Of a stretch of DNA of 64,000 bases, positions 1 to 64,000 are shown piece by piece; position 1 is the first letter of the stretch; the number at the start of each line of letters is the position of its first letter. Below the pieces are notes generated by a model that saw only the letters and a list, made by a program, of their open reading frames with translations, was not told where the DNA came from and made no database searches. Position numbers and translations under genes: made by a program. This stretch comes from Geosiphon pyriformis uo1 (lineage: Eukaryota; Fungi; Glomeromycota), in contig JAAOMT010000076.1 in assembly GCA_016748015.1 (NCBI GenBank), positions 124,001-188,000 on the forward strand, written 5' to 3'.

Positions 1-1111
1 TTTCAAAATAAACCACCACATACTGCCAAATGCCAGCAGGCTTCAGCACAACACAAGTGACACTACCAAACACACCGAGAGCCAACTTAATGTCAGCAGC
101 AGACACACCCAAAGATACATCACGCAGTGCAGCAGCAGCAGAAGAGGAACCAAATTCAGAAACCACCAAAGACTTGGCAATTTTGAGAGTGGCCAAATGA
201 ACAGAGCTTGTAAGCTCAACCAGAAATGCAGCTTTCAAAGACTGTTGAGAAGCAAACTCCATACAGAAAAGCTTCACATTGTCTTTTGAAACAGATTTAG
301 CACCCAAAAAACCATGCACAGACTAAAAAACAGTCTTAACATGAGCCAATTTGGTCTTGAAAGTAGCACCAGGCACCAGAGTGAAGGCCACCCACCCAGC
401 AAACCTTTAACAACTAGTAATAGTTTCCCAAGCACCACTAAAAGTAGCACCAGAAACTAAAAAAGGAGATGAATCAGTTTCCATTTGATCAGCCCAGTTC
501 CCAAGAACAGATGACCCAACAGAAAAAGATTGTTTTGCTTCTAAAACTGGCGATGATTTGCCGGAAGACACCACATTTGGCAACACAGCCAGTGGTTGAT
601 CTTGGCCCATCTTAGATGATGTGCCATATGATGCTATGGAGATCTCATCTAAGATCTCATTGGGAACCACAAAGGGGTTCGATGTAACAATAGCAGAGGC
701 AAGCAACTGCCCCCACTTTTCTGAACTTTTGGTCTTTTTGACCATTTTTTTTGAAGAGGTGGTGCCAAAAGCACCAGGTGTTGAGTCTATAGAGGGGAAG
801 ACCAGCTTATTTACTGGTCTATTATTAAAAACTTTTGGGTTCTTGGTTGGAGTAGAGACAACACTGGGACTAACCCAGGTGTGTCTCTTTAAGGGAACTT
901 TGACTGGTAAGACACCAGCCAAAGATGAGGAAGTTGCTTCAGTGGCCACCAAAGGCAGCTTTTTACAATTACTGGGTAAGGGGAAGGCTTCTAAAACGTT
1001 TTGCCTAGTTGCTTTTACGACAGAAAGAGCTTCTCTGGTTGAAATTTTATTAGATATTTTAGGACAGATATCAGGTGCAGCCTTTTTACTCTTAGCTCTA
1101 GTCATGGTCAT
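1..1111 (-). mobile_element. Decayed LINE-like (non-LTR) retrotransposon ORF1/gag-like region, truncated by the window edge
   Basis: ORF 407..1111 continues in frame past a TAA (*RFAGWVAFTLVPGATFKTKLAHVKTVF*SVHGFLGAKSVSKDNVKLFCMEFASQQSLKAA...LRDVSLGVSAADIKLALGVFGSVTCVVLKPAGIWQYVVVYFE) with RRM-like spacing typical of fungal LINE ORF1. Two in-frame stops; only about 7 CpGs counted in 1.1 kb despite moderate GC. Confidence 0.7.
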
Positions 1112-2126
1112 AAAATTAAGGAAACAAAGAGTTTTTTCCCTGTTTATTTTGAAATAATTTCTTCTTAAATTGTTTAATAGTAATATAATGGACTAATTTT
1201 TGATAGTTTTTATTGTTTATTTGTTGTTTTGTTATTGTTTTATTTTTTTAGTTGTTTTATTTATAATAAGCTATTAATATTTATATATATATTTTTCTTT
1301 TTATAGTGTATTTTATATTTAAAGAGTAAAAAAGTGGTCTTCTATTTGGCAGTTTTATCATTAATTAATTCTTTCTTGATTAGCAATATTAGACTATTTA
1401 ACTGAATTTTTTAAAATAAAAAATTTAGTATATGTGTCTTTTAAAGCTATTTTATTTATTGTATTTAAAATTTTTTTATTGTTATTTAAAACTCTGCTAA
1501 TATATATATATATATTAAAATTATACATATATAATAATAAAATAAAATTATTTAATTATATATTTGTTTATAATATTAAAAATTAATATTAAAAAACCAA
1601 TAATTTGTATTTATAATTTTAAAAACTTGAAAAAATTAATTTTTTTAAATATAAATTCAAATATACAAGTTAACAAAAATATTTATTCAGCTTTGATTAA
1701 AGAATTTGTTTCAAAAATATATAACAAATTACTAAAAAATTTTAAAAATGCTAAGATTGTGAAAATTAAGATAATAGAATTGATTTGGAATTTTTTAATA
1801 AAATATTGTAAACAAGTTTGGCTTTTTATGATAAAACAAAAATAAAACGTAAAAAAAAATGAATTGATTAATAATAATAATTCTGTGTTTAATAATATGG
1901 TAAAAAATTTTAATAAGTCAAATAAATAAATGTTGGTATTTGGGTTTTATGAAATAAATGAAGCACACATATGATGTTACATGGCTTGAAATTAATCATT
2001 AGCATACTTTCACTTTATGTATTTAAAATATTAAGGCCAAAAGGTGATCAGTGATTTAATCAGGTATTCGCTAAAACTGGTTGTCATAAACTCGCTCGTT
2101 TACCTTATTACTGCATCACTCTCATA

Positions 2127-4070
2127 ATGTCTAGAAAAAGAAAACGTTCTTCTCAGCCTCCTCACTGTGGACGCGTTTCGCTTGACTATTTACGCCAACA
2201 AAGTGCGAAGCGTTTAAAATCTACCTGGGATGATATCATTAAACGTTATGGGCGGGACCTGAGCAAAGAAACAGACGAGATTGATTTAAAGACTGAACTA
2301 GTAGTGATCGATCGTGGTGTTTTAAAGAAAGCTCCCGCTCTTCCCTTTGGAGGTTTGCCAGAGATTTCTACAGGTCTTTCTCTTCCCAAGGAAGCAGATC
2401 ACTTTAAAGGATCTAGTTCTGAAGAATTCGTCAAACTTGAGGAAATCGAAGAATACAACTCACAAAAATGGATCAAATCTAGGTTCGCCAAAGCTGTCAA
2501 GGTTGAATACTGTGAGGAATCTGGCCTTGAAGAATATGTTAAAGCTGAAAGAATTAATGATTCTATTCTTGAGGAATTAATCAAAACTAAAGAACCTGAA
2601 GAATATAGTTCTGATGAATTAATCAAAGCATTATATGAAACAGGCTCAGATGAAGATAGTGAGTCAGAAAAGGAAGACGCAAATTTCCCATATGAAGATA
2701 GCATGCTGAATAGACGGGAAGAAAAAGATTTATTTGAAGATAAGATATTCCAAAATGATGAAGCAGATTCTGATATCCAGAAGAAGATCTCTGGTGGTAA
2801 ACTTTTTTCAGATTCGCTTCCTGCCGATAAAATTCAAAATATTAAGGAAGCGGATACAGAACATAGCTTTAAGAGAAAGATTTCCCCTGATCATATTCAG
2901 GATGATAATAATTGCTCCCACGAAGTCGAAAATACTCTCAAGAAATTGTTAAGCACCTCCCCAAATTATTTTATGGACTTTGAATCACCTTCAAAATATG
3001 GATCCCACTTATTTTCAGATGAAGCAAACCCGAATAATCAAACAACTTCGGATAATTGCAGTCTAAATAAAAACCTAGACGATTCCTATATATTACTGCC
3101 ATCCGAGGACTATTCACATAGGAGAAAAACTTCTTATATCCGATCTCCGTCAATCGCTTGCCAGATTCACGCCACTTTAAATAGTCACCTTGGTTTCAGT
3201 CTTGACTCGACTCCTTGTAAAAGTCGTATCACTAATGTAGAGAGTCAGGAACTTAATGGGGATCTGAACAAAAATTTCAAAAAAAACCAATCGATGGAAC
3301 TCTTAAACATACCAGAGAGCTATAAACCCAGTCCAAATTTATCACCTCTCCTTTTTCCCTCCATTGATTTCCATATTCGTTCGACCTCGAATAACCATCT
3401 AAAGGATAATTTTTATAAAACCCCATCAAAGCTTCACCCCACGAATTTTGACAGAACTCCTTGTATAAAGTCAAACGCCAATATTGTGGGGTTTGAAAAA
3501 CAAGGTGTAGAATCAGAGAAATACTTGGAAAGTTCGTCGAACTTTGGCCACCCAACTTTACCATACATTGGGATCTCATATGTCCCTAAGGATGTCGCAC
3601 CAAACCTGCCCACTCCTGAAGCTGCGTCCAGTAATCAACAGGTTATGACTTACAATTCACTAATTCCAAAGGAAGATTCTTCCATTAGTCACATGAAGGA
3701 GAATTTTTTCACTCACAAACTAGCTCACAAGGAAAAAACGCCATATAGCTTGGTTTCCCTCAATAACTCGCCAATTGGCATAACACCATCTGAAACGTCG
3801 AATGATTCAGCTATAAGCCTTAAAGAGCTGGGGCCCCTTGAAACTAATAAACTCAAAAAGACGGAGCCCAAAGAGATGATTGATTTTGGGGATAACTTAA
3901 AAGCAGGTCTTTTGACCAGTAAGTCAACAATATCCAAAAAATTCCCGATAAAAAGACACCTTTCCAAGAAAAAGCGGTTCTCTAAGTTAAAGCGCACAAA
4001 TCTACCAGAATCAGGTTCAGATTTGGAAAGTATAGAGTGGTCAGATTTGGAGATGGTTGATAAGGAATGA
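2127..4070 (+). CDS. scm3: Centromere protein Scm3 domain protein (CENP-A/Cse4 chaperone family) with long disordered C-terminus
   Basis: Intronless 647-aa ORF. N-terminal LRQQSAKRLKSTWDDIIKRYGRDLSKETDEIDLKTELVVIDRGVL matches the Scm3 domain pattern (RLKsxxexIixKY...DEIDLxTgexVxDnGhL). Basic NLS-like stretches at both ends. Confidence 0.8.
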   Translation: MSRKRKRSSQPPHCGRVSLDYLRQQSAKRLKSTWDDIIKRYGRDLSKETDEIDLKTELVVIDRGVLKKAPALPFGGLPEISTGLSLPKEADHFKGSSSEEFVKLEEIEEYNSQKWIKSRFAKAVKVEYCEESGLEEYVKAERINDSILEELIKTKEPEEYSSDELIKALYETGSDEDSESEKEDANFPYEDSMLNRREEKDLFEDKIFQNDEADSDIQKKISGGKLFSDSLPADKIQNIKEADTEHSFKRKISPDHIQDDNNCSHEVENTLKKLLSTSPNYFMDFESPSKYGSHLFSDEANPNNQTTSDNCSLNKNLDDSYILLPSEDYSHRRKTSYIRSPSIACQIHATLNSHLGFSLDSTPCKSRITNVESQELNGDLNKNFKKNQSMELLNIPESYKPSPNLSPLLFPSIDFHIRSTSNNHLKDNFYKTPSKLHPTNFDRTPCIKSNANIVGFEKQGVESEKYLESSSNFGHPTLPYIGISYVPKDVAPNLPTPEAASSNQQVMTYNSLIPKEDSSISHMKENFFTHKLAHKEKTPYSLVSLNNSPIGITPSETSNDSAISLKELGPLETNKLKKTEPKEMIDFGDNLKAGLLTSKSTISKKFPIKRHLSKKKRFSKLKRTNLPESGSDLESIEWSDLEMVDKE

Positions 4071-4579
4071 CGTAATTTATCATCATACGCAGTAATTGTG
4101 AAGGGTTCAAATTTGTATATATATGATTGATATCCGATATTTTGAATAAAAAACCGCGAGCATTTCGAGTCCATGAACAGTCGCTTTTCTGGTAGTAAAC
4201 CCGTCAAATGATTGGCGTCAATCAAGGTTTATGACTTTTCAGATCTGTACCTTTTTTAAATCTGGATCACCCCTTATTATCTGCGAATTATAACAATTTT
4301 ACTGATTTTCGTGTATCTTTTTTATGCAACTTACCAATATACATGCCTTTGCATCAGAAATTCAACTTTGACTTTTAATGATTCTTAGAATAATGTATAG
4401 TATAAAAATTAAGATCCTTAATGGTTGCACTATTGTTATTGTGATAGACCTCGTAGAACCTCTTGTTATACAGCAGTAAGAGTCACCAAAACTAAGTTTG
4501 TCGTGACGACTGGGCAATTTGTATATACCTATTGTAAGGCATCACGGTTTGAGCATTTCCACCAAGAACTTAACCTACA

Positions 4580-7500
4580 ATGACTGATCAATTTTTTCGA
4601 TCCACCCAGCAACGGCTACCACAAAAGCAAGGCTTTAATAACTACAGCACAAACCACTGGGAAAATAATAACGTAAATAACATTAATAGGACGATGCCTC
4701 CTCAAGATTCTACTTATGATCCACCCGTATACGCCTCAGCCTCTCAAATAGTCAGTAATAAATGGTCCAATACTAACGGATATACTACTCCACCCGTCGA
4801 GGCCTGGAATGGACAAAATCAAAATGGATCAACTACAGGTAAGCATTTATCACGTCCTTACCTTCTAACAGCTCTGTCTAAAGGACTAGTCGGACTTTCT
4901 CAACCTTTTCTTTAGCCACTAGCCCCACTATTTATAGTTCGTCGTTAAATGAGCCATCAACAGGAAACCAGTTAAACGGAACGCGGACTATAACTAATGC
5001 AATATCTATCAATACAAGTAATCTACCGATAATTAACAATTCGACGATAATCAATACAGACGCAGGAAAAATTTTATGTGTTGCAGACGTAAGAGGTTAG
5101 TAAAATAAAGTGATTTGACAATGGAGCACTTTTACATATTGGAATTAATTAAAATGGCTAGAGAATGATTTTCCTTTAAAATAGGCAATATTTCATTGTT
5201 GAATAAATTAGCTGATGAGACCGGTGCTAAATATGTGATTCACACGGGTGATTTCGGTTTCTTTGGTGTGTATTTCATTGATTGAACTTTACAAGATACT
5301 TTAGAAAGCTTCTTATTGTTTAATAATATTCTCTCAGAAACCTCAAGCTTGGAGCGGATCACCGAAAAGTATTCATTTATTATAAGAATTATCTCCAACT
5401 GTTACTGGATTAGCTCCAATTTTCTCTAACAAGATTTTTTGAATTTTAGAGTGCTCCGCTATGTTATTCAGTATGGTAATCTTGTTCCCCCTCAGTTGAA
5501 AAATCGTGCCCTAGATGAACAGACTACTCCGGCAGATTTACGTCGCATCGTTCTTGAGTCAAAGGAACCACTTATTTCAGAATTACCGCTTTTCTTGGAA
5601 GGAAAATATCGACTCAATGTCCCAGTCTATACCGTGTGGGGGGCGTGTGAAGATGTTAATGTGGTGGAAAATTTCAGATTAGAAAAATATACAATTCCTA
5701 ATCTCTTCATATTAGATGAGGCTAGCAGTTATCTCATTGATGTTGGAAATGTTAATTTGCGCCTTTTTGGGCTAGGTGGAGCAATCGTTCATCACAAATT
5801 ATTTGATAATGGTGAAGGTAATTTTAGATAGCATTCTTGATTTTTCCTGAATCCCTCTTGAATCTATATAAATTTAGCTTCTGATTCATATAATTATCCG
5901 ATGCTTTTTAGGTAGTCACACAATAGCCGGAGGCTCGGGTATTATGTGGACCACGGCCCTGCAGATAGGGGAATTAGTTGATACTGCTCAAAAAGTAGGT
6001 TGTCAATTTATTTAAATCTTCCGACTTCGTCATTTGATAAAGATTTTATTTGACCATTAAGGTTTATCATCCAACCGAAACACGAGTTTTGGTGACACAC
6101 GCAAGTCCTGGACGTGAAGGGCTTCTGGCTCAATTATCTCTTGCTATTCGGGTATTCCTTGGGCGGTAGTTTTGTTTTTTTTCTATTGCTTATAATTTAT
6201 GAAAATTCACTCTTATTTAGGCTGATTTTACTATATCAGCGGGACTTCATTTTCGTTATGCTGTTTCTTACAATGATTTTGCGGTACAAAACGACCAAGA
6301 AAGTTTTCGGATTAAACTTGAAAATTCCCGAAAAAATTTTTTTGAGATGTGGAAGACAGTTAGGAAAGAAGTAGAGGAATCTGTTGAGTGAGTCATTAAT
6401 AACTATTCTAATGTGTAAAAATATATTGAACTTAATTCTGCAAATATTAATAATTTCTTGTAGTGTCCCACAAAAAATATTATTGGACAATGCGCTAATG
6501 GTATTTAAACGTTCCCCACCTCCTGATAAAGAATATCCTGGTTTTAAAAATATGTGGAATTTTAATCTACCCGATTGTGCTTTCGGCCATATATTATTAA
6601 ATATAAGTAATGGCCGAATGGGTGCAGAAACCAAAAGTCAAGGTTAATCATATATTTTCTTGTTATTGATTGCAAACTTTAAAAACATATGATTGCTTAA
6701 GCATTAGTTTAAAATAGGGTTCAATTTTGCCTATCGTCGGAGTAACGCGCAAGAGGATGGTATTGGTGGAAACTCTATCAATCAAACCCCTCTTAGCCCA
6801 AGCTCTATAAGTCGACGTCAACTTTCCCAATGGCAATCTTCACCGTCACCAGCACTTATACCTCAAAACACGCAAAATAGACCTGTATCACCAGCTAATA
6901 TGATTCCAAGAGATGATATCTCAATTGGTCGGAAACAAATAGATCGTTTGCATCTTGATTCTCATGATGGTACTTCTCTTAGAACTACTACTCCTATACC
7001 TAATGATTTTGCTGAACGTTCTGATCCTTCAAAAACAAACAGTACTATAAGCATAAAAAGTAATAATAGTAGCGTCAATAACAACAACAACAACAACAAC
7101 ACCACAACCCACAACAACGATAATGATACCAGCAATAGTAAAAATGACAATAATAGTAATAATATTTCAAGTCAAAACTTTAATTGGGCAGAAGCTGATC
7201 AGGGAACAAATGAAGCTTGGATGAATAAAACGGAAGCCAGTGCCTATAATAATTTGAATGGTAATAGATCTGAATCGCCACAAACCGGAAACAGTAATCA
7301 AAATGGGGATGACGAAACATCTTCAAGTAGCCTAACACCGCAGTCAAATCAAAATCAAAACCAAAACCGTCGCAATGTGGTATGTGTAGCTATATGATCA
7401 ATGTTATTGTTTAAAATAAATTAAAAGTTTAGGTTTTGATATTAATTCTTTGCAAAATCAGCGCAGCCAATACAGTCAATACTCGGTTCATGTAGGCCAA

Positions 7501-8002
7501 TTAAATAATCATCCGGTGACAGAAGCTGATTTAAGAGAGTTTTTTTCATCGATTGAATCAGGGGTAACACAAATACAATTCTCTAAATGTATCCAAGTTA
7601 ATATACATCATTGATCATGCATTTTTTGGATAATTAGATCGATAAGGTTCGGCTTATGTATGACAGAGAGAATCCGGGCGTTCAACGCAATTTTGCTTAT
7701 GTTGATTTTGTAGATGATGCTTCTCTTCAAAAAGCACTTCAACTTAATGGCCAGGTTTGTAGATAACTATCTCATTGAATGTAATCTACAAATAATTATT
7801 CAGATCCTCTTTATATTAGTCTCTGGGTGGCAATAATCCAGTAATTACGAAAGCGGAAGATAGAAATTATTACGACCGTAATCGGGGTGGGCGTGGTCGT
7901 TCCAGAGGTGGTTATCGATCTCGCGGTAATTTCCGTCAGCAACACGGGCATAACTCACATAATAGAGGAGGTGGAAATATGCAAAACAATGGAGGACAGT
8001 AG
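4580..8002 (+). CDS. Multi-exon DUF2433 / metallophosphoesterase-like protein with C-terminal RRM and RGG tail
   Basis: Spliced model (exon 1 4580-4838, exon 2 4916-5095, exon 3 from 5185, about a dozen short GT-AG introns, stop TAG 8000-8002). Motifs: ILCVADVRG, IHTGDFGFF, VYTVWGACEDV, LRLFGLGGA, HKLFDNGEG, TIAGGSGIMWTTALQIGELVDTA, THASPGREG, SAGLHFRY. RRM (YSVHVGQL...NFAYVDFVDDASLQKALQLNG) followed by RGGRGRSRGG. Confidence 0.85.
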
Positions 8003-9392
8003 AGATCCTGGATTCTTGGATTTTAAGACTGGCTTAAAATAATAGAATGACATAACAGAAAGTATTTTTTTAACCCTTTGTTTGGTAGAATTTTTTAAGC
8101 CCTTTACTACCCAACAATTATACAGCATTATGATTCTAGCGTTTTCTTTATCCTTACTTTCCTAACGTTTGGGTTATTCCCGAGGTTTGTATATTTTAAA
8201 TGGTCCCTCTTTAGACGTATAAAAAAACTATATTATTTATCCCCTTGTATTAACGTATATATTCATCCTACTCTCATTTTCCTTATTGTTGTCCTTTTAT
8301 TGCTTTTCTTGTACCTATAACTAATTCTATAAGCTATGTTCTTTTTTAAATATTTTCACGTACCATTGGGATTGGACATTTTTTTATTTTTTTCTTGGAT
8401 TTTGTATGAGTAGCTTCATTAAGATCGATTTATTATTTTGAGCACAGTTGATTTGTCCCAAGATGAATACACGGCCAGATCGTCGGCAGTGATTTTTTGA
8501 CGTAAGTGGCTTAATTATAGTTGAGATGAATATTAAGTTTTATCACTCATTATCAATGTTTACAAGATTATCCCCATGAGGTTATGATAATAAACGAACG
8601 ATGGGTATTGGAGTTGTTAAAGTTTTCTGGACTATATAGTATTATACACATGAAGTTGCAATTAATTTATAGAAGACCTTTTGCTCCACATTATCAATAA
8701 AGCCTTAATTTTTGAATCCAGGCATCGACTTCAAAGCTTCAGCACATTATTTAATCTCTAGTATTTCTAGTTATTGATTTAATTTTTCAGAGCCAATTAA
8801 ATAAGAGTTTTGGTCATTGATATAAGATTTTAATTTAATGTCGAAGGCTGGCTAACTTGATTTTGTACTAAAATTCAAGCCGATTTTATAAATTATATCC
8901 ACAGATAAGGTTTCTGGAAGGACTTGACCTTAGATTTTTCAAGTATGAAGTTTATAGCAGAAAATCAAATGGTTCTCAGGAGGAAAGACTTGAGATTCTT
9001 AAAAGCTAAATCGAAATAGATCAAAAGAAAGTGGGGAGGCAAAGCTCTCCCGGAATCCTTAACTGAAAACCAGAAAGTTAATGAGGTTATTAAAATGCCT
9101 TGCCTGAATTTGTTAAACCAATAGTCGATGATTTTCTGAAGAATTTTCAAAAACGCATACAACCAAAAGCAGGTCGATTTATCATAGCTTATTTGGGGTT
9201 GGAACGCGCAAAATTTTGCTCGCAATTATTCTAGAATATTGGAATGTCTTATTCCATAGAAAACTCACCACTTACATTTTTCGATCATTTCTTTTGATTC
9301 TCTACTCCGATTTTTGTTGTGATTTGGAGTTTTTTGCTTTGCTGATGGATATATGCAAGTAACAAATAATAGGGTGGGGGCATACCAGGATT

Positions 9393-10324
9393 TTATGATC
9401 TGGGATTACTACCACCATTGGGATTATGAGAATTTTGAGCCCTTGACACATTAGTTGCCTTATTAGACTTAATAGTCTCTCGTATCGGTTGATTTGGGGT
9501 CCATATATGAAGCTCAGGACATGGAGGCATGTCGTAAAGACGAGCTCCACAGTTTATATATTCGCTGGGACCTTGATAAGTGGAAAGTACATATTGAATT
9601 CAAAACAGAGTTTAGGAAGTAAAGGAATGCAAAAATGGAAATTGAGCAGAAACTCGCCTTTTTTGAGTGCCTCAAACACCTTAGAAGCGTCTTGTTGGTT
9701 TTTAATTTCTCTCTTCGATTCTGTGGCATTTTTTTTCCCGTCTAGAAATTACCAACTGGTTAAATTTAGTTCGACTCGAAAAATTATTTTCATCTAACAA
9801 GAATCTTGAAGTTTCGTATGGTTACCGTGAGATGTATTTCCTCCCATTTCAACCTTATCATCAATTATAATATTTACACTAGGGGGGGTAGGCTTTGGAG
9901 GGTTATCTTCAGGATCTTTTTTCGTAAATGTAATAAATTTCTTTAAACGGATTGACCAACTTTCTTTTCTATTAGAGGCTTCTGCTTGTGGTTCCTGTAT
10001 AAAGGACGGATTGCCTCGTTCAGTGTCTTCTAGTGCTTCTCTTGGACCTGTTTTAAAGATGAAAGGATTAGCATCTACTAATACTGTAGGATGAGCTTTC
10101 CAATCTGAGTGAAGTAGTGTTTTAAACTGAAGGATTCATATTCAAATGGTCATCGGATTTTTCTTAGAGGAAACTTCACAAATATGACAGATTATTCTCA
10201 TTGCTCTATTTTTCCCAAATGAGACAGATAGCAAAAGTTCAAGAAAAAAATACTTACGAAAAAATCTAGAGTAAATCCAGTATAGGCCAGAAAAAACAAT
10301 AGAAATGAACCGAGGTAATGGCAT
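9393..10324 (-). CDS. Putative 4-exon orphan protein (about 192 aa) with N-terminal hydrophobic segment
   Basis: Exons 10324-10258, 10047-9799, 9741-9658, 9571-9393. All three junctions are phase 1 and join into one stop-free frame (MPLPRFISIVFSGLYWIYSRFFRPREALEDTERG...GPSEYINCGARLYDMPPCPELHIW...NPRS*). The third donor is GC (AAG|GCGAGT). Confidence 0.5.
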
Positions 10325-11539
10325 ATTTTTCAACGCACGATATCAAAAGAAAGGAGAAATACAAACCAAAGCAAATCTCCTAGCTCCACCTATTTTCTAA
10401 AGTATAAAATCGTTTATCAATTTATCAATTTCTAAAGTTTTGTGCTGATTCTATGACAAAAAAGGCGGCAGTGATGGGATTAACGAAAGGCATCTATCAA
10501 TCGTCAGCTCCATTCAATAAAAAACTGATATAAGTTGAAATTCTTCCTCTATTTTTATTAATCAAACGAAATATAGAGAACGATGACATAAAAAGCTAGT
10601 TTAAATATTTGATTAATTGCCTTTTAAAGACGTTTTTCCTTCTCAGTAATCAATCCTTTAAATTATTGACTTTATTTTACGAAGCCATATTGTTTTTCAA
10701 ATCCAAAAGGGAGTATTTTGTTGTGAAGTCGGAGTAGTAAGATGTCTTGTTATTTTATTTTGACAGGAAAAATATATACATTGCCTAGTTTTTAATTGAT
10801 GATAGAAATACATGGACTTTAACTTGACCGATTAATATTGATTTTTTTATTTTAAATCCTCCAAAGTAAAAATTTAATCTGGATTTTTTTGTTTCCCCGA
10901 TTTAATTATCAAACTATTCATGTAGATGGAATTTCTTAGTGCATCTCACTTGAACCGCTTGTAAAAGATGAGTATTAATCGGGACAAAATTAGATAAAGT
11001 GAACGTGAGAAAAAATGATTTTCCAGACGCGTCTTTCCACCTTTACAATTTTCCGCTAAATTCAAACATAAATAAAAATTCCAATTATGAAACTGGTAAT
11101 ACCTAACGAGATGATAAAACATTTAATTTTGCAATTTTCCAAAGCTTTAAGGGTTTAAAGAGATCAAATTTCTTTTATAATATGACGGCGGGTGTTTTTT
11201 TGACTCCGACTTTTGAAGCTCCCCTCCTGTTAACAAGTCGCATCGAATATTAATTCGTTTTTTCTGACATGATTTTCCAGGGTTATTAAGTCCATGACTC
11301 CATATCTCATTTACTATTTATCTGCTGTGTTGAATTCTGTTCAATTGAAAGTTTATTAGCTCTTATTCTAAGTAGTTAATTGATTTATTAAAGGAAAAAA
11401 ATAAATATGTTATATCTTCAAATTGTAAACAGCCATTTAATAATACTCAAAGAAATATTTTACAAGCACCATTGAAATTTAAAGACCTTTTTTCCTTTCA
11501 AATTTTTGTCAAACCATTTACATCCATCAATTGCACGTT

Positions 11540-14110
11540 TAAACAAAAAATTTGGTTGTCTGTAAAATAAAATTATTGAAATCAAATTATTGTTGCTACA
11601 ATCATGAATAACATATATTTGAATTTAAAAAGCAAACTTTAATTTTGATTTAATTTCTATAAAAATCAATAATTCTTATTATATTATATTTTTGTTTTTA
11701 ATGTTTATCATAATAAAAAAATGAAGTTGAAATATTATTATTAATATGGTTACAATACAAATTTAAAAATAAATGAAAATGCTCTAACAATTATGTTGTA
11801 AACAAATTTAAATATTAGATATTATTAACTCTGTTATACACAAAGTTATTATTAATAAAACTAAAAAAGCTTAAAATACAAATCAGAATTGAAATTCAAA
11901 TCTTTTTTATAACCAAAAATTCCAAGAAAAACCAATTTTCTAAGCTTTTTTTTAATATAAAAGTATATATAGGCTTACTATTATTTATTATTATAAATAA
12001 TCAGATTTAAATTAAAGTCTTACAATCTTTATAACCAATTACTAAACCCCACAACTTTTGAAACTGTTTTTTTAAACATCTTAAATGTTTTGAAAAATTT
12101 AAAAAACCAGTTTTTAAACACAAGTTTTTTATTTATAAAATTTAAAGTACACAAAAATACATTATTGGAATTTTTTTTACATTTGAAACAAGCTTTGTTT
12201 GAAAATTCAAAGTTATAAAAAGTTTTTTATAACTATTATTAACAATTTATCATATAAAACTTTTATTAAATAGACACATAAACCAGTAGTTTTTTAATTG
12301 TTAATTCAAATTTTCACTTAATTTCTTAGATTTAAAACTGTTTAATTATTAAATATTAAAACATACATTAAAAAAAGATAAAAAAATGCTATATATTTTA
12401 ACTCATATATACATATTTATATTTTTTTAAAAAATGACTGCATTTTAATTACTATTAAAAAACCCAAAATTTTTTAAAATAAATATGCTTACTGCTTTTA
12501 AATTATTTAAAATATTTTTAAAATCTCTAAGCTTGTAAATATTATGATTAAATTTTTTTTTAAAAACGATAAATTAAAAATTGGCTTTAAATAACAACTC
12601 TTAACAAAAAACTCTATAAATTATAGTCTTTAAAACTAAACTTTTTTTAATAATAAAATGTTTTTAGTCAAAAAATTTTCTTATTAATTAATTTACAAAA
12701 ATAATATCAAATTTTTTAAGTAACTTGACAAGCCGAATTGCTTAAGACATTTAAAACCAGTACATTTTTGCAAAAATAAAAAGCATTTAATCTAGTATCA
12801 ATTAGTAAAATTTTATAAAATTCTGGTCATTTCAGCTAAAAAGTTTTGATGATCTAATTTTCAATTTTATAGTTTTTATTTTAAAAATTACACATTATTT
12901 TTTGGTAAAATTAAATCCATTTTTTAAAGCATTATTTAATTTACTTTAAAAACCTTTGGTTTTGCAATGTTTTAATTATTTAATTAAACATAAAATTAAA
13001 TTTTATTTAAACTATTTTTATTAAATTAAATTATTTTTATAATAAACTTTATCTTTGTTTTTTGATAATTTTAAAAACTATTAAATTAAAAAATATTATT
13101 ATTTAAAATAAACTTTAAATTATTAATTATATAATTATTATTATATTACCAAATTTTTTATTAAACTTAAAATATTTTATTAAAAATATTGATTTAAATT
13201 TGGTTTTACAATCAAAATTATCAAAAAACTAAAAATTTTAATCATAAATTAAAAAAATAATTAAAAAAAAACAAAATAATAAAGTAATAATAAACACTTG
13301 TTTTAATATAAGATATTAATTTAGTAAACTAATTAATAAATACTTTAAATACAATTGAGAACTTAATATAAATTTTAAACAAACCAAAAAAACAGTTTTA
13401 TAATTAGAAACCAATTAGTTTAAAGTTTTGATATTTATAAAAATACTAATATTTAGATGTTTTTTTTTAAAATATTAATTTAATAATAACAATATTTATA
13501 ATATTTTTAAATATAGATAATAATAGCATATTTTTAATAATAATTAGATTTAAAGAATTAAAAAATAAACCAAGTTTAACTATTTATTTAAGTAATTATA
13601 TTATTAATTTTAAAAACTATACAACTATAAAAAATATTAACCAACTTGGTTTTAAACTATTATAAAATTTTTTGGTTTAAAAAAAAAAGAATTTTTAATT
13701 TATTAAAATTAATTAATAAACAAAAGCAATTTTAAAAGATTTAAAATTATTCTTAATATTATTAACAAATTTTATAATTTTAAGAGTAAAAAAAAAATTA
13801 CCAAACTTAATATTAAAAGCAATTTTTAAAAAACTTAAAATAAAACTCTACAAAAAAGGTCAATATTGTTTTTAATATTAATAAAATCATATAATAACTA
13901 AAATACAAGTTTTAATTTTTATTTTATTAGTTCAAATTTTGTAATTAAGCAATAGTATAATATAATTGGTTGAAGTTATATATTAAAACATAATTTATTT
14001 TGCTTTTAAAATTAGTAATAATTAATTAACACTAATTGTGTTCAATAATACAACCAAAAATTGATTTAAATCGAATTTGATAAACATATTATTGTTATTA
14101 TTTTCAATAT
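11540..14110. other. Extremely AT-rich, ORF-free block, probably a heavily mutated transposon remnant
   Basis: Sharp compositional boundaries, almost no CpG, no ORF of 60 aa or more in the track. No family motif recognisable by eye. Confidence 0.45.
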
Positions 14111-14499
14111 GTTTATTATCGTAAATGTTTTCGGCGGTTAGGGAATGTTTTCTTACACCTTCACTTTCAAATATTAATAAAATTCATTGTTACTTTTAAA
14201 CCAAAATTTTAAATTTTATTGTTTATTTTCACTGAAAATAGATTGAAATTTTACAAAAAGCTTAAATACCTATCATAATAATCTCAAGGAACATTTTTTT
14301 CATAAAGAAATTATACAATGGGAGTGGTGTACATAAAATGCTACTATTTTTATCCAATACAATTTTTGGTTAATGTAGTTGTGAGATAGCGGTATCTGAA
14401 CCAAAATATTTTATGTTGGTGCTTTAGTGTTTTTTTTACAGAGTAAAGGAAAATTTTGTACAATAGGCAATACAAATAACTTATTCGCTATAAGCTTTG

Positions 14500-15612
14500 T
14501 TAATGATAAGATGTTGAAAATTCGGATTGTTGCATATCGAATGGAATGAAATACTCGGTAAAGAAAGAAGTGGTTGAGTTAACAATGTTATTTGAATCAT
14601 CAGTAGATAATTGTAAAAGATCGATGGAGGGTTGGTCAATAAAAGTATGATCCATAGCTGGATCGAAAGGAATAAGGTCAAAATCCAAATAATCATTTGT
14701 CCATGGCGTAGCCAATTCTAAATTATTCAAGAAAAATTCATCTAATGGAACCTGAGAACTAGTTGTATAATCAAATGTACTGTAAGCTTGCGTGCTGGGG
14801 GTTTCGTTTGAAGAATTAAACGTTGATGATATTACTGAAATTGAAGGAGAGTCTAATTGATAGTCATTATCAAGAAGTTGTGGGAATATGGGTGAAGAAA
14901 AGGCATGTGAAGGAGTATTTGGAATTGAGGTTGTTTCAGGAAATGGGAGGCTATTATGAAATTTTATTGGTGAGGGTTTATCGACAACTAATAGACATTT
15001 ATTATCGGGAACTCTCTTAAATCTTTTGCCTTTTGAAACTCTAAGCTTTTTTTCATTCAATAGCGGTAGTTGGGAAAGATGATGAATTGTAAATTTTGTT
15101 GATTCTTTAGAAGGTTCAGCCGTGATGGAATCTTTAAATACCATAGAGTTACGTTTATACATATACAATTGTTCAACCTCTCTCGCAATTTTACGATACT
15201 GGGTTTTAATTCTTCGTGGAGCAATTTTCCATGAATCCGCAGCTATACGAGAAACTTCGGTCATCCTAACCTTATGTTTCCTAATATGAGCTTGCAACTC
15301 TTTTTGTACCACTTTTCTATAAATAAAAAATTCATTAGGCATCCTTGGATTTTTGGTCAATTTTGTTTTAAGTAATAAATTATTAACTAATTCTTCAGCA
15401 GTTGTTTTTGGTGGAGATGGAAGTGCAAATGGCAAAGTTTTAGCCCAGACTATTTCAAGATCACTTTCGGTGCCTGAATCTTCGAATAGTGGTATTAATT
15501 CATTATTGTAATCTGTGCTGATGACAGCATCCACATTAAGATCATTAAGTGATTGAGATGTTGACTTATTGTTGTCACTGGTCAAGGCCGGTAAGATTAA
15601 TTGAAACGACAT
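14500..15612 (-). CDS. MATA-HMG-type HMG-box transcription factor
   Basis: KNPRMPNEFFIYRKVVQKEL...MTEVSRIAADSWKIAPRRIKTQYRKIAREV is an HMG box; Ser/Pro/acidic C-terminal region; intronless 370 aa. Confidence 0.9.
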   Translation of the reverse strand: MSFQLILPALTSDNNKSTSQSLNDLNVDAVISTDYNNELIPLFEDSGTESDLEIVWAKTLPFALPSPPKTTAEELVNNLLLKTKLTKNPRMPNEFFIYRKVVQKELQAHIRKHKVRMTEVSRIAADSWKIAPRRIKTQYRKIAREVEQLYMYKRNSMVFKDSITAEPSKESTKFTIHHLSQLPLLNEKKLRVSKGKRFKRVPDNKCLLVVDKPSPIKFHNSLPFPETTSIPNTPSHAFSSPIFPQLLDNDYQLDSPSISVISSTFNSSNETPSTQAYSTFDYTTSSQVPLDEFFLNNLELATPWTNDYLDFDLIPFDPAMDHTFIDQPSIDLLQLSTDDSNNIVNSTTSFFTEYFIPFDMQQSEFSTSYH

Positions 15613-17305
15613 ATCGACTTCGATCTATATAGGCTTTGGTTTATTCTATTTTTGAAAATGAGACCAAAGACTGCTTTTTTTCAAATTCAGAGTTTTTACT
15701 TGTCTCAAGATTTTAGTAGACTAAATCTAAGTTTCTTGACGAGCTCTCGTGTGTGTGGTATTTATCAAAAAATTGTTTCTACGACAGTTAGACAATTTGG
15801 CGCAGTAATTGTGTCGCACCACCACCAGCCAAGGAAACTTCTTTTTTTCCAATTGCCACAAAATGGCACACACTTAAATTGGGACATCTAGTGATACGTA
15901 AAAATTTTCTGATTGGGTCTCATACGCTCAAGAAGCTTCTTTTGCTATGCCTGTAGCCACAACATATTTTAAATGTGCCACTTTTGGAGCATCGCTCCTT
16001 CTGTAACGAACATAGAGAAGTCCTATTAAGATTTTTCCTATGGGTGCCATCCATAAATCACTTACCAGATAAATTGCTTGTACTCCCCATTCATTATTCA
16101 TTTACTGCGGGCATAAAAATAAATTTAGTCATCTCTATCAATTTTTGAATTCCGTTATCATATAATCCTGCCAAACACTCGAATCTTGCACTTCACGGAA
16201 CCCATCTCCCTTATTTTCCTAATCTGGTAATGACAATGATGATGCCTAGGATACTAATACTTTAAAATATTTCGATTATTAGTATCTGTTTATCAGTTTC
16301 AAATTCAACTGAGTTGTTAAAATTCTTGTAGCTAGCAATATGTGCAAATTGACTGGGATGAATTTTCCGTTACTTGGCTTTTGTCTTCATCACAACAATT
16401 GTTAACATTTTCAAATTTCCAACAATTAAACCCAATCCGAATGATCCAATTTTCATGACAATGGTATTTTTTAGCTTGAAACTAAATAATCGTTCATATT
16501 AATCGTGAATGGGTATTTATCTTGGAACTTACACAAATCTTTTTGGATACCTTATTTTCTTGGGCCAAGAATCCAAGATTTTAACTTTGTGTTTGTTTTC
16601 AAGGATATCCCAAAGGACAATGCATGATGATTATGCTTGGAAATATAACCGCGTGAAATTAAAAGTCAAATAAAACGCCAAGAAGCAAGACTCAAGTTAC
16701 CAGATACAAGAAGCCAATCTGATTTGCGAAACTGAAACGTGAACAATTAAATAATTTGATATATTTTTTATCACACGTAATTTTGTCATATATTAAATAA
16801 TTTAGGGGAAAACAAAAGCAATAAAAATAGTAATTTTATAAAAGAAAGCCAAGCATTCTTTAATCAGAATTTTCATTTTGCTTCTATTGGAAATTTATCT
16901 CTAATAACCGTTAAGACCATTAAGTTTTCTTATGTGAATTTCAAAGTTAGACTATTTTGAAATAATATTCTTGCCTATCTACAACCCCGAATATCAACAT
17001 AGTCTACCACTTCCTTTTATTTTTTTGACAGGTAAACGAGAGGTTATAGGAATGGTCGAAGAAAGATTAAGGCAGAGGAAATTTTGATGTTTTCATTTAA
17101 TAAAAATTTTTATGCCACTATATAAATTAGCGTATGCATTACTAGTTCCTAATAAATGATAAAAGATATATGACTACATTCCTTCCAGGGACCAATTAAT
17201 ATCTCTGCACAAGAATTAATTCAAATTCAATATAATAACGTAAGCTTATTGATGGGATAGAAAAATTTGGGACGTTCTAACCACTCAGTTCAATTCATTC
17301 GTTCA

Positions 17306-18248
17306 CTATGTCTCCTCTTGTTCACCACTCTCACTTTCTTGAGATGGTTCTTCGTCGTCTTCTTGCTCTTCCGGTTCTTCTAGTTCTGGCTCTTCAACTG
17401 GACTCATTTTCTCTGTTTCTTGCTTGACCGTGGCATTTGAGGAATTGACAACTTTCTTTTTACCACCAGTAGGAGCTAAAAGTGATAATAAAATTCGCTA
17501 AATAAATCATCATCCTAATATAAATTAAAGAAAGTATTTTAAAAGAAAAGGTTTCACTAACCACCATTCGCTTTTTTAGCTTCTCTCGACTTTTGGGGCA
17601 AGAGTGCCTGATGAATGTTTGGCATCACACCACCTTCGGCAATAGTAACATGATTAAGCAACTTGCTCAACTCTTCATCATTACGAATGGCTAACTGAAT
17701 GTGACGGGGAATGATTCGAACTTTTTTGTTGTCATGAGCCGCGTTCCCAGCTAATTCCAAGATTTCGGCAGTCAAATATTCGAGAACGGCGGCCAAATAG
17801 ACTGGTGCGCCACTGCCAATGCGGGCAGCTAAATTGCTTTTACGCAAGAATCGATGAATACGACTAACTGGAAATTGGAGTTCCGCCTGAAAAATGGAGT
17901 GACCGTTTTGTAGTGAAATTAATTGAGCGTCAAGCGTTCAGTGTGAAGATACATGAGAAAATATTTTTAAAAACATGACTATAATTTCTTTAAGAAAAAC
18001 AAAACTCGAAGTAATTTCAACGTGAGGGAAACCTCTTACTGAGCCACAAGATGCAACTTTATATCAAAATTTAATCGCTTTATACGATATATATAATTCT
18101 GAATCTCTAAGGCAATCTATTGAGAAAAATCCAAGTTCCTATCCAAACTTACCCTTTCAGAACGAGAAATTTTTTTTTTGGTTTCTTCATTTTTCTCGCT
18201 TGGCAAAGTTTTCGCACCCTTACCCTTTCCTACGCCTTTACCAGACAT
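17306..18248 (-). CDS. H2A: Histone H2A variant 1 with long acidic C-terminal tail (3 exons, about 196 aa)
   Basis: Exons 18248-18153 ([32 protein letters not shown]), 17886-17562 ([16 protein letters not shown]...[47 protein letters not shown]...[14 protein letters not shown]) and 17475-17306 ([56 protein letters not shown]). Donors GTAAGT/GTTAGT, acceptors CAG/TAG, phases consistent. Confidence 0.9.
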
Positions 18249-18922
18249 AATTTCGTTTTTATTTCGTGAAAAAGAATTTTATGTCACTAAGTGGTAGTTT
18301 GGAACTTGGAGAAATAAAAGAGATATGTTAAACAAAAGTAAAATAAGAGTGGATAGAAAACAGTGATAATTTTTTTTTGGAAGTTTATGTTATGTGATCG
18401 TGAACGCGTCATAATTGATCAATGTTGCTTAGCAAAGCACAAATATAATTTATGATTCTCTTACTGATTATTCTCAAGTCTATTATGTCTTTGCCTTAGT
18501 AAGTTCTTTTCCTTTTTACTCAAGTTGGAAATTGAAAAACTTTGGTAAAGATAACTAAACGTTAAGAAAAGAAATCTTTGAGCCTTTGTTTCAGAACCTT
18601 TCTTCGTTAAAATGGTGAAGAACATAAAATCATGACCAAAAAAATTTACATTAAGCTTTTTATAATATTCAGAGATTTCATAACTGGGCATGAATTTGAG
18701 GTCTCGTTCTTGAATGGACATTCAACTTGAATTAAGTTTAATTATCAAGCAAAACTTATACGTTCAATCTTCATATAGTTTATACAGTATTCCGAGTTTT
18801 TTTACGTTGTAGAAATATAGTTCAACTTCGCATTTAAATACATCTAGAAAATATAAAGTATATCATAATTTTACTCGAGCTAAAGAAAATAAACGGCTGA
18901 TCTAGATGGAGAAGTTATTCTT

Positions 18923-19174
18923 TTAGAGTATTTGCAATGGTACCACCTCAGCAAGATCTTTATACTGCTCAATTTCTCTTTCGGAAGCGTCTATTTCCCT
19001 CGTAATATACAACAAATTACCTGCCCAATGACTTGAAATATACTAGGCTTTTTTTACATGGTAGCCAAAGATATATTTATATCTAATGATTATTTTAAAC
19101 ATAATAAATGGATCGGAAGGACAAATATTCTGGGAGTCAATATATGTTTCAAGAAGAAAACTGGGCTCAATGAA
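18923..19174 (-). pseudogene. Degenerate HMG-box remnant between the two H2A genes
   Basis: One frame reads FIEPSFLLETYIDSQNICPSDPFIMFK...A*YISSHWA[30-nt GT..AG segment 19020-18991]DASEREIEQYKDLAEV. It resembles the neighbouring HMG gene (IIEPVDLL...SQNPRLPNEYFIYR...W-x10-YRKIA). One internal stop. Confidence 0.45.
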
Positions 19175-19206
19175 TTATAAATTATGAGGGAATGTAGGAA
19201 GAAGCC

Positions 19207-20106
19207 TTAATTTTTCTTTCGAGCTTCTCTACTCTCTTCGTTTTCCCCAGGCTCACTTTCTTCGGATGGAGTCGCACTATCATCATCAACCTCTTTATAA
19301 GTGGGTTCTTTCCTTTCCATATCCGCAATTTTTCTTTTACCCCCGGTCATGGCAGGTACTAATTCAATCAAGATAAAGGCCACCATATAAATTATAGGTT
19401 TAAATTCATAACCGAATTCAATCTCATAATCAGATATCAAAAGAAAGCCAACTTACTAGGCGCATTACCCCTTTTAATATTAGTCTTAGCCTTTTGGGGT
19501 AACAAGCTCTGATTAATATTCGGCAACACTCCACCTTGGGAAATAGTCACGTGTCCGAGTAATTTGTTCAATTCTTCGTCATTGCGAATGGCCAATTGAA
19601 TGTGACGAGGAATTATACGAGATCTCTTGTTATCTCTTGCAGCATTGCCCGCCAATTCAAGAATTTCAGCGGTAAGGTATTCAAGAACGGCGGCCATGTA
19701 AACAGGAGCACCGCCACCGATTCGTTGAGCAAAATTACCTTTACGCATTATGCGGTGAATACGTCCTACGGGGAATTCCAGGCCGGCCTGTAAGGAAATT
19801 GATACAAAATTAGATTTAGGTTAATTTATGAATGGGAGAAATATCTAGGTTGACCCATTAATAAAAAATATTTTTTAAAGACAATTCCCTTTGGAAAAAA
19901 TTTATATTTTGGAACTTCATACCAATGAATAAAAAACTTTCTATAAATGTAAAGTCTTTTCTTCTAAAAAAAAATACATGCTTATAGGGAAACGCAGCAC
20001 CTACCTTCTTGGAACGGGATATTGGTGCACTTTTTTGGTTATCGCCTTGGCTTGGCAACGCCTTAAAACCTTTACCCTTGCCTTTTCCTAAACCTAAGCC
20101 GGACAT
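19207..20106 (-). CDS. H2A: Histone H2A variant 2 with long acidic C-terminal tail (3 exons, about 194 aa)
   Basis: Exons 20106-20005 ([34 protein letters not shown]), 19787-19457 ([37 protein letters not shown]...[16 protein letters not shown]) and 19358-19207 ([50 protein letters not shown]). Intron positions and phases are equivalent to variant 1. Confidence 0.9.
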
Positions 20107-21064
20107 ACTTGCAGTCTTCAACTCTTTGATTATTAACAATATTCGAATTTTTATTTTTAAGTTTCAGCAATTACCGATAAAAAATATGTCTGTGTCTGGT
20201 AAAAAGGCAGCTAGGTTAAAGGGTATTTATTATGTTGGTCTGATCGAATCAGTTCAATGATGACGAACACAATAAAAAATATCTTTGATCTAATCAACAT
20301 TTTTACATGACAAACCATCATTTGAAGACTTGATCCTTTTTTGAATGTAATTACAATGGTAAAAATTTTAAATTCAATAAAATAATTTGTAAAAGGTTTA
20401 TTTGGAATCTAAATAGGTCTCTTTTTTTTTTTTTTTTGTAAAACAGTAGTTTTAATTTTTTTTAGCAAATTTTTGTTTTTTAAATATAAGAATAAAATCT
20501 GAAATAAATAAAAAAATTTATTTTATTGTGCAATTAAATAAGTCTTTTTATCAATTTTAGTTTTAACCAATTACACCAATTGAAGAATTTTTTTAAAAAA
20601 AATCTTTAAATTCAAAAAAAATCAATTATCAAAAATCTAGTTGTTAATATATATGAATAATTGAAATTTTTAATTTAACTTTTTTCATATGATTATCTCA
20701 TCCATCCAAAATTAAAGAACACATAATTTTAATATATTATATAAATTTCATCTTAATTTTAAATATATCATGGAAATCTTATCTTAAATAAATTTTATGG
20801 CCTATCTAATTGACATATAAAGGTTAGCAATCATTCTCTTTCTTAAACAAAATAATTGATAAATAAAAAAGGACAAAGCTGTAATTAATATGGTTAAAAT
20901 AAAAATCTGATTCAGTTTTACGGTGGATATGCTCAGATTACTTAAAAATCGAAAATGGATGCGTGAGGAATACAAAATAAAAAACTCATCACTGAAACTT
21001 TAATATGGAGTAGGTTTAATACAATTCATAATATCGATAGGGAGTAGATGAAAACATGACGCTA

Positions 21065-22099
21065 TTAATTCAAATTAGCGTAATACTCTAAAGGCGAAAT
21101 GTAGTTTTGCATTGAATTTTCGTAATCGTTCCATTCAACAATAGTTTGATAATCATGCAAACTCGTAGAATGCCCTGTATTCTCATTTAAAAAGGTATCA
21201 GAATATTTGGGCAAAAGATCAATATCCAGAGAATGAATGTCGTCAGTTTGTCTACGTAATTGTTGAGGAAAAAATGAAGCAGTATTTAATAAGGGCGAAG
21301 GCTGATTAAGCCAAAAAAAATTGTCGGATGACAAATGCATGACTGCAGTTGGATCATGCTCCATCGAACACGGGCTTAAAGGAATCTCTTCAAGTTGAGA
21401 CGGTGAGTTCCCTCTTGCTTCAGATTGTTTCGACTTGGACTCTTCAACTGGATTCTGTCGTTCCTGCTGCTGTTCCCGCAATTGATAATTTTTCCAACAA
21501 GCAGTACGTTCAACGTTAAATAACTTTTCAGTTTCATACGCAATTTTTCGGTATTTATTTTTTTCTTTTGATCCGCATCGTTGCCACAAGATTGCAGACA
21601 ATTTAGAAACAAGAGTCATTCTGAATTTATAACCGGTCGCTTTTAATTGTTGAACTAAAGCCATTCGATAAATGAAGTATTCGTTTGGCAATCGTGGATT
21701 TTGCGATTTTTTGTTTAATAAATTTTTTAATAAATCCACAGGTTCAATGATTGGGGGTAAGGGGAAAACAAGATGGATTCCTTGAGATGGAGTTTCAGCA
21801 GGGATTTCACTCGTTGAAATTCTTGCATTTAGATGATCGGAACCAGTGAATACTAAATGCTGATTGGTGGATGTTTCAAAGCTTTCGAATTTACCAAAAA
21901 TAGGATAGTTTCTGATAATCGTTTGAAAAAATTCTTCAATTTCTCCTTTTGAATGACTCGAAATATCGAAATATATTTCATCATATTCATCACAATTATT
22001 TCCTTTATTTAACATATCTAATGTCGTAGATCTGTTAAGGGAAAAATCTTTGGAGGCTTCCAAAGGTCTTTCTTGATTTTCTTTGAAAACATTCACCAT
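21065..22099 (-). CDS. MATA-HMG-type HMG-box transcription factor (paralogue of 14500..15612)
   Basis: QNPRLPNEYFIYRMALVQQL...MTLVSKLSAILWQRCGSKEKNKYRKIAYETEKLF; first ATG at 22099. Shares NPRxPNE[FY]FIYR, RMTxVS and YRKIAxExExL with the other HMG gene. Confidence 0.9.
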   Translation of the reverse strand: MVNVFKENQERPLEASKDFSLNRSTTLDMLNKGNNCDEYDEIYFDISSHSKGEIEEFFQTIIRNYPIFGKFESFETSTNQHLVFTGSDHLNARISTSEIPAETPSQGIHLVFPLPPIIEPVDLLKNLLNKKSQNPRLPNEYFIYRMALVQQLKATGYKFRMTLVSKLSAILWQRCGSKEKNKYRKIAYETEKLFNVERTACWKNYQLREQQQERQNPVEESKSKQSEARGNSPSQLEEIPLSPCSMEHDPTAVMHLSSDNFFWLNQPSPLLNTASFFPQQLRRQTDDIHSLDIDLLPKYSDTFLNENTGHSTSLHDYQTIVEWNDYENSMQNYISPLEYYANLN

Positions 22100-24046
22100 G
22101 AAATATTTGACCACGTAGATTTAATAAAACCTATTTTCGAAAGACCAAAAATATTCCTATTTAAAAGTCTTGGTGTTGAATGTATGTATCAAAAATAAAT
22201 CATATCAGAATGTTATTATATATTAAATCTGAAAACTATTAAAACACATTTCAGGTCTACGATAAATGAGAACTAAACTTTTTTTTTCATAATTCAATTT
22301 GAAACATGTACTACAAGAGTGGAATCCCCAAATAGTTAAATAGTAATTCGAAATTTACAAGCAGAAATTATAAAAAGCAAAGTTCTGACTAACAATTTGG
22401 GACGATAAGTGTCTTCAAAAAGACTTGGTATACAAAATTAGCTAAAACACAATGAATATCAAGAAAATTTTTTGATTTCTAATGTTAACTTAACCTTGAG
22501 GTGTCGCACATAAATTTTTATTGGGACAACTTAATGCTAATAATAATAATAATAATAATTATTATTATTCAATTAAGCTTTTTTCGTTTTCATTAATTTG
22601 AAACGTGTTGAAAAGTAGAATTTTAGAGTCTTTCCAAATTATTTTTAAACATTCTTTCGGCCATCTTTATTTTTATGATCGTCAAGTCACTCTACAAAAC
22701 TGATTGCAAATTATGAAAAACCCCTTTTCTCAGGCCTACAATTAATTTTCACCTACTTTGGAAATTTCCTCATTAAGTCTCAACCTCAATTGCCAAAATT
22801 CCTTTGTTAAAAAGTTGCACATTTAACTTTTAATTTAAGAGCGGAGAAGCTAAACCGTTTGCTTGATTCTTCTAGATTGATAAGAAATTATTTTCATGGT
22901 TATGCGCCATTTTATGATGATCATCATTGTGCGATTTGACATATTTGGTAAACAAAGTTCTGTGGCACGGCGAGGTGGGTGAGACAGGGTTTTACTTTGA
23001 CCTAGTATTTTAATTTATAAATGATTTTTAAGATATCTTGGGGTATATCCAAAAAGTATTAACTCTACGTCTTATTGAGATAGAATTAGAGAGTATATTT
23101 AACTTGCCGAAATCCTGCCACTGCGAGGTTTCGAAAAAGGAAGTATGCCCAACACACATTACATTTTAGAATAAATCCGTAGTCGGTTATTAATATAGGG
23201 AAATTTCTTTTCACAGAAATAGCCTTTTTAAGTTTTTTATAATTGCAAAAAGTCTTAAGCAAAGACCAGGTTGATATTGAAATATGATAGAAAGAAACAC
23301 TTTAAAATTTTAAAGCCTTCCATCTCAATTAGACATTATAATGGATTTTCCAGTTGTGGCAATGAAAATTAATTCTTTATAAGGAATGGCAAATCATTTT
23401 TGATGCATTTCTTTTTATTAATTGATCTATCATGAAGCTTTATTGCTTGAAAATGATTCATTCTAAACGAATCCACCCCATGAAATCGTTGTATACAAAC
23501 GCATTTGACTCGCACTATTCCATCAAATCATAATTGTGTCATTTTGCTATTTTTTTCTATTTTTGAAGTCGTAATGAATTTGAATTATTCGTTCTAGACT
23601 TTGTGGTATCTTCATTTTAAATAGGCACGCCAACAGAAAAACCTGTCTCGTTTTGTCATTCGAGAATTTCCTGAGTATAGAGTTTTGTTCTAAAAACTGA
23701 GAATTTAGTTATTGATAAACGACATTAGATCTATTGGATCATGAAATATCCACAAAAATATATTCGAATATTTTGGATTAAAAATAAAATGATTATATTT
23801 CAAATTCCAATAGCAAAATTAACATGTGAAACTCATTCGAATTCTTTTCTTTTAACCTGACAGGTGAGAAAGAAACATAATGAGGAGGGAAAAAATTGAT
23901 CGGCTTGGTTAAAGGATATGCCACTGGCCAGAATAGAAATTCGTAGGGGGGATGCATTTTTATGAATAAAACTTGGGGCAATAAAAAAAGGTATGTCCAA
24001 ATGGTAATATTTCATCCCTTGTAAATTCTATCATATTTCAACGAAA

Positions 24047-24640
24047 TCAAACATTTGAGCTTTTGCCCGAGAAACTGGGATCCGTGATTCTGATTTCGAT
24101 ACGTTTTTTTCTGGGACCATCATCGTTCATCTCAATTTTCAAATGCTCAATCAACTTATGACGCCTATTTCTTTTTCTAGGAATAAATTCCGGATTTTGG
24201 AGATACTATTATTACAAGAGAAAAATATTGGTGAATAAAATCAGTCAATTTTAAGAACTTATGTTTAAACAATTCCCCTATTTTTGTTTTTTCATATTTC
24301 ACTCAGCTCAGAGTCCATCAAAAGAACCCATAGATTTAGCGCTAACCTCAGGATCCTTTTCTGTCTTGAATAAACAATGACTACACATAAGAGTTTTTTC
24401 TTTAACTCCTACAACACCAATTATCCGATCGGGGGCTTTGTACAATTTTCGCTTGACCGACTCAGACTTTGGATATGTTTTAGTTGGTTTGGTAGTAGAA
24501 AGATAAACATCGTGCTTTGGATGGCCACAGCCTTCCCACAGGATTTCTTTTTGTTTCGGGGGTTCAATATAACGTTGAGTGACAGGAGCCGCTGTGTCGG
24601 AGGATCCCTTATTAATTAGTTTTCGAGAAATAAATGACAT
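24047..24640 (-). CDS. Putative small basic orphan protein (150 aa) with CxH...CxxC and two NLS-like motifs
   Basis: Exon 1 24640-24347 (MSFISRKL...GCGHPKH...LMCSHCLFKTEKDPE, donor GTTAGC) joins in phase 0 to exon 2 24205-24047 (YLQNPEFIPRKRNRRHKLIEHLKIEMNDDGPRKKRIEIRITDPSFSGKSSNV*). Confidence 0.55.
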
Positions 24641-25933
24641 GGTTGAAAAATCAGTATCAGAATCAGAAGGATAGGAAATGTTTATCGGAATAAGGGCGAT
24701 CAGCAAATTAATGTCTATTTTAAAGTTTATGACTGATCGAATCAGAAGCATTTCATTCTCCACGTGATTATAAGTCAAGCATCATCAAATCATGAATAAT
24801 ATCGAGACGATTTAAGGCAGTGTGAATCACGGAGTTTATGGATGTTATAAAAAACTCGGAATGAATTTTTTCAAAAATACCAAATGACAAGGATCAGAAA
24901 TTTGTACATGTTTTCATTGATATTTAATTTTGGTGGTAAATCATTCATTTCATTATAATTTTCTAAATTGGTGGTGTAATCTACCACTTTGAGTTTTTTC
25001 TTAGTTATGTTTGCAGCCTTTTAAAGTTGAAATGAGCAAAGAACAAGAGAAAGCGTTTGACACAGTGTAATTTATAATGAAGCAAAATTTTTGATTATCC
25101 AGAAATCTCAGGTCATACTGCTACTGTGTATTAAGATGTCACTGTTTTGAAAACTTTGAGAAAAAATTTGAATAGACGAGCTTACAAACCATTAAATGAC
25201 AAGAAAACTTTTTCCTAATCAAAAAAAAAAATTTTGATTCAAATCAAACACAATATTTCTATGTTTTACATTTTTAATTCTTTTGTGAACTTAAAAATTC
25301 ACAATAAAAAAATTTAGGATATTCATTTCTTTTGGGAAATAAATTCTTTGATTCAATTTAGATTTAATAGTGAGCTAGCCATTTTTGAAGTTTTTGTCGT
25401 AAGATTTTACTAATACATACGTCATTTAATGTGATTTCACGAATTCTCTTGGGTTTTTTCTGTATTCCTAAATAAATTATCTAATTATTAAACACACTTT
25501 ATTCAATGTAAAAATTTTTAACAAATATAAAGTTTATTTAAAATTATTTATCTTTGTGGCAAAGACCAATTTTTACAACAAAATAGTAGAAAAAAATTGA
25601 ATTGTAATATACTTTGATGAATATATACTATCTAAAAGAAAAACTTTTATCATTATTTAGATCATAGCTTTCAATCATTAACGTTAAATATGTTTACTAA
25701 TTAGTATTGGATACAAAACTACATGTATCATATCTTCTTGTTTTCTTGTGTTACCAAAAATTTATTTTTTATATACCACAAACATCATTTTTTGTAACAT
25801 ATTGTGTAGATCCTGCCAAACTCAGGAGGATTGGCAAAACGTTATAGATTTCAAAATAATAAATTTTGTTATCATCAAAGTCATAAAAACAATTCTGACC
25901 AAATATTCAAAATTCCTTTTAAATTAATACCCA

Positions 25934-27168
25934 ATGAATTTTTTTTTAAATCTTTGCTGTCTACTCGTCTTGAAATTAGCCTGGATGCTATCAGGTTCAG
26001 TGCTGAATCCTGAGGCTATAGAGCGTGATGAAGACCCTTTGAATATCAATATATATGAAAAACGAACATCAAAAATATTTAAAAAAATCTTGATAGAAGA
26101 TCAAAAACTTCTCCAAATGCTTAAAAATAATGCATACCTTGCAGCCCAAGCCGGATGCCCTGGGAGGAATGTAGCGAAATTAGCGCGAGGACTTTCCAGT
26201 AATTTTTTTTTTAAATCGTGATTAAAATTGACATCTAGAAAATCTCAATATTATTAAATTCTAGTGGAAATCCCAAAAGACTTGAAACCAATTCCAGGAC
26301 AATATCCACAAATAATATGGACCTTTAAATATAATGAATTAAAATACATTGGTTGGAATAATTTTAGATCAATACCAACTCCTTATCCTAATGTACAAGG
26401 TGCATTAATAGATCAACGCCATTTTGAAATTTGGTTGCAAGGTCAAGAAAATTTTTCCGAAATAATGAAACATTTTAGTTTGGACCCTAAATTTCATGAT
26501 GTAAATCGTTTCTTTACATTTACTGGGTTTGGAAGAGCTGGAAGTAAGTTGTTGGTTGTTAGATTCGAATTTGAATTTGAATTTTTTATAATTTATCAAC
26601 CCTTCTCAATTTTAGTAATGGCGGTTTATGCAGCATTAAAATTCGCCCACACATATAATACAATACCAACAGTGATCACATTTGGTAAACCACTAATGGG
26701 AAACATGAAATTTGCTGAATTTGTAGAATCTCAAATCGACCATTATCGTATCACTTACCGTGACGACTTCACACCAAACGTCCCTCCAAAAGCAATCTCT
26801 CATAAGAAAGTTGTTAAATATGTCCCATTGGAAAGCGAGTATTGGATTCCATTTCAAGATGAATGTGAATGCTCATCTTCAGAGTCAGATGAGACAATAA
26901 AATTCCCAGCTCTTTATAAATGTTTTACCATAGGAATATTGGAGCAGCATCCGGTGAGTGAGCTTTTAAAATCTTTGTAAAATAAAGAAGCTTGGTTTTA
27001 TTTGAAAATTGATTTTAATATAATTATTTTATGCAAAAGCAATGTAATGCGGATTGGTTAATACGAAGAAAAAAAGCGCATCGATATGTAAAATATCCGC
27101 AAAATGATGATCATTATGGTCCTTATTTTGGGTATATGATGGGAGAATGCCTTGCTGAAAGCTCTTAA
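25934..27168 (+). CDS. Secreted class-3 lipase-like protein, predicted catalytically inactive
   Basis: Signal peptide MNFFLNLCCLLVLKLAWMLSGSVL; exons 25934-26198, 26265-26543, 26616-26953, 27040-27168. Lipase_3 motifs: FTFTGFGRAGIMAVYAA (in place of GHSLGGAxA), VITFGKPLMGNMKFA, RITYRDDFTPNVPP and DHYGPYFG. Confidence 0.8.
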
Positions 27169-27962
27169 AAAAATTGCAGAGATTTCTCAATTGCATAATG
27201 AAGACATATGAATAATTTCGTTTTTTATTAAAATATCTAGACATGCTAGCAAAAATAGATTTTATTTATTCTCTCCCCTGACACTCCATAATGCCCATTT
27301 TGCTTTTTTAACAGAACATGACGCCCGCACTATGGTATTAAAGATAAATATTGCCAAGTCATCCATCGCTTTAAAAAGGGGATTAGGATACGGCTTGAAC
27401 AGTAACATGTGGGTTGAGAATTTCATCGTCGCTTGTTGCATGCTGCCGTTATCCTGATTTTCATCTTATAGTTTTTGCTAGTTCTGGTATTCTCTCATGT
27501 ATTTAATTAATAACCGTTCTTGAATTCTGCAGATGAATACACGGTTGATGTCAAGTTCTAGTTTTTAATTGTAATTGTAAAGGCTTGGAATTTTATAGTT
27601 TAATTTTCAAAAAGTTCTAATTACGGTTCTCTTTTGACGTTGAAAACCTCTGATTAGCACAGGATATTCTTGAAAAAATTTATTTTACTAATTTCGTGTG
27701 TGTTAAGGATTGGAGAATAATAAAGAACCTGATGGAATTTGACTAATCATGAAAAAATTTGGAAAATGCACAATGATGCAAATATAGAGTTTTACGAATT
27801 CTTGTGGTACCCAAAGTGGCCATATTGGATAATAAATCGTAATCGGAATTCCGAAATTTTTTTTGGATATTACAAAAAAAAATACACAAATTTAATCATT
27901 CCATATTTTTTCCGGAACAAATGAAACGCAATATTACATCAAACGGTGATGAATTGATGCCA

Positions 27963-27991
27963 ACTACTACTACTACTATTACTACTACTAT

Positions 27992-28064
<73 letters not shown>
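27963..28064 (+). repeat. (ACT)n microsatellite, about 34 units with two ATT interruptions
   Basis: Directly visible. Confidence 0.95.
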
Positions 28065-28065
<1 letters not shown>

Positions 28066-29722
28066 TTATACTTTTCTTTCATGACTCGGGTTACGATGCA
28101 CATTCGGGGAAAAAGTTAAAAAAAGAATTCTTTTTTTTTCTTTTTTAAAAAGAAAATAAAAAAAAGTTGATTTTCGTTGCATTGGTAAACAGATCGATGC
28201 AAAATCAAAATACGATCATGTTATCATTTTTTTATAACCAACAGCCGTCATCGCAAAAATACCTCAATTTTTTGATATATATATAAATATAAATATATAT
28301 ATTTTTTTAAAATAAAAATAAATGATTTCCAGAATTGGTTGTAAAAGCCTTTTTCTATTGAAAAAAATGGGTCTTGAGGTTTTGACTTTTTTTTAATTTT
28401 AATTTTTTTTTTTGCTATTTTTGGAAAATTATTGTTTCAAAAAAGGATTGACTAATAATTAGAAATCAAAAAACTATCATACATGCTATTATGTCGTTAT
28501 TTTAATATATAATTTATGAATGTTATTTTTATTCAATTTTTTCTTGGGAAATTCAAAATAAGGTTTTTTTTTATTTATATATTTTGTGAATATTACATTC
28601 TATGATAGGATGTGTCATTCGAATAAATATATATATATGTACATTTATACATATATTTTAAAATATTTTAAAATAATAAATTGATAGAAACCCTTTTTGA
28701 CAATTTAAAAATGTTCATTTATTAAAAGCCGAGCAATTGACATAATTTTTAATATTTTTTTCATTATTATCAAGAAAAATGAAATCACTTATTTTTCACA
28801 AGATTAAATTAGTTCATTGAAATGTTTAGATAAGAATTAGAAATTTTACAAAGATATTTAAGGCGCCAAGAATTTTAAATGTCTCTTTCCTCAGACTAAA
28901 AGCAATAATTTCTCATAAAAGCTTTTGAGCTTTTTATTCATTTTGATTTTTACGTCGTATAATTACCATTCCAAAGGTATTTTTACTTGGCTGTTTATTT
29001 ATTACCTGAAATTAAGGTCTAAACGTATTTTAATCAATTGGGTAACACATGTCGTCACACTTGATGTATGATGTATGTTGTATGTTGTACAAACTTTCTC
29101 AAATCGTGTAATCGAGCGGCGCAACCAAGCTCTGTGCACGGGTAAGATACAATTTGAGGTGACCTAGTCTTAATTAATTATCAATTGATACATTAAAAGT
29201 CGTTTTTATAACCAAAAAAAAAATGACCAAAGCAAATTTGAAACACAAAATAACTTCCTGATAGTCATAATGTTATGGACCACGTTTTCCGTTTTTTAAA
29301 ACTGCGTCTAAAGTAAAAATTTAACGCAGTTAAAAGATTTAAATATCGTTGTGGTCGTTAGTCAAAAAAGTATGCATAATGATATGTGATGACGCCGCAG
29401 TATCAATTTTTAAGGAATACTATTGAAGAAAACTTGGAATTTCAAATTGTTTGAGGAGAAGTTGGGAAAGTTTTGTTTGCACATGTTTGCAATTTGGGAA
29501 GGGTTAATTAATATATTTATTCTCGGAGAATATCCAATCAAAATGAGGATTTTTTTGCATATATTGAGTTAAAAAATGTATTTTCCCTTGGTAACTATTT
29601 CACTCAAAAAAAAAAAAAAAAAATTTTGACGGTGAACAGTTCTCTGTTTTTTAACTTGTCTGTCCATAGAGAGGTTCAGTTTTCCAAAAATTCCTCCTTT
29701 AAAAGACAAAAAATTCGACGAT

Positions 29723-30670
29723 ATGATGGTTTCCGGAATCAGTCAAATCTGTGATTGGGATTGCTTATTACCCGAAAATTTGGGGAAAACCAATTTTCAT
29801 GATCAGAACGAGGTCAACACTACGACAACGAAAACAAAGATTTTTAACGATGGGAACAATATATGGCAAATGAATCCTTTAGGTCATTTGCCTCTTTATG
29901 ACGAAAGTGGTGAAAATTTCGAAGAAATCGTAAACAATGAAATTCAGATGGAATTTGAATTTGTGAGCGAAAAAGATATCACTAAAAATTTAGCAATTAT
30001 AAATATGATGTCAACAATACAAGACAATTATTTACCACCACCAACAACAACAACACCTTTAGAATCAATTCTAAATTTCCATCTCACCAAAGAAAATTCT
30101 TATAATAAACCATTACAATCACCGTCATCACCATCATCACCATTACCACAAGAAACACCCGATATTTCGAATTTCGACATGATAATTCCAGAACTCGAAT
30201 TTCCAGGGGAATTTTGGACCTTATATGATGATGATGTTGAAATTGAAGAATTTAATTTCTTTAACCAAACTTCACAATCAATAAATTCGAATAAGGATGG
30301 TGATTTCAATTCATTCAACCAATACCTTGAATCACCAAATTATAATGGCTCCAATCACGACTTTTCTTTATTTCAAAACGGCACGGAACTAATAGAAATC
30401 GATTCAACGACAGCTACTATGCTTACGCCAAACACTTTCTTTCCAACCTACAATGAATTGGAGAGTTCGTCAAAATATGAACCAACCGATCGCTTATCAT
30501 TAGAAAATTCCATTCATTTACCTGATCTAATCAATGAACAATATGATTTTACACTTTTTAATCCCGAAATCGATGATAGTATAGCTCCCGATGAGTCAAA
30601 TTCCGTATTTCCAGACATGGACGAAATAACTTGCTCAAACATATTTGTAATTAGTTACTGTTTATTATGA
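29723..30670 (+). CDS. Acidic, Phe-rich orphan protein (DFxLF family, member 1)
   Basis: 315-aa intronless ORF starting MMVS; motifs EEFNFFN, HDFSLFQN and YDFTLFNPE. Confidence 0.7.
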   Translation: MMVSGISQICDWDCLLPENLGKTNFHDQNEVNTTTTKTKIFNDGNNIWQMNPLGHLPLYDESGENFEEIVNNEIQMEFEFVSEKDITKNLAIINMMSTIQDNYLPPPTTTTPLESILNFHLTKENSYNKPLQSPSSPSSPLPQETPDISNFDMIIPELEFPGEFWTLYDDDVEIEEFNFFNQTSQSINSNKDGDFNSFNQYLESPNYNGSNHDFSLFQNGTELIEIDSTTATMLTPNTFFPTYNELESSSKYEPTDRLSLENSIHLPDLINEQYDFTLFNPEIDDSIAPDESNSVFPDMDEITCSNIFVISYCLL

Positions 30671-31252
30671 CCCCCGAAATATTAGTCAGTTTTTGTTTTG
30701 CACAACTGTTCTTTCTGAAATCATTCGTTCTTGTGAACGCTCTTTTTTGATTATTGTATTATCGAAGTTTGTAAATAGTTTCTAAAGTATAGATTAGATT
30801 AGGTAGAATGAGATGTAAGATAAAAAAAGTTCAAAGTTCAGAGTTTCCCAGATTAAATTCGTGAATAAAAGCAGTTGGTGACCTACCTTTGGTCAATCAA
30901 TAAATATCATTGTCGTCATTGAAGGATGAATGCAAAGTGGGGGAATGAGGGGAATGATTTATGATAACATATTATTAGCATGCATTATAAATGATCAAAT
31001 AATGCGTTGATAATCAGGTATAGAGCCAATTCACCGTATATATATATATATATGTATTTATTTATTTATTTAAAATCAAATTTTTTTTTGTGTTAATTCT
31101 TATTACGTGATCAAATTTCAAAAAACCAGTTTTCTTTTGTTTGTCATCAAAACCTTTTTTAGATCATATATTATTATTTTTTCTTATGGGATTAAATATT
31201 GTTTTTTAACTGAATTCTTTGAATTTTGTAAACATATATTTTCAATTTAACC

Positions 31253-31292
<40 letters not shown>
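31253..31292 (+). repeat. (AAT)n microsatellite
   Basis: Directly visible. Confidence 0.9.
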
Positions 31293-31293
<1 letters not shown>

Positions 31294-32317
31294 TTCCCGT
31301 TTTTTTTTATATACGGGACTTGATCTTTAATGATTTTACAAATTGAAGCCCTAATTGTGTAACATATTATACATGTTAATCATACCAGTTTATCTATGTT
31401 TAAATAATTTTAATAATTAATCCATTCCCTCTTTCACAATGGACGTTTCTAAAAAAATAAATTGATTGAATAACTTTTTTCTTTGTATACTTTCATGGAA
31501 AATCTGAACATCATGACCAGATTAAAAGTTACACGTTTGACTAATCATTTCTTTGAGAAGAAACTAGATGGTTACGTAGTGACAATGACTCATTATATAT
31601 CAAAGTAAACCCTAAATTCTCCGATGCCACAATAAACAGTAATTTATCAGTTTTTATTACAAAAAGAATTTTTTATTTTGTGGGTAAAAAAAAAAAAATT
31701 CAGGATTTAGTAATGATCGTATAGTATCTTTTTATAAATTTGGTCTCGAGATATTTTCATATTGGTTAACAATCATTGGTATCTTTGATTAAAATGAAAA
31801 GTTTTCTTTCTTAAAAAACTATATATCCTAAAAAAAACATTTTCTGTTTAAGTAAAATAGATGATGGGTTGAAATCAAAATCTACTGAAATGATTATGGT
31901 AAATCTCTAGTTTTGAAATCTACGAAATATTTTTCAACATTGTTTCATTCTTAATCTCATTGCTTTGTTTATAAGAAATAGATGTTTGCATTGTGATAAC
32001 AAGAAAAAAAAAATGCAAAGAAGATTCTATGAAATCATTTATTGAGTCTAGATTCATGTTTAGTACTTGAGCATATGATCTTCGTGATCATTTCGGGTTG
32101 CAAAAACGTCAACGCTTGACAAAGAACTTTTAATCTGATTAACCTTTTAAAGCTTTCATTAACACGATATACGATATATTATAATTTAATTTTTGGAAAA
32201 AGGTTCATTTTTTTATTGTAGAATTATTTTAAGATTTATAAAAAAGTTATATTTAATACTATTTAAAATGTTCATTATTTATAGTGTCCAATATCTGTTA
32301 TATATGTTTTTTTTAGG

Positions 32318-32377
<60 letters not shown>
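32318..32377 (+). repeat. Poly(A) homopolymer of about 60 nt
   Basis: Directly visible, about 35 nt beyond the stop of the minus-strand ORF ending at 32412. Confidence 0.95.
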
Positions 32378-32379
<2 letters not shown>

Positions 32380-32411
32380 AAGATTCTTAACGAAAAAGAG
32401 AAACTCTTTCA

Positions 32412-32698
32412 TCAAGGACCATTGCTTTTACAGTAACCATTAAAAAGACCAACTTCAACATGATCAGATTTCGAATTATTTAAAGAAAAATTAAATAAGG
32501 GACTTGAACTTTGGGAGGAATCATTTGAAAAAAGTTTCAAATTATTATCATCATTAAAGTTTTTAAGCTTGTGGTATTGATGATTGGAATCTTGAAATGA
32601 AAAAGAATTTTTATAAAACTCGTTGCTGATTTGAGCGATATTTTGATCCCAGTCTGTTTTTTCTGTACTTATTGTTGTTGTTGTTGTTGTTGCTGCTT

Positions 32699-32750
<52 letters not shown>

Positions 32751-33011
32751 AGCGGAAGAATAAACTTGATTTAAATGAGGCATCATCATCGTAGTAGGCG
32801 ATATTGTAGAGTCGAGTGTCAATGAATTATTTTCAAATCCATCATTTTCAAAAAGAACAAAATCAAATTGTTCACTTGAATAAAGAGAAGAATATTGTTC
32901 TTGAAAGTTATAAAAAGATTCCAAAATATTCTTTGATGTTTTAACGAAATGTTTCTCGGACATCTTATTATTAAATTTGTTGTTGACCGAGATGTCTAAA
33001 GTTTGAATCAT
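32412..33011 (-). CDS. Acidic orphan protein with poly-Thr tract (DFxLF family, member 2)
   Basis: 199-aa ORF; QFDFVLFEND...MMMPHLNQV and NLKLFSND; (ACA)n-encoded poly-T at about 32670-32750. Confidence 0.6.
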
Positions 33012-33348
33012 TATAATTCAATTTCAAAAAGCAAAAATTTTCGGAGGGGGGGGTTTTTTTTAAATATGTATATTTATGAAAATACTTGAAACATTTACCT
33101 TTACATAAAGAATTATTCATCATCTTCGTGATGGAAGGTAGAAGGTTTTTTTTTTTTAAAAAAAAAAATAATTGGACATACAGCTTATATATAATGTATA
33201 TATTTTTTTTATATGCACTGTATATGTAAATGATTTTCATTTGAAAATCAGCCTAAAGTTTTTGTTTAAAATCTTTTCAGGAAAAGGAAAAGGATAACAA
33301 TATTAATTTAGTTTTTTATTTCTTTTTTACAATAATCGTTTAAAATTC

Positions 33349-33389
<41 letters not shown>

Positions 33390-34053
33390 TTTTTACTAAA
33401 TTTATAATGAAAAATAAAGTTTTTTCGAAAAAAAATCACATATTTGTCACAATACTCGTATAAAAACAACGTTTCACGGGGCTCGGAACTCGGAGACAAT
33501 TCTCTCCTAACACCACATTAAAAAGTATAATAATATTTGAATGCTTCGAAAATCGAAATCGACCGTATGGATTTTTTTTTTTTTTTACATCGTTCATTGT
33601 AATGTTACCAAATTAATCATAGTTAATCACATTTGTGATACAAATTCTAATACCCCATTTTTAAAAAGAACTATTCCATAAATAACCTGAACGAATTACT
33701 TGGCAAAGGGATCATGATTTAGCCAACTTGCATTCTTTGGTAATCACGGCATTTTTTTGTTCCTTTTGGTAGGCTTTATTTTAAAAAACCTTTGACATAA
33801 TTTTTTGTTTTACCTCTTTTAAATTACATATTATTATATACGAGAATATTTTGTTGAAGAATTTTAAGTCAAAACCTAAATAAATTATCTACATATCAGG
33901 AAATAAAACTTTCTTTGTGTCCAACCGAATGATTGAAGACGACAAAGTTCAATTCAAATAAGAAACGGAAAAAGAAAAGAAAAAGGAAATCATGTACTTA
34001 CAAATCAAGGGGGTAAAAATAAATGTTTCAACCGACATTGAAAGAAAAAGATT

Positions 34054-34887
34054 TCAAAGAAAAATGTCTTCAACTTCTGCAAACATTGGTTCATTGTAAT
34101 TAGTAGTGTAGGTTACCTCATCTTTAAAAGGAAAATATTTTGGTGAAAATAATTCAAAATCGTCATGATCCTCGATTCGCGATAATAATGAATTATGGTG
34201 AGAAAGTGACGATATATTAGTATCATAAAGAACCTCATTGTTTGTAAAGGGGATCTCCTGTTTTACTAATATTTCTTTACTAGACAATATTTTTTTGTCT
34301 TCTTCTTCTTCTTCTTCTTCTTCTTCTTCTTCTTCTTCTTCTTCTTCTTCTTCTTCTTCTTCTTCCTCCTCCTCCTCCTCCTCAAACAAACCAAATTGAA
34401 ATTCAAAAGAGTCGGAAAGGACTTCGTGATTTTCAATTTCACGATCACAAAATTGTAAAGAGTCAGTGGTTTCAGCAACCTTTAATCGTTTCGAAGGTCG
34501 CGAGGAATCCTTCGATTCGGTAACAAGTAAAATATCACTTAGTGATAATATCATCGTTGATATCATCATATTAGGGTTATAATTAGAGTTGTCGTCTTCG
34601 GTAAATAAAGTAAAGTCAAGGTTTTCGTCCATCCTAATATCATCCCTGTTCTCGTTGGGAGAACATCTTAAAAACCATGGTTGTATGATTTCGTTTTCCA
34701 ACGAGCGACTGGACTCGTTGGTCCTCTCTTTTCTTTTGCCTGTATGACAAAAATAAGTAGTAAAAATCTTGTTCTCAGAAAATAATTCATGAGACGAGTT
34801 TGTAGAAACGTCATTGGTAGAGAAGTTATTCGGAAGATTATTAGTATCATACCGGTTGTCATTTTTACGTTGGATAGAGATCATCAT
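34054..34887 (-). CDS. Acidic orphan protein with 28-Glu tract (DFxLF family, member 3)
   Basis: 277-aa ORF starting MMIS; LDFTLFTEDD...MILSLSDIL, FQFGLFEE and DDFELFSP; (GAG/GAA)n tract 34300-34383. Confidence 0.7.
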   Translation of the reverse strand: MMISIQRKNDNRYDTNNLPNNFSTNDVSTNSSHELFSENKIFTTYFCHTGKRKERTNESSRSLENEIIQPWFLRCSPNENRDDIRMDENLDFTLFTEDDNSNYNPNMMISTMILSLSDILLVTESKDSSRPSKRLKVAETTDSLQFCDREIENHEVLSDSFEFQFGLFEEEEEEEEEEEEEEEEEEEEEEEEEEEEDKKILSSKEILVKQEIPFTNNEVLYDTNISSLSHHNSLLSRIEDHDDFELFSPKYFPFKDEVTYTTNYNEPMFAEVEDIFL

Positions 34888-35415
34888 TTTGGGTTTTTAT
34901 TTGAAAGATGGTTTCCTTTTCTTGAGAAATATCATTCGGAAAGCACGCCTTCTTATATGAAATTCAAATGATCCCAATATCACGTTTTTTTTGGGACAAA
35001 AAAGTACCAATCAGATTTGGATTTTTTGTCTCTTGTGAAAATGTGGATGGGAACGTTCCTCTGGAAGTTTAATGAACACAAAATTAAATAGAACTGATAA
35101 CAGGGAGAATTCATGCAGCATGTAATTATAAAAAAGAAAAGTGTGACAACCGTATTGCCCTTTGAAGGCTTAAATCATTTCCTTTTAGGCTAATATTTGT
35201 TGCCATTTAATGGAATCAATTGTCCGGGAAATTTTGTCTAACAAAGTAAAATGTAAATCTTTCATCTTTTTTTTGCGAATCAAAGAATTCGAAGAAAAAT
35301 TAAAGTGTTTCACAAATTTAAATAGGATTGATTTCTATAAATAAAGACAAAAAGCAAATCGTTTATTTCCCATTTCCCTCTTTTTTCAAAAACTATTTTG
35401 AACTATTTCACCAAA

Positions 35416-36110
35416 ATGATGATTTCAAAAACCAATCTACGGCAAGAAGGTATTTTGTATAAATGGTAACAAATTTCATGTTCTTTAAAACTCATGCAAA
35501 ATTTGAAAAAACTCGCGCTTCAGTTGCTGCCAATGTATATGATGAGAGTAACTGCAATGAAATAACAACTTTGTTACAACCTTATTCCGCGGTGTCCGAA
35601 ACCGTCACGTTTCATGACACCAAGGAAGATTTTGATTTTTTGATTTTTGAGAATGCTAATGATGAACAAATTTTGGCCGAGGCCAACATACCGATATTTA
35701 TGATGCCTCACTTGAATGATATTATCTCTTGCAATGCCATGCCTTATTCCAAGTTGGTTGACGGTCAAAATTGCCGGCATCGTCATGAGCCAATTGTTTT
35801 TAACACAACATTATTATGCGGGTCTTTGGACTGCTATGAAACTACTAACCAGCCTACCGCTTTTTTCTCATCGGATTTTGAACCATCGGATGATTTCTCA
35901 TTGTTTTCTGACGATTTAGAAACTACTTTTCATGAAACATCAACGATTACTAACCAATGTTTTCCATCTCTTTTCGAAATTATTCCTTTTGAGCCATTGT
36001 TGCCCCCATCAAGTTTAAAAGACTTTGTTGATAATGACATTAATGACATTAATGACATTAATCTTTTTCCTTCTGTGGAAATACCAACATCTATCCAAAA
36101 AATATTTTGA
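35416..36110 (+). CDS. Acidic orphan protein (DFxLF family, member 4)
   Basis: Likely exon 1 35416-35449 (MMISKTNLRQE), phase-1 GT-AG intron 35450-35523, then the frame of ORF 35463..36110: DFDFLIFENA...FMMPHLNDII, DDFSLFSDD, DINLFPS. Confidence 0.65.
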
Positions 36111-36329
36111 TTTCTCCTTTAGCTACCGAAATATCGAGGATAAAATGATTTATTACGAGAGAAGGATTTACCCTTTTCCATTATAAAATAGAAAAAATTC
36201 TCCCTTAAATATGAACATTAAGAGCGGATTCATAACCAAAAATTAAGAACTTATAATCAGTAATTGATAAAAAAAAAAATAGAATTAAGAATAGAATTTC
36301 CTCTGCCAATATAAATTAATTTGGAATGC

Positions 36330-39300
36330 TCTTCTAATTTCAAGGCAAATAAATGATAGTATATTTATTATAAAAAGTAAAAAGCAAAAGTAATTTAAAA
36401 AAGAGTAGATTAATTACAAGAAAATAATTAATAAAGAAAATTTAATATTTATGAAATAAATATTAAAACTTTTAAAACAACAAAATATATACAACTCTAC
36501 ATTCTTGATTATTTCAAAATATTTTTTTAAAATAAATTATAAAAACAGTTTTAATTAATCCTGTTTTAAAAATATTATTTGTATAATTATTACGAAATTT
36601 TTTTTTATTTTTATTTTTAAAAAAGTTAATAATAATAATAATACAAATTGAACAAAAATCATATTATTAATAAAATTTATTATTATTAATATTTATAACT
36701 ATTATTATTAAGAAAATATTAGTAAGTCTAAATATTATAATCATAAATTTGTATATTTTACAATCAAAACTGTTTTTTAACAGCTTTTAAAATTTATTTT
36801 TATTGACCAGAATTCTGTTATTAATTTAAAAAAATCTGTATTATAAAATTGTTTAAGCATTTTGTTAATTTTTTAAATAAATACATTACTTAGAAAAAAG
36901 TAATAAAACACTTTATTAACTCTTAAATAACTTTTTATTTTAGTTAATATTTAATAATTAATTGGTTTTTCTTTTTTTTAACACATTTTGAATAAATTTA
37001 ATTATATTATAATTTTGTGTAAATATCTCATAAATTATTTTCTATTATTCTTATAATACAGCAAACCATTTGTAAATATTTGTGCAATATAAATTTTATT
37101 TTCTAAATTGCTTTTGTATATAATTCAATAAATGTTTAACAAGATTATGATTAAAAGATTGTGCTAGTTATTTAAAAAGTAAATTAAAATGTTTTTGAAT
37201 TATTCAAGTTTTTAAATCTTAATTAAAGTATTATATTGTTAAAAAAAATAATGTTATTGATTAAATTTTTATTGAATCACGACAATAAATAGTTTTTTAT
37301 TAATTTAATATATCAAAACTAATTTAATATTATTTTATTAAAACCTAAGAATCCAAATCCAGTTTTACAAAAATATTCTCATATTATAATATTTCTCCAC
37401 ATGTTTTATAATTTTTTTTTATTAAAAATAGTTATATTTTCTCTTTGTATTGTTTAAGATCTATTTCCAATCTTGAATTATCCATTAAAAATGTTTAATT
37501 TACTTATTAAGTTAATTTTTTTGTTGTATTTAAGTTAATAAAGATTTGTTTACAGCAATTCTTAGATAAAAATCAATCTTATATAAAAAAAATACTAATG
37601 GTTTTATTAAGATTTTAATTCTAGTTTAAATAAATTTTATTTAAATTTCTTTAAAAATTGTTTTTTATTATTTTTGTAATTTTTCAAAAGTGTTTTTATT
37701 AAAAAAAAGGTTTACTACTTTTTATATAGACTGAATATTATTGGTTTTTTATAATAAGAAAGTATTTTTGAATACTTTAATTAGAATAATTAAGCTGTAT
37801 TGAGATCAAAAATTACAAATAATCATTTTTTTGTTTTAATTAATAATTATATTTTCAGATGGTTGGTCACGTGTTAAAACCACATAATTTACGTTTATAG
37901 GTATCTTTGTTGTATTTAGAATAGATAGTAAAAGAACCTTAGTATTTTAAAAAAATCATAATCATAATATATTCTCACTATTTATAAATTATAAATATAT
38001 CTATAAATGATTAATATATCTATAAATAAAATTTCAAAGCTTTTTTTTATTTTGTAACACAAAATAACAAAATGTGAAGTGTTTTATAATTTTTTCCAAG
38101 TGTATATGTAATCATATTTAATTAATGGTAATTAACACAAAAACATAAAGTTTTTTTTTAAATACTACTACAATTAGAAAGGCTTATTTGCTTTTGGTTT
38201 TCCAATAAATTTAACATTAGATTGGTTGGATTAAAATAAATCTTTTTAATAAAATTTTTCTATTTATTAAATTTTTTATGTTGATTTTTATTTGTTATTA
38301 TTATAAATAAGGTGAAACCTAATTTAACAGTTTTTCTGCTTTTTTTTTGTTATTATTATTTTATTATCAAATTTATTATTGTTATTATTGTTATTATTTT
38401 GAGATTGTTATTAAACTACTTCTAAAAAAATAGTTTAATAACAACATTTAATTACTATTGATTTTTTATAATAGATAGTAAGCTTATAAAGTTTATAATT
38501 AAATAAAGTTTTGGTTTTTTTGAATTATTTATTTTTAATAATATCGTATAATGTTAATTTTAATGCAAGCTTTATTAATATAGACTGATACAGCTTTTAC
38601 AATACAATATTTTTCGTTATTAACTACCCAAAAGTAATATAACTGATAATTTTATACGACTTTTAATTATTAAATAGGAACCGGACTTTTAAACAATTTT
38701 TATTTTTAATTGGTTATTTTTTCTGTTTGTAAAAAAATAATACTAAAATCTAACTTTGCTTTTTTAATTTTGTATAGTTATTTTTATTTTTATTTTTAAG
38801 TTTCTATTACTCAATTAAAACCAAATAAATATTTTTTGGCTTGTACTTTTACTGTTGAAAATGTGTTTTACTAGGTTTAAAACTAATATGTTAAAGCTTA
38901 AATAAGAAGATTTGTTTAAAAAAATTAATATTAATTTAAATAAATTTTTGGTTTTTGGCATTATTATTATTTTTTTTATTGTTTTAATTATTAATATTTT
39001 GGAAAATTTATAGAAGCATTGAAATATTATTACAGTTTTTTAAAATATGTATAGTATTTTTACAATAATAATAAACAAAAAGACCATGATTTTATTTTTT
39101 GAAGTTATAAAACAGTTATTAATTATACTAAAATTTGTATTTGGGCTTTAAGCTTGGAGAGCAAAAAAAGTAATATTTATTTGAAAAGTAAAAGCAAATA
39201 TTTAAACTAATTTATTAAATAATTTGACATGTTTAATTACAATTTTCTATTAAAAGTGTAGCTTTAATTTTTTCAATTTTAGTAAAAAAAGATATTATTT

Positions 39301-41830
39301 TTGTTTATGTTAATAAAAAATTATTATTCTTTCTGAATGTCTTACCAACAGTTTTTTGGAAAAACCAGATAACTTGAAAATTTTGAAAATATTTACTAAT
39401 AATTGTTGCCTCTTTTTTATAGCTATATAAGCATAACTTTTCAGTTGTAATTAATTATTCAAACACACTAGATTTATTTAAAAACACAAAAATTATAATT
39501 ATAATTAAAAAGTATAACAATATGTGTTATTAATTTTAAAAGTATTGGTCAAAACATAGAATAATATCAATTGTGATAACTTGTTAACAATTACAAATTA
39601 TTTTCAGATTCGCAATTTTAAAGTTAAAAATTTCTTTTATTTATTTTTCTTAATTTTAATATTTTTTCCTTGTTATTTATTAATTTGTTATACTAATTTA
39701 TAACACAAAATAATATTTTCTATAAAGTTTTTAAACTTTTTTTATTAACTATTGTATAAATAATTACTCATTACAAAAAACAAAAAAATACTTTGCTGTC
39801 TATATAATTATTATTTCTTGTTGAATTTGCTTCTTTGTTGAAAAATAATTTATGAGATATTTTCAAAACTTTTAAAACTGGTTTTAATAAATATTTAGTT
39901 AAACCTATACGGCTTACTTTGTATTTTTTTATTTAAGTCTATTTTAAAATAATGATAATATCAATTATTTACTTTACTTAATTACTTTTAATCAATTATT
40001 ATTTAATTTAAAATTACTAAATTTATATTTAAATAGCTGCTAATTATTTAGTTAAAATTTCTTTAAAATCAAAAAAGGTTATTAAACAGTTTATATTTTT
40101 GAAATCTTTTAAATAAATTAGACATATTACAACTGGGACTTTAAAAAAACATAATTTGGCAGAAAATTCTAATTTTTAATATAATTACAAATTTTAAATT
40201 TTAAATTGTCTGATTTTTAATTACAAAGCTGTTTTTTATACTATTCAAATAAAATATTTAGTTCAAAAATATTGTTTTAACCCAATTGATTAATTTTGTA
40301 CTCAAGTTGTTAGAATTATCCAGCAAATTTAGTTCAAAAATTATATTACATTATTCTTAATTTTTATTATTAAATTAACATTTATTATTATTTTACACAT
40401 TAAATTAATCATCTAATTTTTATTAGCAATTTTAAGCTGTTTAAGCTGAAATTAAAAAGATTTCAAATATTTTAGATGAAATTCAATTAATTCAGATGGA
40501 AATTGATAGAATTTACCAAAATAATAATTAGTTTACTGAAAATTACGTTTATTTTTAGGAAATTAGCAACTATCTTGACAAAACAAAAATGCTAAACATA
40601 GAATAATATTACAAGAAAGTTGTATAAAAAAAGCTTTTCTTTTTCAAGAAATGTATTTTACAACAGAATAATAGTTTTAATACTTAAAATAAATAGAATT
40701 CACCAAAACAAATCTTTTTTAATCCAGCTATGACTAATAAAAAATTTCTTATTTTTTTTGTTAAAAATACTAATAATCTTATAGTTTCTTGGCGAATAAT
40801 TATAGATACATTAGGTTTATTTCGGATTATTGGGCTTAAAATAAGTAATTATTGTAATTGTTTAATAAATTAACTTTTTGGGATTTTACGAATAAGAGAC
40901 CTTATTTTAAGTTTTGAAGCTTTACAAGAAAAACACTTGGAATTCAATAAGAATTAACAAATGAATTTAGATTTTTGAATTGGTTGTGACTCTTCAAGAT
41001 AAAAGTTAGTACAACTGTGAACTTTTTACTGCTCAAGTTAAAAAGCAATTGCTCAAATACTTGAAGTTTAAATTGGATATTATTCTGCAGTATTCTTTTA
41101 CAATTACTTAATAATTAAAAATATTATAATAATAAAGATAAGCCAAATTTTTAGCAGAAATATACCAGTATAGAAATTAAAATTACTCTTAACTGAATAA
41201 GCATTATTAAAATAATAGAAAACCTCTGGCAACACTGGTCAATTGACATTATTCGCAACTTTATTTTATAAAATTAATATCAAAATTAATAGTAAATTTG
41301 TTTTTTTTGATACTTAAATACAATATTAACTTTGATAATTAAAAATTTTGCAAAATTTGTTGTTTTTGGTAAAAAATATAGACTTTATTCATGTTGACTC
41401 TATCGTTTTAAGTAAAACTCATTTGAAAAAGTTTGTGAATACATTAATAATTTATATAGACTTGTTTTAAAAATAATTGAGTAATTTCCTCCAAAGTTAA
41501 AAAATATGTTTAAGTGGCTAGCTACTTTAATTATGTAATATTCTGTGTTGCATGTGCATAAATAGTAGTTGGATCACACTTTATAAAAACATTTAAATTA
41601 AAACCAAAAAAATTCAGTATATTATTAAATAAAGAAAAAAATATGTTACAAATTATTCAAAAATTAAAGTAATATTTAAATGAAAAGCGAAATTGTATCA
41701 CTAAAATCTTACTAATTATTAATGCTTGGCTTTTAAAACTTTCAAGATAATATTTTAAAACTTTCTTTTATTTAGCGAAATAAGATTATTATCATAAAAA
41801 TGAACAAGCTATTTAATCCTTGTGATTAAG
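36330..41830. other. Extremely AT-rich, ORF-free block of about 5.5 kb, probably a decayed retroelement
   Basis: Retroelement-like length, CpG nearly absent, no ORF in the track. Family not identifiable by eye. Confidence 0.45.
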
Positions 41831-42624
41831 ATAATGACTATTATATACTGTTTTTAGATTAATCCTTGTTGAAGGTTTTGAGGCCTGATATTTTGTTCAA
41901 GGCGTTTATTCAATTCCTCAAACCGGAACATCTCAGGTCATTTAGGGATTTAATAGGCCTTCATTAATAGACATAGCTTTTCATTTAAAGTACAAAAAGT
42001 AAATATAAATAACTAAATAGATAAGATTTAAATTCAAATAAATATTTGATTGCCTGTTTAGAGTTTATTATTCTTTTGTAAATTATCTTAATTGCAATAT
42101 CTTTTGGTTTACATCTTTTTTACTATAATATCTTATACCATATCTTTTAATCTTTTCATAAACTTATCTTGCTTTATAAAAAGTGTCGAACTCTCAACTT
42201 TGCAATTAATATTCCTCAAATGCTCCCACGGAATCCATTGAAAATAATCAAAGCTACACTTTGACACCGGCATATAGGTTGGATTCGCTACTTTTACTGC
42301 TTGAAAGGTCCTTGTAAGGTTCTTTTTAAAAAAAAGATTTTTTTTTAAAAAGGTTTTACCTAACTTTATGCTTATTCCTTTAGGAACTGGTCAAAATTTA
42401 ACCATAACTTTAATTTATACAACGCAGCTTACAATATCATTATATAATTTAAATAGCTATCGACTTTATTATGTAAAAGTAAGATAGGAATTCATAAGAA
42501 TTATTCATCTACAATCAACTAACTGGCATTGATAATACCTCAAGATTCTATGTTCCTACCAAAGCCTCTTATATATCTAGCATAAAACTTAACTAATTTT
42601 ACTTGAACATATGAGCTTCTTCGA

Positions 42625-43637
42625 TTATTGATCAACTACAAGCCGTCCAATAACAGGGGAAATAAAAACTCAGTATCAGCTCCTTCACCAATGGTGGTTT
42701 GATGAGTTCCCAAAAAACCGGCCGAGGATTGGAGTTTCATTTTAAGATCGGTATCAAATGGAACATTTACCATACCATAAGGTATTTCCTCGGTGACAAT
42801 GCTATTCTTGAGTATTTTATCACCACTTTTTTCATATGGGAAAAAGCTTGCAATCCAGCCATCCCACGAAACCGGTACTCCTGTTCTACCACCACGACTC
42901 ATTAAAACTTTACTCCAAAATTCCTCGTCAATATCACCACGGTACGTCGCAACGAGCTGCCAAACTACCGGTTCCAACCTATCTAACCAAAATCCATGTC
43001 GAGGGAAAGCTCACGAAGTTTAACCACTTTTTTTTGAAGGTTTTCCCAATCTTCGAGAGTTCCCTCAAGAGTGACTTTAGAAATCCCAAAAAGAGTCCAC
43101 ACATGATACTTGAAATATTTTTTCAGAGCATCTAATAAAATCACTCTGCTCGCGGTAGTCACGTTCTCGCCAACTTTTTGAGTAAGCCGATTCACAACGA
43201 CTGGCCAATCACCTTCAAGACAGTTCTTGTTTAATGTTAAAACATCACCCGCGAAAACAGTGATATCTTTTTCTCCTTCATGATTTACAAAATAACTACG
43301 GAATTTTTCAGCATTCAAATTAATATGTTGGCTTACACCTTGAGCAATTGTCAGCCAAACATCATCAGGTGAAATACGAAGATGTTGATGAAGGTTATAC
43401 GCTTGATGAATTGCTGCTACGAAGCCATGAGTAATACCTCCCGTCTTAATTATGGTTGTGGGATTTGGTTTCGCTTCTTCAGGATATTCGATAGAAAGTG
43501 CACTAATCACTTTCGATTCAAATTTCTCAGTATAATGGGTTCTAATCAAAACATTTTCAAGGATTTTGGTTGTTAATTTTTCTGCCTACTATTTGCGTAC
43601 TTTTGTTTAAAGTCGGCGGAGCTAAGGCAACACTCAT
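42625..43637 (-). pseudogene. DUF4419-domain pseudogene
   Basis: HGFVAAIHQAYNLHQHLRISPDDVWLTIAQGVSQHINLNAEKFRSYFVNHEG, GISKVTLEGTLEDW and DGWIASFFPY are DUF4419 motifs. Frameshifts near 43580, 42990 and 42665, plus apparent loss of the conserved FSTTT segment (GENV|TTASRV). Confidence 0.8.
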
Positions 43638-44064
43638 GATGTTAAAATATCTTATTTCTCGCCATCCGATATCAAATTGGCTTTATTTATGTAAATAAGC
43701 TTTCTTTTCTGAGACAATATACCCACGCCCCCCAGGCATCTTATTTAATTCTATTCACAAGTAATGCAATATTGGTTGAATTTGTACATCTATCGACTTT
43801 CTATTTAATGAACAGTATGCATATATATGTATATATACCTATATTTGATTTTCACAATTAAAGTTAAAAATCGCATTGTTTTTTACAAATTTAATAACAA
43901 ACTAAAAGAAAAATAATTATTTATGCAATAAATAAAGCTATTTTGTAGTTAATCGGCGTTGCCGTAAGTAAAAAGGCCGAAGAATTACTCGATAAAATCG
44001 AGTTAAAGAATTTAAGCTAAAAAAATTATAATTTGATTGAAAATTTATTGTTATCTCATAATTT

Positions 44065-46576
44065 GTGTTATCTAATTTCTTTGCTCTTATTTTATGAATA
44101 TTAAATTATTGGAAACCCGTTTGGATATCCAAACTTGAAATCTAATTTTCCTATTTTCAATTGAATATAAAAATACAACCAAATTATTAAAACAATCAAG
44201 TTACATGTAAAATTAATTTGCAGCTAAACTCAGAAATAATTTACAAGTAATAAATATTTTTTGAAATTTAACATATTTCTTGAATAAATAAATTTATATT
44301 CATTTTTTTTCCATTTTACAACAGCTCATATTAGTGGGTTCAAAAAATACACATTCTGTAAATATTCAAAATGGCTCATTTTGTTAAAAATCTGCCAATT
44401 ATAATAACCTAAAAAAGAAAATTATAGACTGATAAATTGTAAAAATTAATTGTCTTTATTTATCCACACTGATTGCTTAGGTGCAGCATTAAACATGAAG
44501 AACGTCACAAAAAAATTTTTACCATTCAGTCATTCAGATTCAATATATTAATTTGCTTTATTTTTTAAGCTAACATACTTGAGTATTACACTAAGATACA
44601 ATGAAAATATATAATTATTAACTTTCAAAGTTTTTATTTACTGTATTTTTTTATGATTGCATAAATCAAAGCTTCAATATTGGATTCATAATCTTTTCAA
44701 ATTTTATAATAATACAACAATAATTATTGGCAAATTAAATTATCTTTAATTGTTTTTGATTATGTTACAAACTTCTGTCATTGCAATTATTGCGACATCT
44801 TTTTCAGTTTTTACAATTTTTCTAGGACAATAGCTATGTTTAAAATTATATAACATAATTAATTCACGAAGATTATGATTTTTATAATAATAATTTTAAC
44901 CTCCTGTTTATTTAATGAATGAAATTTTTTTAATCCTTTTTTCTTTGTTATTTATTTTACTATACTTTTTAAAAATTTAAAGTTATAGCAATGTAAATTT
45001 CACTTAACAATTTATATCACTTTTCATTCTATTTTATAATATTATAAAATGCTGAATTTGCATTTAATTGTTAAGAAATACTAAATTTATCAAGTATATC
45101 TAAAGATAATGGTACTTTGGAAATTTTCTAATTCAATTCTTTTTCATCAAATGAATTTTTTGGGCTTCATTAAATATAGATATTGCTTTGTTTTTCAATT
45201 AAATTGCATAAATTTTTTAACAGAAAGTTTTTATCATTTTTCGCAATGTAATCTTTTTTAATTAATTTAAATACTATTATAAGTTTAAATGAAAAAAATT
45301 AATATTTAATATATATTTTATTTTTGAATGCAATTTTTTATACATTTAAAAGAATTTATTTTGATTTAAAAGTTACTAACATAAAATTTTTCAATGCATT
45401 TCAATCAATTTCTAATAAAATTTTATTATTTGTTATAATTTTTTTTGAAAAATTTTAAACCTTTTAATATTACTAAGTAAAATTTAATCAAGTTTCAATC
45501 GCCTTTCGAAAATAAACTATTTTAATGGTTACTATTATATATGGTTCACTAATTGAATGTTCGTTTATATTCGTGAAATGATGATGATGATTATGATGAT
45601 AATAATAATAATAATAATAAAAATATCAATAATAAATAATTAAGCTTTTAATCGGTTTTTTTATTTTCTGAATTTATATTCAATACTTTTTTGTTAGCCT
45701 AAAGAATATAAATTAATAAAGCATCAAATACATAAAGTATTAAATACCTATAACAAGAATTTTACTCAATGAAATTAGAATATATGCAAAATCGCTTCTT
45801 TTTTAATTTGTTTTTACATGCAAAAATAGTAATTTAACATAAGTTATGTTTAAAATTGTAATATCTATTTTTAACTCCAAAATATAAATTAAAAAAGTAG
45901 AATGGCTGAGGATAATACAACATAATTGGGAATTTCTTAATTTATTTTTGTATTTAAGTAAAATTCGAATTAACAATTCTTTTGATAAGTTTATTTATTT
46001 TTAGAAAACATAGACTTATAATATAGTTTGTTAGCTTTGTGAATCTTCCTGTATAAAATAACTTTGAAAATACAAATAAATTTTAAAATCTGTTATTATT
46101 TCTATAAAAAAATTTTAAATCTCGTGTATTGCCATTTTTTTATTTTTTTTAAAAATGTATTTTGTCAGGTTTTTTAAATCAGATGATAAAAAATTTGGAA
46201 CCAAATTTGACCAGTGAAACTGGTTTAAAAATCACAAAAATAGGATTATAAATCATATGATTTTAAGAAATATAGTCTTTTACTTATTTATATATTATTT
46301 GTTGTTGTAAAAATGGAAAAAAATAATATAATTTTATTTTTTTATTTATTTATTTATTCAAGAAATATGTTAAAATTTGAAAAAGTAGTTAGTATATTAG
46401 ATTATTTATAAGTTTAGTTGCAAATTAATCTTATATGTAACTTGATTGTTTAAATAATTTCGTTGTATTTTTATATTTAAATGAAAATGCGAAAAATAGA
46501 TTTCAAATTTGGATATCCAAAACGGTTTCCCAATAATTTAAAATTCATAAAATAAGAGCAAAGAAATTAATTACAC
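44065..46576. mobile_element. Non-autonomous DNA transposon (about 2.5 kb) with terminal inverted repeats of about 260 bp
   Basis: 44065-44323 is the degenerate reverse complement of 46303-46576 (e.g. taatttctttgctcttattttatgaa..ttggatatccaaa..aacaatcaagttacat..aacatatttcttgaataaataaat). Interior is AT-rich with no ORF; no clear TSD. Confidence 0.8.
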
Positions 46577-46582
46577 TCTAGA

Positions 46583-46885
46583 TGGAGAATATTTAAGCGT
46601 AAAATAGAAAAAAAGTAAAAAGAATGGTGGTAAAAAAAAAATTTTTATTGGCTGGTAAAAGAAAAGCGAGCAAGCCTTTTAGAGGAAGTCATTTTTTCCA
46701 ACATTAGCAGCATATCTGTTCATGTTCAAGCTTGTATAGACGCAGAAGGAGACCATATTAAATATTAGCTTTTTTATATGTCATAGCATTGATATTGAGG
46801 TTTCTTGAATAAAAATATCCTGGATTTGTGTTTAAAAACAATTGTGTAACTCAAAAAAATTGTCCACAATTACTTTCCAAAATGG
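46583..46885 (+). mobile_element. Tc1/mariner transposase C-terminal remnant with probable 3' end
   Basis: WRIFKRKIEK ... VKEKRASLLEEVIFSNISSISVHVQACIDAEGDHIKY* (stop 46766-46768) aligns without gaps to the Tc1 C-terminal pattern (EEWxxIP...LIxSMPxRVQAVIxAxGGHTKY*). TIR-like tgtccacaattactttcc follows at about 46861. Confidence 0.6.
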
Positions 46886-49800
46886 CTTAAAATATAAAAT
46901 ATAGGTAGATTAGTTTTAATACATTGTGTTATTAATTTATACAACAATGCTTTATATTTTGAACCATCATAGATAAAACTATATTATTTAGAAGCAAAAT
47001 TTTGTGCCTTAATAATAGAGAATCAATGTTCCTATGGAAGTTTATTAATTTATTTAAAGAAAATTAGTATTTAAGCACACGATGTATGATAGAATGAAAC
47101 TTTAAAATCATTTAGCGAAATGCTAGATAAAAGGTCTCATAATTTAATATCAAAGATACATAAGTTACAATAGCATTAAAAAAATGTAATTTTAATTTCA
47201 TATTTGTGTGTTACCTGGTAAATAAAAGGGTAAATTTTAGATGGTATTTTGGTTTTTTACAAGGTAATGAAATAAAAAAAAAACTATGTTTTTTATTATT
47301 GAAAAATATTCTAATTCAAAAATTCAATTTTGAGTGATGAATAATATTTTCCCTTAATAAAAATAAATTCTTCAAAGATTCACATCAGTATTAATTTATA
47401 ATAAAGCCTCTATTTGATTACAATCGATAAATTAATTTTTTTCGAGTTGAAAGTCTGGAATCAAGCGTAGCCCCTGATGTGTGACCGTTATCTCAATTTG
47501 CCATATGTTCACACATGGATTCATGTGACTGATTAATCATTTTGGCTTTCGCAAATCAACAAACAAACAGAAAGAAATCAAACGAGATTTTCATTTATAT
47601 CAAACCTGAAAATCTCAACCTGGAGATATTCAAGCTCATTAATAATAAAACGCCATTGTGAAGGATTTTAACGATACTTTTAAATATCTTTTTGAGAAAA
47701 GTTTTTATTTATGCATCTTAAAACGTTTATTTTGAGAGCCTTTTAGCATTTTTACAGAGTCTCAAAGATAGCTAAGCATTATTCCCACAATTATTAAAAA
47801 TATGGCCAGCTATTTATTATTATCTTAAATATTAAACTCTTTATGTATTATTGATGAATATATTTGGCCCAGAATTTTTGATGAAAATTTTAGTCTGAGC
47901 CTTCTAAAGATGTATATGATTTTATTCGGAAATAACATACCCTAATTAATCGGTTTTGATTGAATTATAAAACAATACAAGTAAATATATCCACGACAAG
48001 AGACTAATTCCAAGATTTTAAAAAAAGGCTATATTAAAAATTATTCTCTGAAAGGAAACATGGTTTGATGTTTGAATTCAGAAACCTTGAAGAACAATAT
48101 CTTCTGGCATTCTACAATGAAGCTGTTCAAAAAATGTCTCCTTTTTGCAAATATTATATGTGAACGACAATCGTATAAATTTATGAAACTAAAATTTTCC
48201 AGTAAGTGACTATTTACAAAAGATTCAGTCAATTAAAAATATTTTATTTTATTTTTAATCATTTATCAAGTTATTAACTGGAATTTCAAAAAATTTATAA
48301 TTTAAGGAACTCCATTCTGAAATTGAAAGACCTCATTTCTTGGATATATAAAATATATGATTTTAATGTAATTATTTTCAATAAGTTTTTCGAAAATAAA
48401 AGTTCAAGCGGTTAATAGCGCAATAAAAATTAAAAGTTAATCATTTATATCTATGTAAAAAGTTGGGAAATTTAATTCATAAAATATTATATACGTGGGT
48501 GAACAATTTGCAAATTTTTTGGTAAGAACCGCATATTTATTAAATTTTTTAGATCGTTTAATCTTCATTTATCTATTTAGTTGTAAATAAGAATTGGGTT
48601 TATATGTGTTTTGAATTATGGTGAAGCTATTTTGAATATAAATATGTGATCTTTTGTTTTTTACTATTTGTTTTTTGTTTTTTTTTTTGTAAATTTTAAT
48701 CAATATTTCACCAGTTACGATTAAAAAATTACTCCGATATCTTGGAAAATATTGTCATTAAAAATTTGACAATTTTTTACTTTAATATTTTTCTTTCATA
48801 ATATTTGAGTTGATTTGCTAGATATGACAAAAAAATTTGTTAATAAGTTTCAAAGATTCTAATTACAATTAAAACAAAATCATGCCATTTTACCTGAAAT
48901 ATTAATATAGATGGGATCTGGTAACAAAACAATAAAGTAAACATACAAGTTAAGGGGCATTTTCACATTATTATGCAAATACTTTGGAGAGGCTGAATTC
49001 TTTTACATTTGCAACTCACACCATATTTTTACAAGGTATTGAAAGCTCTTATCTTATCAAAGAAACATTTTTGAATAGCGGTAAAGAAATAAGAAACAAA
49101 AAGCAGGAGCTAAACTGAACTCGAAAAATGCGAAAAGCAAAAAAATTACTTATAAAAAATTTATAATTATTAGAATATATATTAAAAGTAGATTATAAAA
49201 GTCTTAATTTTTATAGTAACATGGCAGAGAAAGACAAATTATAGATCCTCAAGAAATCCGTTTTTCATTTATTGTAAATTTATCACACAATAAACCTTTG
49301 TATTTTCTTTAAAGAGGGCAGTTATTTGTAATTTTATTGAACAAACAAAGGTCATTATAGATAATATTAAGTCTGCAAGGATTAAGAAATTCCCAAAGAA
49401 GTTCATCTTTAGCCGTATTCTTTTCGCCATACGATTGTAAACTAGTGAATTGGGACATAATAATTTGAGTGATAGTATCTTTAAATTAATTCTCAGCAGA
49501 TTCATTGTATTTTACTAAAATAAGTTTTTAACAAATTACATATACCGAAAGAGGTGCTTGCAAACAAACAACCAAACAACCAAACAACCAAACAGAATAG
49601 GGGCTATTCAATAAGAAGGCAATTATTCTTGTAGTTTTTAAAAGTTGTTGACATGGATAAATAAAACTAAAATCTTGCGATAAAGTCTTAAAATGTTTTT
49701 ACTCAAGGAAATAATTTCTAAAAAACCCGACTTTATTTCAATTATTAGTTATGAAGATCGTTAAAAACTGGATTGCGTGTTGAAGCTTGTTAAAATTGGG

Positions 49801-51387
49801 AGGAAAATCTGTGAGATAAAACACATGAAAATATTTTGTAAACGGGATTGCTAAGTCTCCTATTATTATTATTATTATTCAAAAAAGAATGAACGCTCGA
49901 ATTCCTTGCTTTTATTGACTCTTATTTATTAGCTGATAAATAAATTAAATCCTCAATGTATGTTAATTTCCTTTTTATACCTAATTTCTTCCCAAGAAAA
50001 TTTATATCTTTGGTTAATGCTGAAAATAAAATAAAATGTACTTTGTTTGTTTCATTGTGATTCATTTTGAGTAAAGATCAGTTTTTATGACTTTGAGCAT
50101 TTTTTTTCTCATACTTTAAGTTATGAGAGTCCCATCAAAATAGAGTACCAGGAGATTTAAAATTCCAGGAATAGTTGAACTTCAAAGTCACATTCAGCCA
50201 CCTTCCCAATTAATGGTCATATTCATTAGGTATTGTTCGATCAAAAACTCAAGAGCTTTTAGAAGTCTGCTGAATATCCAGGCTTTCATTGTGTAAAACC
50301 TAATTATAATATTTATCTAAACCGAATAGATTTCTCGCTTACTGCGTTGTCTTCCGTTAATTCGAACAGTGACTCCTCCAAAATAAAAATTTTCATGCCT
50401 CTATTAGTTCTTTTCAAAAAAAAATTTAGCAAAATTCTTTTTATTCAAAAGAATTTTATCATAGTTAGTTAATTTTGACGCCGTGGGAAATTGTGAATTC
50501 CTAAGGCTGAAGGAATAATTTACAGAACCGAATGTCTATAACTTTTTGAAACCTGTTTCGTCAAATGATCAAAGTTTTCCAAGTGCTTGTTATGTAGAAA
50601 AGGATATTTATTTCAATGTTTAGTAAAGACCACAAGATTTCAATAATATTTTGGATAGGATTATTGTATCTAACAATACGCCATTTTTGATGAAATTTTC
50701 GATTGAATAAATCTTTAAAGTTTTGTTTCAATCATCTCGAGTCACTTTGATATAGTCGCCACGAAAGAGCTTTTCCTTATTCGTTACAAACTGAACCAAT
50801 TATTTTTGATTGAAAAACGTGAAACCAGGATTCATCATGTAGTTTGATCAACTGGAAATTCATCATTTATGTCTTATCTTATATTTTGGAACGATCATAA
50901 ATCCTACTATCTATACCCTTATCATAATTATGCTCAAAAAAATTATTTAGCCATCAAACATCTGTACACGTGTTATTCTTAAAAACGACTCAAAATAATT
51001 GGCCCATTTTGTTCAAAGGTTATGGGTATCGCACCTAAACTACCATGAATTTGGACATAAGCATCGATGCCTAGAGTTATGAGCGGGTTATTTTGTTTGA
51101 AGTTTTTGTTTTTAAGTTTCTTTCAATATCAAATCTTGTAGAAAAACACATAGAATCATACTTTTTTGAATAAACATCTATACACATAATATCTTTTTCT
51201 TTCAGCCCCGCCTTATTGCAAAACAATATAAAAAGACAAGCTGAATCCGCTTCTTTCTAACCTCATCTAAAAATCAAAGCTTGACGCTTTACATCAAAAG
51301 ATCAAAAATTAATTGCACGTTTTCTTTTTAGAAATATTTTTTTCCAGTAAACTTTTATAACAACTATTATTCAATTACCTTATAAAA

Positions 51388-52452
51388 ATGTCTAACACTC
51401 GTCGGCAACCCATTTTCTTATCAATTTTGGCCGCTGCTGCCTGCCTCGGAGTTTTCGTAAATGGCGCTCCAATCTTGTCAGAGGTACAACAATCTGGTCA
51501 ACACCGTCAACTTTCTAGCTTCCAAGGTCTCGGTTCTGAGAGCAGCCATCAGCAGGAATGGAAGCGTAGTCTCGAACAATGGGAACCTCTCAAAGAGAAA
51601 AGCATCGGTCAAGACCAGCGATTCATGAATTTTGATGGTCATGACGCTCAGGGTGTCATGTATGAACAACGACAGCCTCAAGGCGCGATGAATATTAAAT
51701 ATGAGCAAGGTCAATTGCCTCGAGACAATTTCTGGGGTTCTCCACTGCCAAAACAGGATATGACACAAGTCACTTCTCCCGGTCAGAAATGGGAGCCCAG
51801 AAGCCTCGGCTCTTCCCATATGGAATCAGGCACTCTTCCTCTATCTCAACATTGGGAACATCTGCCAATTCAACAACGCGACTTAGAAGGTCTTCCCCGC
51901 TTTGATACCGGGTTTTCATCAGAAAAGCCCCTTGATACTTACAGAGAAGCCTCCTTTGAAAACCAAGGTCCAACTTACAAACCAATTTCCTTTGAAAAAC
52001 ATACTCCCATGAACGGCCAAGTCTCCTTTGAAAACCAAGGTCCAACTTACAAACCAATTTCCTTTGAAAATCAAGGTCCAACTTACAAACCAATTTCCTT
52101 TGAAAAACAAACTCCCATTAACGGCCAAGTCTCCTTTGAAAATCAACGTCCAACTTACAAACCAATTTCCTTTGAAAAACAAACTCCATTAAACGGCCAA
52201 TCCTTTGAAAGCCAACGTCCAACTTACGAACCAATTTCCTTTGAAAAACAAATTCCCATTGATACTCACCTTTCCATGGAAAAGCAAACTACAATCTCCC
52301 ATCCCAAACGGGATTCTTCACCCATTTATACCCCAGCTTCATTCAAGTCTGGTGAATTGAAGGGGGCTCAACTCCAGGATTCTACTATTCGTGGTGCCAC
52401 ATGGAACTCCGAGTCAGTCCCATGCGTTGGTCAATGCGGTACCACCCTTTAA
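51388..52452 (+). CDS. Secreted tandem-repeat protein with Kex2-like sites (candidate effector or peptide precursor)
   Basis: Signal peptide (MSNTRRQPIFLSILAAAACLGVFVNGA|P), WKR and PKR dibasic sites, 12-aa repeats, intronless 354 aa. Confidence 0.85.
   Translation: MSNTRRQPIFLSILAAAACLGVFVNGAPILSEVQQSGQHRQLSSFQGLGSESSHQQEWKRSLEQWEPLKEKSIGQDQRFMNFDGHDAQGVMYEQRQPQGAMNIKYEQGQLPRDNFWGSPLPKQDMTQVTSPGQKWEPRSLGSSHMESGTLPLSQHWEHLPIQQRDLEGLPRFDTGFSSEKPLDTYREASFENQGPTYKPISFEKHTPMNGQVSFENQGPTYKPISFENQGPTYKPISFEKQTPINGQVSFENQRPTYKPISFEKQTPLNGQSFESQRPTYEPISFEKQIPIDTHLSMEKQTTISHPKRDSSPIYTPASFKSGELKGAQLQDSTIRGATWNSESVPCVGQCGTTL
51952..52272 (+). repeat. Coding higher-order 36-bp repeat, order A-B-A-A-B-A-B-A-B
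   Basis: A = SFENQGPTYKPI, B = SFEKQTPINGQV (variants present); every unit starts tcctttgaaa. Confidence 0.95.
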
Positions 52453-55400
52453 TTCTTGGGTAGGTTAATTTTGTGAGATTGTTATGCCTGAGCGCGAGAA
52501 AATTTTTCTTCATAAATAAACCATTTAAATCGTTGCTTTTATTCCTTCTTGGGTGTTGAGTGTTTACTTTCAAAGAGCTTTATAAAGGTTAGATAGTTTT
52601 TAGCGATCTTAGTTATATTACGAAGAAAACAAAAAACGTTCTCTGGTAGAATGTTGATCCTCTATAATGTATTGTGTGTTTTCAAACATATTTAGTTTTT
52701 TGCTTTTTATGTTGCTTTTGTTCTTTTTCTTGATCCCTTAATTAATATTTTAACATATCAATTGTCGCGGTATTTAGATTTTGCTTCTCAAAATAGAGGC
52801 ACAATGAATTTTTTTAATAAAAGTGCAATGGTTTTGATCTTTATCATGCCTCAATGAAAGCAAACTCGAGTAAAATATTTTTGAGGCCTTAATGATGAGA
52901 CAGCAAAAATTGCAAAACTTCTGTAAGCTTTGTAAGAATATAAAATTTTGAAAGGTCAAAATTTCCAGATAAAGCTTGGTTTTTGACATTTGCAAAAATT
53001 TCAAGTAATATATTGGGTGAAACAATTCTTCAAAATCGTTTAAATGTTGCCAGGAAAAAGTGAAGTAGAAATTTTTTTTTGTGAAACGAAAGAGAAAATT
53101 TTCTTGGTTAAACTTTAAGATTTCCAGATAATTAAAACTCTGCTTAGAATTTTACAATGTATTTGTGAAAATTGAAAGATTTTTAATTTTTTAAAATAAC
53201 TTCCTTTCGTTACTCTTTTTCTCAAATTAATTTTTTCTCGAAATACGTCCAACCCCGACTACCACAAGTGTGATATTTTTATTTTTATTTTTATGAGAAA
53301 CTTGATTGAATATTTGTAAATTTATTTTCAAAATAATATTTTTAAAGATATTGAAAATTTATAATTAGAGAGAATTTTTTTATGGTAGAATTGGATGATT
53401 AACTTCAAGAGTAAGATGTATTGTTAAAAGTAAATTCTTTTAAAAAATCTTTTTATAAGTGTAATTTAGATTTTGAAAGTTTTATCAATCATCCTTTATA
53501 GAATTTCGAATGTTCAAATGCCAATTAAATTATTATTTTATTAAAGAATTCATTTTTTTAATGACTAAAATAATAATAATAATAATAATATGTTTTAAAT
53601 TTAATCGGATTCTTTCTTTTAACCAAAAAAAAACAAAAGTATATATATAAGAAAAAGTCTCGTTGAGTTTTTATTTTGCTTAAAAAAATTTGACTAAAAG
53701 CTCTCAAGATATATAAATGAAAGTAAGATAATTTATTTGTTAATTTTTTAAAATTCAGTCACATTTTTTAAAAAAGCCACAAAACTAGCTTTCATTTTAT
53801 TATTTTGATTCACAAATTGGCTATTACTAAATTAATAATGATATCATAATTAATTTATATGATTCTTAAGATAGGATATTTGGAAAATTACGTTTAATAA
53901 AGTTTCCTAAAAAAGAAATAGTTCATGCAGAAATCGGGGAAAATTATGTCCCAAATTATGTTTATTTTAAAGGACATTTTAAATTAGTGATAGCTGCATT
54001 TGGTAAAAAAAATAAATTTTTAATTGATATTGTTTAAATGTATTTAGTGTTCAGATAATTCCAGATCTGATTGATGGTGGTATGTCAATTGAGTTACAAT
54101 AAGGATACGTATGACAGATATGTGCAGGGTTTGACAATCTCATTGAAATTTCAAATACAAATCAGAATTCCAACATTCTCGTTTTGAAAATTAGTAAGAA
54201 GCAAAGTTGGAATTTAGATTAAAGATATTTTTTATAAAAATCTTTTGTTATAAATTTTTTAATTTAATAACTTTGAAATTATTACTCAAAACTCGAATTT
54301 TTAATATATAAATATATTTAGAAGGAGTAATGTAGTGTCTTTTAGAACGGATAATTTACTTCCTATGGTTTTGGGTAAAAAGCAACCATAATATTCACTG
54401 CATCAAGTTATTCCTTAAGCGAGCATTTATTTTAAAATAAATGAAACTCAAAACCTGTAAAAGTCATTTATTATAATTTCAAATAATTAAATTATAAAAT
54501 TTTTTTTTTTTGAATATCTAATCAATTCAAGCACAGACATAAATTGCCTTGAGGAGTCCATGTGGAGTCCTGCTTAATGTTCCCAAATATTAAAATTTGC
54601 TTTCAGTCAGAAAATTTTATAGAAAGCCTTATTTGCAAAATTTTCCCCCTCATGCAAAATAATGTGAAAATATATTCGTTAACTGTATGAAATTTGAAAA
54701 ACTCAAATTAATAAAATACCTATGAACTATTAATATCATTTTTAAGAGGGAGAGGGGGGGGGGTGATAAGGTTGAACGATCTGTTATTTATATTGCTTTA
54801 GTCCATATATGAAAACTTTTTTGAAAATATGAGATCCGATCTAACTGTCTTTGTGGAACGTTTCATTATAACTGCTTCCTCATTCGACCAGGAATCTTTT
54901 TTTTTTTACATATCGAATCGAATGGTTAATTTTAAGATTTATGAAACACAGGATCAATTTGAACTCATGCAAGTATTATTAAAAAGAATCAAAGTTTTAT
55001 AGATTTTCGTTATAATAAACCAATATCCATTTCTCAAGCATCAGGTTATGATAAGTTTTAATTATTTCTGTAATTGAAAAAATTATGAAGGGTAAATGAA
55101 TTTATTTTAGGGTGGTTATATTCTTTAATTGTACTTAATCATTCTAGAGATTAAAATTATTAAATAATTGATCCATAACTAAAAATTGGATTACCATTTC
55201 CAATTTTCAAAGCCAATTTAAATAGCATGAATAATATTTTTCTTGATTCAAGTTTGATATAAATTTATTTATATCTAATTATTAATGTATTTTCATTTTA
55301 ATGATAAATAATAAAATTTTCATGAAAAAAATAAATTCTTTGAATAAATATTTATATTAATTTTTTTAAATCCTCTACTGTAAAAAGGTTTTCAGTTGAT

Positions 55401-56745
55401 GAATAATTCTTTTTTGAATTTTGTCTTAAATTTCAAATGTTTAAAATTTTTGAATCAGTTCACATGGGAATTATTAATTATTATATATCTATTGCCTAAA
55501 TTGGACTTTTTGAACTTTATCATTATTCAATTAAGTTTATCAATATAATTTAGTAATATTTATCATGGTTACAAAACTCTTCATTATTATGATAGGTTTT
55601 CTTGTTTAAATTTTATACAGTAGCTAGTAAGTAGTTAAAGTTTTTTTAATCTAGCCGAAAATCTCTTTTTTCCTTGCACCATAGAAATTAAATTCAATGG
55701 TTAAACCATATTGCACTACATTATGATATAATTGATAATGTAAAAGTTGGTAAGCTTTACGTAATTTAAGATTAACTCTTTTGCGGATTCTAATTTCCTA
55801 AAATTTTCGATTCAATATTACAATATTTTATAAATTCATTTGCTGTCTGCTTGTTAATTTGTTTAATAAATTTGACGAAAAATAGTCAAAAGATTTTTTA
55901 ATATTTAGAAAATATGAAATTTTTGCATTATAGTTAGATCGTCCAGAAATTTCAAAAGAAAATTTTATCAATGGAGATATTTTATGGTCCCTTTTATTTG
56001 AAGTATAATTTTTGAAGAAAATTTCATTTAAAAATTTTTAATGTTTCACGCTATTCATAAGATCGTGATTTCTTTTATTTTCTTTCTACAATGTCATGTG
56101 AAAAATTTATTTAAAATTCCAAAAAAATTTTTTTTTACTTTTATTAAGATAATGACTCTCTTACCAATTGTTATCTCATTGCCTGCATTGTTTTAAAAAA
56201 ATTATTTATAATGGCTGATTATAAAATACCCGATAAAAGTTATAAGCAATTCTTGTAACGCTCTCGCATTGCATGAGGTAACGCATGTATTTAATTGGTG
56301 TAGGTCGGGAATTAATACTTATCTCAAAAATGGTTACAAACCAATAATTTAGTATCCGATTCAGTTATACATTTTCTGTATTGAAATGTTGATATCAATC
56401 ACTCTATTTGATCAATTTAATTTCAAAGTTAATTTGAGAGACCATAAAAAGATTTTATTGCATCTTCTTCCTTGCAGATCTTTTGGTATATTGGGTATAT
56501 ATATATATATATACACTTAAATAATGTTAAAAATAGTTGTAAACGATTTTTTTTCTTTTAAATCAAAAAAAATCTTTTTCACTTTAAAAACGATTTTCTG
56601 CTTAATAATTTTCTGTTTTTTCTATATATAAATTCCTATTCAAAATCTAAAGCATTATAAGAACAATTTAAATAATCAAATTTTTTGTTTAAAAATCATC
56701 TTTTTTTCCCTTCAAAACAAATTACTATTTTTTTTTATTTCAAGA

Positions 56746-58386
56746 ATGGCGGTAACAAAGGCTCAATCAATATTTTTAATTCTACAATCATTAAATTTAT
56801 TTTCCATTGCTCTTTTATCATACATAATTTTACACTCATTCAGCACAACACATCGAATCATTCTAGTAATATGCGGAATATGTACAATAAAAACAATTTT
56901 TGAATTATCTATAATATTTAATTATGGTGATTCAATTTCAGACGCTTATAACGCTCCTTTATGTTTGATACAAGCTTATATCAGTTATTTTTGCAATTTA
57001 ATGAAATCAACTTTAGTTTTTGCTTTGTCAGTAAATCTTTGGAATTTAGTGGTGAGGAATAAATTACATCATAATGAGAATGATAATGTTAAGAATCCTT
57101 GGATAAAGTATACGGCTGCTTCAGGACTTATTTCATTCTTTTTGACGGGGATGAATTTTATATTCGAAGATTTTCTAAAATGGAATCCTCAAGGTTCGCT
57201 AGAAGCTGGCATCGCCGGAGTTTTGCCTACAGAGTTAGGATGCACCGTTAGAGGACATTTGATCAAATATATATTTTATCAAACACCTTTGGTCTTTTTT
57301 ATTTTGCTAGGGGTCGGATTTACAAGTAAGTTCCTTTTTCTTTTTCAAATCATTCCATCTATATTTTCTTGAATAATATTTTTATTTCGTTTCTTTTATC
57401 TCTAGTACATACAACCTTTAGACTTATAAAGATACGAAATACTTTCAGCAGTAGGCTTAGCGTTAAAGAACGGTAATAATATCTTTTTTTTTCATTTTTT
57501 AGTAATTCTTTTTATTTTTTTCCTATCCTAATTAATAATAACATATAATTTTTTAGGTTGTGCATTCGTCTTCTTCTTCTTTCGACATTTTCATTAGGAT
57601 GGTTAATTTTTATATCAAGTAAGTCAAAAATCTTCAAAATTTTTAACTTCATCTGATATTATAAATAATTTCGATTTCTTTTTTTTTCTCAAAAGTCCCG
57701 CGAGCAGTACCTTATTTTAAAACTGGTGAATCCGAATTTCAACCTACATTACTCACTGCAACAGAATGGATTGAACCTCTCACGTAATTAGTGATTTGAA
57801 AATTTAATATATGACCTATTTCAATAAGTTTTTTTAGCAAAACATAATCTCCAATAAGATAATTCAAACAAACTAATTTTTTTTTTCATTTTAATTTCTT
57901 AAAACTTTTAGGGGTTCAGCACTTTTCCTCATATTTGGCTCATTCATTCATCCATCGTTATATATATGTTTGCCATGGCTCAATAAACCCGAAAACGGAA
58001 TTTCAGTAACAACCCGAACAAGTAATTTCACGAGCACTACTCCAATTTCAGCCTTTGAAAATAGTCATATCCATCAGATACCAAATATTGGTCAAAAAAA
58101 TTCTCGCAGACCTTTAGACTCAAATTCTAATTTACCTTCAAATGAAAATGATCCAAAAAACTTATTAAAGTTGAAAAAAAACGATCCGAGATATGTGATC
58201 ACAAAAGCAGATACACGGTACGTGATTGTCTTTGATGAAGTCGTTAAAGTAGATTTACCAAAACCGAGATTGGAATTCCATACTTTAAAAGACTTGAATA
58301 ATTATATGGAAGAAACAGCTAGTTTTAATTCTGAGGATTTGGGTGATAGTACTATTGAAGTTGTAGATCTTGATCAGGTAGAATAA
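56746..58386 (+). CDS. Seven-transmembrane GPCR-like protein (cAMP-receptor-like/Git3-like), 5 exons
   Basis: Exons 56746-57325, 57406-57472, 57557-57618, 57696-57783, 57912-58386 join in frame. TM3 pattern LCLIQAYISYFCNLMKSTLVFALSVNLW, ECL2 Cys (GCTV), TM7 GSALFLIFG, polar cytoplasmic tail. Confidence 0.75.
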
Positions 58387-59199
58387 AAAAAATGTATTAA
58401 GTTTGAAAAGGAATTGAAAGAAAACAAATAACATGTAAATTAAATTATGAATTTAAATCAAATAAAAATAAAACTAAAATAATTTTATAATTAAATCTAT
58501 TGAAAGGCTATGACCCTGAAAATTATTAAGAATTTTCGACTTTATTGATATATACTGTACTTTGCTGAAAAAATAAATCTTGAGTTTTGAATTTTTTTGT
58601 CAAGTGTAATAAGATAAATGGAAATCTCCTTTATAAATTTTGAACCACTTTTTTACTAATTGTTCATATTGATAATAAGAATACAGTGGTACACAAAAAA
58701 TCATCATATCACCCGAGAAATTTTATATCTCACTTTAATTATGATTGTTTTTATACAAATTTTTCAAAAGAAAAATTTTTTTTCTTTAATTATATATACT
58801 GAGGCCGAAACAGAGTTCTCAGGAATAAATTAACAATATTTTTCATAATAAAAAAAAATTATTATGACCTGTATTTCAATAGAAAAACGTGTAAGAAAAT
58901 ATAACCTTCTTTGAAGAAGAATATTCTACTCGAAAAAATTGCTTATCGTGAACTTCGTAGCACGAATTAAATAAGAAAATTAAAAAATGAAACTAGTAGT
59001 TTCACAGATAAAATACAGATTCCTCACTTCTCGCTGATCATTTGAAAATTAGCTATTTTAATAAATTCAGAGGAAAGTTTCAATCGAAAAAGGTTGATAA
59101 CAATTCTTAATCTCATAATTTCCAAAGAATCAAAAGCATAGTTGACATGGGTGAAAGACTAAAATGCAACAAATAAATGAATTTTCAAAATGATATAAC

Positions 59200-62100
59200 C
59201 CTTACATTATAAGGATATTTCGTTGATATCTAACAAAAAAATCTTAATTATGTAATAATTATTAATATTGTTACAAAATTAATGTAACAAGCTAATAGAT
59301 AGCAAGAAAAAGAGGGTATTAAGAATAATAAAAATTAATCAAAGAAAATTTTTAAATTAAATAAATAAGTAATTTAATTAATGTAAACAATTTTAAATTT
59401 AAAATTACTAATCTTTTCAATAAAATTTTTCAAAATAAAAATAAATTGAATTAGTAATAACCTTTTTTTTAATAAGTGTTCTAATTAATAATAAGTGATT
59501 TAATAATATTTTTAAAAAACTGGTTCAAAAAAAAACAAGCTTTTTAATAATAAAAAGTTAAACGAAAAAAAAAATACAGTTTTATATATATTTTTTAGTT
59601 TGTCTAAAGTTTTAAACCCTTTTCAATTCTAATTAACTTAAAAAAATTTTAACTTTTATAATAAAATCTTCAAAAAATTAAGTAAATTAAAATCTAAAAA
59701 AAAAATTAATTGGATTAATCTTTAAGTTAATATTTCTAATAAAATTAAAATCTTTTATAAATATTTAAAATATCGGTTTACAATCATATTATTTAAATAA
59801 AAAAAACAAAATTTATGGTCAAAAAACTATACCAAAACTCTTGTTTAGCAAATTTTTACACATGTTATGATTAATTTATAATAAAATTTTACAAATTGTA
59901 ATTTTTTTTAAATTTATTGTAATTAATATTACAGGCAAAATAACAAACTAATAAATAAAAATATGTGAATTTTTTTATTTAAAAATTAATTAGAATTTTT
60001 ATGTTTTTTGTTAAATATTTTTTAAATTTCAATAATAAAAACAATTTTTTTCGTTTCTTTATTAATTAACAAAGAAGACCCAACTACTATCTGCTACAAT
60101 ACAACAAAATATATGTTTTAAAGTAAATGCGATTTATGTACTTTTTACATATAACCCATTTAAACTAATTAAAGCTACATTATATACTTAATATCTCTGA
60201 CTAAAACTGAAAAAACACATAGTTTTTTCTAAAACCAAGACTAACCAAATATTAAGTCATTAACACTTATTAAGTTTCTTTTTTCATAATTTATTTTTAA
60301 TTTAACATTGGATATGAATATCTTTTTTTGTATTTAAATATTAATTTTTAAGCATTTTCAAAAACTTTTTAACACCTTATTAAACCAATCTTTAAACACA
60401 AACTTCTAATAAACTGTTATATTAAACGGATTTTTTTACTAAAAAATTAAACAATATCTGAAATACTAAAAAGAAACCAAAGCCAATATTTTGCTAATGT
60501 TTTTACAAAGCCAAATATTTATATAAAATAGTTTTTAACATTTAATCTTTTATATATATAAAAACATAATTGAAAACTTTTATTTTAACACAGAAAATAC
60601 ACAATATATTTAGATACAACAATTATTAACATTTTTTTACTGTAATTAACAACTTTTTGTAAATAGTTTTTATAATATAAGTATATAACCAACTAAGATC
60701 TTGCTAATAAAACTAGAATAAATATGAAAATCCAAGTATTATATTAAAACTACTCATTTTTAATCTATGTTTATTAACAGTAAAAACTCGAAATTAATCT
60801 TATTTTTCATAACATATTTTTTTTTACTTTAATTTAAGTCAAAAACAGATTTTTTTCTTAACTGTAATGGTAAAAAAATATCTTTTATTCAATATTTGTT
60901 ACAAAATCATGTTTAATATTACAGAATTCAAATTTAAACATATTAATAATTGTTTTATTGTTTGTCAAAATTTTTATATAACTAAAAATTAGTTTTATAT
61001 TTAAACAAAAGTCATAGCATATATCTCTAGCAAACATTCAAAATATTAAGCCATATATGCTTACATTCAAAGTTATTTTCATATTAGCAAAATATAATCA
61101 CTTTTTATTATATTATTTAAACTAAAACCATTAATTAATTTATTTGTAAAAAACAATAATCTTCTAATATTTAATAACAACTAAAATATTAACATTTTTG
61201 TACTTATTTTTGACATTAAAATTTTGTATCTCACAAAAATTTTGATAATACTGGCCAAAAAATTGAAGATTATAATAAATTAATCATTTTTTATTTTATA
61301 ATTTGCAAATTTTAAAGATTAAATTTGAAAAATTTGATTAAAAATTTTTTATTATTAGCAAGCTTCATTACAGCTATTAATTTGTTTTTAGTTTAAATTT
61401 ACTTAAAAAGTTTTTATATTATATAAAAAATAAGTTAAAGTATTACTAAAACCAAATAATAAAACTGTTTATTTAAAACTGTCTTTTAAGACCCAAAAAA
61501 ATCTAAGTTTTTTTAGACTTAAAAAATTTAAACTATTTGTTAATAATATTATATTAAAACACTAATAAAATTTACCAAATCTTTCATAAAAATAAAATAC
61601 TTACTTATGCTTAAATTAATTTTTTTAATTTTATAATTAATGAAAATTGGCATTGTTTTTTTATTGTTTATAGTAATATTCAAAACATTTTGTGTTAATG
61701 CAAAACTATATCTAATCCAAATAGTATTATCTATAAAAGTCTTAACTGATAAATAAGAAGTAACATTTGTTTGTTTTTTATTCAATCCATATTTGTAATC
61801 TGTTACAAATCTATATAGTAATTATACAACTTTTTATTTCTTTTTATTTTACACAAAAATAAATTGTAATTATTGTAAATATTACCAAAAATCTAATAAA
61901 ATTTTTAAATATTTTTATTTTTTATAAACTATTTTGTAAATAAAGCCAATTTACTAAATTATATGCTTTGTTTAATTTTGCAAAACCAATTAAATTTTTT
62001 TGACAGTATTTTTTATTACCAAGTTAACAGTAAAAATCAATGTTTGTGTAAATATAATTATATTTAATTTGAATTATATACATTAAAAATTAGATTGTAA

Positions 62101-64000
62101 GTTTTTAATAAAAAAAATTATCTTATTTTAAAAATTAAATTCGGAAAAAAATAATTTTATTAAAAAACAAAACTTTTGTTTGTTAATCTTCAAATTACAA
62201 CAAAAATCAAAAAGTTAAGAAAGTATTTTTGGTTATATTTTGTTTTTATATGTACACTATTTTATTCAACATTTTTTTGTTTAAAAATTAGTAACTTTAA
62301 CTAGTTTTAGTAGAAATATGTTTAATAACAAAACTAAAAAAAATTAATACAGACTTAAAAACATATATTTGGTATGCAAAATTAACAAAAATAAGAAGAA
62401 CATTAAAAGTTTTGGTTTTTTGCTCCTTTTTTTTAAAAAAAATTTTAACTTTAAAAATATAATAAATGTTATATTGAAAAAATAAGTTTTAACTTAATTA
62501 ATAATAGAAAAATTTTGAAAAAACTAATTTTTTAATGCTTAAGAGCACATTTATTTAAACTCTGATTTTTGTAATTTAATTAGTAATAAAAATATTCTAA
62601 AAAAAGCAAAATATGTATAAAACATATAATTCTATAGGCTGATTGCATTTGTAATAAAACTTACAAAGAATAAAAATATTTTAAAGATTTATTAAGTGTT
62701 TTGTTAGTATTTACATTGATTATCGAAATAGAAATATAACAGATTTTGGGTTAAGTAATAGTTATAATATTTATAATAATTTGGATTAAGATGAAATGTT
62801 TTTTTTCTTTTATAATATATTTTTTATGATTTACAACTGCAAACATAGTGTCCAAAGTAAGAATATTATGATTTAAGAGAATAAGATTGTAAGTAATTGA
62901 CAAAAGCTTATTAAATTTTCGAAAGTTGGTTGTAAACATTTACATATCTTTGCAAAAATGCAAAAAGTTGGCTCACCAATGTGATTATTTTAATCTAAAA
63001 ACTTGGAATTGATAGCAGATGTAAGAACGTAGTAGAATTCTACATATTATATAAAAGAGTGCACACTGGTACTTTATAAGATAAAAATCTTTGTTAACTT
63101 TTACTATGTAATAACATAATTTAATATTGTATATTATTGTATAGCTTCTTGTTATTATAACAAACATGGCTAGAAATTTAAATCAATATTTATTATTCGA
63201 ATTTGATTGGATAATATTAGAAAAAATTTACAAATTGTTGAAAGTAAGTATATTTATTTTTTGACACATTTATAATAACAAATAGCTAATTTATAATTCT
63301 TTGCTTAAGCAATAATACTTACAAGTCTAGCATATTATTTAATCATAACTGTCTTAGTACTTATTTACAATTATAAACTAAAAGATTTCCAAAATCAGAC
63401 TAGCCAAAATACAAACTTAAAAATACTGCTAAGCTGGCTATTAATAAATTATAGCAATTTATTCAAAAATAAAAGAGCTAATCTATATTATTGTCACAAG
63501 TTAAGTTAATAAATATATTGCTTTATAAATTAATTGTTGTTAAAATATTTTTTTTTAGTTTTTAATTCACAATTGAAACTTACTAATTATTATAAAACAA
63601 AAGTTTTTGTATTAAAAATATAAGCAAAAAAGTCATAAATAGTTTTTTAAAATATAAAAAATTGTTGGTTTTAAGTAGAACAATTTTTAATTAAATACAG
63701 AAAAAAATTTAAATATTGAATTCAAAGCTAAGAACTAATCATAAAAAAAGAGTTTATATAATAATAACAGTTTAGTATTTAATAACATACAAAATATTTG
63801 TGCCTGTGATTTTTAGTTTGATTTATGCAAGATTTGGATGTGTTTAAAAGTTACTTAGTTTGTTTTAATTTGAAAGAAAACTATTTATTTTTTTTGGATT
63901 TGGAATTAGATGCTTCGGTTGTATTTAGTCCAATTGGCTAATTACATGTAAAAAATACATAAAAAATGTTTCCTTTAAAGCATATATCTTGTTGTATTGT
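59200..64000. other. Extremely AT-rich decayed repeat block running to the window end
   Basis: CpG-poor, only short Ile/Lys/Asn-rich spurious ORFs. Confidence 0.45.

Follow-up and report, generated by a model that had tools for sequence, protein, structure and literature searches.

Two three-exon H2A genes of Geosiphon pyriformis and a Glomeromycotina H2A variant with a basic-then-acidic C-terminal tail

The window analysed here, a stretch of 64,000 nucleotides of Geosiphon pyriformis DNA, contains on its minus strand two co-oriented H2A genes of three exons each, designated A (194 aa) and B (196 aa); these are, respectively, variants 2 and 1 of an earlier note on this DNA. Exon 1 of gene A (20005..20106) contributes 34 codons of a GKGKG-rich N-terminal tail and closely resembles that of the Ambispora gerdemannii orthologue. 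Intron 1 (19788..20004) is in phase 0 and lies immediately 5' of the AGLxF motif, and exon 2 (19457..19787) encodes the histone fold, the acidic-patch residues and the docking domain, all of them intact. Intron 2 (19359..19456; 98 nt, phase 1, GT-AG), if retained, would bring a stop within a few codons. Exon 3 (19207..19358) encodes a 50-residue tail in which a basic block is followed by an acidic block (14 D/E, 10 K/R). In gene B, exon 1 (18153..18248) holds 32 codons of a GKGKG-type N-terminal tail, and intron 1 (17887..18152) is again in phase 0 before AGLxF, at the same site as in gene A. Exon 2 (17562..17886) encodes a histone fold and docking domain that are more diverged, with several conserved glycines substituted and a long branch. 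An in-frame TAG lies within the donor of intron 2 (17476..17561; 86 nt, phase 1, GT-AG), so that its retention would yield an H2A of near canonical length, and exon 3 (17306..17475) encodes a 56-residue tail with 19 D/E, 5 K/R and an SQE 12 residues before the stop. The earlier note had proposed for both genes a third exon behind a phase-1 intron, and our analysis placed these introns at the same nucleotides (19456-19359 and 17561-17476).

Two single-exon HMG-box-like ORFs flank the H2A pair, at positions 14500-15612 and 21065-22114 of the window. They are 38% identical in the box and fall under the Pfam cut-off. An HMG remnant was looked for between genes A and B and none was detected, and no HMG neighbour is present in the gene lists of orthologous H2A loci.

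Gene A was searched exon by exon and by means of a public protein model. The exon-2 search identified this model, G9A89_011510 of Geosiphon pyriformis (P0011), as residue-for-residue identical to gene A, indicating that an independent annotation splices the gene in the same way. The GC content of exon 3 is coding-like in both genes, at 0.43-0.44 compared to 0.21-0.31 in the introns. Splicing of exon 3 is thus predicted for A and B from gene models. The Pfam domains Histone and Histone_H2A_C were matched above cut-off in gene A and at both loci, and the best PDB matches are H2A. Both proteins have the histone fold, the H2A C-terminal docking domain and an acidic patch, the last composed of three helix 2 glutamates and the DEE motif, and on these criteria both are H2A. 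An AlphaFold model of low confidence (mean pLDDT 50) confines the helices to the fold and places none beyond residue 111, which is weak evidence.

We compared the two proteins with the known classes of H2A. H2A.X is defined by a C-terminal SQ(D/E)-hydrophobic motif (PMC8015243), which A lacks altogether and which the internal SQE of B does not provide. The likeness to H2A.X and to canonical fungal H2A consists of a very close core and a GGK-type linker; the resemblance of APTGGKK to the H2A.X linker, pointed out in the earlier note, is real, the human H2A.X tail reading APSGGKK (PMC3380720). Plant H2A.W also has an extended C-terminal tail placed to act on linker DNA (PMC8015243, PMC3380720), but its KSPKK/SPKK tail is basic and protects extra linker DNA, whereas the tails of A and B have no SPKK or KSPKK and end acidic, with a net charge of the distal tail of -6 and -16, respectively. 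With macroH2A the genes share a basic stretch after the docking domain and the possession of introns (PMC8015243). A macro domain is excluded in A and B, where the stop follows the tail and exon 3 gives no Pfam match; a stop codon ends the tail in every species, and the only Macro match of the genome is on another contig, C675. Neither the core sequence nor the intron site of A and B is of H2A.Z type, and the H2A.Z of this genome is a distinct and distant gene (L006). The short H2As (H2A.B/L/P/Q) are defined by a truncated docking domain and a reduced acidic patch, both of which are intact in A and B.

The tails open with TGGK[KR]K and share an acidic block, as the earlier note had described. 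Its description of them as acidic polyanions is appropriate for gene B, with a net charge of -11 after the LLP motif and -16 in the distal half, but not for gene A, in which the tail has a net charge of 0 (+6, then -6) and the last residues are basic. The order of charges is shared more widely, the first half of the tail carrying +4 to +6 and the second half -4 to -16 in gene A and in all eight orthologue or paralogue tails measured; the corresponding halves of the canonical H2A tail carry +4 and -1. These values point to a charge pattern, rather than a sequence motif, as the conserved feature of the variant tails. Among 397 H2A-type proteins, picked by similarity to these genes and hence no census, the last 20 residues are net acidic (3 or more) in 13; 11 of these are the fungal variants considered here, and the remaining two are animal models that seem to result from read-through. 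TGGK, which the earlier note took as a defining motif and a mimic of the H3 tail, could not be upheld in either role. It is absent from every orthologue and from a third Geosiphon copy described below, while in the first match set GGK is found in 17 of 117 ordinary H2A C-terminal tails and TGGK starts 25 of 117 H2A N-terminal tails, so that the motif can be regarded as ordinary H2A tail sequence and mimicry of H3 is unnecessary to account for it.

The tails of A and B are more alike than expected from composition-preserving shuffles, with p about 0.0008 for the whole tail, p about 0.0006 for the last 25 aa, and 0 of 5000 shuffles for the first 15 aa. Both have kept TGGK-x-K, and 9 of 13 residues are identical in an acidic block that they share. 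In the core, silent sites of A and B are saturated (pS 0.78, pN 0.14), which rules out recent duplication or gene conversion as the source of the likeness of the tails, and the introns align at background level only. The view that retention of the tail motifs reflects selection was thus borne out. Purifying selection on exon 3 was also found when four species pairs were pooled (pN 0.09 vs pS 0.31, Fisher p 6e-5), the signal coming mostly from the Acaulospora pair (omega 0.09); omega is 0.46 for the Diversispora pair and about 1 on 15 codons for Gigasporaceae, and the Funneliformis pair is uninformative. The sequences suggest that A and B are old paralogues of an intron-containing H2A variant found across the Glomeromycotina.

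A search of other species indicated that the lineage-specific H2A class suggested by the earlier note is broader than it had claimed, variant H2As of the same layout being present in at least nine other Glomeromycotina species from three orders. H2As with a GKG-rich N-terminal tail and an acidic C-terminal tail were found in Ambispora, Diversispora, Acaulospora, Gigaspora, Dentiscutata, Cetraspora and Funneliformis, and a partial Racocetra copy clusters with them. No copies from Rhizophagus, Paraglomus or Entrophospora are among the matches listed. The codon boundary of intron 1 is identical in all nine orthologous genes read at the DNA level, and in the same nine intron 2 is in phase 1 and lies 5-13 codons after LLP, in a stretch too variable for its exact position to be aligned. 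An H2B neighbour is absent from the gene lists of the orthologous variant loci. On this basis we propose a class, the Glomeromycotina acidic-tail H2A, having a phase-0 intron before AG[LV]xF, a phase-1 tail intron, a basic-then-acidic tail and no linkage to H2B; A and B have all of these features. In a tree of the cores, gene A groups with the Ambispora copy (97/86). The backbone is poorly resolved, and a single variant clade is neither shown nor rejected (p-AU 0.21), so that the intron layout is better evidence than the core tree for a common origin of these genes.

In the public model of the Ambispora gerdemannii gene (CAG8570054.1) the first exon is incorrect. The genuine one is found 113 nt upstream of exon 2 (L009:7072-7173) and closely matches exon 1 of gene A. 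A partial protein labelled Dentiscutata erythropus (P0241) matches the Diversispora eburnea variant from end to end and probably represents cross-contamination in the Dentiscutata erythropus assembly. A protein search with the tail only recovered gene A itself as the sole match, and in profile searches, fused double-H2A models and animal models with read-through predominated. Metagenomes searched with a degenerate codon pattern yielded animal-like and protist-like H2As, none of them a mycorrhizal transcript or an H2A with a long acidic tail, and an Atlas search returned only generic H2A clusters.

The canonical H2A of Geosiphon is intronless and lies head to head with H2B, and its core is identical in six Glomeromycotina proteins. 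In contrast to this invariant core, the cores of the variants have diverged. Three further sequences of the genome have the layout of A and B. One (L004) is a third intact acidic-tail gene, another (L007) is degenerate and carries a deletion within the docking domain, and the last, a frameshifted pseudogene (L083), lies next to the intact gene in divergent orientation (G000:C639:1598131-1600022 and 1619334-1619540). This inventory suggests that the acidic-tail family is turning over within the Geosiphon genome. Gene B, with its long branch and the replacement of several conserved glycines, may be specialising or relaxing. Another gene (L005; G000:C789:326524-326784) encodes an H2A with a long N-terminal tail, different intron sites and a basic, SPKK-holding C-terminal tail like that of plant H2A.W, so that the genome carries basic-tailed and acidic-tailed H2A variants alike. 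Genome searches gave one match for H2B and one for H1. Two divergent H3 genes (L023, G000:C596:225350-225853; L026, G000:C789:420281-420852) look like centromeric H3 paralogues.

The earlier note had stated that canonical fungal H2A ends in SQE[LY], which is incorrect for this lineage. Canonical Glomeromycotina H2A ends without SQ (L002 at G000:C661:265211-265480, P0022, P0024, P0026, P0027, P0251 and P0252), and a terminal SQ motif is found in no H2A gene of this Geosiphon assembly. Among the matches listed, H2As of Endogone, Mortierella, Mucorales, Coemansia and chytrids mostly end in SQE plus one residue. From these sequences, the gamma-H2A site appears to have been lost in the Glomeromycotina.

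Searches of the genome for PI3K-like kinases matched TOR, an SMG1-like gene, TRRAP, Vps34 and Stt4, and the GLGDRH codon pattern is in frame at TOR and SMG1 only. ATM/Tel1, ATR/Mec1 and DNA-PK gave no match in this whole-genome search, which treats each exon separately and is lossy: it also missed a Pik1-type kinase, and it did not extend to the DRHxENI places at C654:499098 and C656:246025. The genome likewise gave no matches for UME, TAN, Hus1, Rad9, Rad1 or Rtt107-BRCT, leaving the 9-1-1 clamp unmatched; Mre11 was found. We treat the absence of ATM and ATR as a lead and not as a result. The missing matches for these kinases and for the 9-1-1 clamp would agree with the disappearance of the terminal SQ from every H2A. 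A 'MEC1' listed for Glomus (PMC3184777) carries a PI3Ka domain, which in the Geosiphon genome marks Vps34 and Stt4 only, so that the Glomus assignment may be mistaken. The internal SQE of gene B had been considered a possible Mec1/Tel1 site; it occurs in one paralogue only and away from the terminus, and with ATM/ATR unmatched in the lossy search we do not retain that assignment.

The nearest analogue of the variant is found in the bdelloid rotifers, whose H2A.1-3 (H2Abd; PMC2642717) are also lineage-specific proteins with a near-canonical core and long C-terminal tails extending 28-43 residues past LLPKK. Bdelloids, like the Glomeromycotina, are a lineage without the terminal SQ(E/D)-hydrophobic motif; they have no canonical H2A, one variant has an SPKK-like motif, and the passages considered do not describe the tails as acidic (PMC2642717). 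Unlike the bdelloids, Geosiphon retains a short canonical H2A, and its variant tail is acidic at the end and encoded on its own exon. The long-tailed H2As of the two lineages are presumed to have separate origins. The H2A of a giant virus, clandestinovirus, also has a long tail of mixed charge, but giant-virus histones are viral and far diverged, with 33% identity in the fold, and the fungal cores are much nearer to canonical H2A (PMC9145170). In the open literature, with subscription journals and histone databases lying outside the search, we found no description of the fungal variant, which is apparently undescribed so far. Fungi are usually taken to possess canonical (H2A.X-like) H2A and H2A.Z only. 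In HMGB1, NAP1/SET and FACT, disordered polyanionic tails serve as binding sites for H1, the H3 tail or H2A-H2B. These are separate proteins, whereas here the acidic stretch sits in the core histone itself, and by analogy the two kinds of tail may act in a similar way.

The C-terminal tail of H2A touches DNA and H1 (PMC3510494), and H2A.W and macroH2A, through their basic extensions, shield an additional 10-15 bp of linker DNA (PMC8015243). The reading that we favour, if tentatively, is that the acidic-tail H2A is a replication-independent variant whose acidic end weakens contacts with linker DNA and H1. According to this model the variant would be laid down outside S phase, as inferred from histone-variant genetics. 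Its C-terminal tail would emerge from the nucleosome at the DNA entry/exit site, which is also the binding site of H1. In the proximal, basic half, the hold on DNA would be kept as in canonical H2A, whereas linker DNA would be repelled by the distal, acidic half that exon 3 encodes; this half would also be a competitor for basic partners, namely the C-terminal domain of H1, the H3 tail and the tail's own basic block. The H1 gene of the genome provides something for the acidic tail to compete with. Variant nucleosomes would then be more open and bind H1 more weakly, the electrostatic opposite of the H2A.W tail and the macroH2A linker. A chaperone-like or DNA-mimic action, as inferred in the earlier note, is plausible. 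The net neutral tail of gene A and the several orthologous tails of 23-25 residues indicate that the effect of the tail could be small.

An alternative that we consider unlikely, yet the strongest of the competitors, is that the acidic end serves as a docking or modification site, for instance a CK2-type site or a point at which a chaperone or remodeller takes hold, and leaves the physics of the nucleosome itself unchanged. This would account for the 9 identical positions of the acidic block in the face of saturated silent sites, and S/T-x-x-D/E sites are present in A, B and several orthologues. Across genera, however, only charge is held in common and no sequence motif, and the tails of Funneliformis and Gigasporaceae have no such site. 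Marginally less likely is that function resides in the changed core (loop 1 and docking domain) and the GKGKG N-terminal tail, the acidic tail being a tolerated low-complexity extension under weak constraint on composition. Loop 1 does depart from the canonical sequence in most variants, omega for exon 2 (0.02-0.05) is far below that for exon 3, and tail length ranges from 23 to 67 residues; retention of the acidic-last pattern in three orders and the pooled excess of pS over pN in exon 3 argue against this explanation. It is improbable that intron 2 is often retained, in which case the genes would chiefly yield a short H2A with no tail, and the acidic form would be a minor or regulated isoform. 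With the intron retained, translation would end at once in gene B and within a few codons in gene A, and in Gigaspora margarita two products are annotated on one contig (P0244 and P0248; L073:5001-5718), the shorter of which appears to enter intron 2 and has no acidic tail, but exon 3 is spliced in the public models of many species and has both coding-like GC content and pooled constraint. We consider it very improbable that the tails work through short mimic motifs, TGGK serving as a decoy for H3 K14 and the internal SQE replacing the usual phosphorylation site of the DNA-damage response. In favour of this, both A and B retain TGGK-x-K despite silent changes, a replacement might be of use in a genome whose H2As have no terminal SQE, an internal [ST]Q is also found in the Diversispora and Acaulospora morrowiae tails, and the H2A.X tail offers a parallel. 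Against it, TGGK is absent from all orthologues and from the third Geosiphon copy, GGK is ordinary, SQ is absent from A and five other tails and nowhere terminal, and the kinases concerned were not found in the lossy search.

The variant tail has a charge opposite to that of the known long-tailed H2As and, under the favoured model of an acidic end that weakens linker-DNA and H1 contacts, may loosen DNA packing. A more far-reaching and rather doubtful proposal is that arbuscular mycorrhizal fungi have rewired their H2A biology, losing the gamma-H2A site, possibly together with ATM/ATR and the 9-1-1 clamp, and gaining an acidic-tail H2A with a built-in chaperone-like element that would make nucleosomes self-loosening, perhaps for repair or transcription in multinucleate hyphae. 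If true, this would parallel the bdelloid rotifers. With the terminal SQ motif lost from every H2A gene of this genome, the question arises how these fungi signal DNA breaks. The retention of a third type of H2A in three orders of the main plant-symbiotic fungi extends the known variant classes by one and provides a natural test of how the charge of the C-terminal tail controls linker DNA and the binding of H1.
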